Position numbers and translations under genes: made by a program. From Candidatus Aenigmatarchaeota archaeon (GTDB lineage: Archaea; Aenigmatarchaeota; Aenigmatarchaeia; CG10238-14; SCSR01): 64,000 nt of DNA. Below the pieces are notes generated by a model, which had not been told where the DNA came from, did not search any database, and saw only the letters and a program-made list of their open reading frames with translations. Positions 1 through 64,000 of this stretch are shown here, piece after piece; the stretch's first letter is position 1, and each line of letters opens with the position of its first letter. The stretch is taken from the NCBI GenBank assembly GCA_039000165.1, contig JAWBTW010000001.1, positions 13,179-77,178 on the forward strand, written 5' to 3'.

Positions 1-123
1 TCCTTTGTCCATCCAAATAGAGCATAAAAATATTGAAGTCGCAAAAGCAGGCGATTCCATAGGCTTGAAAGTTAACGATAAAGTAAGAGAGAACGACCTG
101 GTCTATAAAATAGTTCATTAAGT
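1..123 (+). CDS. 3' end of an upstream gene (partial). C-terminal fragment ...IEVAKAGDSIGLKVNDKVRENDLVYKIVH* resembles an EF-Tu domain-2-like beta-barrel.
   Basis: Open frame running to TAA at 121-123; the upstream part lies outside the window. Confidence 0.3.
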
Positions 124-130
124 TACGAGC

Positions 131-2173
131 TTAATCTTTTTTGTTTATTTTTTCAATTTTTACATTACAATACTTAAAGGCAGGTATTTTTGAGACAGGA
201 TCTAAGATAGGACTTGTTAGCTCGTTAGCTCTTTTTTCTGAATAATGGTTGGGAATTGACAGCAATCCTTTTGTTACTCTACTGCTAACTTTAGCTTTAA
301 TTTCGAGCTTGCCAAAGGGAGAAGAAATTCTTATCATTTCTCCGTCTTTGATTTTAAGTTCTTCTGCATCCTCTTTGCTAATTTCGACATAAGCTTCTGA
401 CATAAGCTTATTTAAAGTATTAACTTTTCTTGTCATTACTCCAGTGTTAAAGTGTTCAAGCCATCGATGAGAAATTAAAACATAAGGATAAGCGTGGTCC
501 AAGCTTTGGGGTCCAACGTATGAAACAGGGTAGAAAACTGCTTTTTTTCCTGGATAACCAAAATCTTTTGTGTACAAGATTTTTGTTCCTTTTGGATTTT
601 TCTTATCGCATGGCCATTGTATACCTTTTCTTCCAAGTTTTTTGTAAGTTATTCTAGAATACTGAGGTACAGCTTTTCTTATTTCATTAAAAATCTCTTC
701 AGCTGAATTAAAGTTAAACTCATCTTTAAAGCCCATCCTTTCTGCCAAAAGCTTTATTATCATCCAGTCCTCTTTTGCCTCTCCCGGTGGATTAACTGCT
801 TTGTTGATTAGCTGAACCCTTCTTTCGCTATTTGTAAAAGTTCCGGTTTTTTCTAAGAAGTCTGCTGCAGGAAGAATTATGTTCGCAAGTTTTGCTGTTT
901 CTGTCATGAAAATATCCTGGACTACCAAAAATTCAAGGTTTTTTAAGTTTTCTTCAACTCTATTAGAGTTAGGTAGTGAAACTACTGGATTATTTCCAAT
1001 TATATACATTCCAAGAATTCTTTCTGGAATGGCTTCTATCATTTCATACTCTGTTAATCCCTTAGAAATAGGTAAACCTTTTACTCTCCAGATTTTTTCG
1101 AATTTCCTTATAGTTTCTTGGGTTAAGGAAGAATAACCAGGATAAACATTGGGTAGAGCTCCTACATCACAAGCTCCTTGAACATTATTACATCCTCTTA
1201 AAGGATTAATTCCTGATCCTGGCTTTCCAAAATTTCCAGTAAGCAAAACCAAATCTCCTATCGTCAATATATTTTCAACACCATTACTATGTTGAGTCAT
1301 TCCCATTCCAATCAGTACAGCAGCCCTCTTGGATTTAGCATAAAGCAAGGCTACTTCTCTTATAGTTTTCTCTTCAACACCAGTGATTCTGGAAATATAG
1401 CTGAGGTCAAACTTTTCTAGACTTCTTTTAAATTGCTCAAAGCCTAAAGTCCTTTCTTTAATGAACTTTTTGTTTTCCAACTTTTCTTCAATTATAACCT
1501 TCATCAATCCAGTAATAAAAAGTATGTCAGTGTTTGGGTTAATTCTAACAAAAATGTCAGCTTTCTCTGCAGTTTCTGTTTTTCTAACATCTATAACTAC
1601 AAGTTTTCCTCCATGCTTTTTCATCTCTAAAATTCTTTCAAAACCTATAGGTTGAGTGACAGCAGGGTTTACACCAAAAGCCAAAATACATTCAGCTTCT
1701 TTCAAATCTTCATAGCTGTTTGTCATGGCTGACTTTCCAAGAATTTCGTACAAGCCAGTCAGAGTAGAAGCATGACATAAGCGAGTACAATTGTCTACGT
1801 TGTTGGTGCCTATAACAACTCTGGCAAACTTTTGAATCAAATAATTCTCTTCATTGGTGCATTTGGTTGAGGAAAAAATCCCTATGGAGTTTTTTCCGTA
1901 AGTGTCTCTTATCCTGGTGAATTCTTCCGCTATTATATCTAAAGCTTTTCTCCAAGAAATTCTCTCAAACTTATCCCCTTTCCTTATCAAAGGATACTTT
2001 AATCTTTCTGGATGATTTGTCATTTCCAGTAAAGTTGCCCCTTTTATGCAAAGTCTCCCTTTACTAATGGGATGATTCTTTCGCGGAGCTATTTTAACTG
2101 CTTTACCTCCCTTGATTTCAACTTCTATTCCACAACCAACCCCGCAATAAGGGCAAACCGAGAAAACTTTCAT
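131..2173 (-). CDS. fdhA: Formate dehydrogenase alpha subunit (molybdopterin oxidoreductase, Cys-type)
   Basis: N-terminal CPYCGVGCG Fe-S motif and MopB-family motifs. Active-site motif NNVDNCTRLCHAS carries Cys where Sec-type FDHs have U. The likely start is MKVFSV at 2173; the longer six-frame ORF upstream overlaps mobA and looks spurious. Confidence 0.8.
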   Translation of the reverse strand: MKVFSVCPYCGVGCGIEVEIKGGKAVKIAPRKNHPISKGRLCIKGATLLEMTNHPERLKYPLIRKGDKFERISWRKALDIIAEEFTRIRDTYGKNSIGIFSSTKCTNEENYLIQKFARVVIGTNNVDNCTRLCHASTLTGLYEILGKSAMTNSYEDLKEAECILAFGVNPAVTQPIGFERILEMKKHGGKLVVIDVRKTETAEKADIFVRINPNTDILFITGLMKVIIEEKLENKKFIKERTLGFEQFKRSLEKFDLSYISRITGVEEKTIREVALLYAKSKRAAVLIGMGMTQHSNGVENILTIGDLVLLTGNFGKPGSGINPLRGCNNVQGACDVGALPNVYPGYSSLTQETIRKFEKIWRVKGLPISKGLTEYEMIEAIPERILGMYIIGNNPVVSLPNSNRVEENLKNLEFLVVQDIFMTETAKLANIILPAADFLEKTGTFTNSERRVQLINKAVNPPGEAKEDWMIIKLLAERMGFKDEFNFNSAEEIFNEIRKAVPQYSRITYKKLGRKGIQWPCDKKNPKGTKILYTKDFGYPGKKAVFYPVSYVGPQSLDHAYPYVLISHRWLEHFNTGVMTRKVNTLNKLMSEAYVEISKEDAEELKIKDGEMIRISSPFGKLEIKAKVSSRVTKGLLSIPNHYSEKRANELTSPILDPVSKIPAFKYCNVKIEKINKKD

Positions 2174-2210
2174 TAAATTTAAATTTACTCTTTTGTTTTT
2201 AAATTGATAT

Positions 2211-2783
2211 ATGGAAGTTAGTTGTTTGATCCTCGCCGGTGGGAAATCCTCAAGACTTAGAAACAAACCATTCCTTATCCTGAAGGGTAAACCTTTAGTA
2301 AGATATGTTTTTGATAACTTAAGAGAAATGTTTTCAGAAATAATTGTTGTTGTGAAAAGCGAAAAAGATAAAGAAAAAATGGAAGAGATAATTAAAAACT
2401 GTAAAGTAGTTGCTGATAAAAGCAAGATTTTTTCTCCTATGGCAGGAATAATTGCTGGAATAAAACATATAAAAAATAATTTTGTTTTTGTGGTAGCTTG
2501 TGATATGCCTTTTATTGAGAAAAAAACTGTAAGAGAACTAATTTCAAGAATCGACAAAAATGTGAATTGTGTGTGTTATGCTTATTCTCTGGATAAGTTC
2601 GAGCCCCTATGTGCGATTTATAAAAAAGAATTTCTACAGAAAATAGGTTTGGAAAATAGCTTGAATGAAGCTATAAGGAAAGAGAAAAATAAGGCTCTTG
2701 TACCCATAGTCAAGGAAACTTACGAATTCTTTAATGTAAATACCAAAAAGGATTTTGAGGTTGCGGAAAAGCTACTCTCCTGA
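2211..2783 (+). CDS. mobA: Molybdenum cofactor guanylyltransferase MobA
   Basis: N-terminal LILAGGKSSRL motif, about 190 aa, adjacent to fdhA. Confidence 0.7.
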   Translation: MEVSCLILAGGKSSRLRNKPFLILKGKPLVRYVFDNLREMFSEIIVVVKSEKDKEKMEEIIKNCKVVADKSKIFSPMAGIIAGIKHIKNNFVFVVACDMPFIEKKTVRELISRIDKNVNCVCYAYSLDKFEPLCAIYKKEFLQKIGLENSLNEAIRKEKNKALVPIVKETYEFFNVNTKKDFEVAEKLLS

Positions 2784-2984
2784 AAGGCTTGGTAGAATTC
2801 CTATTTTTTCTAAAAGAAACCATAAAGTCAATATTAAAAGAAGTATTGAAGCTACAAATATGCTTGAAGAAATTTGCAAGCCCTGGAAATAGCCCCTTAT
2901 TACTTCATAAACAAGGTAAAATACTATGATATCCCTTGCAAAAGAGCGAAAACCCATATAATTAATTATTCACTAATAAAAATT

Positions 2985-3664
2985 ATGAAAATAGTGATTG
3001 GTTTGGGAGGTTCCATTTTAACAAAAGAAATCACTTACGAAAATTTTAAGAAGTATGCAGATGTTTTAGTAAAATTGAAAGAGAAAGGTCATAGAGTGGT
3101 GGTGATTTGTGGCGGAGGTAAGACATGCAGAGAGTATCAAAAAATAGCCAAGCAGTCTAATGCTACAGCAACTTTAACTGATAGAATAGGAATTATAGCA
3201 ACAAGGCTTAACGCTTTGACTTTAATTTCGGTTTTGGGGAGCATGCCTTTCAAGATGTTGTTAAAAGTGTGGAAGAGTTAGAAAGTGTGCCAGAAGAGAA
3301 AATAGTTGTAGGTGCAGGAATATTCCCAGGTCATTCTACAGATTTTGATTCTGCAATATTTGCTGAAGCGGTAAGGGCTGATATTTTAATAAAAGCAACT
3401 AACATAGATGGGGTTTATACTTCTGACCCAACTCAAGATCCTAGCGCCAAGAAGCTTGAAAAATTAAGTTACGAGGAACTAGAAAAGATTTTGTTAAAGA
3501 ATAAGCAAGGACCAGGAGAGTACAAGCTTTTTGATTTGTCTGCTGCGAAGATAATAGCAAGGTCGAAAATAAGAACTATAATAGTTGACGGTAGTGATCC
3601 AGAAGAAATTTTAAGAGCAGTTGAAGGAAAGCATAAAGGAAGCGAAGTTTTAAGTTTAAGCTAA
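2985..3664 (+). CDS. pyrH: Uridylate (UMP) kinase, archaeal type. An apparent -1 frameshift in the GGGG run at 3236-3239 splits it into ORFs 2874-3281 and 3269-3664.
   Basis: MKIVIGLGGS N-terminus, GHSTD and NIDGVYTSDP motifs. Both halves align colinearly to archaeal PyrH, and adding one G to the G4 run restores a single frame (LISVLGEHAFQDVVKSVEEL...). Confidence 0.75.
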
Positions 3665-3681
3665 AAATAAATTATTAGAAA

Positions 3682-3766
3682 GCCCTGGTAGCTCAGTTGG
3701 TTAGAGCGCATAGCTAGCGTAAGCTTGGTAAGCATGAGGTCCCGGGTTCAAGTCCCGGCCAGGGCT
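3682..3766 (+). tRNA. tRNA-Thr (anticodon GGU) with an 11-nt intron at the non-canonical 29/30 position
   Basis: Acceptor GCCCTGG/CCAGGGC, D-arm GCTCAGTTGGTTAGAGC, T-arm CCGGGTTCAAGTCCCGG. No continuous anticodon hairpin exists; removing 3712-3722 gives a perfect CATGC-TTGGTAA-GCATG stem-loop. No encoded CCA. Confidence 0.65.
3712..3722 (+). other. Putative tRNA intron (agctagcgtaa) inside the anticodon stem of tRNA-Thr
   Basis: This is the only excision that yields a perfect 5-bp anticodon stem with a canonical UUNNNAA loop. Confidence 0.5.
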
Positions 3767-4301
3767 TTACCGCACAACCACAAAATTCTTTTAATTTCCT
3801 TGTCCATAATCAACCTCTTCGATTCTATAAAACCTAAACTTTACTTTGTTGTTTTCAAGAGCTTTAATCAAACTTTTAAGAAGCGTGAAGGAATCAACAA
3901 AAAAGCTTGCATATACTCTCTTTTCATAAAGCCAAACGTTCAACTTTTTAACGTAAATAAAAATGATTTCTGCTAATTTTTCCACACTAACCTTTTCGCA
4001 CTCAATTTTTGCTAGCAGCATTTTCATCAGCCCCTATTATTTCGTAGACTCTTCCCCTTTTCTCTCCAATAGCCCTAACAAAACCTTTTGAGCAGAGGTT
4101 TTAGTTTCTAAAAGCTGTTTTCCTCGCTTAAGATAACAGCAAGCCTGTAGTTGTAATAGACACAGGGACAATATCAGAGAGAGCGGAAAGCAGAGAAGCG
4201 ACAAGGAAAAGGAGATGAGGAAAAAGCTGTAGACACTATCTTATTGAAGCAGTTATACTATTGCCTGAAAAACCTTTTCTACAACACTCTCTCTTTTCCA
4301 T

Positions 4302-4565
4302 CTACTCATGTAGTTCATAGAAGACAATATAATCTTCGGGGTCAGAAACGTTCTCATAGTGTTTCTCTTTGAACAGTTGAGCTACCCTGACATCTAGTAA
4401 CTTCTTCTTCACTAGCTTACCACAGACCTCACAGTTGAAGTATCCAGTGTAGTGCGACTTGTCTTCACGAGACTCGGGAGACCAGAATGACCAGATGTTT
4501 GTGCTTATCCACCTTGGATATCTTTCCAACTTATGGACACCAAATAGACAAAGCACTCTTCTCAA
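4302..4565 (-). CDS. Hypothetical protein with a CxxC zinc-finger-like motif (CEVCGKLV), in a compositionally atypical region
   Basis: ORF of 87 aa. Local GC is higher than the surroundings, and no homologue is recognised. Confidence 0.3.
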   Translation of the reverse strand: MRRVLCLFGVHKLERYPRWISTNIWSFWSPESREDKSHYTGYFNCEVCGKLVKKKLLDVRVAQLFKEKHYENVSDPEDYIVFYELHE

Positions 4566-4778
4566 ACCATTCCACCTCCTAAATGTTTATGTTTTTAGTG
4601 AGATCTCAAAGTATAAATATTTGATGTTAGCGGAATTTCTGTGAACGTAAAAATCATTTGAATTTGTTCAACTTAAATGAACACCTATCGATGGAAAAGT
4701 TAAAATTATGGTCAAAACGAAAATTTCAATTAAAGGTTATTTTTCAGCCTATAAGTTATTTTCTCGTTTTAAAACTTT

Positions 4779-5075
4779 CTATTTTTTCTTACTTCTCTTT
4801 AATTTTCTTCTTACTATTTTTGGCTTTGAAACCTTAGTTTCAACTATTTTTTCAAGCAAGCTACTTATCTTGTTGAAAATGTCTGTTAAGTTAGAAATGC
4901 TTAATGAAAGGTCGTGAAAATCTTCTGTCATACTTTCCATAACAGTAGTCATATTTTCTATACTTGCTGTTAAATGAACTATAGCCCTCATTGCTGAGCC
5001 TTCTTCATCAAAAACGTTTTTTCCAGCGCTATCAACAATTCTAAATTCTTTTATCTCTTCGTTCGTGTGCTTCAC
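4779..5075 (-). CDS. Hypothetical protein with a basic C-terminal tail
   Basis: ORF of 98 aa with a KRSKKK terminus. Confidence 0.35.
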   Translation of the reverse strand: MKHTNEEIKEFRIVDSAGKNVFDEEGSAMRAIVHLTASIENMTTVMESMTEDFHDLSLSISNLTDIFNKISSLLEKIVETKVSKPKIVRRKLKRSKKK

Positions 5076-5205
5076 CTCCCATAATTAAATAAGTTTATTT
5101 AGTAAAAAAGTGAATCTTAAACTTCTACAAGCTTCCTTTTTAAAACTTTTGAAACAAACAGTTTCTTTCTACTAATTTTATTTAGTTGTTTGAGTAAATA
5201 CTATT

Positions 5206-5412
5206 ATGAACTTTTGGTTAATAATTGGGATAATTTTCATAATTTTTGCAATTATTCTTTGGTTTCTTCCTTTCGAATGTGAAACTACAGCAATAAGCCT
5301 AGGGAATTGTTATTGCAATTCAACAGTATGTAGAAATATCTTTGGAAATAAACTTTATGGAGAAGAATGCTTACGTTGCGAGTCCATTTTTAACTCAACT
5401 AAAACTTCTTAA
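5206..5412 (+). CDS. Small membrane-anchored Cys-rich peptide (N-terminal TM helix, 7 Cys in a 34-aa ectodomain)
   Basis: MNFWLIIGIIFIIFAIILWFL TM segment followed by CETTAISLGNCYCNSTVCRNIFGNKLYGEECLRC. Confidence 0.35.
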   Translation: MNFWLIIGIIFIIFAIILWFLPFECETTAISLGNCYCNSTVCRNIFGNKLYGEECLRCESIFNSTKTS

Positions 5413-5887
5413 TGTCTTCTATAGTTTCTTTTTCAATATTATCTAAGAATTCGCTTAGTTTTTTTGTAAATTCCACATACTCCACATTCTTTTCAAGTTC
5501 AGTCTTTATGCTTTCTTTATCTATTTTTGTTTCATCAAAAGTTGGAGCAAGGCTTTTGAAAAGTTCGGTCTTTATGAAAATTCTTATACTTTCTGGAATT
5601 ACTTCCTTGTGAATCAAATCCTCGATTTTATTTCTCTTTTCTATCAGAACTTCTTCACATTTTCTCATAAAATTTGAGGCATAAGTTTCAAACTTTTTTC
5701 TCAAAATAGAAACATCTTTTTCTAAGGATTTTTTCTTTTCGAAAAAGTATAAGGCTAAGGCGAGTACAAAGATAGGAAAAATACCAACAAAAAGCAGAAT
5801 ATATTCATAAGGAACGGATTTTAAAAGAGAATCGAAGGAAGATAAGAGCGAGGTTATTAAATTCTGTAAGGCTTGAATAGGGTCCAT
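5399..5887 (-). CDS. Hypothetical membrane-anchored protein
   Basis: ORF of 162 aa with one TM helix and a coiled-coil-like remainder; its start abuts the ppsA stop. Confidence 0.4.
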   Translation of the reverse strand: MDPIQALQNLITSLLSSFDSLLKSVPYEYILLFVGIFPIFVLALALYFFEKKKSLEKDVSILRKKFETYASNFMRKCEEVLIEKRNKIEDLIHKEVIPESIRIFIKTELFKSLAPTFDETKIDKESIKTELEKNVEYVEFTKKLSEFLDNIEKETIEDIKKF

Positions 5888-8163
5888 TATTCTTTCCTCC
5901 TCAAATCCTCTAAAATCCTTTTTTCAGTTTTTGCAACTATCTCTCTTACTCTTTTTATTGCATCAATGTTAACAGAAATGCTTGAAATTCCACACTCAAC
6001 CAAAAATTCGACCATTTCGGGTATATTGCTTGGAGCTTCTCCACAGATTGAACTTTCCACGTTATACTTGTTGCAGGTTTTTATCGTTTCTTTTATTAAC
6101 CTTAAAACAGCTGGATGCATTTCTGAGTAAAGATGAGATAACCTTGCATTATTTCTATCAACCCCCAATGTAAGCATGGTCAGATCATTTGAACCTATGG
6201 AAGCAAAGGCTATACCTTCTTTACAGAATTCTTCTATAGTTAAAGCACAAGAAGGTACTTCAACCATTATTCCAAGCTTACAACTTTTGGGTAGCCTTAC
6301 TTCTAAGGCAATTTCTTTTGCTCTTCTAAATTCGTCGACAGAAATTATAAAAGGTAGCATTACATGAACGTTATCTAAACCTTCTTCATGCAATCTTTTA
6401 ATTGCTTCAAACTCTGCTTTTAATATTTCTGGCTCGTCAAGGCTTCTTCTTATACCATGCCATCCAAGCATAGGGTTATCTTCTTTTGGTTCTTCTTCTC
6501 CACCTTCTAAATGCTTAAGCTCGTCAGTTCTTGCATCCAAAGTTCTTACCCACACAGGTTTGGGATAGAAAGCTTGAGCTATTGGTCTTATGCCGTTAAG
6601 AAGAATTTGAATGTATTCTTCTTCTCTCCCTTCTCTTACAAGTTTTGCAGGATGTTTTCCTGATTTGAGTATCATATGCTCTATCCTTAGCAAACCAACA
6701 CCGTCAACTTTTTTTACTATTTCTTCTATTCCTTCTGGAAAAGCAAGGTTGACTTTTATCTGAGTAATTGTTGGTTTTATTTCTTCTTCCTCTTCTTCTG
6801 GAGCTACTATTTCTGGTCTCTCTACCTCAATTATCCCAGGATAAATTAAGCCACGATAAGCGTCAACAGTAACTTCTTGTCCGTCCTTTAAAATTTTTGT
6901 TGCAGCTAAAGTTCCTACCACACAAGGAATTCTCATTTCTCTTGAAACTATTGCTGCATGACAAGTTTGTCCTCCAGAATCGGTTATTATAGCTGCACAC
7001 TTGCTCATAGTAGGAACCAGATCAGGAGAAGTCATTGTTGTAACTAAAATATCTCCCTTTTCAACTTTATCTATATCTTTTAGGTCTAAAACAATCTTAA
7101 CATTTCCTGAAGCTATTCCAGGCGAAACTCCTAGACCCTTAAGAATAGGTTCACCAACAACCTCCACTTTCTCAACTTTTCCTACAGTAGTTATCGCTCT
7201 TGTCTGAACTATATAAATTTTGTTTTTTTCTATAGCAAACTCGATATCTTGAGGCCTGCCGTAATGATTCTCCAAAATTACTCCATAATGAGCGAGTTTA
7301 GCTAATTCTTCTTCTGTTAAAATTTGTTTTCCTTTTTTATCTCTCGGAACAGGAATTTCTTCTGTTTTGTCAGTAGCCAAATCTCTTATACGCATAATTT
7401 CCTTAAGTCCGATTTTTTTGTCCAAAACTTTGCCATCTTTTGAGACTATATAAATATCCGGAGTAACTCTTCCAGAAACTAAAGTTTCACCCAAGCCCCA
7501 ACAAGCCTCTATAACTATATTGTCCTCGCCTGTAGCAGGATTTACAGTAAACATTACCCCAGCTTTTTCGCTGTTAACCATTTTTTGGACTACTACTGCG
7601 ATACTAGCATGCTTAAAACCTTGTTTAGCTCTGTAAAAAATTGCTCTAGGTTCGTATAAGCTTGCAAAACATTCCTTCACGCATTGTAATAACTCTTTAT
7701 GACCTTTAACGTTTAGGAAAGAAGCTTGTTGCCCGGCAAAGCTCGCAGTTGGTAAATCTTCTGCTGTTGCTGAACTTCTTACTGCAACTAATGCTAAATC
7801 TCTTCCTGACCTTACAATTTCTAGTTCTTTCCCTATATCGCTATAAGAAAGTGTTTCGTAAGCTTCTATGATTTCATTTTTAATAGTAGCTGGATATTCT
7901 TGAGAAACTATAATTTCTTTTATTTTTTGTGATGTCTCAAGGAGTTGGGTAGTGTTATCAACATCACATTCCCTTAAAAGATCATCTATTATTTCTTTTA
8001 TTTTGTTAATCTCTATGAACCTTTCAAAAGCTTTTGTCGTTACGACAAAACCAGGAGGAACAGGAAGACCAAGTTTTATCATTTCTCCTAAGTTTGCACC
8101 CTTCCCTCCAGCTATGTTTACAGAATCCTTAGAAAGTTCATCGAGCCACTTAACGTATTCCAT
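5887..8163 (-). CDS. ppsA: Phosphoenolpyruvate synthase (pyruvate, water dikinase)
   Basis: 758 aa with an ATP-grasp N-terminus (NIAGGKGANLGEM), a phosphohistidine domain and a PEP-utilising C-terminal domain. Confidence 0.85.
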   Translation of the reverse strand: MEYVKWLDELSKDSVNIAGGKGANLGEMIKLGLPVPPGFVVTTKAFERFIEINKIKEIIDDLLRECDVDNTTQLLETSQKIKEIIVSQEYPATIKNEIIEAYETLSYSDIGKELEIVRSGRDLALVAVRSSATAEDLPTASFAGQQASFLNVKGHKELLQCVKECFASLYEPRAIFYRAKQGFKHASIAVVVQKMVNSEKAGVMFTVNPATGEDNIVIEACWGLGETLVSGRVTPDIYIVSKDGKVLDKKIGLKEIMRIRDLATDKTEEIPVPRDKKGKQILTEEELAKLAHYGVILENHYGRPQDIEFAIEKNKIYIVQTRAITTVGKVEKVEVVGEPILKGLGVSPGIASGNVKIVLDLKDIDKVEKGDILVTTMTSPDLVPTMSKCAAIITDSGGQTCHAAIVSREMRIPCVVGTLAATKILKDGQEVTVDAYRGLIYPGIIEVERPEIVAPEEEEEEIKPTITQIKVNLAFPEGIEEIVKKVDGVGLLRIEHMILKSGKHPAKLVREGREEEYIQILLNGIRPIAQAFYPKPVWVRTLDARTDELKHLEGGEEEPKEDNPMLGWHGIRRSLDEPEILKAEFEAIKRLHEEGLDNVHVMLPFIISVDEFRRAKEIALEVRLPKSCKLGIMVEVPSCALTIEEFCKEGIAFASIGSNDLTMLTLGVDRNNARLSHLYSEMHPAVLRLIKETIKTCNKYNVESSICGEAPSNIPEMVEFLVECGISSISVNIDAIKRVREIVAKTEKRILEDLRRKE

Positions 8164-8194
8164 ATTAATTATTTAGTCTATTAAAGATATCTTA

Positions 8195-8707
8195 TTATTC
8201 TTCTACTTCAACTCTTACAGGAGTGGAAATTTTGAGACCAGCTTTTTTCAAGGCTTTTTTACCAACTTCTAAGTTTTCTTTGTCAAGCTTGAGCATCATA
8301 ATTCTTTGACCTTCCTTGACTTGAACAGCAGTTCCAACAGGTTTTCCAAAAGCTAGTCTCATTCCTCTTGAGTATCTGTCAGCTCCTGCACCTGTTGCTA
8401 TAGGTTTTTCTCTTAACACATGATGAGGGTAAAGTAAAATCTTGAAAAAATAATTCGAGCCTAAATTTTTTTCAAGAAACTTGTGAGCAACCACTCTTGC
8501 TGCTTCCAAAGCATTGTCTCTTATTTGCACGCTGTTCTTTGCCACTAAGTACAAGGTCAAGTCATATTCCTTCCTCGTTCCCATTTCAAATTGATGTGTT
8601 TTTGGATAAGGCACTCCCACAACATAACTTTTCCTTGGGACTTTTTTGCTGATTCTAGTGTAAGGTCTTTCTATTCTTCTCATCGTTCTTCCAGGTCTTA
8701 GCGCCAT
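8195..8707 (-). CDS. rpl10e: Ribosomal protein L10e (uL16)
   Basis: MALRPGRTMRRIERPYTRISKK..., 170 aa. Confidence 0.85.
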   Translation of the reverse strand: MALRPGRTMRRIERPYTRISKKVPRKSYVVGVPYPKTHQFEMGTRKEYDLTLYLVAKNSVQIRDNALEAARVVAHKFLEKNLGSNYFFKILLYPHHVLREKPIATGAGADRYSRGMRLAFGKPVGTAVQVKEGQRIMMLKLDKENLEVGKKALKKAGLKISTPVRVEVEE

Positions 8708-8813
8708 AAAACCACTTTAATCAAATTCTAGCTAGCAAATATTTAAAGTTTTAAAAGAAAAAAGTATTTAATTTAAATATCGGTTATATTAATAGAAGAA
8801 AGGAGGTGTAAAG

Positions 8814-8978
8814 GTGGCATTAGTTGTTAAGTCCGCAGTTAAGAATCAACTTAAAGGTTTCAGAGTTGGGGGAGACTTCTTCACAGCTTTAGACAAACAG
8901 ATTACAGAAATCCTTAAAACTGCTATGGCAAGAGCTAAAGCAAACGGAAGAAAAACTTTAAGGGCATGCGACTTATAA
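8814..8978 (+). CDS. Small conserved archaeal protein (DUF1931-like), 54 aa, GTG start
   Basis: GGAGGTG Shine-Dalgarno 5 nt upstream; sequence VALVVKSAVKNQLKGFRVGGDFFTALDKQITEILKTAMARAKANGRKTLRACDL. Confidence 0.45.
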   Translation: MALVVKSAVKNQLKGFRVGGDFFTALDKQITEILKTAMARAKANGRKTLRACDL

Positions 8979-9045
8979 ACTAAGATTTAGAATTTTTCTT
9001 TTTCTTTTTTTTAAATTTTTATAGATGAAGGAGTAAAATAATTTA

Positions 9046-9621
9046 ATGGAAAAAATAGTTGGAATAACAGGAACTATCGCTTCTGGGAAAGATACGGTTA
9101 AAAAAATTTTACAAAGTAAGTTTAATTGCTATACCGTTTCTCTTTCTTCCATAATAAAGGCAGAACTTGAAAAAAAGAAGAACAGAAATTTTAGTAGAAA
9201 AAATATGCAAGATTTAGGAAATGAACTAAGAAGGAAGTATGGAACGCATATTTTGGCTATGCTTGCTGTAGAGTACTTGCAGAAAGATAAAGAGATGATA
9301 ATAATAGATGGGATAAGAAATCCAGGAGAAGTTGACTTTCTTAGGAAGAAGTTCGGCAAAAAATTTGTTTTGATCGGCGTAGATGCCAAACCAGAGATAA
9401 GGTTTGAAAGAGTGATAAAAAGAATGGACGCTTCTGATCCAAAGACATGGGAAGAGTTTTTAGAGATAGACAAAAGGGATCAAGGAGAAAACGAGCCAGA
9501 GTATGGTCAAAGAACTAAAGAATGTTTAGAAAAAGCAGACTTTCTAATAATCAACGAAGGAAGTCTTGAGGACTTGGAGAAAAAAGTGAATGAAATAGCT
9601 GAAAAAATTAAAGACTGGTAA
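9046..9621 (+). CDS. P-loop kinase, CoaE-like (dephospho-CoA kinase family or related NMP kinase)
   Basis: GITGTIASGKDTV Walker A closely matches the CoaE signature; the C-terminal RMDASDPKTWEEFLEIDKRD resembles the CoaE lid. Confidence 0.5.
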   Translation: MEKIVGITGTIASGKDTVKKILQSKFNCYTVSLSSIIKAELEKKKNRNFSRKNMQDLGNELRRKYGTHILAMLAVEYLQKDKEMIIIDGIRNPGEVDFLRKKFGKKFVLIGVDAKPEIRFERVIKRMDASDPKTWEEFLEIDKRDQGENEPEYGQRTKECLEKADFLIINEGSLEDLEKKVNEIAEKIKDW

Positions 9622-9655
9622 ATTTAAATAGAATAATTGTTAATTACTTGTAATT

Positions 9656-10372
9656 ATGAGAGTTAAGCTTTTAGCTTACACTCCGAACCCTGAGTTAGTG
9701 GTTGCAGCTTCTGCTACTACTTCTTTTAAAAAGAAACCACCTTCCCATACTTTTGAAAAATATAAAAGAGAAATGTCTAGAGAAAAAATTAAAAAGATAA
9801 TAAGGGATTTGCTTAGACATAATCACCTTTCTCCTTTAGAGCATGTTTCATTTACTTTTGCTTTGGAAGAAGTTTCAAGAAGTTTAACACATGAGCTTGT
9901 AAGGCATAGAATAGCTTCTTACACTCAACAAAGTCAAAGATATGTGAAAGTTGATACTAATGAAGAGTGGTATGTGATTCCACCAAAATTTGATGAAGAG
10001 AAGAAAAGAAAATTCGTTGAAATAATGAAGAAAATAGCAGAATGGTACGAAGAATTTATAAAAGAAGGAGTAGCTTACGAGGATGCAAGGTTTATTCTCC
10101 CCAATGCTACAAAAACCAACATTGTTGTTACTATGAACGCTAGGGAGCTTTACCATTTTTTTAGCTTAAGATGCTGTGCAAGAGCACAATGGGAAATAAG
10201 GAGTGCAGCCACAGAAATGTTAAGAATAGTTAAAAGAATAGCTCCCACATTGTTTGAAAGAGCAGGCCCTAGTTGTATGAAAGGTTTTTGTCCAGAAGGA
10301 GATCTTATGCCAGAAGAATGTAGAAAGATTGGAATAGCAAGAATACAGAAAAAGTTTAGGGAGCTGAAATAA
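9656..10372 (+). CDS. thyX: Flavin-dependent thymidylate synthase ThyX
   Basis: ThyX signature RHRIASYTQQS (RHR-X7-S). Confidence 0.85.
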   Translation: MRVKLLAYTPNPELVVAASATTSFKKKPPSHTFEKYKREMSREKIKKIIRDLLRHNHLSPLEHVSFTFALEEVSRSLTHELVRHRIASYTQQSQRYVKVDTNEEWYVIPPKFDEEKKRKFVEIMKKIAEWYEEFIKEGVAYEDARFILPNATKTNIVVTMNARELYHFFSLRCCARAQWEIRSAATEMLRIVKRIAPTLFERAGPSCMKGFCPEGDLMPEECRKIGIARIQKKFRELK

Positions 10373-10505
10373 TGGGAATAAAAGGGCTAATAAGAGATGC
10401 TGTTATGATTTTTGTCGCGTTTCAGCTTTTAACTAATGGTATGGAAAAAACTCACTTAGCTTATCTTCTTATAGGTGTTGTTATCTTCTTTACCCTTCTC
10501 GGTTT

Positions 10506-11756
10506 TTGGAGGTTAGTTTCTTGAAAGAAAAAGTTTTGGATATAATAAAAAAACAGAACGAATGGAGAAGAAAAGAATGCATAAATTTAATAGCCTCTGA
10601 AAGTGTTTTGTCACCTTTGGCAGAAAAGTGTTTTGTTTCTGATTTTGAAGGAAGATACAACGAGCATTCAGGAAAAGAATGCCATTACCAAGGAACCAAG
10701 TATTCTTACGAAATTGAAGAATTTTGTAACGAAATTTTTAGAAAAAAATTTAAAACAAGGTTTGCTGATGTAAGACCGATTTCTGGAGGAATAGCCAATC
10801 TTATAGTTTACACAGCTTTCTGTAAACCAGGTGACATAATAGCAAGTCTGGGGATTCAAAACGGAGCCCATGTAAGCTCAAGCCAGTATGGTTTAGCAGG
10901 AGTGAGAGGTTTAAAAAGTGTAGAAATGTTTTTCGATGAAAAGAGAATGAACATAAACGTTGAAAAAAGTATCGAGTTGATAAGAAGAGTTAAACCAAAG
11001 CTTATAATGCTTGGAGCTTCTGTTATTCTTTTTCCTGAACCCATAAAGGAAATAAGTGAAGAGATAAAGGATGTGAAAATTGTTTACGATGCTTCTCATG
11101 TTTTTGGTTTAATCTATAACGATGAGTTTCAAGAACCACTAAAAGAAGGAGCAGATTTGATAACTTCTTCCACTCATAAAACTTTTCAAGGGCCACAAGG
11201 TGGCTTAATAATCGGAAGCAATAGTTTAAGTGAGGAAGAATGGGAAAAAATCCAAACAGCTATTTTTCCTGGAATATTATCAAACACTCACATTCATAGA
11301 TTCCCTGCTCTTGCTATAACTGCTTTAGAGATGAATGAGTTTGGAAGAGATTATGCCAAACAAGTAATTAAAAACGCAAAAACCCTAGCAAGAGAACTTT
11401 ATAATCTTGGTTTTAAGGTTCTCTGTCCTGAACTTGATTTCACAGAATCTCATCAAGTAATAGTTAACGTTAAGGAGTTTGGCGGAGGGAAGATAGTAGC
11501 TGAAAAGCTTGAAAAAAACAATATAATTTGCAACAAGATTGCTCTTCCTTCAGATTCTCCTCATGATGCAACAAAAAATCCTAGCGGAATAAGGCTTGGA
11601 GTTCAAGAGCTAACAAGGTTTGGAATGAAAGAAAGCGAAATGAAGGTTATAGCTGAATTTTTCAAGAAAGTTTTAATTGAAAATAAGAATGTTGAGGGAG
11701 AAGTAAAAGAATTAAGAAAAGAATTTCAAAAAGTTTGTTACTGTTTTGAGTCTTAG
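10506..11756 (+). CDS. glyA: Serine hydroxymethyltransferase
   Basis: PLP-lysine motif TSSTHKTFQGPQGG, 416 aa. The true start may be the TTG at 10521. Confidence 0.85.
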   Translation: MEVSFLKEKVLDIIKKQNEWRRKECINLIASESVLSPLAEKCFVSDFEGRYNEHSGKECHYQGTKYSYEIEEFCNEIFRKKFKTRFADVRPISGGIANLIVYTAFCKPGDIIASLGIQNGAHVSSSQYGLAGVRGLKSVEMFFDEKRMNINVEKSIELIRRVKPKLIMLGASVILFPEPIKEISEEIKDVKIVYDASHVFGLIYNDEFQEPLKEGADLITSSTHKTFQGPQGGLIIGSNSLSEEEWEKIQTAIFPGILSNTHIHRFPALAITALEMNEFGRDYAKQVIKNAKTLARELYNLGFKVLCPELDFTESHQVIVNVKEFGGGKIVAEKLEKNNIICNKIALPSDSPHDATKNPSGIRLGVQELTRFGMKESEMKVIAEFFKKVLIENKNVEGEVKELRKEFQKVCYCFES

Positions 11757-12940
11757 ATTTCAAACAACTTTGGCTTTTTTCTCTCTCTTTTTTCCATAAT
11801 CTTGATAACTTCTCTGATTTTCCTTTCACTTTCTTCAACTTCTTTTTTAGTGTTCCCTATCCCACAACTATTGCCAACACCAACAACAATTATTTTTCCC
11901 TTCTCCTTAGTTCTTTCTATTTCCTTTTCGACAAGTTTCAAAACCTTTTCTTTTGCTCCTAGGATTTCCTTTTTCATGGGTTGAATAGCTTCTTCTTCAC
12001 TCATTTTGATTACTATAGTGGTTATGGGAATTTTCTTTTGTACAGCTATGTTTTCTATGTAGGCTTTATCAACTCCTATTCCACCGATAGCAACTCCTAT
12101 TCCTTCAGCTATACTTCCTGTTTCTTCACCTTCAAGCTTGACAGCAGCATCTATCGTTATTATTTTTGCTATTTTTTCCTTTTTTGTTAATTTCTCAACA
12201 GCTTTACCTAGCCTCCCTAACCTTCCACCAGGTCCTTTAGCTCTTATTATGTAAACTTCCTTTCCTCTTATTTTTCTCTTTGCAAGCAGAGTATCTTTTT
12301 CTATTTCCATTAGCCTGCTGTTCTCTACTAAACTTGCACCTATCAAGTTTCCTATCGCGTCACCTATAGGCCAACCGTTAGTTAATGCTTCAGTTCCGTA
12401 ATATAAGGCTTTTGAGACTCTTTCTATAAGAGGCATGTTGAACTGGAACAACAAACCAAGTTGGAAATTTTTAGTTTTTTTCACTAAGCCTAAGTAATGC
12501 TTAACAACTTTAGAAAGATAGTTTAAACTTATAGCTCCAGACAATCCCATCATCAAGTTTGCTTTTGTTTCTGCATCATTTTCTTTGGCAATTTGGTCCA
12601 CAAAATAGCTAAGCCTCTCTTCGGCCAAATTTGAGATGTGTTCAAACTTGCTTATTATCCCGTACGGGTCCAGCTTTACAGGCTCTATCGTGAAAAATTC
12701 AAGAAAGTGTTTAATCTTTTCTTTAAGTTCCTTAGAAGGTTTTTTTGCAATCTTTCTGATTAGTATATTTTGGGCGTCAGCAAGATATGAATCTATAGTT
12801 CTTGCTATCTCTTCCATCCTCCAAACAACTTGGAAATAGTTGAGCCTTAAGTAGAGTACGGGTAAGACTACAAAAATTATTATTAGGTAAATGATTGTCC
12901 AAATGTTAATTTCAGGTTTAAAAATATCCATTTTTATCAA
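11753..12940 (-). CDS. Conserved archaeal membrane protein (DUF1512-like)
   Basis: N-terminal TM segment followed by a Gly-rich AIGGIGVD / GVGNSCGIGN region. Confidence 0.4.
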   Translation of the reverse strand: MIKMDIFKPEINIWTIIYLIIIFVVLPVLYLRLNYFQVVWRMEEIARTIDSYLADAQNILIRKIAKKPSKELKEKIKHFLEFFTIEPVKLDPYGIISKFEHISNLAEERLSYFVDQIAKENDAETKANLMMGLSGAISLNYLSKVVKHYLGLVKKTKNFQLGLLFQFNMPLIERVSKALYYGTEALTNGWPIGDAIGNLIGASLVENSRLMEIEKDTLLAKRKIRGKEVYIIRAKGPGGRLGRLGKAVEKLTKKEKIAKIITIDAAVKLEGEETGSIAEGIGVAIGGIGVDKAYIENIAVQKKIPITTIVIKMSEEEAIQPMKKEILGAKEKVLKLVEKEIERTKEKGKIIVVGVGNSCGIGNTKKEVEESERKIREVIKIMEKRERKKPKLFEI

Positions 12941-13019
12941 TTTTATAATGTGCCTAGTCTTTTTAAATGTTTGGTATATAAATATATCTTTTAAGCTCTA
13001 ATAAATTTTTAGTGGAAAT

Positions 13020-13712
13020 ATGCGTTTTAAACCTGTACTAGCTGCCATAATAATAATAGCGATAATTGGTTTACTTTTTTTCACAGATTCTGGTAAAAAG
13101 TTAGTTGAATTTTTAAGCGGAAAAATTGGCGAAACCGCTTCTTTTATTCTTGGAAGAAATACAAAAACTTTCAAGATGATTCTAGAATTAAGTTTAGAGA
13201 ATAAGAAAAACTTCTATGGGAAAAGTTTCTTGGCAGAAAATTCCAACTTTACAGCCAAAAGTGTTTACAACTTCATTTCTGTAGATGGAGGTATAGAAAA
13301 AATTTCTGGAAGCAAAAGGGTCGAAATAGAATTGAAAGGGTTGAAAGGTAGACTTGAGGTTTCAAATGTAGGAACTTTAAGAATTTCTGGGGAGGCAAAT
13401 TACATAAGGATAGGAGAATATGAAAGAAGTAGAGATAAAGCTTATCAAGTCGAAATAGAAGCTTTACCCTTTGATTGTTCTCCTACCTGTACCTTTAAGG
13501 CTGAAAATCTTAAATCAGACTTAAGCTTTTCCGTGATTAATGGAGAAGTAAAAAAACTTAGGAATGACGGAAGCGTGGACCAAATAAAGTATTTAAAAGA
13601 AGAGAGTTTGATAATCCAAGGGTTTATTGGCAGCTTTGAGTTGAACAATTCTTTAATACTCAGTGGGGAAGCTACTCAAGTAAGAGGAAGTGATTTCCTT
13701 TACACAGGCTGA
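13020..13712 (+). CDS. Hypothetical secreted or membrane-anchored protein
   Basis: N-terminal hydrophobic segment, 230 aa. Confidence 0.4.
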   Translation: MRFKPVLAAIIIIAIIGLLFFTDSGKKLVEFLSGKIGETASFILGRNTKTFKMILELSLENKKNFYGKSFLAENSNFTAKSVYNFISVDGGIEKISGSKRVEIELKGLKGRLEVSNVGTLRISGEANYIRIGEYERSRDKAYQVEIEALPFDCSPTCTFKAENLKSDLSFSVINGEVKKLRNDGSVDQIKYLKEESLIIQGFIGSFELNNSLILSGEATQVRGSDFLYTG

Positions 13713-13717
13713 GCGAA

Positions 13718-14160
13718 TGAATGCTAAAAAAGAAAAACCTAGAATAGCTGTTTTTGTTGATGGTCCAAATATGCTTAGGAAAGAGTTTGCTATAGACTTG
13801 AGAGAGCTTAAGAAAAGAGTGAAAAAGTATGGCAGAATAGTTATAGCAAGGGTGTTTTTAAATCAATTTGCTCCTGAAAAGTTGATAGAAGCTGTTATAA
13901 ACGAAGGTTTTGAAACTATAATGGTTTTGGCAAAAGAAGAGGAAGAAGCTCAAGATGTAGATGTTGCTTTAGCCGTTTCAGCAATGGAAGCTATTTTAAC
14001 AAAAAATATCGATGCGATAGCCTTAGCGACAAGAGATGCTGACTTTTTGCCAATAATTCAGAAAGCTAAGGAATATGGAAAAAGGGTAATAGTTTTAGGT
14101 GCTCAACCAGGTTTTTCAGCTTCACTAAGAAATGCTGCAGATTTTGTTGAAGAGCTCTGA
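13718..14160 (+). CDS. NYN-domain (LabA-like) protein, predicted ribonuclease
   Basis: PRIAVFVDGPNM motif typical of the NYN/LabA family. Confidence 0.6.
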
Positions 14161-14206
14161 AAGGGTTTAAATCTATAAAATACAATATAAAAATAAGGTG
14201 GTGTAA

Positions 14207-14536
14207 ATGGGTTTGATTACAGATTTGCTCAAAGGTCTGAAAAAAGAAGAGACTCTAGTAGAATTGCCAGCAGAGGAAGAAGAGAAACCTTTAGTTCATG
14301 TGAGAGTTGAAACTTTACATGATTTTGTTGATGTTGACAGAATAACAAGGTTAGTTAAAGAAGGAAATATTGTTTTCTTAAGAACTGCTCAGATGCAAAA
14401 ACATGACCTAGGAGAATTCAGGAACAGCGTAGAAAAACTGAAAAGAGCAAGCAAACAGTTTGGTTGGGACATAGTTGGATTAGAAGAAGGTTATCTAATA
14501 ATAACACCAAGCTTTGCAAGAGTAGAAAGAAGCTAG
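14207..14536 (+). CDS. sepF: SepF-like (DUF552) cell-division protein
   Basis: 109 aa with a core resembling SepF (VHVRVETLHDFVDVDRITRLVKEGNIVFL...IITPSFARV). Confidence 0.55.
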   Translation: MGLITDLLKGLKKEETLVELPAEEEEKPLVHVRVETLHDFVDVDRITRLVKEGNIVFLRTAQMQKHDLGEFRNSVEKLKRASKQFGWDIVGLEEGYLIITPSFARVERS

Positions 14537-14892
14537 AGCTTAAAGAAAAGCCAGTAGTTTTTCTTGAAATTGACCAAGCAATACTTCCCTTGTAACTTTT
14601 TACCGTTTACTCTGAAAACTATTTTTTTGTTGTCTTTTTCCTCGAGAAAATATGTTCCTTTATCCCAAATTTCAACTTTTCCAGCTCCGTATTGTCCTTC
14701 TGGAATTTCTCCTTCAAAATTAGCATACTCCAAATCATGGTCTTCAACTTGAATTGCAAGTCTTTTAACACCTTTTTCTTTTGGAGGTTCTTTTGGAACA
14801 GCCCAGCTTTTTAGTTTACCTTCCATTTCAAGTCTTAAGTCATAATGCAAATGCCTAGCTTGATGCTTGTGGATTACATAAATTTTTTCCAT
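14533..14892 (-). CDS. Stand-alone LigD-type 3'-phosphoesterase (PE) domain protein
   Basis: HKHQARHLHYDLRLE matches the PE-domain signature. Confidence 0.7.
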   Translation of the reverse strand: MEKIYVIHKHQARHLHYDLRLEMEGKLKSWAVPKEPPKEKGVKRLAIQVEDHDLEYANFEGEIPEGQYGAGKVEIWDKGTYFLEEKDNKKIVFRVNGKKLQGKYCLVNFKKNYWLFFKL

Positions 14893-14922
14893 ACTTATAT
14901 TTTAGGAATAGAAAAATATGAT

Positions 14923-15546
14923 GTGGAGCAATTAGTTCAATTGATAGAAAAATTGAAAAAAAGCGAAGTAAGTAAATTAATTGAAACTAGGATTAAAGAA
15001 TTCGAAGAAAACAGAAAAAAGTCAAGCGAAGAAATTTTTAAAGAGCTTTGTTTTTGTATTTTAACTGCAAACTTTAACGCAGAAAAGAGCATAAGAATTC
15101 AGGAAAAAATTGGTAACGGATTTTTGTTTCTGGAAAAAGAAGATTTAGAAAAAAAGTTAAAAGAGCTTGGCCATAGGTTCCCAAAGACAAGAGCTTATTA
15201 TATAGTTGAAGCAAGAAAGTTTAAAGATAAGTTAAAAAAAATTATGGAAAGTTTAAAAGAAGAAGAATTGAGAGAATGGTTAGTAGAAAATGTTAAAGGT
15301 TTAGGATACAAGGAGGCGAGCCATTTTTTAAGAAACATTGGTTATAAAAATTTTGCGATTATAGATTTCCATATTCTTAACTTACTTGAAAGATTTGGAT
15401 TAGTTAAAAAGCCTAAAACTTTATCAAGAAAAAAGTATTTTGAAATTGAAAATTTGCTTAGAGAAGTTGCTAAAATAGTTGAGTTAAATTTAGCAGAACT
15501 TGATTTATACCTTTGGTACTTAGAGACGAAAAAGGTATTAAAATAA
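14923..15546 (+). CDS. ogg: 8-oxoguanine DNA glycosylase / N-glycosylase-DNA lyase (Ogg2 family)
   Basis: HhH-GPD motif KGLGYKEASHFLRNIGYKNFAIIDFHI. Start taken as GTG 14923 to avoid a 5' overlap with the divergent gene. Confidence 0.65.
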   Translation: MEQLVQLIEKLKKSEVSKLIETRIKEFEENRKKSSEEIFKELCFCILTANFNAEKSIRIQEKIGNGFLFLEKEDLEKKLKELGHRFPKTRAYYIVEARKFKDKLKKIMESLKEEELREWLVENVKGLGYKEASHFLRNIGYKNFAIIDFHILNLLERFGLVKKPKTLSRKKYFEIENLLREVAKIVELNLAELDLYLWYLETKKVLK

Positions 15547-15571
15547 TTTTTTAGAAGTTCAAAGTAAAATT

Positions 15572-16292
15572 ATGAAAAAAAAAGGATTAAACTAAGTGTT
15601 AAGAAAGGATACGAGATCTGGTCAAAGACCTACGATTTAGATGAAAATCCTTTAATTACTTTAGAAGAAAACCGTTGTTAAAAATTATAAGGAATGTTAG
15701 GGGTAAAAAAGTTTTAGACGTAGGCTGTGGTGCCGGAAGAATAACCCTTAAACTTCTTAAGAAAGGGGCAAAAGTTTATGGAATAGATATTTCTAAAAAA
15801 ATGTTAGAAAAAGCCGAGACTAAAACAAAAAATTTTAAGAGTAAAGTTGAATTTAAAGTAGCGTCTGTGTATAAAATTCCTTATCCTAAAAATAGCTTTG
15901 ATTTGGTTGTATGTAACCTGGTAACTTCGCACTTAAAAAACTTAAATAAAGCTGTAGCCGAGATGGCGAGAGTTTTAAAACCAAAAGGTTTCTTGATAAT
16001 CTCTGATTTACATCCTTATGTGATTGTTAACGGAGGAGTTGCTAACTTCTTTCAAAATGGTAAAGAATATGTGATAAAAAATTATTACCACTCTTTTGAA
16101 GAGTATTTCAACAGTCTGAAGAAAAATGGACTCAGAATAGTTGAAGTTAAGGAGTTGAAAGACACAAAAGAAGCTATAAACGTTGTTATAAGGCTCTACA
16201 GAAAGTATAAGAGAAAAATCATTCCTAAAAAAGAATACGAAAAATGGTTGGGAAAACCTGGGGCAATAATAATCAAAGCACAAAAGTTTTAA
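15572..16292 (+). CDS. Class I SAM-dependent methyltransferase, interrupted by two homopolymer frameshifts (A9 at 15575-15583, A4 at 15667-15670)
   Basis: Motif I VLDVGCGAGRIT lies in the main ORF (15675-16292). An N-terminal segment YEIWSKTYDLDENPLITLEE sits in another frame upstream. Confidence 0.6.
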
Positions 16293-17365
16293 AATGGTCT
16301 TTGTTCTCTTCTCAATGAAAACAAACTTGCAAGATTCCCAACTTTTGTTAACAAATCGTAGTAAAATAACTCTAAATCTTTTTCTGTAAGTTTTGCTCTT
16401 TGGTCTGCTTCTATAAGAACAGAAGGCATTCCATAGCCTGCATGCCCGCTCAAAGCAAGCAAAACAGAAGAAATAAAATTTGCAGTTTTTACACAATCTT
16501 TTTCTCCTAGAAAATCAACTCTAATTGGTCTATCAAACTCAGCAGTTTTTAGATAGAATGAAAATATTGAATTTGAAAATTCACCAAACTCTTTTAGAAT
16601 AGGATGCTTTTCTGGTTCAGGAGAATAGTTGAAAACACAAGTCCTTTCGTTTAGCTTTAAAGCATAAGTTAAAAGATTGGTATCTTTTGAGTTTTCAAGC
16701 AAAGGTTTAAACTCTATCAGTTCAGGATTAAGGTTAGCTTTTTCTTTAACTATCTCACAAAATCTTGTTCCTCTTGAGTCTTCTATTACTCCAGCCAAAA
16801 TACAATTTTTTTCTCTAGCTTTTGAAAAGAGGTTTAAATAAGATTGAATCAAGTTTTCGTAAGTTGGAAAAAGTATCGAATCTTTAGCTGGTTTTTCTGT
16901 ATAGTGAGGGATTATTGAACCGTCAAGAAAAACTATGTCAGGTTTAAAATTCTCTATAACCTCAAAAGCTATAGAAGTCTCAACTATTTGTCTCTCGTAA
17001 TTTGAATTAAGCTCAAGCTCTATCTCATGCAAAGGTTCAAAAATTATTTTTGGAATAGGCGTTGGTAAAGCTTCAGGATAATATTCAACTTTTTCAAGCT
17101 TTCCTCTTGAGTAAAAGAATATTACCCCAACTGCTCTTAAAAGCATCAAATCCACACCGTGTAAAGAACGCTTCACTATTCCTCCATCTATACCAGCAAT
17201 TTTCAAGTTTTCAAGTTTTGACTTTTCAACTTCAAAAAAAGTTTTTTCCTCTATTCCAGAAGAAATAGAAATTTTTCTTAGAACTTCAGCAAGCCTTATT
17301 CTCTCTGATTCCATTTTTTCGATTTTCTTAGCAAGCTCTTCCGTTATCTTGAACAAATCTTCCAT
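16289..17365 (-). CDS. nurA: NurA-like 5'-3' nuclease domain protein
   Basis: IAGIDGG motif resembling the NurA catalytic region, 358 aa; no herA neighbour. Confidence 0.45.
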   Translation of the reverse strand: MEDLFKITEELAKKIEKMESERIRLAEVLRKISISSGIEEKTFFEVEKSKLENLKIAGIDGGIVKRSLHGVDLMLLRAVGVIFFYSRGKLEKVEYYPEALPTPIPKIIFEPLHEIELELNSNYERQIVETSIAFEVIENFKPDIVFLDGSIIPHYTEKPAKDSILFPTYENLIQSYLNLFSKAREKNCILAGVIEDSRGTRFCEIVKEKANLNPELIEFKPLLENSKDTNLLTYALKLNERTCVFNYSPEPEKHPILKEFGEFSNSIFSFYLKTAEFDRPIRVDFLGEKDCVKTANFISSVLLALSGHAGYGMPSVLIEADQRAKLTEKDLELFYYDLLTKVGNLASLFSLRREQRPF

Positions 17366-17428
17366 CCATTCTTATTTGGAATCAGAAGTAATAAAAAGTT
17401 TTTTAACTTACAAGAAGGAAAAAAGATT

Positions 17429-18181
17429 ATGGTAGATTTCAAAAAATTTAATACTTTCATTTTTGATTTAGACGGAACTGTTTGGAACTGGGTAAGTTTG
17501 CTTCCAGGAGCAAAAGAAATTATTCAAAAATTAAAAAAAGAAGGAAAGCAAGTTCTTTTTGTCTCAAATAATAGTATGCTTTGCAGAAGAAAGATGGTAG
17601 AGAAGTTAAGAAGCTTTGGGATAGAGGTTAAAGATAACGATTTGATAACTTCAAGTTTTGTTGCCGCGAACTACTTAAAAATTAAAAATGCTAGTGCTTT
17701 TCCTATAGGTCAAGGAGTGAAAGAAGAGTTGGAAGAAAATGGTGTAAAAATTGATGAAAATAAACCAGAATATTTGGTTGTCGGTCAAGACTTAAGCTTT
17801 AACTGGGAAAAACTGATGAAAGCTTACGAGATAGTAAAAAATGGAGCAAAGATATTGGCTACAGCAAGAGGAAAGGTTTATTTTGAAGGAGAAAAATTGA
17901 TGCCAGCTACAGGAGTTTGGGTCAGTGCTATAGAATACATAACGGATAAAAAAGCAAAGCTTATAGGCAAACCTTCTAACGAAATGTTAGAAACTATTCA
18001 GCTTTTTGTTTGCTCACCAAGAAAAGAAACTGTTTTGATTGGTGATGAATGTGATTCAGATATAATGGCAGGAAAGATTCTTGGTTACTATACTGTTTTG
18101 GTTAAAACAGGAATAGATAAGGAGGCAAAAAAGGTCAAACCAGACTTGATAATAGATTCTTTAGAAGAAATAAAGATTTAA
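17429..18181 (+). CDS. HAD-superfamily subfamily IIA hydrolase (NagD-like phosphatase)
   Basis: HAD motifs FIFDLDGTVW, VSNNS and GDECDSDI. Confidence 0.7.
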   Translation: MVDFKKFNTFIFDLDGTVWNWVSLLPGAKEIIQKLKKEGKQVLFVSNNSMLCRRKMVEKLRSFGIEVKDNDLITSSFVAANYLKIKNASAFPIGQGVKEELEENGVKIDENKPEYLVVGQDLSFNWEKLMKAYEIVKNGAKILATARGKVYFEGEKLMPATGVWVSAIEYITDKKAKLIGKPSNEMLETIQLFVCSPRKETVLIGDECDSDIMAGKILGYYTVLVKTGIDKEAKKVKPDLIIDSLEEIKI

Positions 18182-18648
18182 TCACTTACTTTTCTTAGAT
18201 ATTTTTTGTACCAGTTCTGAATCGAGGATTTAACGTTTATTTTTCTAACTAAAGCTTTAAGTTCGCTTACCCCTACTCGGAAGTGCCACCTTCCTTTTTT
18301 TGTTATAGAATAAACTCTTCTTGGTTTTTCGGCTATAATCATTTGAGATTCTACAAGACCTCTTTCTTCTAAAGACCAAAGAGTTGGATAAACTGTGCTT
18401 GCTCCTGGATTATAACCAAACTTTTCTCTTAATTTTTTCATGATCTTATAGCCGTGAAGATTTCCGTAATGTTCCAAAAAATAAAGTATTAAAAAATCTA
18501 TACAGCTTCTAATCCATCTTCTTCTGTATTGCCTAGCAACATCTCCATAATTTTCAGTAGGCAAAATTACTGGATATTTTTGAGTTACTTGTGGAAAACT
18601 CATGAAAATTAAAGGAAAAGTAAACTTTTTATGTTTTTCTAAAACCAT
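18178..18648 (-). CDS. PadR-family winged-helix transcriptional regulator
   Basis: LHGYKIMKKL...TVYPTLWSLEERGLV motif. Confidence 0.6.
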   Translation of the reverse strand: MVLEKHKKFTFPLIFMSFPQVTQKYPVILPTENYGDVARQYRRRWIRSCIDFLILYFLEHYGNLHGYKIMKKLREKFGYNPGASTVYPTLWSLEERGLVESQMIIAEKPRRVYSITKKGRWHFRVGVSELKALVRKINVKSSIQNWYKKYLRKVSD

Positions 18649-18681
18649 TTAATTTTTAAGTTCAAAATAATAAATCTATAG

Positions 18682-20361
18682 GTGATTAATTTCGAGAAAG
18701 AAAGATGGCTTGTAACAGCAGCTTTACCTTATGTGAACAATATCCCACATGTAGGTAACATAGTAGGTTCTCATTTACCAGCAGATATTTTTGCAAGATT
18801 TCTGAGACTTTTTGGTTACGATGTTGTTTTCGTTGGTGGTACTGATGAGCATGGTTCACCAACAGAAGTTGCAGCTTTTAAAGCTGGTTTAAGCCCAAAG
18901 GATTTTTGTGATAAACTATACGAAGTTCATAAGCTTATTTATGACTGGTTTGGCATAAGCTACGATAACTTTTCTAGAACTTCTAAAGAGATAAACCATA
19001 AAGTTACGACTGAAATTTTTTTGAGATTGCTTAAGAACGGATTTATAATAAGGAAGAAACTTTTGCTTCCTTATTGCCCTGTAGATAAAAGATTTTTACC
19101 CGATAGATGGATAGAAGGCACATGCCCTTATTGTGGTTATAAACCTGCAAGAGGCGATCAATGTGAATCTTGTACTCGTTTGCTTGATCCTTCTGAACTT
19201 ATAGAACCTTATTGTATAATTTGTAAAAACAAACCAGAAATAAAAGAAGTTGAGCATTTATTCTTAGACTTGCCAAAACTTGAAAAGCAACTTGAAGAAT
19301 GGATAAAAGGAAACAAGCATTGGAAGCCTAACGTGAGAAATTTAGCTTTATCTTGGATAAAAGAAGGTTTAAAACCAAGATGCATTTCAAGAGATTTAAA
19401 ATGGGGGATTCAAATTCCTCTAGAAGGATTCAAGGATAAAGTTTTCTATTGCTGGTTTGATGCTCCTATTGGTTACATTTCTTCAACAGTTGAATGGGCT
19501 GAAAAAGTTGGTAAGCCAGAAGAATGGAGAAAGTATTGGCAGGAAAAAGGTTCAAAAATAGTTCATTTTATAGGAAAGGATAATATTGTTTTTCATACGA
19601 TAATTTGGCCTGCTATTTTGATGGGGACCGGAGAGTTTAATCTTCCTTATCAAGTTGGTGGCCTAGAGTTTTTGAATTATGAAGGGGATAAAATTTCAAA
19701 AAGTAGAAACTGGGGAGTTTTTCTAGATGTTGAGAATAGTAAGGTTATAGTAAAGGTTGGTGATAAGAAAATAGATATAGAGCCTGATTATTTAAGGTTT
19801 TACTTAAGCTTGATAATGCCTGAGACAAAAGATTCAAATTTTGTTTGGAAAGAATTTGAAAAAAAGGTTAACGCTGAGCTTGTTGGTAATTTTGGGAATC
19901 TTGTTTTTAGAGTTTTGATTTTCGTTAGAAACAATTTTAATTCTACAGTTCCTGAGCCTGAAAAGTTGGGAAGAAAAGAAAACAATCTAATTAAAAAGAT
20001 AACTACTACAAAAAATTCTGTGAAAGAACTTGTTTTGCAACTTAAGTTTAGAGACGCTTTGAAAAAGATTTTAAGTTTAAGTAAAGCTGGTAATGCTTAC
20101 TTCCAAAGCAAAAAGCCTTGGGAAACTCTTAAGGAAAATCCTGAAGATTGTAGAACAACCTTATTTGTTAGCGTGCATCTAGTTAAAGCTTTAGCTGTGC
20201 TTCTCGAACCTTTTATTCCTTTTACTTCTGAGAAAATTTGGTCTCAGCTTAACTTAGAAGGTTCAGTCCACAAACAAGATTTTGATAGCTTAGACAAACT
20301 TGATATTCAACCTGGACATAAAATTGGAAAAGTTGAGCCTTTGTTCAAGAAATTTGAGTAA
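18682..20361 (+). CDS. metG: Methionyl-tRNA synthetase, catalytic core
   Basis: HIGH-type PHVGN, KMSKS-type KISKS and Zn knuckles CPYCGY...CESC. Confidence 0.9.
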   Translation: MINFEKERWLVTAALPYVNNIPHVGNIVGSHLPADIFARFLRLFGYDVVFVGGTDEHGSPTEVAAFKAGLSPKDFCDKLYEVHKLIYDWFGISYDNFSRTSKEINHKVTTEIFLRLLKNGFIIRKKLLLPYCPVDKRFLPDRWIEGTCPYCGYKPARGDQCESCTRLLDPSELIEPYCIICKNKPEIKEVEHLFLDLPKLEKQLEEWIKGNKHWKPNVRNLALSWIKEGLKPRCISRDLKWGIQIPLEGFKDKVFYCWFDAPIGYISSTVEWAEKVGKPEEWRKYWQEKGSKIVHFIGKDNIVFHTIIWPAILMGTGEFNLPYQVGGLEFLNYEGDKISKSRNWGVFLDVENSKVIVKVGDKKIDIEPDYLRFYLSLIMPETKDSNFVWKEFEKKVNAELVGNFGNLVFRVLIFVRNNFNSTVPEPEKLGRKENNLIKKITTTKNSVKELVLQLKFRDALKKILSLSKAGNAYFQSKKPWETLKENPEDCRTTLFVSVHLVKALAVLLEPFIPFTSEKIWSQLNLEGSVHKQDFDSLDKLDIQPGHKIGKVEPLFKKFE

Positions 20362-20394
20362 AAGATTTAAAAATAAAACAAGAAATAAAATAGC

Positions 20395-20724
20395 ATGACA
20401 GAGATATCTTTCGCTCAATTTAAAGAGCTTGACCTAAGAGTAGGGAAAGTTTTGGAAGCAGAGCAAATACCAAACTCAAGGAATTTAATTAAACTAATAG
20501 TTGATTTTGGAACAGAAAAAAGGCAAGCAGTTGCTGGGCTTGTTGGTTATTATAAACCTGAGGAACTTGTTGGAAACAAGTATGTTTTCATCCTTAACCT
20601 GGAAAGGAAAAAGTTTTTTGGAATAGAAAGTCAATGTATGATTCTTGCTGCAGAAGATAGTAAAGGAAATGTGGTTTTGATAAAGCCAGAAAAAGATATA
20701 GAAGAAGGAAGTAAGATAACTTAA
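20395..20724 (+). CDS. Stand-alone tRNA-binding domain protein (Trbp111/EMAP-II-like; the C-terminal domain of MetRS encoded separately)
   Basis: FAQFKELDLRVGKVLEAEQIPNS...AGLVGYY motif; own ATG after a 33-nt spacer. Confidence 0.7.
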   Translation: MTEISFAQFKELDLRVGKVLEAEQIPNSRNLIKLIVDFGTEKRQAVAGLVGYYKPEELVGNKYVFILNLERKKFFGIESQCMILAAEDSKGNVVLIKPEKDIEEGSKIT

Positions 20725-20851
20725 GTTTGCTTCTAGATAATAAAGGTTTAGACAAGCATAAATTTTATGCTTTAGAGAGAGGAAATAGAAGAATTAGTGA
20801 AAAGGCTGAACGAGTTTTTACTTTAAATTTTCTTAAATCAAAAAAATTTAT

Positions 20852-21322
20852 ATGAAGAAAGTTAGGGATTTCATGAATTATAACGTTATTTTTGTAAGTC
20901 CTGAAGACTCAATTTTTGAGGCTGCAAAAATTTTCTGTGAGAAAAACATTTCCGGAGCTCCAGTAGTAGAAGAAGGAAAAGTTGTCGGAGTGATAAGCAT
21001 TTCCGATATAATAAGGTTTGTTAGTATGAAATTAAAAAAAGCAGACTTGACACAAATTCCTTCGCTAAGCTTGCTTTTGTTCGATTTCATAAAGAGCAGT
21101 AAAGAATACTTACAAATGAAAAAAGAAATAAACAAGATTTTGAAAGTTAAGGTAAGAGATGTTATGAGTAAGGAAGTTGTTTCAATAAACCCAGAAGCTA
21201 GCTTAATAGAGGCAGCTTCGCTGATGGAAAAAAATGATGTTAATAGGTTACCCGTAATAGAAAATGAAAAGCTTGTTGGAATAATAGCTAGAGAAGACTT
21301 GATAAAAGCTCTTATAGAATAA
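20852..21322 (+). CDS. CBS-domain pair protein
   Basis: Two CBS motifs (GAPVVEEGKVVGVISISDII and NRLPVIENEKLVGIIAREDL). Confidence 0.75.
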   Translation: MKKVRDFMNYNVIFVSPEDSIFEAAKIFCEKNISGAPVVEEGKVVGVISISDIIRFVSMKLKKADLTQIPSLSLLLFDFIKSSKEYLQMKKEINKILKVKVRDVMSKEVVSINPEASLIEAASLMEKNDVNRLPVIENEKLVGIIAREDLIKALIE

Positions 21323-22660
21323 AAGGAATCCTTCTACTTTTTGGAATCATATTTTTTATACCTTGCTCAGTAAGCAAACTACTTCCAAGTATTTTATCCT
21401 TGAATTTAACTATGACAAAGTTGTGATATTCACAGTTTATTTTTTTCTCTGGCTTAACATCTAAGCCTTGCATAAATTTTAAAGCATTTTCTTGGTTTAA
21501 AATCACTATGTTTTTTGTTGCATTTTTACCAACAATTTGTGAACCTTCTATGGTTAAATGAATTTTCTCATTTCTCTTTAATTTACCAAAGTTAAATCCT
21601 AGGGAATTAACTTGAAGTTTTGAAAAATCAAAATTTAAAACTTCTTTGCTTGTTAGCCAAATTTTTTCTTCCTTATCTTTTGCTACACCAAAATCTTTTA
21701 AACTAACTTTTGTTCCGTAATTTTTCTCCAAAATTCTCTCTAATTCTTCTATCTCTTCTCTACCTAGAAAAGTCATTTTCTTAGTTTGCATACAAAAAAT
21801 CCCTCTGTTTTTTGAGAAGGAATGATTCTTAAAGCTTTAGCCAAAGATTTATCGAACTCTTTTTCTTCAAACGTGGTTAAACCTTTAATACAGGGAAATT
21901 TAAGCTTTATTTCTTCTACTTTTAAACCAAGTGTTTTAATCGCAAAATCTATAACCTCTTCGTTTTCCATCGGTTCTATAGAACAAGTTGAATAAACTAA
22001 AGTTCCGTTCTCTTTCAAACATTTGGAAGCAGAAATTATCAGTTTTTTTTGCAAATTTTGTAAAGCTTTTATACTTGTTAAACTTGTTTGTTGAAATATT
22101 CTTTCCTTAAGTTGACCTGTACCTGAGCATGGCACATCTAAAAGAATTTTGTCAAATTTTAAGCCAAGTTTCCAAAACCTTTCTCCAAAATGTATAGTTA
22201 TTATTGTGTTAGCCACTCCGCATCTTTGCAAGTTTCCTCTCAGAGCTTTTATTCTCTTGTAGGTTATGTCGTTAGCGATTATTACTCCCTTGTTTTCCAT
22301 CATAGCAGCAATCTGGGTTGTTTTTGCTCCAGGAGCTGCGCATAAGTCAAGAATTATTTCTTCAGGCTTAGGTTCTAGAACTAAAGGAGGAATCATGCTA
22401 GAAGCATTTTGAATAAAAAAATAGCCTAGAACATGCTCTATAGTTTTTGCTAAATTTTCTTTAGTTTTTACCCAAAAACCTTCTTTTATCCAAGGTATTT
22501 TTTCGTATTCAAAACCTTTTTCTTCAAAAAATTTAATTGCTTCGTCTACCGAAAACTTTAAAGTATTTATTCTAACATGCCACAAAGGTAGAAAAGGTTC
22601 AGCAAATTTTTCTTTAAAGCCTGGATAGATTTTTTCATATCTTTCTAGTTCTAAGGTCAT
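21312..22660 (-). CDS. NOL1/NOP2/Sun-family RNA (cytosine-C5)-methyltransferase. The catalytic part (21773-22660) and a C-terminal extension (21312-21791) are separated by an apparent frameshift at the T4 run 21776-21779.
   Basis: LDLCAAPGAKTT, DVPCSGTG and TCSIEP motifs. Adding one A to the minus-strand run gives an in-frame fusion (...CKLRKMTFLGREE...). Confidence 0.7.
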
Positions 22661-22793
22661 AAAATTAAGTAAGATTTTTTATTATTTTAAATCAATTAAT
22701 TATTAGAAAGATTAAGGTTGAAAAAGGCGTGTTCAAGATTACTGAAGTAACTATCCAGTGCGAAAAGGTTTAGAATATTTTTGTTGATCAAAA

Positions 22794-23021
22794 ATGAGAG
22801 GGGAATATGCTGAGCTTACATGTCCATTTTGTGATAAGGGAAGAATACGAGCGTGGTATATTCCAGGAGCAATAAGTGTTAAGAGAGGAAGCTGTAGAAG
22901 CTTACCAAGGTTTACAAAACACAAAAGCCCAGACGTTTGGATAATAAAATCTGGTTGCGAAGTTTGTGGTAAGTCGCAAGAGGAAGTTGAAAAAGAATTG
23001 AGGAGAAAGGGGATTATCTAG
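22794..23021 (+). CDS. Small zinc-ribbon protein (two CxxC pairs)
   Basis: CPFCDKG...CEVCGKS. Confidence 0.45.
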   Translation: MRGEYAELTCPFCDKGRIRAWYIPGAISVKRGSCRSLPRFTKHKSPDVWIIKSGCEVCGKSQEEVEKELRRKGII

Positions 23022-23190
23022 AAAGTTTTTTCCAAGCATAGCTAAGAGTTTCGTAAAGAACAGTGCAGCCCCCATAGACTACAAAAGAAGCAAGAATATC
23101 CTTTAGAGCTTCAGGATTTTTAGAGGCATAATAGCTTAAATAACCTAAGGCACAAGCTCCAGCGAGGTAACCTAAGTGTCTTAGCTTCAT
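23014..23190 (-). CDS. Possible small hydrophobic protein (59 aa)
   Basis: ATG-initiated ORF of 59 aa below the ORF-track cutoff; composition is coding-like. Confidence 0.2.
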   Translation of the reverse strand: MKLRHLGYLAGACALGYLSYYASKNPEALKDILASFVVYGGCTVLYETLSYAWKKLSR

Positions 23191-23221
23191 GATTAAGAGT
23201 TAAAAAGAAAACTATAAAAAA

Positions 23222-23887
23222 TTATCGAACAATTTTAAGTAATTCTTCTATACTTTTAATTTCAAAATCTGCTCTTCCTCTTTCTTTTCTTTCTTGTCCA
23301 TACTTTGCAAGTACAGTTTTGATTCCAAGCTTTTTCGCTGGTTTTATGTCTCTTTCTACAGAATCCCCGACTAAAAGAACTTCTTCTGGCTTAAGTTCAA
23401 GTTTTTTTAAAGCAAGTTTCAAAGGTTCTAGGCTTGTTTTTTCTTTTCCTGTATCCTCTTTTCCTATGAGAAAATCAAAGTATTCATCTATTCCCAAAGC
23501 CAGAACTCTTTGATAAGCCTTTAATTTGGGGGCATCAGTAACTATTGCAAGCTTCAAACCAAGCTTTCTTAATTTCCTCAAAGTTTGCTTAACCTTTGGA
23601 TAAGGCTTTAGGAATTTTTGTTTTTTCTCAAGGTAAGCATTTATTCCAGCCGCTAAGATTTTCTCGTTCAAAAAACCTTGGCTTTCCAAAAATTTTTCAA
23701 AAGCTTTGTCTGATTCTATCCCAACTTTAAAATAGGTTTCCATAAGTTTTTTGTAAGCTTTTTTGAAAGGAAGTCTCAAACCATTTTTTATCATTGCTTT
23801 TACAGCTGCCTTACAAGCTTCTTGCTTCATTTTTATAAAATCTATTAGAGTATTGTCCAAATCAAAAATTATTGCCTTGATTTTCAT
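23222..23887 (-). CDS. HAD-superfamily hydrolase (haloacid-dehalogenase-like phosphatase)
   Basis: IIFDLDNTL, TDAPK and VGDSVERDI motifs. Confidence 0.7.
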   Translation of the reverse strand: MKIKAIIFDLDNTLIDFIKMKQEACKAAVKAMIKNGLRLPFKKAYKKLMETYFKVGIESDKAFEKFLESQGFLNEKILAAGINAYLEKKQKFLKPYPKVKQTLRKLRKLGLKLAIVTDAPKLKAYQRVLALGIDEYFDFLIGKEDTGKEKTSLEPLKLALKKLELKPEEVLLVGDSVERDIKPAKKLGIKTVLAKYGQERKERGRADFEIKSIEELLKIVR

Positions 23888-23919
23888 AAACTTTATTTTT
23901 AAATCAAATCTAATTAAGA

Positions 23920-24375
23920 TTACGTAACGTCTTCCCTTGTAAAAATCCTTTCACAAAAGTAACATCTTAACCTTAAAGGTTCTTTTTCCTCCACCACAAA
24001 CTTTGTTTCTACTTCCTCATAATTTGTTATACAGTTTTTGTTTGGGCATTTAATTACACCTTCCAAAATTTCTGGCAAGGAAATTTTTCTTTTTTCAACA
24101 ACTTCCCAATTTCTTATTATGTTTAGAGTTGCAGAAGGGGCTATCAAAGCAATTCTACTCACTTCTTTTTCGGTTAATTCTCGGTTTTCAACTTTAACTA
24201 CATCTTTTTTTCCTAGTTTTTTGCTTGGAACGTTCATTAAAATTACGCTGATAGAATTATTTTCTTCTAGGTTTAAAAGGGACGCAACCTTTAACCCCAG
24301 ATTGGCTGGAATGTGATCTATCACTGTACCGTTTTCTATTTTCCTTACAAGCAATTCTTTCTCGCTCATGGACAT
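23920..24375 (-). CDS. pyrI: Aspartate carbamoyltransferase regulatory subunit
   Basis: C-terminal Zn domain CPNKNC...CYFCER. Confidence 0.85.
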   Translation of the reverse strand: MSMSEKELLVRKIENGTVIDHIPANLGLKVASLLNLEENNSISVILMNVPSKKLGKKDVVKVENRELTEKEVSRIALIAPSATLNIIRNWEVVEKRKISLPEILEGVIKCPNKNCITNYEEVETKFVVEEKEPLRLRCYFCERIFTREDVT

Positions 24376-25289
24376 ACCAGATTCAAAACAGCCATTCTTA
24401 CAGGAATTCCATAATAAACTTGCTCAAAATACTTTGCCTTTTTTGTTTTATCTATACTTGGCTCTATCTCACTAGTTTTTGGCAGAGCATGCAATATTAC
24501 AACATCTTCCTTAGTTTTTTCAAGGATTCGCGGAGTTATCTTAAAGCTCTTTTGAATCTTTTCTGCTTCATAAACATCTTCAAACCTTTCCTTCTGAATC
24601 CTGCAAACATAAATTACATCAGCGTTTTTTATTCCTGAGATTATGTTGTCTGTTTGGATTATATCAGCGTCAAACTTTTTCAAAATTTCCATTATAAATT
24701 CTTCTGGAAATTCTAAACCGATAGGTGAAACTAAGGTTAAACTAACTTTAAACATAGCTAAAGCGTAAGCAAGACTTTTCATAACTCTTCCGTGCTTTAA
24801 ATCTCCAACCAAAGCAACGTTTAAACCTTCTATTCTTCCCTTTAATTTTTTGATAGTATATAAGTCTAAAAGAGTTTGGGTAGGATGTTGATTTGCTCCA
24901 TCACCTGCATTTATCACAGGCTTTTCTGAAATTTCTGCTGCAAGCCTTGCAGCACCTTCTTTTGGATGGCGAATAACCATTACGTTACAATATTTCTCTA
25001 CTGTTCTAATCGTATCGATTAAGGTTTCACCTTTTGCTATAGAAGTTCCTTCAATACTTTCAAAACCTATCACGCTGCCACCAAGCTTTTGCATCGCACT
25101 TGCAAAAGAAAGCCTTGTCCTTGTGCTTGGCTCAAAGAATAAGTTTGCAAGAATTTTTCCTTTCAGTAAATCTAGACAACCTTTTTCAGCAAGCAATGAT
25201 TCCATTCTTTCTGCTTCCTCAAGAATTTTTTCTATTTCTCTTTTTTCTAAATCTCTTATCGATATAATATCTTTTCCTTTGAAATTCAT
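24366..25289 (-). CDS. pyrB: Aspartate carbamoyltransferase catalytic subunit
   Basis: STRTR and HPTQ motifs, 307 aa. Confidence 0.9.
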   Translation of the reverse strand: MNFKGKDIISIRDLEKREIEKILEEAERMESLLAEKGCLDLLKGKILANLFFEPSTRTRLSFASAMQKLGGSVIGFESIEGTSIAKGETLIDTIRTVEKYCNVMVIRHPKEGAARLAAEISEKPVINAGDGANQHPTQTLLDLYTIKKLKGRIEGLNVALVGDLKHGRVMKSLAYALAMFKVSLTLVSPIGLEFPEEFIMEILKKFDADIIQTDNIISGIKNADVIYVCRIQKERFEDVYEAEKIQKSFKITPRILEKTKEDVVILHALPKTSEIEPSIDKTKKAKYFEQVYYGIPVRMAVLNLVCP

Positions 25290-28200
25290 ACTAACGCCCT
25301 TAAAAGCCTTTCAAGTAAGTTAAAGTTTGTGATCAAAGGAATTCCAAATTCTACAGCCTTTCTTCTTAAATAATATTCTAAATCACTCTCTTCTGAAGGT
25401 ACGTTTATCACTAGCTTTATTTCTTTGTTAGCTAGCAAATCTAATACCTCTTCTTTTATTTCTCTTGCGTGGAATAAATAGTTAAAGTTTTGGTAAATAC
25501 TTGAAGGGACAAAAACTTGGAATCCTTTATTTTCGAGCAACCTTCCTATCTCTGCTCCTAAGCTGTTGTTTGAGATTAATAAAACTTTGTCACCTGGCTT
25601 TGGTATATTAATACCGCTTGCCATCAAAGATTTAATAAAAGCTTCCTCAAAACTTTGACCAAAGCAGGCTACTTCTCCTGTAGAAACCATTTCAACGCTT
25701 AGTATAGGATCTGCTTTTTCTAGACGCATAAAAGAGAACTGTGGTGACTTTACTCCATACTTCTTAGGAACTTTTTCTCCATCAAGAATCTCTTCTCCAA
25801 AAATTGCTTTAGCAGCTAGTTCCATCAAGTTTATTCCTATTGTTTTTGAGACAAAAGGCATGCTTCTACTTGCTCTTAAGTTGCATTCAATAACGTAAGC
25901 TTCATTATCCTTAACAAGGAACTGAACGTTAAAAGGGCCAATAATCTTAAGTTTTCTTGCTATGTTTTTTACATAAACCCTAATCTTTCTTTTTATTTCT
26001 TCGCTTAAACTTATAGGAGGAATTGTCATGGTAGCGTCGCCTGAATGAACTCCTGCTTGTTCGATATGCTCAATTATTGCTCCTATGAAAACGTTTTCTC
26101 CATCACTTACTCCGTCAACTTCAACCTCTTTTGCTCCTTCTATAAACTTCGAAACAACAACAGGGTACTCTCTTGAAACTTTCGAAGCAAGTTTCAGGTA
26201 TTCTTCTAGTTCTTTTTCATTTTTTGCAACTTTCATGGCAGAACCTGAAAGGACGTAAGAAGGCCTGATCAAAACAGGATAGCCAAAATCTTGAGCAAAC
26301 TCTTTTACTTTATCTATACTTTCAGCCTTGCACCATTCTGGTTGAGGAATTCTTAATTCGTTTAGCAAAGAGCTAAACTTTGCTCTATCTTCAGCTCTAT
26401 CTATGCTTTCTGCGCTTGTTCCAAGAAGTTTTACACCAAAGCTTGCAAGTTTCAAAGCTAAGTTGTTTGGAATTTGACCACCAACGCTTACTACTACTCC
26501 TAAAGGATTTTCCTTTTCAACTATATCCAAAACTCTTTCTAGGGTTAATTCCTCAAAGTAAAGTTTGTCCAAAACGTCAAAATCTGTAGAAACGGTTTCT
26601 GGGTTATAGTTTATCATTATAACTTCATCAACCTTATTTTTTAAAGCCCAGGCCATGTTCACGCAGCACCAGTCAAACTCTACGCTTGAACCAATTCTAT
26701 AACAACCTGAACCAAGAACAATTGCTTTTGTTTTGTTTGGAAATTCTATATCATCCTTTTCGCCATTATAAGTTAGGTAAAGGTAATTTGTTTGAGCAGG
26801 CCACTCAGCCGCTAGCGTATCTATTTGTTTTACTACAGGCAAAATTCCAAAAGATTTTCTTTTTTCTCTAACTTCTTTCTCACTTATTCCCAAAAGTTGG
26901 GCGATTTTCTTGTCAGAAAAGCCAAGCTTTTTCATTTCTCTTAAGCTTTCTTTGTCTAAACTCTTGAAATTTCTTTCAGCTTCAACTATTTCTTTTATTT
27001 TAAACAAGAACCATTTGTCTATTCCTGTGAGCTGGTAAATTTCTTCTATTTCCATCCCTTTTTGTATAGCTTTGACTATGTAGAAAAGTCTTTGGTCTGT
27101 CGGGTTTTCCAATTCTTCTTTTATTCTTTCTAAATCCTCTTCTAAATCTTGAGTATCAGTAAGCTCTTTTCCTATATCAAGCATTCTAACTGCTTTTTGC
27201 AAGGCTTCTTCAAACCTTCTTCCTATTGCCATTACTTCACCTACAGATTTCATTTGAGTTCCTATTCTTCTGCTAACTTTCCTAAACTTTTGAAAATCCC
27301 ATCTAGGAATTTTAACAACTATGTAATCCAAAGCAGGTTCGAAGCATGCAGTAGTAACTCCAGTAACTTTGTTTTTAAGCTCTGGTAAAGTATAACCTAG
27401 AGCAAGCTTAGCAGCTATATAAGCTATAGGGTAGCCTGTAGCCTTTGAAGCTAAGGCAGAACTTCTTGAAAGTCTTGGATTAACTTCTATAACTCTAAAC
27501 TCTTCGTTTTTCGGGTTAAGAGCAAATTGAATGTTGCATTCCCCTATAATTTTTAAAGCTCTTACTACTTTGAAGCTTACGCTTCTTAGTAAATGATATT
27601 CTCTGTTTGTCAAAGTTTGGGAAGGAGCAACAACTATACTATCGCCAGTATGAATTCCCATGGGGTCAAAATTTTCCATATTGCAAACTATTGCGCAATT
27701 ATCTTCACAATCTCTCATCACTTCATACTCAACTTCCTTCCATTTTCCTAAGTATTCTTCTATTAAAACTTGTTTTATTCTGCTGTGAGCTAAGCCACGA
27801 GAAACAATTTCTTTAAGCTGGTTTTCATCATAGGCTACGCCTGTTCCTTGGCCGCCAAGAGTATAAGCTACCCTTACCATTACAGGATAGCCTATTTTAT
27901 TAGCAACTTCTATAGCTTCTTCTATACTATTTGCTTTCCCGCTTCTTGGAACAGGAATTTTATTTTCAGTTAAAATTCTTCTGAATTTTTCTCTGTTACT
28001 TGCGTTTTCTATTGCTTCTACACTAGTTCCCAAAACTCTTACGTTATACTTTTCATAAACCCCTCTTTCAAAAAGTTCAACTCCGCAATTCAAAGCAGTT
28101 TGGCCACCAAAAGTTAAAAGAATTCCATCTGGCCTTTCTTCTTCTATCACTTTTTCGACAAAATCCGGAGTAATTGGTAAGAAATAAACTTTATCCACAA

Positions 28201-28378
28201 ACCTCTCATCAGTTTGAATTGTTGCAACATTTGGATTAACAAGAATTACTTTTATTCCTTCTTCTTTTAAGGCTTTTATTGCTTGCGCTCCTGAATAATC
28301 AAACTCCCCAGCTTCACCTATTTTTATAGCTCCTGAACCAAGGATTAAAACTTTATTTATTCCTTTTAGCCTTGGCAT
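25286..28378 (-). CDS. carB: Carbamoyl-phosphate synthase large subunit
   Basis: 1030 aa with duplicated ATP-grasp halves. Confidence 0.9.
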   Translation of the reverse strand: MPRLKGINKVLILGSGAIKIGEAGEFDYSGAQAIKALKEEGIKVILVNPNVATIQTDERFVDKVYFLPITPDFVEKVIEEERPDGILLTFGGQTALNCGVELFERGVYEKYNVRVLGTSVEAIENASNREKFRRILTENKIPVPRSGKANSIEEAIEVANKIGYPVMVRVAYTLGGQGTGVAYDENQLKEIVSRGLAHSRIKQVLIEEYLGKWKEVEYEVMRDCEDNCAIVCNMENFDPMGIHTGDSIVVAPSQTLTNREYHLLRSVSFKVVRALKIIGECNIQFALNPKNEEFRVIEVNPRLSRSSALASKATGYPIAYIAAKLALGYTLPELKNKVTGVTTACFEPALDYIVVKIPRWDFQKFRKVSRRIGTQMKSVGEVMAIGRRFEEALQKAVRMLDIGKELTDTQDLEEDLERIKEELENPTDQRLFYIVKAIQKGMEIEEIYQLTGIDKWFLFKIKEIVEAERNFKSLDKESLREMKKLGFSDKKIAQLLGISEKEVREKRKSFGILPVVKQIDTLAAEWPAQTNYLYLTYNGEKDDIEFPNKTKAIVLGSGCYRIGSSVEFDWCCVNMAWALKNKVDEVIMINYNPETVSTDFDVLDKLYFEELTLERVLDIVEKENPLGVVVSVGGQIPNNLALKLASFGVKLLGTSAESIDRAEDRAKFSSLLNELRIPQPEWCKAESIDKVKEFAQDFGYPVLIRPSYVLSGSAMKVAKNEKELEEYLKLASKVSREYPVVVSKFIEGAKEVEVDGVSDGENVFIGAIIEHIEQAGVHSGDATMTIPPISLSEEIKRKIRVYVKNIARKLKIIGPFNVQFLVKDNEAYVIECNLRASRSMPFVSKTIGINLMELAAKAIFGEEILDGEKVPKKYGVKSPQFSFMRLEKADPILSVEMVSTGEVACFGQSFEEAFIKSLMASGINIPKPGDKVLLISNNSLGAEIGRLLENKGFQVFVPSSIYQNFNYLFHAREIKEEVLDLLANKEIKLVINVPSEESDLEYYLRRKAVEFGIPLITNFNLLERLLRALV

Positions 28379-29478
28379 TTTTTCACCTCTTTTAAGAACA
28401 AGTCAAAAAGGAATTCTGTGTCTAAAGGACCAGGAGAGGCTTCTGGATGGAATTGCACTCCGAAAATACTTTTTTTCTTGTGTTTTATTCCTTCTATTGT
28501 TTTATCGTTAGCGTTTATGAACCAAGGCTCAAAATCGGTTTCTTTCAAAGATTCTTCTTCTACAGCATAGCCATGGTTTTGACTTGTTATGTAGCATTTT
28601 TTTGTTTTCAAATCAATTACAGGGTGGTTTTGGCCTCTGTGACCAAACTTAAGTTTGTAAGTTTTTGCACCAGAAGCTAAGGCGAGAATTTGGTTTCCAA
28701 GGCAAATTCCCATTATCGGTAACTCAGTTTCTAAGAGTTTTTTCACTGTTTCTATGGTTTCTTTAACCATTTCTGGATTTCCTGGGCCGTTTGAAATAAC
28801 TATTCCGTTTGGTTCAAAGTCAAGAATTTTATCACAAGAAAAATTGTAAGGAACTCTTATCACACTAAAATTTCTTTCAAGCAGACTTCTTAAAATTCCG
28901 TATTTTGTCCCACAATCTATCAAAACAACTTTTCTTTTCCCAGAATTATATTCTATTGGCTTAGAAATACTAACCTCTTTAACCAAATTTCTTTTGTTTG
29001 GGTCCTCTATTTTATTCAGTTTTCCTTTTATTTCTTCTAAATCATAATCTCCAACTTTTAGAATTCCAAGCATAACTCCCTTTATTCTTAATTTTTTTGT
29101 TAGTTCACGAGTATCTATTCCTTCTATTCCTGGAATTTTTTGCTCATAAAGCCATTCTTCTAAACTTTTCTTACAAGTCCAGTGGCTTGGGTTTCTCTGA
29201 AGCTCAGAAATAACATAACCTTTAACTTTTATTCCTTCGGACTCGAAGTGCAAAGGAATCCCTTTTTCTTTTATAGAAAGGGAAGGTACTCCATAGCAAC
29301 CTATAAGAACATAAGTTTGAACAAGAATTTGACCGAAATAAGAAGGATCTGTTAAAGCTTCTGGGTAGCCTACCATTCCAGTATTAAAAACAACCTCACC
29401 AGAAACTTCACAAGGATAACCAAAGCCTTTCCCTTCAAGAATTGTTCCATCTTCAAGGGCTAAAATTGCTTTAACCAA
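28366..29478 (-). CDS. carA: Carbamoyl-phosphate synthase small (glutamine amidotransferase) subunit
   Basis: GATase motif GICLGNQ, 370 aa, overlaps the carB start. Confidence 0.9.
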   Translation of the reverse strand: MVKAILALEDGTILEGKGFGYPCEVSGEVVFNTGMVGYPEALTDPSYFGQILVQTYVLIGCYGVPSLSIKEKGIPLHFESEGIKVKGYVISELQRNPSHWTCKKSLEEWLYEQKIPGIEGIDTRELTKKLRIKGVMLGILKVGDYDLEEIKGKLNKIEDPNKRNLVKEVSISKPIEYNSGKRKVVLIDCGTKYGILRSLLERNFSVIRVPYNFSCDKILDFEPNGIVISNGPGNPEMVKETIETVKKLLETELPIMGICLGNQILALASGAKTYKLKFGHRGQNHPVIDLKTKKCYITSQNHGYAVEEESLKETDFEPWFINANDKTIEGIKHKKKSIFGVQFHPEASPGPLDTEFLFDLFLKEVKKCQG

Positions 29479-29519
29479 TGCCCACTCTTATTTTTGTTTT
29501 TTGAAGTATTTAAAATTAA

Positions 29520-30218
29520 TCAAATTATATTGTAAAGTCTTAGAACGATTTGTTTCGAATCTGGTTCAAACAAGCCGTATTTTTCAAGGTTTGAGGAATA
29601 AGAAATGAAAGAATCTTCATAATCTTCAACTTTTTTTCTAAACTCTTCTATCTTATTTTCTTTTATCCATTTTCCAATCTTAATTTTTTCTCCTTCAAAG
29701 CAGCCTGGACAAAGCTCTATTTCCACATACTTTTTATCAACATGTAAAAAAGGATATTTCTTACAAACTCCAGGCCTAACAGGATAAATTTCGCATAAGT
29801 TTGAATTGCTCAGGAAAATGCATTTACCGTCAGGCTTTTGTTTAAGAGTTAGAATATCATCAGAAACTTCAAAGTAGTGCTTGAAGGTTTGTTTTCTATC
29901 AAGGCCGATAAAAGAACAGATTTTTTCAAATTCTTCTGGAAGAACAGAAACTTTCCTTTTGATACAGCAATCGCCATCTTTTATACAATTGAAGTAAAAA
30001 AATTCTTCTTTGTTCAAAATGAGGATTGGGAGGAAAAATTCTCCTGTGTATTGCAATTTTATAAGTTTATCTCTTCCGTAAACTTTTGTTACAAGCTTAC
30101 AAGCTTGTATAGCATACTTGTTTCTTGAAAAGATTGCTGGGTCATTTCGAAAAAGGCCTAATATAGAAAGAGTTCTTAGGATTTCTTCTGGTTTTATCAC
30201 GACTTCAAATTTTTCCAT
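29520..30218 (-). CDS. YkgJ-family (UPF0153) cysteine-cluster protein
   Basis: CIKDGDCCIKRK resembles the CxxCxxCC signature; additional Cys pairs CPGC. Confidence 0.4.
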   Translation of the reverse strand: MEKFEVVIKPEEILRTLSILGLFRNDPAIFSRNKYAIQACKLVTKVYGRDKLIKLQYTGEFFLPILILNKEEFFYFNCIKDGDCCIKRKVSVLPEEFEKICSFIGLDRKQTFKHYFEVSDDILTLKQKPDGKCIFLSNSNLCEIYPVRPGVCKKYPFLHVDKKYVEIELCPGCFEGEKIKIGKWIKENKIEEFRKKVEDYEDSFISYSSNLEKYGLFEPDSKQIVLRLYNII

Positions 30219-30276
30219 AATGAAATTTTAGAAAAAAAGCTTTTAAGATTATAGTAACTCAGATAACTAAGTTCAG

Positions 30277-30421
30277 CGCCGAGGCTGGGATTTGAACCCA
30301 GAAGGGGCAAAGCCCCACCAGCTTTCTCAACTCACCTCCGACTCATCATTAGTCAGAGTCAAGCCATTTTATCATTGAAAGACTCAAGGCTGGCGCGTTA
30401 GCCAGGTTCCGCCACCTCGGC
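30277..30421 (-). tRNA. tRNA-Ser (anticodon UGA) with a 59-nt intron at the canonical 37/38 position
   Basis: Acceptor GCCGAGG/CCUCGGC, G73 discriminator, 3-bp D-stem, long variable arm GGGGCUUUGCCCC, T-arm CUGGGUUCAAAUCCCAG. Anticodon stem CCAGC...GCUGG brackets CUUGAG+intron+A. Confidence 0.8.
30324..30382 (-). ncRNA. Intron of tRNA-Ser carrying a box C/D sRNA-like module (C AUGAUAA, D' CUGA, C' AUGAUGA, D UUGA)
   Basis: Spacing C-12nt-D'-3nt-C'-12nt-D, with 12-nt guide candidates AAUGGCUUGACU and GUCGGAGGUGAG. Internal boxes are canonical; terminal boxes are slightly degenerate. Confidence 0.55.
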
Positions 30422-30516
30422 TTCCTCATCTTTATTCAGACCTTGAGTCTAATTAAAATATGAGTTTTAATTTTAAAATATTAGAACTTAAAAATTAAAT
30501 TTATCAAATTAATTTT

Positions 30517-30876
30517 ATGAGTGCTGTTTTACAAGCTTTAAGTATATTGCTTTTGTTTCTTGGAGAAGCTTTAGCGATTTATTCTGAGATTGCTGGCGCA
30601 AACAAAGTTTTAAATGAGAATAAAATATCAAGCGAAACATTCCTTTGGTTTTTTCTTTTGATAACTATCGCAGGATTACCTTTAATAGCTGGTTATTTTT
30701 TGGGAATAATTGCTTTTAAAAACATTTGGATAGTAAGCGTAGTTTCAATAGTTTCTATTTTGATAGTAGAACCAATTTTAGCCTATTTAATTTTTAAACA
30801 ATTCCCAACTTATGGAGCGTTAATTGGTTTAATTCTAGGTTCAGTTGGTTTGATTATAACCTTAGTTGTAAAGTAG
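30517..30876 (+). CDS. Hypothetical small integral membrane protein (4 predicted TM helices)
   Basis: Hydrophobic throughout, 119 aa. Confidence 0.4.
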   Translation: MSAVLQALSILLLFLGEALAIYSEIAGANKVLNENKISSETFLWFFLLITIAGLPLIAGYFLGIIAFKNIWIVSVVSIVSILIVEPILAYLIFKQFPTYGALIGLILGSVGLIITLVVK

Positions 30877-30906
30877 AAAATTTTTGTAAAATTTAAATAA
30901 GAAAAA

Positions 30907-31155
30907 TTAATCTCTTTTCTTTAAACTTTTGAGAAATTTGACGTAATTCTTTAAAAAAAGAAAATCCCCTAAAATTGTAATTCCTAGCTCTGCCCCAAGA
31001 ATGTATGGATTTTGTTCGGCAGCCCTAAAATATCCTTTTGTTGCTATCTCATAAAACAAAAGGTTTTGAAGAAAAAGAGCGCCACCTGTTATACTATAAT
31101 AAGCTATGTCTAAAATCTTTTCCTTATAATTCTTCAATCTTACTGCTTTTTTCAT
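30907..31155 (-). CDS. Hypothetical protein
   Basis: ORF of 82 aa. Confidence 0.3.
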   Translation of the reverse strand: MKKAVRLKNYKEKILDIAYYSITGGALFLQNLLFYEIATKGYFRAAEQNPYILGAELGITILGDFLFLKNYVKFLKSLKKRD

Positions 31156-31236
31156 GGGAAAAAGTTAAAAACAAAAAAATTTAAGCTTTTTTTGCTTCTC
31201 GGAAATAAAAAATACCATAAAAGTTAATTTTAATTT

Positions 31237-31884
31237 ATGAATGAATTTTTGCTTAACAGGTTTTTAATTCCTTTGGTTTTAACTGCAATTTTCTTTTATT
31301 TTCAAGCTTATTGGAAAAATTTGGAAAATTTTCTCAAAAAAAGAATTAAAAATAAAAGGAAGCTTGAAACCTTTTTGTTTTTATTAGATTGCTTAAAAGT
31401 TAAGAGAGCAAGTTTAAAAAGAATTGTTTTTGTTCCTGTAGTTTATTCTATCCTGCTTGAAGTTTTTCTTTCTTTAATTTTTCATAGCCCTTTGCACGGA
31501 TTTTTTGAGCCAGTTTGGTTTGCAGGTTTGACCTCTGGCTTTCTTTCTCCAATTGCTGAAGAATTTTTAACAAGAGCTGTATTTCTTGGCTTTTGTGGTT
31601 CAGGCTTACTAGCTGTTTTAAAGTTGAGAGGAGTGAAATTTAACAGAGAAAAAGAGTATGCTTATTATTTTGTATGGCTTCTTATTTCCTCGCTTGTTTT
31701 TGTTCTTGCTCATGAAAATTTTACTCTTTTCCAGTTTATTCTTAGGTTTTCTCTTTCTATGCTTTACGGAATTCTTTACTTAGTTAACAGAAGAAATGTT
31801 TTACCCAGCATAGTAGCTCATGCTAGTGCTAACTGGTTTATAATCTTGAAGGATTATATACTTGGGTTTGAAAGTATTATTTAA
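31237..31884 (+). CDS. CPBP-family (CAAX/Abi) intramembrane metalloprotease
   Basis: EEFLTRAVFLG (EExxxR), FVLAHENF and HASANW motifs. Confidence 0.7.
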   Translation: MNEFLLNRFLIPLVLTAIFFYFQAYWKNLENFLKKRIKNKRKLETFLFLLDCLKVKRASLKRIVFVPVVYSILLEVFLSLIFHSPLHGFFEPVWFAGLTSGFLSPIAEEFLTRAVFLGFCGSGLLAVLKLRGVKFNREKEYAYYFVWLLISSLVFVLAHENFTLFQFILRFSLSMLYGILYLVNRRNVLPSIVAHASANWFIILKDYILGFESII

Positions 31885-31894
31885 AGTAAGTTTT

Positions 31895-32179
31895 TCACTC
31901 CCTCACTATTCTTCCACTTCTTGGTACAGAAACCTGAAGCTTATCCCTAAACTCAGTAACAAAAGCTCCTGTTATTGAAACAGTATCACCTATGCTTACA
32001 GCTTTTATTTGCTCTCCCCATAAGGTTAAAGTTACTTGCCCAGTTTCATCTTCAATAGTAGCGTCGGCAACACTTCTTTTTCCATACCTTGTCATTACTT
32101 CACGCTTATCAGAAATGTCAATAACTTTTGCTCTTAAGCTTACATTACTCATTCCATTTTTTAACTCGTTTATCTTCAT
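31895..32179 (-). CDS. OB-fold nucleic-acid-binding protein (SSB/RPA-like single domain)
   Basis: KVIDISDKREVMTRYGKRSVADATIEDETGQVTLTLWGEQ...GDTVSITGAFVTEF pattern. Confidence 0.55.
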   Translation of the reverse strand: MKINELKNGMSNVSLRAKVIDISDKREVMTRYGKRSVADATIEDETGQVTLTLWGEQIKAVSIGDTVSITGAFVTEFRDKLQVSVPRSGRIVRE

Positions 32180-32183
32180 TCTT

Positions 32184-32384
32184 TCACAATTTTAAATCGT
32201 GTTTAAAGTTATTAAGCTTTGCTTTCTCTAAAGGCCAGGCATCTTCTAAAAGCAGGTCAGGAACGTTTTCTAGAACAGGAAAAGCAAGCTCGCATTTTTT
32301 GCAAACCAAAAACATTTCCCTTTCTTCTATCTTTTCCTTACATTTTGGACAAGCCAAAATTTCTAAAAGCTCTTTTGGAAGCAT
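32184..32384 (-). CDS. Trm112-like small zinc-finger protein
   Basis: LLEILACPKCKEKI...LVCKKCELAFPVLENVPDLL. Confidence 0.6.
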   Translation of the reverse strand: MLPKELLEILACPKCKEKIEEREMFLVCKKCELAFPVLENVPDLLLEDAWPLEKAKLNNFKHDLKL

Positions 32385-32418
32385 AAGGATTATTTGAAAA
32401 TTTAAAAATAAAACTTTT

Positions 32419-33406
32419 TTATTTGAAACTTGGATAAGTTCCAGGTTTTATGAAAACCTTATCAGTTTTTATTGCTATCCCTTTTTTCCTTTCAAACATT
32501 TCCTCGCTATTCAAAACAGCTTTTCCTAAGGCAACTAACTCTTCTTTCAAAGAATAAACAGCTACTATTTCATTTTTCTCTATTCCTTCTTGAATTCTTG
32601 TTAAGCCTGAGCAGAAAACTGGCGCTCCATGACAAATTGAATCGACAGCAGAATCTTTAACAAAAACTCTTTTTAAGTGCAAAACAGCAAACTCAACAGG
32701 AATCAAAATTTCTTTTAAAAATTTTTCATTTCCTTCTTTCCAAAATTCATAAGCATCCCTAATCTCCACTAAGGAATGAGCCTGCTCTTCAGTAAAATTT
32801 CCTGCTTTTGTCCTTCTTAGCTCAGTTAAATGAGCTCCTATTCCTAAGCTTAAGCCTAAATCGCTAACAAGCTTTCTTATATAAACTCCAGCTTGGCATC
32901 CAACTTTAAACAAAACATCCTTTCCTTCAATTTCCAAAATATCAAAAAAATAAACTTTTTTTTCTCTTGGTTTTCTTGCAACTGCACTTCTTACAGGCGG
33001 GACTTGAACTATTTTCCCAACAAACTTTTTTACTCCTTCTCTTAAAATTTCTTCATCAACTTGCTTGTGTAAGTGCATCACTCCTACGTATTCTTTATCT
33101 AAACCTAAAAGCACACTCATAGCTTTTGTTGCGTTATCTAAGGCTACAGGTAAAACTCCGGTCACGCCAGGATTTCCTCAAAGTTCTAAGGTCCCAGCAT
33201 GACCAGCCTTTTTTGCTTGAAATATTTCCTTTACCCACTGAGTTACTTGATGGCTTGTTGGTCCTGCATGCTTATCAACTATTATCACTGAATTTTTTAT
33301 TTGCTCTTCTATGCTTCTCTCGCTAGGTCTTTTACCATAACTTTCGTCAGTTTCTTCCTCTGCTTTAATCAGCCAGATTTTTTCACCCCCTTGACTTTAA
33401 GGCCAT
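32419..33406 (-). CDS. cbf5: tRNA/rRNA pseudouridine synthase Cbf5 (dyskerin homologue with PUA domain). Interrupted by a 12-nt insertion with in-frame TGA at 33173-33184 (putative mini-intron) and by a C5 homopolymer frameshift at 33386-33390 near the N-terminus.
   Basis: Colinear with archaeal Cbf5 from the N-terminus (MALKSRGEKIWLIK...VIIVDKHAGPTSH) through ...KAGHAGTL[ins]PGVTGVLPVALDNAT to the C-terminal PUA domain. Deleting 33173-33184 restores GTLDPGVTG. Confidence 0.8.
33173..33184 (-). other. Putative 12-nt BHB-type mini-intron in the cbf5 mRNA (ACUUUGAGGAAA), containing an in-frame UGA
   Basis: Deleting it converts GTL-EL*GN-PGVTG into the universally conserved catalytic GTLDPGVTG. 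The insertion is not at a homopolymer. Confidence 0.4.
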
Positions 33407-34319
33407 GCGCAAAAAACTCTTTTATCATAAGAAAAACAAAGACTATAGCTGCTATAAGAATTACTAGAAAAACTGGAAACAGTTGAGAGGAAATTTTCCA
33501 ATTTCCTATGGTAATTTCAGGGAATTGGATATTGCCAATAGACCAAGTTGGAAATTGGATTTCGCCTTGAGGTTTTTGAGTTTGAGTTGTAATTTTTTTA
33601 ACTTTTATGCTAAAAGGAAAGGTAAAGTTACACTCTCTACTAGTTACGTTTAAAACAAAAGAATAATACTTGTCCTCAGTTAAATTTGGTGTTACAAAAT
33701 CAAACTTTATGTCAACATAACCAAAAGGAGGAAGGGAAACTAATTCTAAAGGTTTAGGATAAACTTTAAGCTCAGAAAAAATTGAGTAGTTTAAGCCAAA
33801 TAAACTGTTACCTAAGTTTGTCATTCTTACGGAATAATTTATTGTTTGAGAAGAGTTAAACTCCTGAGCTTGTAGACTAAAGTTTACATTGCAAGAAAGG
33901 TTCTGTGAAGTTTCATTCCTCACATTTGTTATATTTGTTGTGTTTTTAATAACAATAAAATCTAGGAAAGGTTCAACAGTTACCGAAGTTCCGTTTATAT
34001 CTTCAGCAGTGATGTTTGCTAACACATAGTAGCCTTCTTTTTCTTTTATTGAAGAAAACCATAAACCATTTCTGTTTGTCCCTATTTCAAGGCTAAGATT
34101 AATGATTTTATAGCCAACTACCTTAAAATCTAGAGTATGAGTTAAAAGAGTTGCATAAACTTTTGTTACGTTAGTATCAGAAGTAACATTAGCTGAGAGA
34201 ATTAAAGAAGTGTTTTCATAAACTATTCCTTTAGGAGTGAGTCTGTAGGAGTTTATAGAAATGGCTTGAGAAACTGGAATTAAAAGGAAAAAAATTAAGA
34301 GCAAGAGTGACTTCTTCAT
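33369..34319 (-). CDS. Secreted surface protein with C-terminal TM anchor, many N-glycosylation sequons (paralogue 3 of 3)
   Basis: Signal peptide MKKSLLLLIFFLLIPVSQA, about 20 NxS/T sequons, C-terminal TM segment plus a basic tail. Confidence 0.6.
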   Translation of the reverse strand: MKKSLLLLIFFLLIPVSQAISINSYRLTPKGIVYENTSLILSANVTSDTNVTKVYATLLTHTLDFKVVGYKIINLSLEIGTNRNGLWFSSIKEKEGYYVLANITAEDINGTSVTVEPFLDFIVIKNTTNITNVRNETSQNLSCNVNFSLQAQEFNSSQTINYSVRMTNLGNSLFGLNYSIFSELKVYPKPLELVSLPPFGYVDIKFDFVTPNLTEDKYYSFVLNVTSRECNFTFPFSIKVKKITTQTQKPQGEIQFPTWSIGNIQFPEITIGNWKISSQLFPVFLVILIAAIVFVFLMIKEFFAHGLKVKGVKKSG

Positions 34320-34344
34320 AATTACTTTTTTGTTAAACTTGGAA

Positions 34345-35181
34345 TTATTTCTTTCCTTTTTTAGGTTTTGTCCAAAATCTTATCGCAACAACAATTATTG
34401 CCACGATTGCTAATATAATAGTTGCTAAAAGTTGTGGGCTGCTTGTTATTAAACCAAATAAACCTGTTGGAATTGGTGCTATTATCTCCTCTTGATAAGG
34501 AGTAATTTTGCTGCTTTTTGCTTCTAGTTGATAGGTTTTTCCTTTAACCTTGAAGGATACCTTTGCTATTATTTCCCCTTCTTCTAATGAAGGATAAACC
34601 GAAAAGTAAGAGACTTTTGTTTCACCTGGTTTGATTTCTTGAGTTACTTGTGAGGGAGTATAATTCCATGTTTCTGGAACACTTAAGTTTAGAGACACAC
34701 TTACAGTTTCTGATTCTTCATTTTTAATTCCAATTCCAAAACTAAACTTTTTATCTGCTAATACAGACTCAGGCTCTATTAAATATTCAACACTTACTTT
34801 CGGAACCTCTTCCTTTTTAACTTCTAAGTCAACTGTTTTTATGTCATAAAATCTTGGAGAAGATAGCTTTACGTATAGCTTGTAATTTCCTTCGAGATAA
34901 CTTGGAATTGTTAAATTAACCTCAATATCTTTTGTTTCTTTTGGTTGAAGCTCAAAAGATTTTGGAAAAATTGTAGCACCAGAGATTCCGCTTACTTCTA
35001 ATGTTAAGTTTGCAAGAGTTGAATTGAGCAAGTTTGTTGCTTGAACTTTAAAGCTTACCGTAGAGCCTGCGTTTACGCTTAAATTTTGTGGGACTGAAAG
35101 CTTAAAAGGAAGAAAGAAGTATGCTCTAACTAAAGGTAAAGATAGTAAAATTGCAGCTGCGAGTATTATAAACTTTTTCAT
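34345..35181 (-). CDS. Secreted surface protein with C-terminal TM anchor (paralogue 2 of 3)
   Basis: Signal peptide; beta-sandwich-like repeat similar to 35178-36092 (NEESETVSVSLNLSVPETW versus ENKGSVEEEIKIYLKLPQQW); C-terminal TM segment ending KPKKGKK. Confidence 0.6.
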   Translation of the reverse strand: MKKFIILAAAILLSLPLVRAYFFLPFKLSVPQNLSVNAGSTVSFKVQATNLLNSTLANLTLEVSGISGATIFPKSFELQPKETKDIEVNLTIPSYLEGNYKLYVKLSSPRFYDIKTVDLEVKKEEVPKVSVEYLIEPESVLADKKFSFGIGIKNEESETVSVSLNLSVPETWNYTPSQVTQEIKPGETKVSYFSVYPSLEEGEIIAKVSFKVKGKTYQLEAKSSKITPYQEEIIAPIPTGLFGLITSSPQLLATIILAIVAIIVVAIRFWTKPKKGKK

Positions 35182-36092
35182 GCTGTTTCACCCTTTTTCA
35201 TAGTTTCTTCCTTTTTCCTTATTTCCTTAGATTTATACATACCATAAATGTTCCAGGCTATGATGATTAAAAAGATTATGTTTAAAACTATAAGAACTGG
35301 TGAAATTTCCTGAATCGCAGCTAAATAGCTTGTTATTTCTTCCTCAGGAAATTCTTCTTCAGGTTTAAATGAAATGGGGGTTAAAATTGGCCCAAGTTTT
35401 GTAAAATTGGCCAATTCTCCCTTATAAGGATATTCAAGTACTATTGAAACACTTCCTGTTATGTTTGAGGGGGTAATGTTAAAGGTTAGAGTGGAAGCCT
35501 CACCTGGTTTAAGTTTTAAAGATTTAATTCCATCTTCATAAACCCATTGTTGAGGGAGTTTTAAGTAAATTTTTATTTCTTCTTCAACACTTCCTTTATT
35601 CTCTATGGTAACGTTCAAAGGAAAGCTTTGGTTTTCTATTATAGTTTGCGGGACTATTATTCTTGAAAGAGAAAATTCTGCCTTTGGCTTTGCTCTAATT
35701 TTTAAAGTTGCTACTCCTTCTGTCCTGTAGGCAGTGTAAGTTTCTTGAGCTATAATAGTTGCTACATAAACCTTTTCTTCTTCTATGTTGTCAGGGATTT
35801 TTATTTTAAGCTGGAATTCTCCTGGTTTAGTGAAAGGAATAACTTCAAAATAATCTGGCTCGATCACGTAAGTAAGAGGCAAGTCTTCAACAAAGACAAA
35901 AACTTTTCTCATCCAAGTTCCTTTTGAAGAAATCTTTCCAGAGACTACTATTTCTTCTCCTGCAAAACCTTCAATCTCTTTTGGCAATGTTACAATCAAT
36001 TTTCTTCTTGTTGGAGATATGGAATTTGCTACCTCAACAAAGGTTAAGCTTACTACCAAACAAGCAATAACAGCTAAGGCTAATTTTTTCAT
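35178..36092 (-). CDS. Secreted surface protein with C-terminal TM anchor (paralogue 1 of 3)
   Basis: Signal peptide MKKLALAVIACLVVSLTFVEVANS, NxS/T sequons, CARDB/DUF11-like beta-sandwich motifs, C-terminal TM segment; 4-nt overlap with the next gene. Confidence 0.6.
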   Translation of the reverse strand: MKKLALAVIACLVVSLTFVEVANSISPTRRKLIVTLPKEIEGFAGEEIVVSGKISSKGTWMRKVFVFVEDLPLTYVIEPDYFEVIPFTKPGEFQLKIKIPDNIEEEKVYVATIIAQETYTAYRTEGVATLKIRAKPKAEFSLSRIIVPQTIIENQSFPLNVTIENKGSVEEEIKIYLKLPQQWVYEDGIKSLKLKPGEASTLTFNITPSNITGSVSIVLEYPYKGELANFTKLGPILTPISFKPEEEFPEEEITSYLAAIQEISPVLIVLNIIFLIIIAWNIYGMYKSKEIRKKEETMKKGETA

Positions 36093-36288
36093 TATTACTT
36101 AATAGTATGCAAAGCTTTTTATTTGCATATGAAAAAACCTTTTTAACTTTTCTGTTTTTTTGTCAAAAAACTTATAAACTTAATCTTTCTTTCATCACCG
36201 ACTGATAAAAAATGTTATATTTTTACCTCGCTCCTTTAGCTAAAATTTTCTAAAACTTGTTTTTAAGTTTTTAATAATTGGTTTTTTT

Positions 36289-36310
36289 TAATTAATAATT
36301 AATTAATATA
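36289..36310. repeat. AT-only imperfect tandem/palindromic element TAATTAATAAT-TAATTAATATA in the divergent promoter region
   Basis: Seen directly in the 262-bp intergenic region between the surface-protein operon and the wHTH gene. Confidence 0.3.
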
Positions 36311-36354
36311 AATCAGAAAAGTTAATTTATAATTAAAGGAAATCGGCATAATAA

Positions 36355-36660
36355 GTGAGAAAAATGCCAAAAAAGGTTTTTGAATATCCAGACGAAGAAA
36401 GACTTGAAATACTTATCCTTGCAAACTCACCTTGCACGCCTACAGAAATACTTGAACTTGAAAACATTCCTATAAGACCTGATACACTAGAAACTATAAA
36501 AAAGAGAATGGACTGGCTTTGTAATCAGGGAAAGGTGAAGAAAAAGAAAATAGCTCAGGGTAACATTTACTGGCATTCTAAAATAGAAGAATTTAAAAAA
36601 AGAATTGTACTTAAATTGACTAAGAAAATAATCTCTGTTCCTGGCAATCATATCGAGTAG
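36355..36660 (+). CDS. Small winged-helix-like DNA-binding protein (putative regulator), divergent from the surface-protein operon
   Basis: 101 aa; basic helix/wing segment NQGKVKKKKIAQGNIYWH. Confidence 0.35.
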   Translation: MRKMPKKVFEYPDEERLEILILANSPCTPTEILELENIPIRPDTLETIKKRMDWLCNQGKVKKKKIAQGNIYWHSKIEEFKKRIVLKLTKKIISVPGNHIE

Positions 36661-37005
36661 CTACTTTTTCTTTTTGGGTTTTTCTTCCTTAGCTTCTTTA
36701 AGTTTTTCTTTCTCCTTTGCTGCTTTTATTTGTCCCTCACTTGGAAACTTAAGCCCAAGCTTGTTTGCTATTTCTGAATTTTTAAAGGCCTGAATAACTT
36801 CTTCGTCGCTAGCATCTTCTTTTATCTCAAGCTTATAAGGTAATGGCTCAAGATGAGCTACATTGCACTTTCTTCTTTTTATTCCTGTTAAAAGTTTTGG
36901 CCCTGTCACTAGAACGAAGCTTTTATCTATTTTCTTTAAAACCACGCAATATTTTCCCGCTTCCCTTCCACTAATTTTCATACAAACTCTTCCAACTTCA
37001 AGCAT
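36661..37005 (-). CDS. rpl14e: Ribosomal protein L14e (KOW domain)
   Basis: GRVCMKISGREAGKYCVVLKKIDKSFVLVTG. Confidence 0.8.
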   Translation of the reverse strand: MLEVGRVCMKISGREAGKYCVVLKKIDKSFVLVTGPKLLTGIKRRKCNVAHLEPLPYKLEIKEDASDEEVIQAFKNSEIANKLGLKFPSEGQIKAAKEKEKLKEAKEEKPKKKK

Positions 37006-37258
37006 TTTCCCACTCCTTCCTTGCCTTTTCCTTTAAAAATTCTTTAAGGCATGCGCTACACAAATAGCCACCGAACATCCTTTCTGGTCTTTTTTCACTT
37101 TTTCCCAATTTTTTCATTTCTGAAGGCGAAAGCCTTTTTATCCCATGTAAAGGCTTTTTACATATTGCGCATTTTGCGATACTTGGTTTTTTCTTTTTTA
37201 AATGGATTACAAGCCTATTTCCAGGAGTTCTAACTTTTACTTTTTTAATGCTACTCAC
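36998..37258 (-). CDS. rpl34e: Ribosomal protein L34e
   Basis: Zn-ribbon CAICKK...CSAC and basic composition, 86 aa. Confidence 0.8.
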   Translation of the reverse strand: MSSIKKVKVRTPGNRLVIHLKKKKPSIAKCAICKKPLHGIKRLSPSEMKKLGKSEKRPERMFGGYLCSACLKEFLKEKARKEWENA

Positions 37259-37694
37259 CTTCCAGTAGTTTTTTTGCTACCCATCCTACTGAAAAAGAAA
37301 CCAATATATACCAAATACTCCAGTTTAGTTTTGAGCCTATAAAGGGAACTTCAAACGGGATTGAAACTGTCATACCACTAAAAGCGTTGCTTAAGAAAGG
37401 TAGAACCGCTATCAATACTAACATAGAAGCTACTAATACTTTAAGGTTTTGACGCATGTATTCTGAGTTAACTTTCAAAAGTTCGTTTAAGTAAAGATTT
37501 ACTTCTTGAGTATTGCCTAAGGCCTGGGCTTTGGTCAGATTTTCCCTTATTTCAATCATTCTTGTTTTTATTTCTTTTAAGACGTCTTTTTTTACCAGAA
37601 TTCTGTTTAGAAGAAGGAGAAATAAAGTGATAGCTGAAGAAATCATTAACAATAAGATATGGGGTTTGTATAATATTTCAAGCATTTTAATCAA
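37251..37694 (-). CDS. DUF106-family membrane protein (archaeal Oxa1/YidC/EMC3-like insertase homologue)
   Basis: 3-TM architecture with a coiled-coil loop; conserved position downstream of secY. Confidence 0.5.
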   Translation of the reverse strand: MIKMLEILYKPHILLLMISSAITLFLLLLNRILVKKDVLKEIKTRMIEIRENLTKAQALGNTQEVNLYLNELLKVNSEYMRQNLKVLVASMLVLIAVLPFLSNAFSGMTVSIPFEVPFIGSKLNWSIWYILVSFSVGWVAKKLLEGE

Positions 37695-39154
37695 CCTAAG
37701 ATTTTCTTTATCAATGGGTGCATTTCTTCCTCTCTTTGCATACTTAATTCTTCATAATAACTATAAATAATCATAACAGTTAATAAGATTCCTGTTCCTG
37801 TACCTATTGCTCCCAAGAAATCTGCAAATGCAGCTAAAATTCCTACTATTATTCCACCTAATACTGCAAGATAGGGGATATATCTTCTCAAAACGTTTTC
37901 CATAATCTTTTTATCGCTTCTATAGCCTGGGATGTGTAAACCTATAGCATCTATTTGCTCAGCAACGCTTGCAGGATCCATTCCTGAAGTGTTTATCCAG
38001 AAATAAGAGAAAATAGCGCATCCAACCACCATAAAAGAAAGGTAAGTCATTGCTCTAACTATTTCCCAAGAGTTGAAAGTTGTGGTTGAAAGATTTGGAA
38101 AAGCTAAACTTAAAAGTTCGAGTAATAGATTCCTTGGAGATGAAAGAAAATAAACAACTCCACTTATGGGGTTACCAGGAGTGTAGCTTCCGTCTGGTTG
38201 GGCTACCTTTTCAAAACAACCCAGAAAGCTACAAAAAGCATTCTCTGTTTCTTGTAAGCCTACTCTACTGAAAAGCTGAATGTTAGCCAACAGTGCAGCC
38301 ACCAAAATCACTGGAATGTTACTTGTATACAAAAGTTTTAAACTCCATGTTCTTCCAAAACCTCTTATTGCTGTAAAAGACAAAGGAATTGGGATATGGA
38401 TTCCTTGAATGTAAACTACTATCAAGAAAATTATAACCGTTGAAAGCAAGGGGATTAAATAAGATAAAGCAAGCCAATTATTTCCTGCTAAGATGTTAGC
38501 AAAAAAACCCCACAGCCTACCTACAAACTCCCCAGTGGGAGTTGTTGTTTTGCAAAGCCATACCATGCTAGATGGGCCACAAGGACTAAAAACGTTTATT
38601 ATTATTTGAGTTGCAACTCCTGCTGCTATAAAAAGACTTACTCCTGAACCAAAACCCCATTTACTCACTAACTCGTCTAAAAGAATTACTATTACACCAC
38701 CTGCCGCAAGTTGAAGAATTACGAAAATATACATTCCAACTCCTCCTATAACTGGAATGTTTCCTGCTACAACAAAAGCTATTGCTTCTAAAAAGCAGAA
38801 TAAGAAAGCCAAAAACTTACTCCAAGCCTGAAATTTTTCTCTTCCTTCTGGTTTTGTCATATCCCAGTTTATTATTTTCGAACCTACCAAAAGTTGAAGA
38901 ATTATTCCTGAAGTTACTATCGGTCCAATCCCTAAGGTTAATAAGCTGCCAAACCTTGCTCCTAGAAGAGTTTGAATTTGAACTAATGCCTCAAATTGTG
39001 GTGTTGAGGCAATACCATAAACTGCTATATGAGACAATGCTAAGTAAAGAACTAATGCTATCAAAGTCCAGGTTAATTTTTTGTTAAAGCTTTGCTTGTA
39101 AGTTGGTTTTTGGATCGAAGGCAAAAATCTTGTTATTTTTTCTATTTCTACCAT
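37691..39154 (-). CDS. secY: Preprotein translocase subunit SecY
   Basis: 487 aa, 10 TM helices, conserved position after rpl15. Confidence 0.9.
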   Translation of the reverse strand: MVEIEKITRFLPSIQKPTYKQSFNKKLTWTLIALVLYLALSHIAVYGIASTPQFEALVQIQTLLGARFGSLLTLGIGPIVTSGIILQLLVGSKIINWDMTKPEGREKFQAWSKFLAFLFCFLEAIAFVVAGNIPVIGGVGMYIFVILQLAAGGVIVILLDELVSKWGFGSGVSLFIAAGVATQIIINVFSPCGPSSMVWLCKTTTPTGEFVGRLWGFFANILAGNNWLALSYLIPLLSTVIIFLIVVYIQGIHIPIPLSFTAIRGFGRTWSLKLLYTSNIPVILVAALLANIQLFSRVGLQETENAFCSFLGCFEKVAQPDGSYTPGNPISGVVYFLSSPRNLLLELLSLAFPNLSTTTFNSWEIVRAMTYLSFMVVGCAIFSYFWINTSGMDPASVAEQIDAIGLHIPGYRSDKKIMENVLRRYIPYLAVLGGIIVGILAAFADFLGAIGTGTGILLTVMIIYSYYEELSMQREEEMHPLIKKILG

Positions 39155-39240
39155 TATCTTTAAAATTGAGTGTTCTAATTTAAATATTTAGAAGAAGCTC
39201 GTTTATCCCTATACCAAAAACTTTTTAAATTCTTGAAAAA

Positions 39241-39681
39241 CTATTGAACAACTACAGCTTTCCCCCCAGCTTCTTCTATCTTTCTTACGGCTTTTTTAGA
39301 GAAAAACTTTGCTTCAATTATTAAGGGTTTGGTTATTTTTCCTGTACCTAGGACCTTTTCATAACCGAGTTTTAAGACATTTATTTTTATTTTTTCTCCA
39401 TCTTTTTCTGCAATTTTTTGTTCTAAGAGGCTTTCTGCTTTTTTATCTAGTTCTTCAAGGTTTATGGACTTAATTTCTTTAACATCAAAAGGCCTTTTAA
39501 AACCTCTTTTTCCAAAATGATCTTTCGCGTACTTAACAGTATAGGTCCATTTGTGCTTATGCATCCCGGCAAAGCCTCTACCTCCTCTGCTTCCTTTCCC
39601 TCTGTGCTTCTTGTGGCTTCCGTAGCCATAAGTACGATGTCCTCTGTATTTTCTAACCTTTTTCTCCCTTCTCACGACCAT
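39241..39681 (-). CDS. rpl15: Ribosomal protein L15 (uL15)
   Basis: KYRGHRTYGYGSHKKHRGKGSRGGRG. Confidence 0.85.
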   Translation of the reverse strand: MVVRREKKVRKYRGHRTYGYGSHKKHRGKGSRGGRGFAGMHKHKWTYTVKYAKDHFGKRGFKRPFDVKEIKSINLEELDKKAESLLEQKIAEKDGEKIKINVLKLGYEKVLGTGKITKPLIIEAKFFSKKAVRKIEEAGGKAVVVQ

Positions 39682-40133
39682 TAAATCATCCTCTTAAGCA
39701 ATTCGTTTATTTCTTTTCCTCTATAGCCTAAATCTCCTTTTGGATAGTGCTCTTTTACGGATTTAAACCCCTTTGAAGGTGGTGTTAACCTAAAAACAGG
39801 TTTAAGTTTTTCAAAATCCTTTAACTTAACCTTTTCTTCAAGCAAGGCAGAAGCAAAATCTTCAAAACTATCAAAATTTGTTATTTCTTTTAAAATCTTT
39901 TCATCAACTCTTTTATCTCCCAAAGCTCTTAACCTTTTCCTTAGAAGCTCTACTAAAGTTTCTTTGTCTATTTCACCCCATGTTACAAAATCTTTGACTT
40001 TTTGTACCATTCCTTTAAAGCTTGGAGTTTCTGGCAAGATTACACAGTTATTCACATGCTTAAGCCTAAGCATTCTCAAAGTATCTTCTATTTCTTTTCT
40101 AGCTTTACCTCTTATCCTTATAACCGCTAACAT
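39681..40133 (-). CDS. rpl30: Ribosomal protein L30 (uL30)
   Basis: MLAVIRIRGKA..., 150 aa. Confidence 0.85.
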   Translation of the reverse strand: MLAVIRIRGKARKEIEDTLRMLRLKHVNNCVILPETPSFKGMVQKVKDFVTWGEIDKETLVELLRKRLRALGDKRVDEKILKEITNFDSFEDFASALLEEKVKLKDFEKLKPVFRLTPPSKGFKSVKEHYPKGDLGYRGKEINELLKRMI

Positions 40134-40841
40134 TTATTCACCTTTCTCGTAAATGTATAGATTTTTCAAAGCGTCAAAAATCGCTCCTATTAGGTTCATT
40201 CTGGTCGAAGTGTTCCCAAAAGTTTTTACCCAAACATCCTTTATTCCGGCTAGTTTTAAAATCTTCTTTGCTTCATCGCTAGCTACCAAGCCAACCCCTT
40301 TTGGCGCAGGTAGCAAAACTGCTCTTACTGAGCCACATTTTCCCTCAATTTTGAAAGGAATAGAATGAGGTTCATCACAGCTACACTCAAAGCTACCACA
40401 TCCTCTTTTAATTTTTAGTATGTTAAGTTTTGCTTTTTGTATAGCTTTAGCTATAGCATCTCTTGCTTCAGGAGCTGATCCTTTTCCAATACCAACAATT
40501 CCGTCTTCATTTCCAACAACAACAAAAGCAGTCATTTTGAACCTTCTTCCTGATTTGTGCATGGTTGCGGTAATCTTCACAGGAATTCTTTGGATTCCCC
40601 CACCTTTTCCTGTTCTTCCTCCTATAAGAATTAGCTCGCTTTTCAAGTTTGGTAAAAGTTTGTCGACAATTTCAGGTTCAGTAATCTTTCTTCCGGACTT
40701 GAAAATTTCCTCTATACTTGTAATCTTTCCTTCAAAAACCTCTTTTCCTAGGGAAGTTCTTGGCTGCCATTTTTCTAAAGGTGAAACCGTTTCTATCTTA
40801 GGTAGCTCCTCTTCTACTTTTTCTTCTACCATTCTATTCAC
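40134..40841 (-). CDS. rps5: Ribosomal protein S5 (uS5)
   Basis: dsRBD plus S5 C-terminal domain, 235 aa. Confidence 0.85.
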   Translation of the reverse strand: MNRMVEEKVEEELPKIETVSPLEKWQPRTSLGKEVFEGKITSIEEIFKSGRKITEPEIVDKLLPNLKSELILIGGRTGKGGGIQRIPVKITATMHKSGRRFKMTAFVVVGNEDGIVGIGKGSAPEARDAIAKAIQKAKLNILKIKRGCGSFECSCDEPHSIPFKIEGKCGSVRAVLLPAPKGVGLVASDEAKKILKLAGIKDVWVKTFGNTSTRMNLIGAIFDALKNLYIYEKGE

Positions 40842-41352
40842 CTAAAATTTTTTTCTTCATTTTTTCAAAATCTTCCGGTATATTCTTAAACTTTTCTAAG
40901 TAGTTAGAGATGTGCATACCTTTTATTCTCTCTTCACTAGGCAAAACTTCCTCACTAACTCTAACTTTAAGTCCAGCGTCCAAAGCACCTTTTACACAAG
41001 CATAAATCCTTGAACCTTTCGTAGAAGGGCTCAAACCAAGGTCTAAAATTGCTTCCTTTATTCCCTTTTCCAAAGCCCTTTTTCCTAGAAGTAAACCTGT
41101 TAGGTATGATGCAGGTAAATTATCACAAGCATAGTTCCAACCAAGCTTTCTTAACTCCTTAGAAAAAGCAAAAACTATGGTTCTATCCCCCCTTTTGTCG
41201 AACTCAACGATATGAGCTCTTATATATTTTAGGCTTTTTCTTACTACTAGCCTAGGTTTTTTGGAAAGTAAAAGCTTAAGTCTTCTCTTATAATCTGTTT
41301 TTCCTTCTCTCCTTCTTTTGAAAGGCATTTTGTATGTTGGCTTAAGCTTCAT
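40834..41352 (-). CDS. rpl18: Ribosomal protein L18 (uL18)
   Basis: 172 aa, conserved order. Confidence 0.8.
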   Translation of the reverse strand: MKLKPTYKMPFKRRREGKTDYKRRLKLLLSKKPRLVVRKSLKYIRAHIVEFDKRGDRTIVFAFSKELRKLGWNYACDNLPASYLTGLLLGKRALEKGIKEAILDLGLSPSTKGSRIYACVKGALDAGLKVRVSEEVLPSEERIKGMHISNYLEKFKNIPEDFEKMKKKILGE

Positions 41353-41774
41353 TTTTTCCCTCTTTTTTTTATCAAATCATGTTGCTCAAGATAAATTTTC
41401 AAGTGTGACTTGCTTCTAAACATTCCTCCTTTTACAAGTCTGTAAAGCCTTTTAAAGGTAACATTATCTATTTCTCTTTTACTTTTCATTTCCTTCAGCA
41501 TCTCTCTTAAAGCTCTCACTGTTGAAACCCATCTTTCCTTTCTAGAAACAACAGCATACTTTGCTCCCTTTCTCAATTTTCCTCTTTTTTTCTTTTCCTT
41601 AGGTTTTTTCACTTTTTCCGGTAAAACTTTTATCGCTCCTTTTTTAATCAACTTTCTTATGTCAGCGGCTGTTATAGCTTCATCTATTTCCTTTTTTCTG
41701 GTTGGATCAAGCCAAACTCTTGATTCTCCAACCTTAAGTATTTTTGCTGCAAGTCTTCTTTGAAGTCTTGTCAT
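41349..41774 (-). CDS. rpl19e: Ribosomal protein L19e
   Basis: MTRLQRRLAAKILKVGESRVWLDP. Confidence 0.85.
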   Translation of the reverse strand: MTRLQRRLAAKILKVGESRVWLDPTRKKEIDEAITAADIRKLIKKGAIKVLPEKVKKPKEKKKRGKLRKGAKYAVVSRKERWVSTVRALREMLKEMKSKREIDNVTFKRLYRLVKGGMFRSKSHLKIYLEQHDLIKKRGKK

Positions 41775-42133
41775 GGGTTTAGCACCTTTATTTTTAATTC
41801 TTCTGCTTTTTTCAAAATTTCTTGTCTTTTTTTCTTTCCTACAGTATGAGCGATTTTTATGGCTTCTTTTTCTGGGTTGATTTTTTCAAGTTCTTTGAGG
41901 TTGTGAACCAAAACTTCTTTGTAGCCTGAGGGATGTAAATATCTTAAATTTTTTGGAGCTCCATAGCCTGGGGATGGCATTTTTCCTTTTGATTTTTCTT
42001 TCCTTCTAAGCTTGCTATGCATTCCTCTTGGTCTTCTCCATTTTTCCCCTAACCTTTTATAGGCTTTTGCACCTTGCCTTAAGAATTTTGGTTTTTTCTT
42101 TGGGTTAACCATTATTCTCGCCCTACAATCCAT
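41771..42133 (-). CDS. rpl32e: Ribosomal protein L32e
   Basis: 120 aa, conserved order. Confidence 0.8.
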   Translation of the reverse strand: MDCRARIMVNPKKKPKFLRQGAKAYKRLGEKWRRPRGMHSKLRRKEKSKGKMPSPGYGAPKNLRYLHPSGYKEVLVHNLKELEKINPEKEAIKIAHTVGKKKRQEILKKAEELKIKVLNP

Positions 42134-42636
42134 ATACCATCTTGGAAAACTCTTCTATCTCTAGCTTTTATCCTACAGGCTTGCTCGATGTTTGCTGCCG
42201 TTTGTGAAACATCTTCTAAATCTATTCCAGAAACATAAATTTCTGGTGGAACTACTTCAACCTTAACATTACCCTTTATTTTTGCAATTCTTGGAACCCT
42301 TTCTCCTAAGAAATTTTGAATTAAAACCCTATCTCCTTCAACTTTTACTGTTACTGGAAAATGTGAATAAACGATCTTAAGCTTGTACTTAAAACCTTTT
42401 TGAACACCTTCTACCATATTTCTTAAATGGGCAATTACAGTTCCTACCATAGCTTTTAACTTCCTTCTTTCTTTTTCACAAGAAACTTTTATAAGATTGT
42501 TAAGTTTTTCCACTTTTACTTCTTTTGGGATTTTAAGTTCTTTTTCTAATTTTCCTAAGGGTCCTGAAACTTTAAACTTACTTCCTTCTATTTCAACACT
42601 AACTCCTTCTGGAATTTTAAACTCAACAAAGTACAT
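42112..42636 (-). CDS. rpl6: Ribosomal protein L6 (uL6)
   Basis: 174 aa, conserved order. Confidence 0.85.
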   Translation of the reverse strand: MYFVEFKIPEGVSVEIEGSKFKVSGPLGKLEKELKIPKEVKVEKLNNLIKVSCEKERRKLKAMVGTVIAHLRNMVEGVQKGFKYKLKIVYSHFPVTVKVEGDRVLIQNFLGERVPRIAKIKGNVKVEVVPPEIYVSGIDLEDVSQTAANIEQACRIKARDRRVFQDGIWIVGRE

Positions 42637-42644
42637 CCTATCAC

Positions 42645-43031
42645 CTAATAAAAGTATGCTAAAAGTCTACCTCCCAAATGTAACTCTCTAGCTTTTCTAT
42701 GGTCCATTATTCCTTTTGGTGTTGTTAAGACCAAAAAGCCAAACTCTCTCGCAGGTAAAAATCTTTTTTCCCATTTCTGCAATTCTTCAACTTTAACGGA
42801 GTAGTTTGGCTTGATAACGTTACAATCTATTATTTTTCCCTTAAGCTCAACCCTGAACTTTCCTGATTTACCATCATCTATAAATTCGAAAGCCCCAATG
42901 TAGCCTCTTTCCTGCATAACTTTCAAAACACTTCTAACAACCTTAGAGGCAGGAGTAACACATTCCTTTTTTCCTACTCTTTCTGCGTTTTTTATTGCCG
43001 ATAAAACATCAGCAAGCGTGTCATGACGCAT
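42645..43031 (-). CDS. rps8: Ribosomal protein S8 (uS8)
   Basis: MRHDTLADVLSAIKNAERVGKKE. Confidence 0.85.
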   Translation of the reverse strand: MRHDTLADVLSAIKNAERVGKKECVTPASKVVRSVLKVMQERGYIGAFEFIDDGKSGKFRVELKGKIIDCNVIKPNYSVKVEELQKWEKRFLPAREFGFLVLTTPKGIMDHRKARELHLGGRLLAYFY

Positions 43032-43101
43032 AATCTCACATAATAGTAAAATGTAATTTTAGTTTAAAAGGTTTTTAAAGTTTGCCAAACAGAAAGAATT
43101 T

Positions 43102-43410
43102 ATGAGTTATGAGATTGAACTTGAAAAATGCACAATTGCCTTGGGAGGTCTTTTGTTAGAAGATGGTACTTATCTTAGAAAAGATATTGTTAGAACTTAC
43201 TATAGAAATTTCTGTTTGGGTGATTTTCAAGCCGAGAAAATCATTAAAAATTTAAATTTATTTTTAACTGAAGCACAAAAAATGATAGAAGAGATGAAAA
43301 AAGTAAGAACTGAAGATTTACGGTTAGCTGCAAGCTTAGGGGTAATAATCAATTATTACCCAACTTTGAAAGATGAGTTAAAGAATCTTGCTAGAAAGTA
43401 TTTTGGTTAA
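43102..43410 (+). CDS. Hypothetical protein
   Basis: ORF of 102 aa. Confidence 0.35.
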   Translation: MSYEIELEKCTIALGGLLLEDGTYLRKDIVRTYYRNFCLGDFQAEKIIKNLNLFLTEAQKMIEEMKKVRTEDLRLAASLGVIINYYPTLKDELKNLARKYFG

Positions 43411-43742
43411 ACTCTTCCGTACTTATCTTCTATTCTAATTATGTCCTTTTCTGAAAATTTACCACAACAAATCTCGGTTACTATTGAAGGTTCGTCTATT
43501 CCTATGATTCTGTGTTCACATTTTTTTGGGATAATTTCGAAAGTGTCGCTTCTCAAGATAATTTCCTTACCTTTTTTTATGATTTTCACAGGTCTTACAG
43601 CATGCCAAAACTCGGACCTTTTATTATGATACTGTAAAGAGGTGCACTCGTTAGGAAAGATTATAAGGGTTTTTATCGTTATCCCATCTTTATGTAAGGA
43701 GTGTAAATGGTCTATTCCCCATTTTTTTAGTTTAAGTTTCAT
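43407..43742 (-). CDS. Cupin-domain protein (mannose-6-phosphate isomerase type II C-terminal-like)
   Basis: LQYHNKRSEFWHAV...CEHRIIG...EKDIIRIEDKYGRV pattern. Confidence 0.55.
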   Translation of the reverse strand: MKLKLKKWGIDHLHSLHKDGITIKTLIIFPNECTSLQYHNKRSEFWHAVRPVKIIKKGKEIILRSDTFEIIPKKCEHRIIGIDEPSIVTEICCGKFSEKDIIRIEDKYGRV

Positions 43743-44026
43743 CTAATCAATAGTTAGGAGTTTAAAAATTTATTTTTTAAAATAAAAGGTAAGCTACAAG
43801 CAAAAAACCAAATACTACACAAACGAAGACAAAATCCAGTATGCTTACAGAAGAAGGAACTTCCAAAACGAAAAATCCTGTCGAAGAGCCTAGGGTAAAA
43901 AAGAAAAGGGGAATTAAAAATAAGGAAGAAAGGAATATAAAAAATTTATATAAGTTATCCTTCTTTTCTTCTTTATTTAACCTCATAATTAATATTAAAC
44001 GAATGAAAATAAAAAGGCTTGCAAGA

Positions 44027-44617
44027 GCTTATTTTTTGAGGTGTTTGATGTCGTTTATAGCCACAATTTTTATTTCTTTATCCTTTGTTACCTCTATTAT
44101 ATTCAGGGATGCTTTCTCTTGTTTTAATTTTTCTCTGGGTAATTTAGTTAGATACACCAAAAGTTCAACTATTATTGAAGCATGAGTTACTACCAAAACT
44201 GTTTTATTAAAATATTTTTTTTAATATTTTATTGAAAAATTTGACAGCTCTTCTTTGAACACTTTGACAGCTTTCTCCCCCTTCTGGTACAAACTCATGA
44301 AATTGCTTACCACTCTCTTTCAATGCTCTAAAAAATTCTTCCTTGGGTCTGCCTTGGAAAATTCCAAAATCTCTTTCCTTGAGCAGTTTATCAAACTTTA
44401 TAGGCAAACCATGATACCTGTTTATTATTTCTGCAGTTTCTTTCGCTCTTTTTAATTTGCTAGAAAAAATTACATCTATTTTTTCCTTTTTAAGTCTCTC
44501 GGCAAGCTTTTCTGCTTGTTTTCTTCCTTTTTCATTTAAACTTTCATCTATTGAACCAAGGAAAATTCCTTTTTCACTTCCTTCAGTTTCTGCATGTCTT
44601 ACTAGTAGAATCTTCAT
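44027..44617 (-). CDS. Histidine phosphatase (phosphoglycerate mutase family), split by a homopolymer frameshift at the T8 run 44212-44219
   Basis: N-terminal RHAETE (RHG motif). The C-terminal half KTVLVVTHASIIVELL...NDIKHL continues in another frame after KKIF*. Confidence 0.65.
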
Positions 44618-44655
44618 TTTCTCTGCAAATTTCTAAGGGAATATTTTATTAAACA

Positions 44656-44730
44656 TGCGCCAGCCGGGATTTGAACCCGGGTTACGAGCTTGGAAGGCTC
44701 GTGTCTTAGACCAGGCTGGACCACTGGCGC
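44656..44730 (-). tRNA. tRNA-Gly (anticodon UCC), intronless
   Basis: Acceptor GCGCCAG/CUGGCGC, anticodon arm CGAGC-CUUCCAA-GCUCG, T-arm CCGGGUUCAAAUCCCGG, A73. Confidence 0.85.
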
Positions 44731-44911
44731 TTCGTTACTTTTATAAATTATTAATTCAAGGTTTAAATATGCCTACTGAAGAAATTATAAAAAAATCAAT
44801 AAAAAAATTGAAGAAAAAATTTCCTGAGTTAGGAGAAACTTTAGAAAGAGAGCTTATTCCTTTGAAAGGAGAAGAAATTCAACCAAGAGTTATAAAGAAA
44901 AAGAAAAGAAT

Positions 44912-45256
44912 TTAACCAATGTAAGGAGTTGGAGGGACTGGTTGAGCAGGTTTGAGCTTTGGTCTTTTTCTAAAGTATTCCTTGTAATATTCCCAAGTTT
45001 TTCTTGCTTTTTCTCCTCTCAAAATTTTTATTATAATCATCTTTGGCCTAAAAGGTTGTTGAGAAGTTGGGTTGTAATCTATTAAAACAATATCCCCAAT
45101 TTTAAGCTCGTTTGCAATTCTCGGGTCAACTTCATAAGTTATCACATTTTCATCCCAGGTTTCGACTAAAGCCTGAACAGAAGAATCAGAGCTTGCTATT
45201 TCTTTATCTTTCGAAGAAAAAATTTCTAAAATTTTTCCAACATGATAGTAAACCAT
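44912..45256 (-). CDS. Hypothetical protein
   Basis: ORF of 114 aa. Confidence 0.35.
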   Translation of the reverse strand: MVYYHVGKILEIFSSKDKEIASSDSSVQALVETWDENVITYEVDPRIANELKIGDIVLIDYNPTSQQPFRPKMIIIKILRGEKARKTWEYYKEYFRKRPKLKPAQPVPPTPYIG

Positions 45257-45259
45257 TTT

Positions 45260-45529
45260 TCATCCTCCTGCTATCAAATATCCAACAATTATTTCATCTG
45301 TACTTATAGGTTCGTTTTCAATATTCTTAAGTATTCTTCCTTCCTTAGTTAGCAAGATAACTTCATTCAAAAAATCAACTTTATCCTTATTTTTTGCCAA
45401 AAATTTTTCTCTTAATGCCTGAATTGCATCCTTATAAAAGGCATTTTCTGGAAGGTATAGGAATTCTTCTTTTTCGTTTAAACCAAAAAGTTCGTTGGCT
45501 TTGCCAATGTATCTAACTTTTATCTTCAT
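45260..45529 (-). CDS. MoaD/ThiS/SAMP-like ubiquitin-fold protein ending in Gly-Gly
   Basis: 89 aa with C-terminal ...[12 protein letters not shown]; overlaps the downstream gene start by 4 nt. Confidence 0.55.
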
Positions 45530-46017
45530 AGTTTATATCCTATTTTTCTTAGGAATTCTTTTCTTTCTTTTATCTCGTCATCTTTTTCGACACCTTTGGG
45601 TTTTAGTCCGTCTATTACGCCAATTACTCCTCTTCCTTGTTCTGTTTCTGCTATTATTACTTCTACAGGGTTTGCAGTTGCGCAAAAAATCGAACAAACT
45701 TCTGGGACTTCTTTTATTCTGTTCAGAACATTTATTGGGTAAGCATTCCTTATGAAAATCAGAAAAGTATGACCGCAACCAATTTCAAGGGCCTTCTCAC
45801 TAGCAAGTCTTTCTAGTTCTTCATCGTTTCCTGAGTGTCTTACCAAGCATTTTCCTGAAGATTCGCAAAAGGCTAAGCCGAACTTTATGTTTGGAACAGA
45901 ATTGACCAAGGCTTCGTGCAAATCTTCAACACTTTTTATAAAATGTGATTGACCAAAAATCAAATTACAGTTTTCTGGTGCTTGAATTTTAACTATTTTG
46001 AATTCCATAATATTCAT
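45526..46017 (-). CDS. Conserved hypothetical archaeal protein (function unknown)
   Basis: 163 aa, co-transcribed with the SAMP-like gene. Confidence 0.4.
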
Positions 46018-46031
46018 TTTTAAATTCAGAT

Positions 46032-46808
46032 TTAAATTTTATTCTTCAGAAAAGAATAAAGGTGTGACTTAAACTTGAGTTTTTTATCTTCTTTCCTTGA
46101 AATTTTTCCTTGAGTTAAAAGTTCGAACATTCTTTGAGCATTCTCTAGCATTGCATGATTATTGTTGAAAGCGACGAAAACTTTTTCTGGGTTTAAGCTC
46201 AAAATCTTTTCCTTCACTTCATCTAACTCTTTATCAGTGTAATAATGGGAATACCAAGCAGTTCTCCCATGCATTCTTTCATAAACTGTTTTATTTGAGG
46301 AATAAACCTCAAGTGGAAAGTCTGGTGAGTCAACACTTACCCAAGTAATTTTAAGCTTTCTTGCCCATTCTATCCATTCTTCCTTAAACCAATCTGAATT
46401 TCTAACCTCTAAAGCAAACCTTTCTTTTAAATTAGTTTTCTTGATAAACTCTTCTAGCTTTGATGAAAACTTTGAAGTAAGGCTTGGTGGTAGTTGAAAT
46501 AAGTAGAACTCTATGTTTTTCTCTAAAGGTTTAAACAAATCTTTAAACCTTTTCCAGAGCTCGAAAGCTTTTTCATTGAACTTATAAGTATGCGTAACGG
46601 TTTTGTTAACCTTTACAGCCCATCTAAATTCAGGGTTTATTTCCCGAGTTTTCTTGGCCCAAGATTTTACTTGGTTAGGAAAAGGAAAACGATAAAAGCT
46701 TGCGTTTAGCTCGATTGCGTTCAAGTTAGAGTTTTTTATATACCAATCAAAGCTAAGTTCAGGGTTCCAACTATAAAACCAGCCTGAGGTTCCGACAAAA
46801 ACTTCCAT
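46032..46808 (-). CDS. DUF72 (UPF0759) family protein
   Basis: N-terminal [10 protein letters not shown] motif. Confidence 0.6.
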
Positions 46809-46881
46809 AATACTCTTTTGTTCTTATAAACTCTTAATTCCTTCAAATTCCTTTCCTGATGCAAGAAATTTCAACAACTTT

Positions 46882-47730
46882 TTAAGAATGAAAAGCTCCT
46901 TCAAAACCTTTAATCAGTTCATCTATATCCTCACCTAAATTCTTACCTATGTAACCTCCCTCTAGGACAAAAAAAGTCGGTTTTTTGATCTTTCCTATAA
47001 TTCTTCCTACTTTTCTATAACAGGTTGAGCTTAATCCTAACGAAGCCAAATCGCCTTTGTGAGCGTCAAAACCCGCAGAAACTGCCACAAACTCTATTTT
47101 ACCTAAATCAACTTTTTCTATAGCTTTTTTCAAAGTTTTTAAATAAACCTCGTCTCCACATTCTGCCCTTAAAGGAAAATTTAAACAATTTTTCTCAGAG
47201 TTGAAGCCTGTTCCTGGATAAAAAGGAAATCTATGTAAAGAGATGAAGGTAACTTTCTCGTCATCTAAAAAGATTTCTTGTGTACCGTTGCCATGGTGTC
47301 CATCTATATCTATAATTAAAGTGTTTAGGTTCATTTTCTTAACAGCTATTGCTAAATTGTTGAAATAACAAAATCCTCTTGTCGCAGCATTCAAAGCTAT
47401 TCCATTTTTTCCTGCATGATGTCCAGGAGGTCTCATAAGGGAAAAGCCGTTAATTTCAGCAGCAAGTATCGCTCCTCCCGCAGAAAGTCTTGCATACTCG
47501 TAAATATTGGGATAAGCTGGGGTATCCACATCTTCTATTTCCCCTTTCTTTACTTTTGCAACATAACTTTTTGTATGGACTCTTAACAAATCTTTTAGAG
47601 AAGCTGGTTTTGGTTCTAAAAATTCGTAACCTTTGCTATTAAGAATATTGTAAGCTATTATAATTCTGTCCGGACTTTCAAGATGATATTCACCATATTC
47701 TAAACATTTTCTTGAAAATACTATTTTCAT
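46882..47730 (-). CDS. Histone-deacetylase-superfamily (AcuC/HDAC/acetylpolyamine amidohydrolase-like) protein
   Basis: DIDGHHGNGTQEIF and FVLEGGY motifs. Confidence 0.7.
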   Translation of the reverse strand: MKIVFSRKCLEYGEYHLESPDRIIIAYNILNSKGYEFLEPKPASLKDLLRVHTKSYVAKVKKGEIEDVDTPAYPNIYEYARLSAGGAILAAEINGFSLMRPPGHHAGKNGIALNAATRGFCYFNNLAIAVKKMNLNTLIIDIDGHHGNGTQEIFLDDEKVTFISLHRFPFYPGTGFNSEKNCLNFPLRAECGDEVYLKTLKKAIEKVDLGKIEFVAVSAGFDAHKGDLASLGLSSTCYRKVGRIIGKIKKPTFFVLEGGYIGKNLGEDIDELIKGFEGAFHS

Positions 47731-47791
47731 AAACTCAAGCCATTTTATTTTAAGACTTATTGTTTTTAATTTTTAAAGCAATCTTTTTATT

Positions 47792-48028
47792 ATGTATGGG
47801 GTTAAAATTTACAAAGTTTCAAAGGAAAAGCTGAGAGGAGCTCTGGGAAGAGCGTGGCCTTTTAAGGGAATAATAGAAATATCTGCAGAACTTTATGGTT
47901 ATAAAGAAAAAGAGGTTTTGGAACATGAACTAATGCACATAAAATATCCTTTTCTTTCAGAGTATGAAATAAGGATAAGGACAAGGCTTAAACTTATTTC
48001 CTTAGGAATAGTTCCCTCTTTTCATTAA
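47792..48028 (+). CDS. Small protein with HExxH motif (possible minimal metallopeptidase or DUF45-like)
   Basis: VLEHELMHIKYP. Confidence 0.3.
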   Translation: MYGVKIYKVSKEKLRGALGRAWPFKGIIEISAELYGYKEKEVLEHELMHIKYPFLSEYEIRIRTRLKLISLGIVPSFH

Positions 48029-48525
48029 GCTAGTTGAATTTTCCTTTTTATCCAGTAGGTTTCCTCTTCGCTTCTTTCCTCTTCCTTCTTTTCCTCTTCC
48101 ACTTTTTCTTCTCTGGGTTTTTCTTCTGTTGGAGCAAACTCTCTTATTTTATTAGCAATACTTTTTATTTCCTCTTCACTCATAGCTATAGGCTGAGCTT
48201 CCATTAAAGGAATTTCTTTCTCGAAGATAGGATAAATCCTCACGTGAAAGTGGGGAACTATTTCCGAATTTATGACCGAGAAGCTTATTTGTCTTGGCCT
48301 TAAACTTTTCTTAATCATTTCTGCAACTTTTAAGGCAGAAGAAAAAACCTTTGTTGATATCTCAAGATTTTCGTCAAAATTTTGGTAATGTTGTTTAGGA
48401 ATAACTATGCTCATTCCTACGCTTCTTGGGTTGATGTCAAGAAAAGCAAGCGTGGCTTCGTCTTCATAAATTATGTTACTCGGAATTAATTTTTTTACTA
48501 TGTTGCAAAACACGCACTTTTCCAT
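48025..48525 (-). CDS. HIT-family (histidine triad) nucleotide hydrolase
   Basis: PHFHVRIYP (HxHxHxx) motif. Confidence 0.7.
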   Translation of the reverse strand: MEKCVFCNIVKKLIPSNIIYEDEATLAFLDINPRSVGMSIVIPKQHYQNFDENLEISTKVFSSALKVAEMIKKSLRPRQISFSVINSEIVPHFHVRIYPIFEKEIPLMEAQPIAMSEEEIKSIANKIREFAPTEEKPREEKVEEEKKEEERSEEETYWIKRKIQLA

Positions 48526-48569
48526 AGTTTTAAATTCCTTTCCCGAGTTATAAATTTATTGCCTCGAAT

Positions 48570-48612
48570 TAAACTTTTATTTATTTGCATATAAACATTA
48601 TAAATCAAAAAA
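48570..48612 (+). promoter_or_regulatory. Candidate archaeal TATA/BRE region for the L3 operon, followed by a GGTGG Shine-Dalgarno at 48622-48626
   Basis: AT-rich tttatttatttgcatataaacattataaat 20-60 nt upstream of the GTG start at 48631. Confidence 0.25.
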
Positions 48613-48630
48613 GTCTAGAAAGGTGGAAAA

Positions 48631-49611
48631 GTGGTTAAAGAAAGTAAACCAAGGAGCGGAAGTTTAGCCTTTTACCCAAGAAAAAGAGCTAGAAGAATCT
48701 ATCCAAGAATCAAAACTTATCCAGAATCCGAAAAAGCTAAAATTCTTGCGTTTGCTGGTTATAAAGTTGGGATGGCTCAGGCTATCGTGGTTGATACAAG
48801 AAAGGAATCACCCACTTTCGGTCAAGAAATTTCTGTTCCAGTAACCATACTGGATTGCCCTCCTCTTAAGGTTGTAGGAATAAGGGCGTACCAACAAACA
48901 AAAAAAGGTTTAAAAGTGTTTACAGAAGCTTGGACAAAAGATTTGCCAAAGGATTTGGAAAGAAAAGTAAAAGTTAAGCCAAAAGAGGAAAATCTAAAAA
49001 AAATTGAAGAAAATATCGATAAGGTTTCTAAGATAAGATTGATAGTTTGCACTCAACCAAGAATTTCTGGGGTAAAAAAGAAAAAGCCAGAAGTTTTTGA
49101 GATAGAAGTTGGTGGGAAAGACGTAAAAGAAAAGTTTGAGTTTTCAAAAAGCTTGTTCGGAAAAGAAATAAGCGTAAAAGATTTTGTTAGAGAAGGCGAG
49201 CTTGTTGATGTTATAGCAGTAACAAAGGGAAAAGGTTTTGCTGGTCCAGTAAAAAGGTTTGGTGTTAAAATTCAAGTGAGACACGCGAAAAAAAAGAGAA
49301 GGCATGTTGGTACTTTAGGTTCACAAGTTCCAAGAAGGGTTTTGTATACAGTACCCCAAGCAGGCCAGCTAGGTTTCCAAACGAGAACAGAGTTCAACAA
49401 AAGAGTTTTGAAGGTTGGAGAAAACGGAAAAGAAATAACTCCAAAAGGAGGGTTTGTAAGGTATGGAATATTGGGTTCACACTATATTTTACTTCAAGGC
49501 TCTGTTCCCGGGCCTAGAAAAAGGTTAATAATGCTTAGGCATGCTATAAGGCCAGGAAGAGTTAAGTTCCTTCCTGTAGAAATAAAGGAAATAGTAGTAA
49601 AAAGTGGTTAA
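48631..49611 (+). CDS. rpl3: Ribosomal protein L3 (uL3)
   Basis: 326 aa, GTG start, first gene of the conserved cluster. Confidence 0.9.
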   Translation: MVKESKPRSGSLAFYPRKRARRIYPRIKTYPESEKAKILAFAGYKVGMAQAIVVDTRKESPTFGQEISVPVTILDCPPLKVVGIRAYQQTKKGLKVFTEAWTKDLPKDLERKVKVKPKEENLKKIEENIDKVSKIRLIVCTQPRISGVKKKKPEVFEIEVGGKDVKEKFEFSKSLFGKEISVKDFVREGELVDVIAVTKGKGFAGPVKRFGVKIQVRHAKKKRRHVGTLGSQVPRRVLYTVPQAGQLGFQTRTEFNKRVLKVGENGKEITPKGGFVRYGILGSHYILLQGSVPGPRKRLIMLRHAIRPGRVKFLPVEIKEIVVKSG

Positions 49612-49612
49612 A

Positions 49613-49963
49613 ATGGATGAAATAGAAGAATTGACAAAAAAAATCGTTGAGTTTAGAGATAAAAGAGATTGGAAAAAGTTTCACACTTTTAAAGATTTAG
49701 CCATAGACATTTCTGTAGAGGCTGCAGAACTTTTGGAAATATTTTTATGGAAAAAAGAAAACGAACTAGAAAAAGTTGTAAAAGAAAAAAGAGAGGAAAT
49801 AAAGGAAGAGTTAGCAGACGTTTTAATTTCATCATTTCTTTTGGCGCATGATTTGGGTTTGGATGTTTATGAAATAGTTAAGGAAAAAATTAAGAAAAAT
49901 GAAATAAAGTATCCAGTAGAAAAATTTAAAGGTGTGGCTAAAAAATACAGCGAAGTGGTATAA
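49613..49963 (+). CDS. MazG-like all-alpha NTP pyrophosphohydrolase, embedded between rpl3 and rpl4
   Basis: EAAELLE and EELADVL metal-binding motifs; stop overlaps the rpl4 ATG (ATGA). Confidence 0.6.
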   Translation: MDEIEELTKKIVEFRDKRDWKKFHTFKDLAIDISVEAAELLEIFLWKKENELEKVVKEKREEIKEELADVLISSFLLAHDLGLDVYEIVKEKIKKNEIKYPVEKFKGVAKKYSEVV

Positions 49964-50769
49964 TGAAAGCAAACGTTTTTGATTTAGAAGGGAATGTTGT
50001 AGAAAAAGTAGAATTACCTAAGATTTTTGAGGAAAAGGTTAGAGAAGACTTGATACTTAGAGCTTTTCTAGCTACTATGAGCAAGAAAAGACAACCTTAT
50101 GGCACGGATGTAATGGCAGGGAAAAGAAGTTCGGCACATTATCATGGAGTGAGAAGAGAAAGATGGACTATGATGAATCGTGAAATGGCAAGAATGCCTC
50201 GTTTACACGGAAAAATTTCTCCTCATCTGATGTGGCGGGCAAGGTTTGTGCCCCAAGCAGTCAAAGGAAGAGAAGCTCATCCGCCAAAAGTTGAAAAAAT
50301 TTGGGAACAGAAAATAAATAAAAAGGAAAGAAGAAAAGCTATTCGTTCAGCAATAGCTGCCACTGCGATTAAGGATTTGGTCCTGAAAAGGGGACATAAA
50401 GTTGAAAAAATAGAGGTGCCTATAGTTGTTGAAGACAAAATCCAGGAAGTAAAGAAAAGTAAGGAGCTTGAGGAATTTCTCAAAAAAATTGGTCTAGAGG
50501 AGGAGCTTAAAAGAATAAGGAAAAAAAAGGTAAGAGCAGGAAAAGGAAAGATGAGAGGGAGAAAATACAGAAGAAAAGTTGGACCTTTGATAGTTATAGC
50601 AGAAGATAAAGGAATAGTTAAAGCTGCTAAAAACTTACCTGGAATAGATGTCTGTAGAGTTGAAAATTTGTCTGTTGAAATGCTTGCTCCTGGAGCACAT
50701 GTTGGCAGATTGACTATATGGACAAAATCGGCTTTGGAGAGATTGGGTGAGAAAGGTGGATCCTTATAA
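49963..50769 (+). CDS. rpl4: Ribosomal protein L4 (uL4)
   Basis: 268 aa, conserved order. Confidence 0.9.
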
Positions 50770-51016
50770 AATTTTACGTTATCCTTATTTAACAGAAAAA
50801 TCGATAAGTTTGGTGGAGAAGGAAAATAAAATAGTTTTTATAGTAGACAGGAGAGCTACAAAAAAGCAAATTAAAGAAGCTTTCGAAAAACTTTTTGAGG
50901 TAAAAGTTGAAAAAGTTAACACAGAAATAACTTTAAAAGGAGAGAAAAAAGCTTATATAAAATTGAAGCCTGAGTATAAGGCTATAGACGTTGCGATGAA
51001 ACTTGGAATGGTCTAA
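50747..51016 (+). CDS. rpl23: Ribosomal protein L23 (uL23)
   Basis: 89 aa. Confidence 0.85.
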
Positions 51017-51025
51017 GGTGTAACT

Positions 51026-51730
51026 ATGGGGAAGAGAATAATAGCAAGGGCAAGAGGAAAAGGTGGTCCAAGGTATAGGGCGCCAAGTCATAGATATTTG
51101 GGTAGAGTAACTTATGCTCCTGTCACTGGAATTTCAGGTAAAGTTTTAGACATAGTTCATGACCCAGCTCGTTCAGCTCCTGTTGCAATAATCAAATTGG
51201 AAGATGGGAGAGAAGTTTTACATATTGCTCCAGAAGGTCTAAGAGCAGGAGACTTAATAGCTTACGATGGTGAACCAAAGGTTGGCAATGTTTTGCCTTT
51301 AGAAAAAATTCCTGAAGGAACAAAGATTTGTTGTATAGAAACATACCCTGGTTCCGGACCTAAGCTTTGTAGGAGCTCTGGTAGCTTCTCTATAGTTTTA
51401 GGAAAAACAAAAGATAAGGTTAAGGTTCAGTTTCCTTCTGGCAAAATAAGAGAGCTTGATAAGGATTGTAGAGCAATGATAGGTGTGCCAGCAGGAGGGG
51501 GAAGAATTGAAAAACCATTCATTAAAGCAGGAAAAAAGTTTTATGCTATGAAAGCAAGGGGAAAGTTATGGCCAAGAGTTAAAGGCGTAGTTATGTCACC
51601 AGTTGACCATCCTTATGGAGGAAAAAGTCATAGACCAAGACCAAGCAAAACTGTTTCAAGACATGCTCCTCCGGGAGCAAAGGTGGGAAGTATTGCTGCA
51701 AGAAGAACAGGGAGAAAGAAGGGGAGTTAA
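51026..51730 (+). CDS. rpl2: Ribosomal protein L2 (uL2)
   Basis: 234 aa, C-terminal GGKSHRPRP-type motif. Confidence 0.9.
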   Translation: MGKRIIARARGKGGPRYRAPSHRYLGRVTYAPVTGISGKVLDIVHDPARSAPVAIIKLEDGREVLHIAPEGLRAGDLIAYDGEPKVGNVLPLEKIPEGTKICCIETYPGSGPKLCRSSGSFSIVLGKTKDKVKVQFPSGKIRELDKDCRAMIGVPAGGGRIEKPFIKAGKKFYAMKARGKLWPRVKGVVMSPVDHPYGGKSHRPRPSKTVSRHAPPGAKVGSIAARRTGRKKGS

Positions 51731-51731
51731 A

Positions 51732-52001
51732 ATGAATAAGTACTTGGAAAAAATTTTAGGAGTATACGGAGAAACTAAAGAAAAAGTTGAAAAGGATTTC
51801 TGGAAAAAAGAGGTACCATTGTCTTTGGCTTTTTGCGTAGCATCAATTGTTTATCCCTATTTTGGTTTTCTTTCGATGTATTTTTCGATTCGTGGAATAG
51901 CACACGTGGAAAAACTAAGAAGGTTAAAGTATAAAAGTTATGAAGAAGAAGCTAAAAAATGGGAAGGAAAGATAAGAACTTTACTTTCTAAGGTGGAATA
52001 A
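51732..52001 (+). CDS. Small membrane protein of unknown function inserted between rpl2 and rps19
   Basis: 90 aa, ATG 2 nt after the rpl2 stop, one TM segment LSLAFCVASIVYPYFGFLSMYF. Confidence 0.35.
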   Translation: MNKYLEKILGVYGETKEKVEKDFWKKEVPLSLAFCVASIVYPYFGFLSMYFSIRGIAHVEKLRRLKYKSYEEEAKKWEGKIRTLLSKVE

Positions 52002-52406
52002 ATGGCAAAAGTATTTACTTATAGGGGCTACACCTTAGAAGAACTTAAAAAAATGAGTATAAACGAGTTCGCTAAGCTTTTGACTGCTAGAGAAAGGAGA
52101 AGTCTTCTTAGAGGACTTACAGAAAGGCAGAAGAAGTTGTTAGAAGAAATAAGGAAAAACCCTGACAAATTTCATAAAACTCACGAAAGGGATATGATCA
52201 TTCTTCCTGAAATGGTTGGTGCAAAGATTGGAGTTTACGTTGGTGGTGCAAAAAAAGGAGAAAGTGGGAAGTGGGCGCCAGTAGTAATTACGCCAGAAAT
52301 GATTGGTCATAGGCTTGGTGAATTTGCCCCAACTTGTAAAAGAGTAAAGCATTCAGCTCCTGGTGTTGGAGCTACTCGTGGTTCAAAGCACGTGGCAATA
52401 AAGTGA
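52002..52406 (+). CDS. rps19: Ribosomal protein S19 (uS19)
   Basis: 134 aa. Confidence 0.9.
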
Positions 52407-52410
52407 TTTT

Positions 52411-52770
52411 ATGAAAACAGCTTCTGCTTTGCTAGAAGATGCAAGAGTTTCTCTCGAGCATTGTGTAATTATTTGCAGAGAGTTGAAGAATAAAAAAGTT
52501 GGGGAAGCAAAAAAATTCCTAGAAATGCTCATAGATAAAAAAATTAGTTTGAACGGAAAGTATTATACTAAAGCTGCAAAACAAATTCTTGAAATTTTAA
52601 AGAGTGCTGAGGCAAATGCAAAAGTAAAAAACTTAAACCAAGAAAAACTTTTTATTAAAGTTGCGAAAGCTGATAAGGGAAGAGTGTTTATTAGGCCAAA
52701 ATCAAGATGGCGTTTTAGAGGAAGGAAAGCAAAGGTTACGAGAATAGAAATAATTTTGGGTGAAAGATAA
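52411..52770 (+). CDS. rpl22: Ribosomal protein L22 (uL22)
   Basis: 119 aa. Confidence 0.85.
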   Translation: MKTASALLEDARVSLEHCVIICRELKNKKVGEAKKFLEMLIDKKISLNGKYYTKAAKQILEILKSAEANAKVKNLNQEKLFIKVAKADKGRVFIRPKSRWRFRGRKAKVTRIEIILGER

Positions 52771-53444
52771 TGGCAGTAGAGAAGCTTTTTGTGAAAGAAG
52801 GAATAAAGGAAGCACAAATAGAGGAGTTTTTAGCCAAAAAGTTTGAGAAAGCTGGTTATAGCCATACAGATATCCAAAGAACTCCTTTGGGTGTTAGGAT
52901 TATAGTTTATGCTCATAAGCCTGGTTTAGTTGTAGGAAAATCAGGAAAAAAAATAAAGGATATAACAGAAGAGTTAAAGGAAAAATTTAACTTGGAAAAC
53001 CCTCTCTTGGATGTTAGAGAAGTTGAAAATCCTTTGCTAGATGCTAATATAGTTGCTAGAAGAGTAGCAAAAGCTATAGAAAAAGGTGTAAACTTCAAGA
53101 AGGTTGCGAACTATTATGTACAAAAAGTGATGGAAGCTGGAGCCATAGGAGTACAAATAAGGATAGGGGGGAAGCTTGCAGGAAAAGAAAGAAGTAGGTT
53201 CCAAAAGTTTAAAAAAGGTTTCGTTGCTTTTTCCGGAGATTATGCTGAAACTTTAGTTGATGTAGGTTATGCTCAAGCTATGATTAAACCAGGAATAGTT
53301 GGAATTAAGGTCCATATAATGAGAGAGGCCCCCAAAGAGTTGGAGTTTGAGAAAGGAATAAAAAAGGAAAAAGAATTTAAAGCAGCAGAAGAAATAGAAA
53401 AGAAGGAGGAAAGTGGTGAGGAAAAGCCTTCAAGTGAAAAATAA
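52770..53444 (+). CDS. rps3: Ribosomal protein S3 (uS3)
   Basis: KH domain; acidic/lysine-rich tail. Confidence 0.9.
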   Translation: MAVEKLFVKEGIKEAQIEEFLAKKFEKAGYSHTDIQRTPLGVRIIVYAHKPGLVVGKSGKKIKDITEELKEKFNLENPLLDVREVENPLLDANIVARRVAKAIEKGVNFKKVANYYVQKVMEAGAIGVQIRIGGKLAGKERSRFQKFKKGFVAFSGDYAETLVDVGYAQAMIKPGIVGIKVHIMREAPKELEFEKGIKKEKEFKAAEEIEKKEESGEEKPSSEK

Positions 53445-53486
53445 ATTTTTTAAATCCTTCTATATTTTTAAGGGTTAGTTTGCATT

Positions 53487-53696
53487 ATGGTAGAACTTAA
53501 AGCCAAGCAGTTAAGAGAAATGAAACTTGAAGATTTGAATAAAAAGCTTTCTGAGTTGAGATTAGAGCTTATGAAAGAAATAGCGAACGCAAAACTCGGA
53601 AGACCTGTTAAAAATCCTGGAAAGATTAGGGAATTGAAAAAAGCCATAGCAAGGATTTTGACCATTAAAAAAGAAAAGAGTGGAGGAAAGAAGTAA
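53487..53696 (+). CDS. rpl29: Ribosomal protein L29 (uL29)
   Basis: 69 aa coiled-coil. Confidence 0.85.
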   Translation: MVELKAKQLREMKLEDLNKKLSELRLELMKEIANAKLGRPVKNPGKIRELKKAIARILTIKKEKSGGKK

Positions 53697-53698
53697 AA

Positions 53699-53998
53699 AT
53701 GCCGGAAGTTTGCCCAAAGTGTGGACTTCCCGTTGAATTGTGTGTTTGTAAAACAATAGAAAGAGAAACAGAAAAAATCAGAGTGTTCATAGAGAGAAGA
53801 AGGTTTGACAAACCAATAACAATAATAGAAGGAATAAAAGAAAATGCAAAAGAAATAACTTCTCACCTTAAACAGAAGCTTGCTTGTGGAGGAACTTTCA
53901 AGAAAGGACATATCGAGCTTCAAGGCGATCACAGAGCAAAAATAAAGGAGCTTTTAGTTAAACTTGGATATTCAGAAGATTTAATTGAAATAATGTAG
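53699..53998 (+). CDS. sui1: Translation initiation factor SUI1 (aIF1) with N-terminal Zn knuckle
   Basis: CPKCGLPVELCVC followed by a SUI1 domain. Confidence 0.8.
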   Translation: MPEVCPKCGLPVELCVCKTIERETEKIRVFIERRRFDKPITIIEGIKENAKEITSHLKQKLACGGTFKKGHIELQGDHRAKIKELLVKLGYSEDLIEIM

Positions 53999-54272
53999 CT
54001 TAAAGAAACAGCTCTATTTCAACAATGTTTTTCAGTTCACTTAGGGCTAACTTTGAAATTTTTGTTAAAATAAATTTTCTGTGAGTTATGTAAAATGTTG
54101 AAGTTGCAGCTCCCTGTCAGCTTTAAGCTTTCTTAAACTCTTGGGGATTGAACTTTTCTAAAGAGGTTGCTCTGGAAACGACGCTTCCAAATAGCTTGCG
54201 TGATAAAACCGAACCCAAAAATGAATTTGAATCGAAGACAAGAGTTAAATTAAGCGTTGAGTAATTAATAAT

Positions 54273-54557
54273 ATGCCAATTACTCCGGAAAACTTAGTTA
54301 GGCATGAGCTTATAGGTTTAGAAGTAAAAATCAAAGAGAGTACAGACCCAACTCTTAAGAACCTGAAAGGTAGAATAATAGACGAAACTTATAACACTTT
54401 TAGGATAGAAACTAAGGAGGGAAAAGAAAAGGTTATCCCTAAAAAGAATTGTATATTTATATTTGTTCTGCCTAATAAAACAAAAGTACAAGTTGATGGT
54501 CGGATATTGGTGGCAAGACCAGAAGATAGGATAAAAAAGAAGTTTAAGAGATGGTAG
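54273..54557 (+). CDS. rnp1: RNase P protein component 1 (Rpp29/Pop4)
   Basis: 94 aa, conserved position before rps17. Confidence 0.8.
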
Positions 54558-54883
54558 GGATGAGAGACATTGGCATAGACGTTAAGCCTCCAGAAAAGGA
54601 ATGTAACGATGAAAAATGCCCCTTCCATGGAAGGCTAAAGATTAGAGGTAAGATTCTTGAAGGAAAGGTAGTATCAGCTAAGGCACAAAAAACAGTGATA
54701 GTTGAAAGAGACTATCTTCTGTACATCCCAAAGTATGAAAGATATGAAAGGAGAAGGTCAAGAATTCCGGCTTATAATCCTGAATGTATAAACGCAAAGG
54801 AAGGTGACACAGTAAAGATAGCAGAATGCAGACCATTAAGCAAAACAAAAAGCTTTGTTGTGATAGAAGTTGTACGAAAGTGA
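54551..54883 (+). CDS. rps17: Ribosomal protein S17 (uS17)
   Basis: [10 protein letters not shown] Zn motif. Confidence 0.9.
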
Positions 54884-54887
54884 GAGT

Positions 54888-55178
54888 ATGAGTTTTATCG
54901 AACCTACTTTTAAAAAAATAATATTGGAACTTTATCAAAAGGAAAGGTTAACCAAAGATGAAATAGCAGCAATAATCGAACCTCAACTTAAAAATTTTCC
55001 TTCAGAAACAAAAAAAGTTGAAGCTTACAGAAGTGCAAATGCTTATGCTAGATTCTTGGAAAAGGCTAATTATGCTATTAGATTTAGCCATAAAGGAAGA
55101 GATTATACCTTGCAGATTACAAAAAAAGGCAAAGAGGCTGCTAAAAAATTAAAGGCGATGAAAAATGAAAGCAGTTAA
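54888..55178 (+). CDS. Hypothetical winged-helix-like small protein inserted between rps17 and rpl14
   Basis: About 96 aa; overlaps both neighbours by 14 nt; basic C-terminal wing [25 protein letters not shown]. Confidence 0.35.
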
Positions 55179-55563
55179 AGCAAGGGTAACAAAAGCTTTG
55201 AACGTTGGAAGTTATGTAGTTTGCGCAGACAATACAGGAGCGAAACTTTTGAAAATAATTTCAGTTTTTGGCTATAAAGGAAGGAGAAGAAGACAACCAA
55301 AGGCAGGAGTTGGGGATATGGTTAAAGTAACGGTAAAAGAAGGGGATGTAAAAATAAGAAAACAAGTTCTAAACGCTGTAATAATAAGACAAAAAGCTGA
55401 GTATAGGAGATTAGAAGGGATAAGAGTTAAGTTTGAGGACAACGCTGCGGTGATAGTAGATGAGAATGGTGAACCAAAAGGAACCGAAATCAAAGGACCC
55501 GTAGCAAGAGAGGCTGTTGAAAGGTTTTCAGGAATAGGTAAGATTGCAAGTATGGTGGTATAA
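55165..55563 (+). CDS. rpl14: Ribosomal protein L14 (uL14)
   Basis: 132 aa. Confidence 0.9.
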
Positions 55564-55938
55564 ATGAAACCAAAATCAAAGAAACCAAGAAAACAAAGAA
55601 AATTTTTGTACAAAGCTCCCTTACACTTAAGAAGAAAGATGATTTCTGCTCATTTGTCAAAGGAGCTAAGAGAGAAATATAAAACAAGGAGTTTACCGCT
55701 GAGGAAAGGCGATGAAGTTGAAATAATGAGGGGTGAATTCAAAAAAAGAAGAGGGAAAGTTTCTAGAATAGACACAAAAAAATATAAAGTCTATATAGAA
55801 GGGGTAACCAGAAAAAGAACTGATGGTACAGAAAGGCAAGTCCCAATCCATCCTTCAAACCTAAGAATAATAAATTTAAACCTTGAGGATAAAAGAAGAG
55901 TTAAAATACTAGAAAGAAAAATGAAGGGAAAAGAATGA
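55564..55938 (+). CDS. rpl24: Ribosomal protein L24 (uL24)
   Basis: KOW domain. Confidence 0.9.
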
Positions 55939-56618
55939 AACTTAAAAGATTGCTTGCCCCAGAGTTTTGGAAACAGCCTAAGAAAGTTTTTAAATTTACT
56001 GTAAGCCCTAGACCTGGACCGCATAAAAAGTTTGAGTGTATACCTTTGTTAATAATAGTAAGAGATATACTAAAGCTTGCAGAAACTGGGAAAGAAGCAA
56101 AAAGGATAATTAAAAATGGGGAAATTTTAGTTGATGGTAGAAAAAGAAAAGATCATGCTTACCCTGTAGGGTTAATGGACGTTGTTTCTATCCCTAAGAT
56201 AGATAGACATTTTAGAATTCTGCCAGGACTAAAAGGATTAGAAGTTGTTGAAATAGGTAAGGAAGAAGCGAACCAAAAGCTTTGTAGGATAAACAATAAA
56301 ACAGCAGTTAAAGGTGGGAAAATTCAACTCAACCTCCATGACGGAAGGAACATTCTGATAGAAAAGGAAAAAGATGAATATAAAACTGGAGATTCTGTTT
56401 TGATAGAAGTACCTTCTCAAAGGATTTTAAAGCACATCAGGCTTAAACCTGGTTCAATAGGAATAATTTTGAAAGGACAAAACTCAGGAAAAAGAGCAAA
56501 AGTAGAAGAAATAATAGAGAGAAGAAGCCTGAAAGAATCTAAGAAAATTATTTGTAGTTTGGAGGATAAAAAAGTTGAGATAAGTAAAGACTATTTCTTT
56601 GTAATAGAAGAGGGATAA
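55935..56618 (+). CDS. rps4e: Ribosomal protein S4e
   Basis: 227 aa. Confidence 0.9.
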
Positions 56619-56619
56619 G

Positions 56620-57129
56620 ATGGGAGAAAATCCTATGAGGAAAATAAGAATAGAGAAAGTAACTTTAAACGTGGGTTGTGCGGCTGATGTTCAAAAAATA
56701 GAAAGGGCAAAAAAGCTTTTAGAATACTTGACTGGAAGAAAAGCTGTTGTAACGAAATCTAAAAGAAGAAGCACTTTTGGAGTAGCAAAAGGAAAGCCAG
56801 TTGGGGTAAAAGTAACTTTAAGGAAAGAGAAGGCTTTGGAATTTTTAAAGAAGGCTTTGGAAGCTGTAGATAAAAAGATTGAAGCTTCCAAGTTTGATAA
56901 GGATGGGAATTTTAGTTTTGGGATTAAAGAGTACATAGAAATTCCAGGTGTGAAATATTCGCATGAAATTGGAATGCTTGGTTTGGATGTTTGCGTAACT
57001 CTGGAAAGGCCAGGCTTTAGGATTAAAAGGAGAAGAATACAAAAAAGAAAAATTCCTAAGGAGCATAGAATAACAAGGGAAGAGGCTATGGAATGGATTA
57101 AAAAAAACTTTGGGGTTGAGATAATTTGA
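56620..57129 (+). CDS. rpl5: Ribosomal protein L5 (uL5)
   Basis: 169 aa. Confidence 0.9.
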   Translation: MGENPMRKIRIEKVTLNVGCAADVQKIERAKKLLEYLTGRKAVVTKSKRRSTFGVAKGKPVGVKVTLRKEKALEFLKKALEAVDKKIEASKFDKDGNFSFGIKEYIEIPGVKYSHEIGMLGLDVCVTLERPGFRIKRRRIQKRKIPKEHRITREEAMEWIKKNFGVEII

Positions 57130-57287
57130 ACGAGATTAAACTTTTGATGCTAACAACAAAAATAAACGGAATATTGCTTAAAAAGGCAGAAATAGAGAAA
57201 AGCTTAGAAGTTTACGCGCATTTGCTTGAAATTCCCGTAGAAAGTGAAGAAAATATAATAGAAATTTTAGGAAACATGGGTGGTTAA

Positions 57288-57428
57288 ATGAAAAAGTATG
57301 GAAGGGCAACAAGACCTTGTAAGAGATGCGGAAAAACAAAAGGGGTAATTAGAAAGTATGGGTTGTACTATTGTAGACAATGTTTTAGGGAGATAGCAAA
57401 GAAAATTGGGTTTAAAAAGTATTCGTAA
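57288..57428 (+). CDS. rps14: Ribosomal protein S14 (uS14, Zn-binding type Z)
   Basis: 46 aa, CKRCG...CRQC. Confidence 0.85.
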
Positions 57429-57459
57429 AGATTAAAATTATGAAAAACAATTCTATAAT

Positions 57460-58338
57460 ATGTTTGAAGAAATTTCCATTCTTGTTGCTCTTTTTGGTTC
57501 TTCTCTTGCCGGAATTTGGGATTTAAAAACTACAGAAATTCCAGATTCCATACCTCATGCTATGATTTTTATTGCTTTATTGATTGCCTTAGCAAGAAGC
57601 TTTTATGAACAAAGTTTTTTTCCTTTTGTTTACAGTTTAGCTTGCGGTACTATACTTTTTGTTTTTGGTTTCGCTCTTTACTATTCAGGGCAATGGGGTG
57701 GAGGAGATGCTAAAATTTTAAGTGCTATTGGTTTTCTAATTCCAAACATAATTAAAACCTCTTGGTTTGATAGGATTTTGCCTTTTCCTTTCAGCGGAAT
57801 GGTGAGCTATACTCTAAACGTTTTCTTTGTGGGAACAGCCTACATGCTAGTTTATTCTTTTGTTCTTGCCTTAGTGAACAGGAAAATACTGAGTTTTTTC
57901 TCTAGAGAGGTAAAGGCTAGCGCAAACTTGATAGCAATTTTTAGTTTAGCTTTGTTCTTTATTTTTGTTGCGCTCAATTTTTATCTTTGTCATATTTTTG
58001 AAGTTTCAATAAACTTTCAGTTTTTAATGGTAAATTCCTTACTCCCCTTAGTTTTAACCTTGGGAATTTTCTTGATTTGGAAATTTACAAGGTCTGTGGA
58101 GGAAGTTGGCTTCAAGAAAAGGATTCCTGTTTCAAGGTTGAAGGTTGGTGATGTTTTAGCTGAAAGTAAATTGTGGGAGGGTATAACTCAAAAAGAGCTT
58201 ATAAAGATTAAAAAATCTGGGAAAAAGTATGTAACGATAAAGGAAGGTGTAAGGTTTGCTCCTGCTTTTCCTTTAGCCTTAGTTTTCACGCTTTATTTTG
58301 GGGATGTTTTCCCCTTGATATTCAGGGTTTTGGTTTAA
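57460..58338 (+). CDS. Type IV prepilin/preflagellin peptidase (A24 family) with an extra C-terminal domain
   Basis: GQWGGGDAKIL (GGGDxKLL signature) and first Asp in WDLKTTEIPD; multi-TM. Confidence 0.6.
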   Translation: MFEEISILVALFGSSLAGIWDLKTTEIPDSIPHAMIFIALLIALARSFYEQSFFPFVYSLACGTILFVFGFALYYSGQWGGGDAKILSAIGFLIPNIIKTSWFDRILPFPFSGMVSYTLNVFFVGTAYMLVYSFVLALVNRKILSFFSREVKASANLIAIFSLALFFIFVALNFYLCHIFEVSINFQFLMVNSLLPLVLTLGIFLIWKFTRSVEEVGFKKRIPVSRLKVGDVLAESKLWEGITQKELIKIKKSGKKYVTIKEGVRFAPAFPLALVFTLYFGDVFPLIFRVLV

Positions 58339-58342
58339 AAAT

Positions 58343-59002
58343 TTGAAAAACCAAATATATGTTATGGGCTTGAATTTCAGGGATTTTTTCGATTGGTTCT
58401 TAGGCTTGTTTGGGCATAAAAAGAACATAAGGTTAGGAATATATGGGGAAACTAACGTAGGAAAGACAACTCTTGCCAATAGGATTTCTCTTGACTGGAC
58501 GGGAGAAGAAGTCGGAAAAGTTTCTGAAATTCCGCATGAAACAAGAAGTGTTCAGAAAAAAGAAAGAGTTGAGATTAAAGTCAAGAATAAAAAAATAATC
58601 CTCAACCTTCTGGATATGCCAGGCCTAGCAACAAAAGTTGATTACAGAAGCTTTTTGAAGTATGGGCTATCTAAGAAAGAAGCAAAAAAGAGAGCGAGAG
58701 AGGCTACAGAAGGGATAATAGAAGCAATTAAATGGTTAAGCAACGTTGATGCTGTTTTAGCGGTTATGGACGCTACCCGCGATCCTTTAACCCAAGTTAA
58801 CATCACTCTTTTGGGAAATCTAGAAGCAAGAAAGATTCCTGTAATTATTGTAGCTAATAAAATCGATAAGAAAAGAGCAAAACCTCAAGCCATAAGAGAG
58901 GCTTTCCCGCAATATCCTGTGGTCGAAGTTTCTGCTTTAAAGGGGAAGAATATGAACGAGCTTTATGAGGCTATAGCTAAGTATACAAGGCGAGCAAAAT
59001 GA
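58343..59002 (+). CDS. Small P-loop GTPase (Era/EngB/Ras-like fold)
   Basis: G1 GETNVGKTT, G3 DMPGL, G4 ANKID, G5 SALKG. Confidence 0.65.
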   Translation: MKNQIYVMGLNFRDFFDWFLGLFGHKKNIRLGIYGETNVGKTTLANRISLDWTGEEVGKVSEIPHETRSVQKKERVEIKVKNKKIILNLLDMPGLATKVDYRSFLKYGLSKKEAKKRAREATEGIIEAIKWLSNVDAVLAVMDATRDPLTQVNITLLGNLEARKIPVIIVANKIDKKRAKPQAIREAFPQYPVVEVSALKGKNMNELYEAIAKYTRRAK

Positions 59003-59397
59003 AGTTGAAGATAGATTTTGTTTCGTCTGCAACGCTTGACGGAAAACCAAGAAAGGAAAGGATTAACTTCATTCTTAACAAAGTAAAAGACGGCTCTATA
59101 TTAGTTATGGACGGTGTGATGAGTCCTGACGAAGAGCTCGACTTGATAAGAGAAACTATGAGAAGGGTTGATGATGGTTTTCCGGGAATAGAAGTTTGCA
59201 GCCTGAAAAGGAAAGTTAAAGGGTTCCAACTATTTCTTGAAAGAATTTCCGACCATACGTTAAAGTTAAGAGAGCTTCTTACAAGAAAGCCGAGCGAGAA
59301 AAAGCTAAAGGAAGGGATAACCTTAGTTGGGCCGGCAAAATACATAAAGAAGATTAAAAAGAATCCTAATTCCTTTTCAGTTCTTACCGAGGTTTGA
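58999..59397 (+). CDS. Conserved archaeal protein (DUF2073-like) co-transcribed with the GTPase
   Basis: 132 aa, 4-nt overlap with the GTPase gene. Confidence 0.4.
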   Translation: MKLKIDFVSSATLDGKPRKERINFILNKVKDGSILVMDGVMSPDEELDLIRETMRRVDDGFPGIEVCSLKRKVKGFQLFLERISDHTLKLRELLTRKPSEKKLKEGITLVGPAKYIKKIKKNPNSFSVLTEV

Positions 59398-59400
59398 ATC

Positions 59401-59799
59401 ATGCACAAATGCATAAGATGCGGGGAAATATTTCAGGATAACGATGAGTCTATTCTTCGAGGTTGTACGCATTGCGGCTCAATATTTTTCCTTTACTTAA
59501 AAACTCTTGATGAAAGTAAACAACTAGAAGAGATTGAAAAAGAACTTGAGGAAAAAGAAACAACTCTTGAAAAAGAAATAGAAAAGAAAATAGAAGAAAT
59601 AAAGAAAGGGGAAGTTAAGAGAAAGGGAAGAAAAAAGAAGTTTGGGGTAGAAACCATAAGAATTCCGAAAGAAGGAGTTTATGAAATTAACCTCGATGCT
59701 CTAATGAAAAAAAGGCCCTTGATAATTTTGGAAAAAGGAAAAGTTTATTTTGTTCACCTGCCTTCGGTTTTTGAGAAGGAGCTTGAAAAAAACTCATAA
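59401..59799 (+). CDS. Zn-ribbon protein (CxxC...CxxC) with Lys/Glu-rich coiled-coil
   Basis: HKCIRCGEIF...GCTHCGS. Confidence 0.45.
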   Translation: MHKCIRCGEIFQDNDESILRGCTHCGSIFFLYLKTLDESKQLEEIEKELEEKETTLEKEIEKKIEEIKKGEVKRKGRKKKFGVETIRIPKEGVYEINLDALMKKRPLIILEKGKVYFVHLPSVFEKELEKNS

Positions 59800-60171
59800 A
59801 ATTCCAAGCTCTTTATCTTTTTCTACTTTTTCTTTTAGCTCAGGTTTGAGCTCAACTAGTTGAGAAAAAAGCTTCTCTTTGTACTCTCTGGTTATAAGAT
59901 TATCGTCAGCTATTGTTTTAAGGAGAATAAACGTGTCCATACTTACTTCAGGCTTTCTATGATTTTCCTTTTCTAAGCAGCTTTCAAGGCTTATGTTAAA
60001 CGCCTTTCGGCATGCCTCTGCTAAAGTACTTGCAGTAATATTATAGATTTCTGCAACCACAACCTGTTCAGGATAAGCTATTTGTTGCTGTTTTAAGATT
60101 TCATTTTTCATTTTTTCTATGAGCTCGTGAACAGCCTTAAAAACACATTCTTCTCTTTGGCAAGGTAGCAT
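59794..60171 (-). CDS. Hypothetical protein
   Basis: ORF of 125 aa. Confidence 0.35.
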   Translation of the reverse strand: MLPCQREECVFKAVHELIEKMKNEILKQQQIAYPEQVVVAEIYNITASTLAEACRKAFNISLESCLEKENHRKPEVSMDTFILLKTIADDNLITREYKEKLFSQLVELKPELKEKVEKDKELGIL

Positions 60172-60417
60172 TTTCTCAGTAAATATTTTTTCTTTTTCTT
60201 AACTTATTGCTTATGCTAGCGAAGCGCTTCCTTTTGGATTTGAGCAAACCTTTCCTGGATTTGTGTAAAAGCTGCTGTAGTTTGCTTGTAAAATTCAAAA
60301 GTCATGTAAAAGACTACAGCAACCATCAAAAGCATTACTAAAAGCTCCACTAGCACTAATAGTCCTGATGTCATACTTTATATAATGGTTGAACTAATAT
60401 TTAAAGATTACTATCTT

Positions 60418-61935
60418 TTAGTGGTAACTAAATCTAGGAATTTTTCCAAACCTTTTGACAAACTCCTTAGGCCATTTTTTGGGATCCAAACCTTTCTGAG
60501 CAAGAAAAGCCACAACCCATCTCTCTAAACCAATTCCTGAGCAGCCTGTCCAAACTTCTTTTCCACTAGAAGTTTTAAAGTCCCAGGCATCGCTAAACTT
60601 GGTTCCTGCAACAGTTATGTTCTGAAATTCAAGCCATTCAGACTTTTCTCTTGGCCCACGAAAAGGAAGCCAAGCCTCAAAGTCGATAGTTCCCTTTTCT
60701 TTTTCTGCTTGACCTAATTGACCAGCTTGAGCCATGTACCAAGGCGTGACCCATGCCATTCTCCATTCTATGTCTAGAATTTTTTCGAAAACATACTTAT
60801 ACCTTTCAATCAACTTCTCTCTTATTTCTAAGGCTTGTTCTTTTGTTCCAAGCCAGATTAGTTCTATCCTGTGAAATTCACAAACCCTTTCTATTCCGTG
60901 CAAACCCCCTGCTTCCCATCTCATACTTGTTCCAGAAGCATCCCAAACTTTTATTGGTAAATCTTCTTCCCTTAAACTTTTTTTCTCAAAGTACCAGTAA
61001 AAAGGCGGACATTGAGCAAAACATACTCCTAATCTTGGAGGTTCAAGCTTTTCTTTGAGCTGTTCGTAAGGAATTTTATTAGTAACTTTAACGTAATCTG
61101 CAAAATCTTCCCAAGCTGCTGGATCATAAGTTAAGGGTTTACTAACGTAAAAAAATGAATTGGAAGAACCAGGCACATGGCCTGTGCGAAGCCAAACTTC
61201 TAGAGGAGTAACTTTTGGTAAAATGACCTCCTCAAAGTTTAATGGTTTTATAACTTCTTTTATTGCTATTTGTTGCATTGTTCTAAAAATTTTTGTTGGA
61301 ATAGGAGTGTAAAGCCAAACTCCCACATCAAACCTTTTTATCCAGCCAAGCTTTTCCATTTCTTCTGAAGGGTCTTTATCCCAAACAGGTTTTTTTTCCT
61401 TGCTCTTCCATATAAGTTCCCAATGTTCTGATTTTCCTTTGTAATCTTGAAGTTCAATCTTTTCCTCAACTCTTCTTAAGATTCTTTCGACGTAACGATC
61501 TTCTAAGGCAGTAGAATCTAGGTTTTGAAGTTTTATGATTATTTCATTTCCCTTAATCTCCATATCTTTAAACCAGGGGACTTTTATTTGAATTTTTTCC
61601 TTAGGAAGTTTTTTAGGGGAGTATCTTATTTCGTAATACTTTACGAAAATGTTTCTTACTCCTATTCCATAATCTTTACCAAATTTTTCGGAGAGAAAAT
61701 TTCTCAACCTTAAAAAAGCGTCATGCGGCCTCAAGTATGTTGTACCTTCTATCGTAAGCAAGAGCTTTGTGCCTTCTATTGCCCAGTGAACTATTCTTGA
61801 ACCTTCTTGTTCATGAGGCACGCCCTTCCTGAAGAGTTCGCTGTTTATTTCTTTTGCTACAAGCTTAGGAAAATCTAGCTTAACAGGCTCTAAGGGTTTG
61901 CTAAACTCCATCACTCCCTCTAATGTTAGCCTCAT
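60418..61935 (-). CDS. serS: Seryl-tRNA synthetase, apparently of the atypical methanogen type (class II)
   Basis: Class II motif 3 GCSGIGLERWVVAF, motif 2 region RWEAGGLHGIERVCEFHRIE, about 505 aa. Recognition rests on the N-terminal domain pattern (...RKGVPHEQEG...LRLRNFLSEKFG...IGVRNI) resembling methanogen-type SerRS and unlike canonical SerRS. Confidence 0.5.
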   Translation of the reverse strand: MRLTLEGVMEFSKPLEPVKLDFPKLVAKEINSELFRKGVPHEQEGSRIVHWAIEGTKLLLTIEGTTYLRPHDAFLRLRNFLSEKFGKDYGIGVRNIFVKYYEIRYSPKKLPKEKIQIKVPWFKDMEIKGNEIIIKLQNLDSTALEDRYVERILRRVEEKIELQDYKGKSEHWELIWKSKEKKPVWDKDPSEEMEKLGWIKRFDVGVWLYTPIPTKIFRTMQQIAIKEVIKPLNFEEVILPKVTPLEVWLRTGHVPGSSNSFFYVSKPLTYDPAAWEDFADYVKVTNKIPYEQLKEKLEPPRLGVCFAQCPPFYWYFEKKSLREEDLPIKVWDASGTSMRWEAGGLHGIERVCEFHRIELIWLGTKEQALEIREKLIERYKYVFEKILDIEWRMAWVTPWYMAQAGQLGQAEKEKGTIDFEAWLPFRGPREKSEWLEFQNITVAGTKFSDAWDFKTSSGKEVWTGCSGIGLERWVVAFLAQKGLDPKKWPKEFVKRFGKIPRFSYH

Positions 61936-61978
61936 AACGACCAATAAGTTGATTTTAGCTTTTAATCAAATATATTTT

Positions 61979-63274
61979 ATGCCAGAAAGCTTAAAAAGAG
62001 CTCTAACTTTTAAGGATGTGGTAATTCTTGGAGTTGCTATAATAATTGGAGCAGGAATTTACAGCATAATAGGAAAAGCTGCAGGAATAGCAGGCTATTC
62101 AGTTTGGGTTTCTGTAATTTTTGCAGGAATAGTTACTTGTTTTACAGGCCTAAGCTTTGCTGAGATGACAAGCATTTACCCAAAAACCTATGGTTATTTT
62201 AAGCTGATTAAAACTGCTTTGGAAAGTATGGGAGGGAAGGTTTGGGGTTTTGTTGTTCAATGGATTTTAGTTCTAGCTTGCATTTTTGCTATCGCAACAA
62301 TATCCTTAGCTTTTGCTGGCTATTTTTCAAGCTTTATTTATGTCGACAAAGCTTTAGCAGCGGTCCTCATAATTCTTTTTTCAGCCTTTGTTTCTTATGT
62401 GGGAGTAAAGGAATCAGTAAGCTTAACAATTATTTTTTCTACAGCAGAAATTTTGGGCTTGATAGTTGTTATAGTTCTTGGAGTTTTTTTCTTAAAACCT
62501 GACGCTCAAGTTTTGCTGAAAATAAGTTTTGACTATAATGTTATCTATGCAGCATCTCTAATATTCTTTGCTTTTACTGGTTTTGAGCTAATTCCTGCTC
62601 AAGCAGAAGAAACCCAACAAGCAGAAAAATTTGTTCCAAAAGCTATAGTTGCTTCTATACTCATTTGCACGCTGATTTATTGTTTGGTTTCTATCGCAGT
62701 TACAAACTTATTAGAGCCTAACATGTTAGAACTTTCACAAGCTCCTTTGGTTGATGCAGTTTCAGCAAAGTTTGGAAGTAACTTTGGTTGGTTTTTATGG
62801 ATTTGCGCTATAATCTCAATCGTTACAACAGTTTTAGGCGTAACTATAACAAGCTCAAGACTTGTTTATGGTTTGGCAAAAGAAAAACTCTTTCCTGTTT
62901 TCCTTTCAAAAGTTTCTAAAAGGTTTAAAACTCCTAGTCTAGCTATTTTCACAATAGCTTTTCTCTCAGCTATAACCACTTTTTTGATAAAAGATTTGAA
63001 AACCACGGCCGAGATTGCAAACTTCCTCACAATTCTTACTTTTTACTTGGTAAACATTTCTGTAATAGTTTTAAGATGGACGAAGCCAAGAATACCCAGA
63101 GGCTTTAAAGTTCCTTTAAACTTTAAAAACACTCCTATACCTTCTTTAATAGCAAGCATTTTCTGCATGTTTTTGCTCTTTCATTTTCCTTTTGTAATAA
63201 TTTTTAACGCAGTTTTTATCATAGGTTTAGGAATAGTTTTTTACTTTTTGACAAGGGAAAAATTTTTCGCTTAG
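61979..63274 (+). CDS. APC-superfamily amino acid permease
   Basis: About 12 TM helices; GVAIIIGAGIYSIIG N-terminal motif. Confidence 0.7.
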   Translation: MPESLKRALTFKDVVILGVAIIIGAGIYSIIGKAAGIAGYSVWVSVIFAGIVTCFTGLSFAEMTSIYPKTYGYFKLIKTALESMGGKVWGFVVQWILVLACIFAIATISLAFAGYFSSFIYVDKALAAVLIILFSAFVSYVGVKESVSLTIIFSTAEILGLIVVIVLGVFFLKPDAQVLLKISFDYNVIYAASLIFFAFTGFELIPAQAEETQQAEKFVPKAIVASILICTLIYCLVSIAVTNLLEPNMLELSQAPLVDAVSAKFGSNFGWFLWICAIISIVTTVLGVTITSSRLVYGLAKEKLFPVFLSKVSKRFKTPSLAIFTIAFLSAITTFLIKDLKTTAEIANFLTILTFYLVNISVIVLRWTKPRIPRGFKVPLNFKNTPIPSLIASIFCMFLLFHFPFVIIFNAVFIIGLGIVFYFLTREKFFA

Positions 63275-64000
63275 CTTGTAACTTCAAACTGTTTAAAAGT
63301 TTCAACAAGCTTTTTATTTTCAGGTTTTTCGAAATGCTCTCTTATCGGTTTAATTATTTTATCAAGCTCTCTTGCAACGTTTAGCTTTAAGTCTTGGGGA
63401 TGGACTTTTCCTTCTCTAAAAGCTTTTTCCAGCTCTTCATAACTTTCAAAAGTTATGTTGCCGCCATACTTCCTTTCTCTTTCTACTTCAAAACTTCTGT
63501 TTTCTCGGAAAATTATGTACTTTGCAATTTCTAATACAGGATTATTTTCAACTACTTTTTCAGGGCACCAAGCCTTTCTTAATTTTTCTTCTATTTCTTC
63601 CTTTTTATCATGAACAAAGATGCAAGTCCAGGGTTTTGACTTGCTCATTTTTGCTGCTATAGTTTTTTCTAACTTTTCTTTTGTTTTTGTTTCTGGCGGC
63701 TTAGCTAAGCCAGGGAGTAAATGGTGATGAATTGCTATGGGCTTTTTCCACCCTAGCTTAGGAAAAACTTCTCTACATAAAACATGGGCTTTTCTTTGGT
63801 CCATTCCACCATGGGCTATATCTTTGCCTAAGTATTTCACATCAATGCATTGCAAAGGAGGATAAATAAATTGAGAAAAGTCAAGCTTTTCCTTCTCGCT
63901 TCTTCCCATTATCGTTAGGCAGCGAGTAACTCTTGGCAAAGTTATTTTTTTACAAAACCTTACCAAATCTTTCCAATATTCATCGTTGTTATGGTAAAGC
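63271..64000 (-). CDS. tyrS: Tyrosyl-tRNA synthetase (C-terminal about 240 aa; 5' part lies beyond the window edge)
   Basis: KMSKS motif AAKMSKSKP and C-terminus PQDLKLNVARELDKIIKPIREHF, closely resembling archaeal TyrRS; the frame stays open to position 64000. Confidence 0.75.
   Translation of the reverse strand, partial: LYHNNDEYWKDLVRFCKKITLPRVTRCLTIMGRSEKEKLDFSQFIYPPLQCIDVKYLGKDIAHGGMDQRKAHVLCREVFPKLGWKKPIAIHHHLLPGLAKPPETKTKEKLEKTIAAKMSKSKPWTCIFVHDKKEEIEEKLRKAWCPEKVVENNPVLEIAKYIIFRENRSFEVERERKYGGNITFESYEELEKAFREGKVHPQDLKLNVARELDKIIKPIREHFEKPENKKLVETFKQFEVTS

Follow-up and report, generated by a model that had tools for sequence, protein, structure and literature searches.

Introduction

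Among the closest described systems to the one reported here is the box C/D guide RNA in the intron of archaeal tRNA-Trp, which guides Cm34 and Um39 (PMC7994747; PMC11408192). Reviews of 2021 and 2024 name tRNA-Trp as the sole host of an intronic C/D RNA (PMC7994747; PMC11408192), while RNA-seq of Nanoarchaeum equitans places a C/D-like RNA in a tRNA-Met intron (PMC3491384). In Pyrobaculum, C/D guides for U34 of single tRNAs are documented (PMC6009581).

Here we analyze a tRNA-Ser(UGA) gene and its surroundings in a 64-kb stretch of DNA (64,000 nt; hereafter the window) from a hot-spring Candidatus Aenigmatarchaeota archaeon. A preliminary description of this gene had recognized a C/D-like module in its intron and had pointed to tRNA-Trp as the precedent; tRNA-Trp is not the sole precedent, since the tRNA-Met intron of N. 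equitans is published (PMC3491384). In a literature search of incomplete coverage, we find no description of tRNA-Ser as the host of a C/D intron, nor of a half guide encoded in a tRNA leader.

Results

A tRNA-Ser(UGA) gene with a 59-nt intron

With introns allowed, ARAGORN predicts a tRNA-Ser(tga) gene with a 59-nt intron at the canonical 37/38 site, agreeing with the preliminary description in position (30324-30382, minus strand) and exactly in sequence. The gene is missed by ARAGORN without the intron option and by Rfam at the gathering threshold; when Rfam is restricted to this short region, its tRNA model covers 30277-30421, scoring 42.3 bits and leaving a 62-nt insertion. Removal of the intron leaves an 86-nt RNA that folds as a normal class II tRNA-Ser cloverleaf. 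The parts of the gene are as follows.

30277..30421, minus strand: intron-containing tRNA-Ser(UGA) gene (from intron-aware ARAGORN and the Rfam tRNA model)
30383-30421, minus strand: 5' exon of tRNA-Ser(UGA)
30324..30382, minus strand: 59-nt intron at 37/38 carrying a complete C/D sRNA module
30277-30323, minus strand: 3' exon of tRNA-Ser(UGA)

The G+C content of the exons is 66%, against 34% for the window. Reverse gyrase adjoins the homologous neighbor gene in one relative; this, taken with a G+C-rich tRNA in an A+T-rich genome, suggests thermophiles.

The intron carries all four boxes of a C/D sRNA

Read 5' to 3', the intron consists of UCUUUCA, AUGAUAA, AAUGGCUUGACU, CUGA, CUA, AUGAUGA, GUCGGAGGUGAG, UUGA and GAA, which places the C, D', C' and D boxes in canonical order. 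Set against the consensus C RUGAUGA, D' CUGA, C' UGAUGA and D CUGA, the internal pair is perfect and the terminal C and D boxes deviate once each.

30369..30375, minus strand: C box AUGAUAA; in orthologues position 5 is U, G or A and position 6 is always A
30357..30368, minus strand: D' guide AAUGGCUUGACU, 12 nt; invariant but for the box-distal base (A or C)
30353..30356, minus strand: D' box CUGA; invariant in all orthologues
30350..30352, minus strand: D'-C' spacer CUA, the loop of the K-loop; CUA, UUA, UUU or UUC in orthologues
30343..30349, minus strand: C' box AUGAUGA; invariant
30331..30342, minus strand: D guide GUCGGAGGUGAG, 12 nt; invariant but for the box-proximal base (G or A)
30327..30330, minus strand: D box UUGA, also the predicted 3' strand of the splicing helix, pairing with U33-A36; invariant

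Guide, spacer and guide measure 12, 3 and 12 nt in every orthologue. When one strict and two relaxed C/D patterns are scanned over both strands of the 64-kb window, the tRNA-Ser intron is the sole match, and the same three patterns yield 0, 0 and 0.03 matches per shuffle on 100 shuffles. The proposed succession of C box, 12-nt guide, D' box, 3-nt spacer, C' box, 12-nt guide and D box is thus borne out as present, unique in the window and conserved. The Rfam family snoPyro_CD (generic Pyrococcus C/D) aligns end to end, over positions 1-58 of 58, with a 3-bp terminal stem UUC/GAA; its score of 21.9 bits lies below the gathering score of 45, the family being lineage- and guide-specific and a poor gauge of class.

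In a C/D K-turn, position 6 of the C box pairs with position 1 of the D box, normally as G-C. Here these positions are A and U in all orthologues, C-box position 5 (U, G or A) lies opposite D-box U2, and every box retains its GA dinucleotide. With A6 facing U1 in every orthologue the stem II pair is preserved, and the boxes can, as far as their sequence goes, form both a K-turn and a K-loop in which A:U replaces G:C in stem II. The terminal boxes had been described as slightly degenerate, and each does deviate once, but the deviations are compensated by the ability of A6 to pair with U1. We regard it as probable that the intron of this tRNA-Ser(UGA) is a working archaeal box C/D sRNA.

The pattern scan and Rfam together find no other C/D sRNA in the 64-kb window; a weak SCARNA7 match at 3885-4026 falls in what looks like coding sequence and was discounted. 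A CUGA that adjoins the discriminator base in the window was considered as a D box in the 3' trailer and rejected for want of conservation. Genes for L7Ae, Nop5 and fibrillarin are absent from the window, and no C/D proteins are encoded in the fetched loci; fibrillarin is found in >90% of surveyed archaeal taxa (PMC8481954).

Boxes and guides are conserved while linkers vary

A scan of one genome per species with the last 23 nt of the tRNA gave 83 loci, mostly DPANN, in which tRNA-Ser(UGA) introns were located by ARAGORN and by direct reading of the sequences. The same intron, 58-59 nt or longer, is present in L002 (a strain variant), L034, L045, L058, L075 and L070, and partially in L007, whose copy is truncated at a contig end. 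The tRNA region of L058 (isolate DRTY-6_201808_bins_93, 802-kb scaffold JAVZHQ010000001.1) is identical to that of the window; in five further distinct introns the linkers differ, but the four boxes, both guides and the 12-nt spacings are all retained. The product of the gene neighboring the tRNA is encoded without a single difference on contigs of NCBI MAGs. Homologues of the neighboring protein and the DNA matches are labeled Candidatus Aenigmatarchaeota, except L045, which is labeled only 'uncultured archaeon'.

Variation is distributed unevenly along these introns. The D', C' and D boxes do not vary among C/D-bearing introns and the C box varies at position 5 alone, so that 3 of 46 columns are variable in boxes and guides, compared with 6 of 13 in the linkers (Fisher p=0.002); for the guides alone against the linkers, p=0.013. 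The 5' flank of the intron reads UCUUUCA, UCUUAGA, UCUUCA or UCUUUUCG, and the 3' flank of L070 carries an 8-nt insertion. The preliminary description had named loss of the boxes in related tRNA-Ser introns as one observation that should speak against a C/D sRNA; we find boxes and guides conserved, and low variation in these relative to the linkers is the pattern that would be expected from a working guide RNA.

Short introns of relatives reveal a splicing helix that includes the D box

Two relatives carry short introns at the same site. That of L220 is the 11-nt UCUUUUGAGAA, equal to the window intron minus its central 48 nt, and that of L063 is 14 nt long, without the C/D core; the C/D core thus appears to have been cleanly inserted into a mini-intron that already existed, or deleted from it. 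L220 and the window are syntenic over Cbf5, a Trm112-like protein, an OB-fold protein, the tRNA-Ser and a CxxCxxCC protein, and the neighboring protein of L220 is 72% identical to that of the window.

When folded, the short intron of L220 gives the anticodon stem, a 3-nt bulge AA|A, a 5-bp helix CUUGA/UUGAG (C32-A36) and a loop, with the 3' splice site within the bulge and the 5' splice site within the loop. With this orthologue as the basis, the predicted structure has the bulge-helix-loop of an archaeal tRNA intron spliced by the endonuclease. The helix between C32-A36 and UUGAG is also available in the long intron, whose minimum-energy fold differs. It follows from the L220 fold that the D box UUGA of the long intron would be the 3' strand of the splicing helix, with U1 pairing with A36, and this role would account for the U at D-box position 1. 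Since the D box doubles as a strand of the splicing helix, K-turn and splicing fold would be mutually exclusive.

The pre-tRNA fold as a whole has z = -3.5. The two intron guides are partly complementary to one another, forming an 8-bp stem with a weaker 5-bp extension, and 2 of the few substitutions (C to U in the spacer and G to A at the end of the D guide) retain pairs of this guide-guide hairpin; part of the guide conservation could therefore be structural rather than target-driven.

Candidate targets of the intron guides

A complementarity search bears out the earlier claim that the tRNA-Ser exons offer no match to either guide, and it finds no pairing of either guide with the leader or trailer of the host tRNA. 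Across the window and 625 kb of related loci, perfect matches to the guides are confined to the antisense strand of the intron itself, and a duplex search against the 117 tRNAs predicted in the fetched DPANN loci returns 8-bp or G-U-rich matches at chance level.

The preliminary description had proposed rRNA or other tRNAs as the probable targets. Neither the window nor any fetched locus contains rRNA genes, and we turned to E. coli rRNA as a proxy. On 16S helix 34 the D' guide forms 10 bp. A single metagenome scan for the exact complement of this guide, GTCAAGCCAT, suitably spaced from the 1392 site, returned seven 16S genes, all bacterial, which leaves helix 34 unsupported as its target. For the D guide, E. 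coli 23S offers 11 bp near position 850, of which two are G-U; this lead was not confirmed, as the segment differs in haloarchaeal 23S (the proxy being an rRNA operon taken from a plasmid record). Within the D guide, GGAGGUGA is complementary to the conserved 3' end of 16S rRNA, and the guide forms 8+2 bp with this end and the trailer in the haloarchaeal proxy; an 8-nt match somewhere in ~4.5 kb of rRNA has by our estimate a chance of ~1 in 3.

A candidate half-size guide element precedes the tRNA gene

The 5' flank of the gene contains, at 30423-30451, an element with complementarity to the host tRNA. It lies beyond the coordinates covered by the preliminary description, whose reader missed it, and consists of three parts.

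30440..30451, minus strand: upstream guide UAGACUCAAGGU, complementary to G30-G37 and intron bases 1-3
30436..30439, minus strand: upstream D-type box CUGA
30423..30435, minus strand: 6-nt loop AUAAAG, then C-type box AUGAGGA, one base ahead of tRNA G1

The 12-mer can pair with the anticodon loop and the start of the intron through 10 Watson-Crick pairs and 1 G-U. Wherever the D-type box is intact, wobble U34 lies opposite the fifth guide base 5' of that box; the probability that a random 12-mer of window composition reaches such pairing in the same register is p=7.5e-6. The element runs from D box through a 4-7 nt loop to a C-type box, a K-loop-like arrangement with the internal order D-loop-C. 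The D box is CUGA in the window, L075, L045, L063, L220 and L009; the C-type box is AUGAGGA in the window, AUGAUGA in L045, L063, L070 and L009, and AUGAAGA in L075 and L220. L033 instead has AUGA and AUGAUUG, a combination that would keep the stem II pair as U-A instead of G-C.

The element is found with long, short and absent introns. It is present in L075 and L045, which have the C/D intron; in L220 and L063, which have short introns; in L009, which has a 13-nt intron and a different tRNA sequence type; and in L033, which has no intron. In L034 and L070 it has decayed. Past the flank element, the DNA 5' of the gene is unalignable between the window and L045.

Guide and tRNA change together. 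Where tRNA position 31 is G for C, in L009 and L033, the guide has C for G, and in L033, where exon A38 rather than the intron U follows G37, the guide has U and not A. In this small alignment, 86.5% of guide-tRNA cells are paired, compared with <=52% in slid controls, and three guide-tRNA pairs are changed on both sides. Among the 115 of 117 predicted tRNAs whose flanks are long enough for the comparison, complementarity between flank and anticodon region is genuine in tRNA-Ser(UGA) genes only; the two other matches are to the anticodon arm of a neighboring tRNA and to a low-complexity false call. A scan of viral contigs for further flank elements gives 119 chance matches, none adjoining a tRNA-Ser.

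In no copy does a C box stand 12 nt 5' of the flank guide or a D box 12 nt after the C-type box. This rules out a complete C/D sRNA upstream of the tRNA, and in having no second K-turn motif the element would be a half unit rather than a standard double-motif sRNA. Two TATA-like boxes lie upstream, one of which would give a transcript that includes the guide and the other a transcript that excludes it. We put the chance that this element works as a guide for U34 at close to even, if slightly on the lower side.

Discussion

A possible self-modifying precursor

The features of this locus can be assembled into a sequence of events, in which protein binding, excision, circularization, methylation and transcription of the upstream element are inferred by analogy with the known tRNA-Trp system and C/D biology. 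A C/D sRNA gene would be nested in a splicing-endonuclease intron, within the 11-14-nt mini-intron of related lineages, and the pre-tRNA would take either the bulge-helix-loop, which occupies the D box, or the C/D K-turn. The half-size guide (guide, CUGA, loop, AUGAKGA) would span the exon-intron junction in its pairing with the anticodon loop; its K-loop in the leader would be bound first, and U34 methylated before splicing, while the intron remains. The splicing fold would come next, with the endonuclease excising the 59-mer and tRNA ligase probably circularizing it. L7Ae, Nop5 and fibrillarin would then assemble on the C/D K-turn and C'/D' K-loop of the excised RNA, whose two 12-nt guides may direct 2'-O-methylation in trans of two conserved RNAs, not of the host tRNA.

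We tentatively propose, while judging the whole somewhat less than an even bet, that pre-tRNA-Ser(UGA) is a self-modifying precursor, in which a leader half guide targets U34 and whose mini-intron was colonized by a C/D sRNA in one sublineage. A K-loop-only half guide in the precursor's own 5' leader would recruit the C/D methylation proteins to U34; in one sublineage, the mini-intron would have taken in a complete C/D sRNA, with a strand of the splicing helix borrowed as its D box. On the self-modifying reading, the leader guide would work only with the intron present, as its pairing spans the exon-intron junction, and this dependence would give the mini-intron a function.

Alternative explanations

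There are three other accounts of the intron. The C/D module may be a mobile or fossil insertion that folds, perhaps binds L7Ae, carries orphan guides and is harmless to splicing. The presence/absence polymorphism at one intron site would fit this, as would the failure to find guide targets in the window, 625 kb of related loci and 117 tRNAs, and archaeal orphan guides and mobile C/D genes have both been described (PMC7994747; PMC3491384). A neutral insert should drift, however, and the guides are nearly invariant across lineages whose neighboring protein is only ~73% identical, being kept even in L070, whose tRNA has diverged, while linkers and flanks change; we consider this account improbable. 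That the intron RNP is an antisense chaperone, for example with the D guide (GGAGGUGA) acting on the 16S 3' end and anti-Shine-Dalgarno in pre-rRNA maturation, is given a slender chance. Such roles have been proposed for archaeal C/D sRNAs (PMC7994747), and the D guide perfectly complements the 8-nt UCACCUCC, with 8+2 bp to the haloarchaeal 16S 3' end and trailer; window genes use GGUGA-type ribosome-binding sites, from which it follows that the 16S end of this organism should carry UCACCUCC. An antisense chaperone predicts a 16S 3' end and trailer like UCACCUCCGAC, but an 8-nt rRNA match arises by chance about one time in three, and three more conserved guide bases (GUC) are left without a known partner. 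What is conserved might instead be an intron hairpin that aids splice-site presentation, the box-like motifs being incidental. The z of -3.5, the 8-bp stem that joins the D' side to the D-guide side, and the two substitutions (spacer C to U, D-guide end G to A) that both preserve pairs are in its favor, but a hairpin does not produce four boxes at exact canonical spacings, a layout that no shuffle gave; conservation extends outside the stable 8-bp stem, to the C box and the greater part of the D' guide, and relatives splice introns of 11-14 nt without any hairpin. We find this very unlikely.

The upstream element invites a further doubt, namely that it is a DNA-level promoter-proximal motif or a duplication remnant and not an RNA guide at all. 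In the window, L075 and L034 it is directly adjoined by a TATA-like box, such that transcription could start downstream of the guide; the copies in L034 and L070 have decayed while the tRNA is kept; and a GCCGAGG(G) copy lies upstream of the element in L009, L033 and L070. Neither a motif nor a remnant readily accounts for an element that covaries with tRNA position 31 and with the base following G37, for D and C boxes at K-loop spacing with a compensated U-A variant in L033, for the exact fifth-position register on U34 in each functional-looking copy, or for conservation in a flank that is otherwise unalignable. On this balance we hold a promoter motif or remnant to be unlikely, though a serious competitor of the U34 guide.

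Comparison with known systems

If the intron is a working sRNA, tRNA-Ser(UGA) would be the third intron host of a C/D RNA, after tRNA-Trp and, tentatively, one tRNA-Met, and in a little-studied phylum, Aenigmatarchaeota; the evidence for this host is cross-species conservation rather than a lone sequence. Given the 11-14-nt introns of relatives and a D box that coincides with the old splicing-helix strand, the locus may illustrate how a C/D module settles in a tRNA intron, and, should the self-modifying reading be true, it would be a caught-in-the-act case of a guide RNA entering tRNA introns. A genuine upstream half guide would amount to a minimal cis-encoded guide that couples 5' leader processing, wobble methylation and splicing order, and retention of a tiny intron would be explained.

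The pre-tRNA-Trp intron (Haloferax volcanii; Pyrococcus sR50) resembles this locus in holding a complete box C/D guide within a 37/38 intron, in a competition between guide-competent and splicing-competent folds, and in having the wobble position of the host as a methylation target in the system as a whole. It differs in host and lineage, tRNA-Ser(UGA) in DPANN here as opposed to tRNA-Trp in Euryarchaeota; moreover, the guides of the present intron miss the host exons, the putative host-directed guide sits in the 5' flank, and the D box overlaps the splicing helix. Closer in lineage is the 66-nt intron of N. equitans elongator tRNA-Met, which shares a DPANN source, a host other than tRNA-Trp, a degenerate box and an internal hairpin, and which yields a stable C/D-like RNA. 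Only C and D boxes are described for that intron, in contrast to four at 12-nt spacings in the tRNA-Ser module, which is also conserved across species and resides in a different host tRNA.

The upstream element has its nearest counterparts among free-standing guides, Pyrobaculum sR27 (U34 of tRNA-Gln) and sR46 (U34 of tRNA-Thr) and the Pyrococcus guides for tRNA-Leu and tRNA-Met; like these wobble guides, it is complementary to unique tRNA sequence surrounding position 34 and follows the fifth-base rule. Those, however, are full double-motif sRNAs encoded elsewhere, while the upstream element is a half unit that abuts its own putative target gene and pairs across the exon-intron junction. Dicistronic tRNA-C/D genes (N. 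equitans tRNA-Val/sRNA8, Ignicoccus tRNA-Ser, Pyrobaculum tRNA-Met/sR44, and plants) likewise link a C/D element to a tRNA gene, from which it is probably freed by tRNA end processing, but there the sRNAs are complete and downstream, in contrast to an upstream half unit directed at the adjacent tRNA. What is new here is tRNA-Ser as the host, together with the division between a candidate host-directed guide in the leader and a candidate trans-acting sRNA in the intron, whose D box is common to the splicing helix.

Element upstream of tRNA-Ser(UGA)

Directly 5' of the tRNA-Ser(UGA) gene lies a half-size, guide-like element, in which a putative guide is followed by CUGA, a loop and a C-type box:

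Window 30423-30451, minus strand: guide-CUGA-loop-AUGAKGA element

We find the same arrangement at six related loci (L045, L063, L075, L220, L009 and L033). The flank guide is complementary to the anticodon loop of tRNA-Ser(UGA) together with the first bases of the intron, a pairing that is predicted from sequence to place U34 at the methylation position, and the element and the tRNA sequence show covariation. A further CUGA directly follows the tRNA discriminator base (window 30273-30276, minus strand); it is confined to the clade of the window, and other orthologues do not conserve it.

In three lineages, a copy of the tRNA 5' acceptor strand, GCCGAG(GG), stands just 5' of the flank guide; the window is without it.

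L009, about 2215-2222: GCCGAG(GG) copy
L070, about 204-212: GCCGAG(GG) copy
L033, about 3016-3021: GCCGAG(GG) copy

Hairpins of the form GCCGAGG...CCTCGGC are present upstream of tRNA-Ser genes at L010 and L019.

Guide pairing and likeness within the 37/38 intron

The two guides of the intron are partly complementary to one another (window 30331-30366, minus strand): CUCUGACU could pair with AGUCGGAG, and GGCUU/GAGUU could add a weak extension. The C' box falls within the loop of this predicted hairpin. The few substitutions among orthologues preserve these guide-guide pairs.

The guides also resemble parts of the tRNA gene itself. A stretch that runs from the 3' portion of the D' guide into the D' box, GCUUGACUCU, matches the anticodon-loop/intron junction, CCUUGAGUCU, at 8 of 10 positions, and the D guide is similar to the tRNA 5' end (GCCGAGGUGGCG).

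Window 30353-30366, minus strand: compared stretch, D' guide side
Window 30378-30391, minus strand: compared stretch, junction side

Judged on sequence likeness, the guides could have arisen by duplication, or could pair to a common partner.

Intron variants and a second intron

A strain-level variant at L002 (about 2555-2557) reads UCUUAGA where the window reads UCUUUCA, with loss of the UUC/GAA terminal stem; the rest of the intron is the same. In several independent assemblies (L003, L004, L005, L006 and L007/L011), contigs end inside this tRNA gene or at its 3' end, likely because one genome's tRNA-Ser genes have a 3' half in common or because the samples contained a mixture of intron variants.

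At L070 and L063, tRNA-Ser(UGA), which ARAGORN wrongly labels tRNA-Thr and tRNA-Arg, carries in addition to the 37/38 intron one of about 17-20 nt between positions 30 and 31, within the anticodon stem:

L070, about 280-300: 30/31 intron, AUAGAUGAAAUCUAGGUGAA
L063, about 6855-6872: 30/31 intron, AUAGAAAAUUAGGCGAA

Other observations in the window and its relatives

A weak match to the C/D-type Rfam family SCARNA7 (window 3885-4026, minus strand), which scores 28.8 bits where the threshold is 65, falls on apparent coding sequence adjoining tRNA-Leu and is probably spurious. The ORF for the pseudouridine synthase Cbf5 encodes 248 aa in the window (32419-33165, minus strand) and in L001. In the syntenic short-intron relative L220 (78-1022) it encodes 314 aa and includes a DKCLD domain at the N terminus; the difference in length could stem from the choice of start codon or from a truncation. 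In one relative (L219, 918-3763), a reverse gyrase with helicase and topoisomerase domains adjoins the CxxCxxCC protein gene, which points to a thermophilic lifestyle of the clade.
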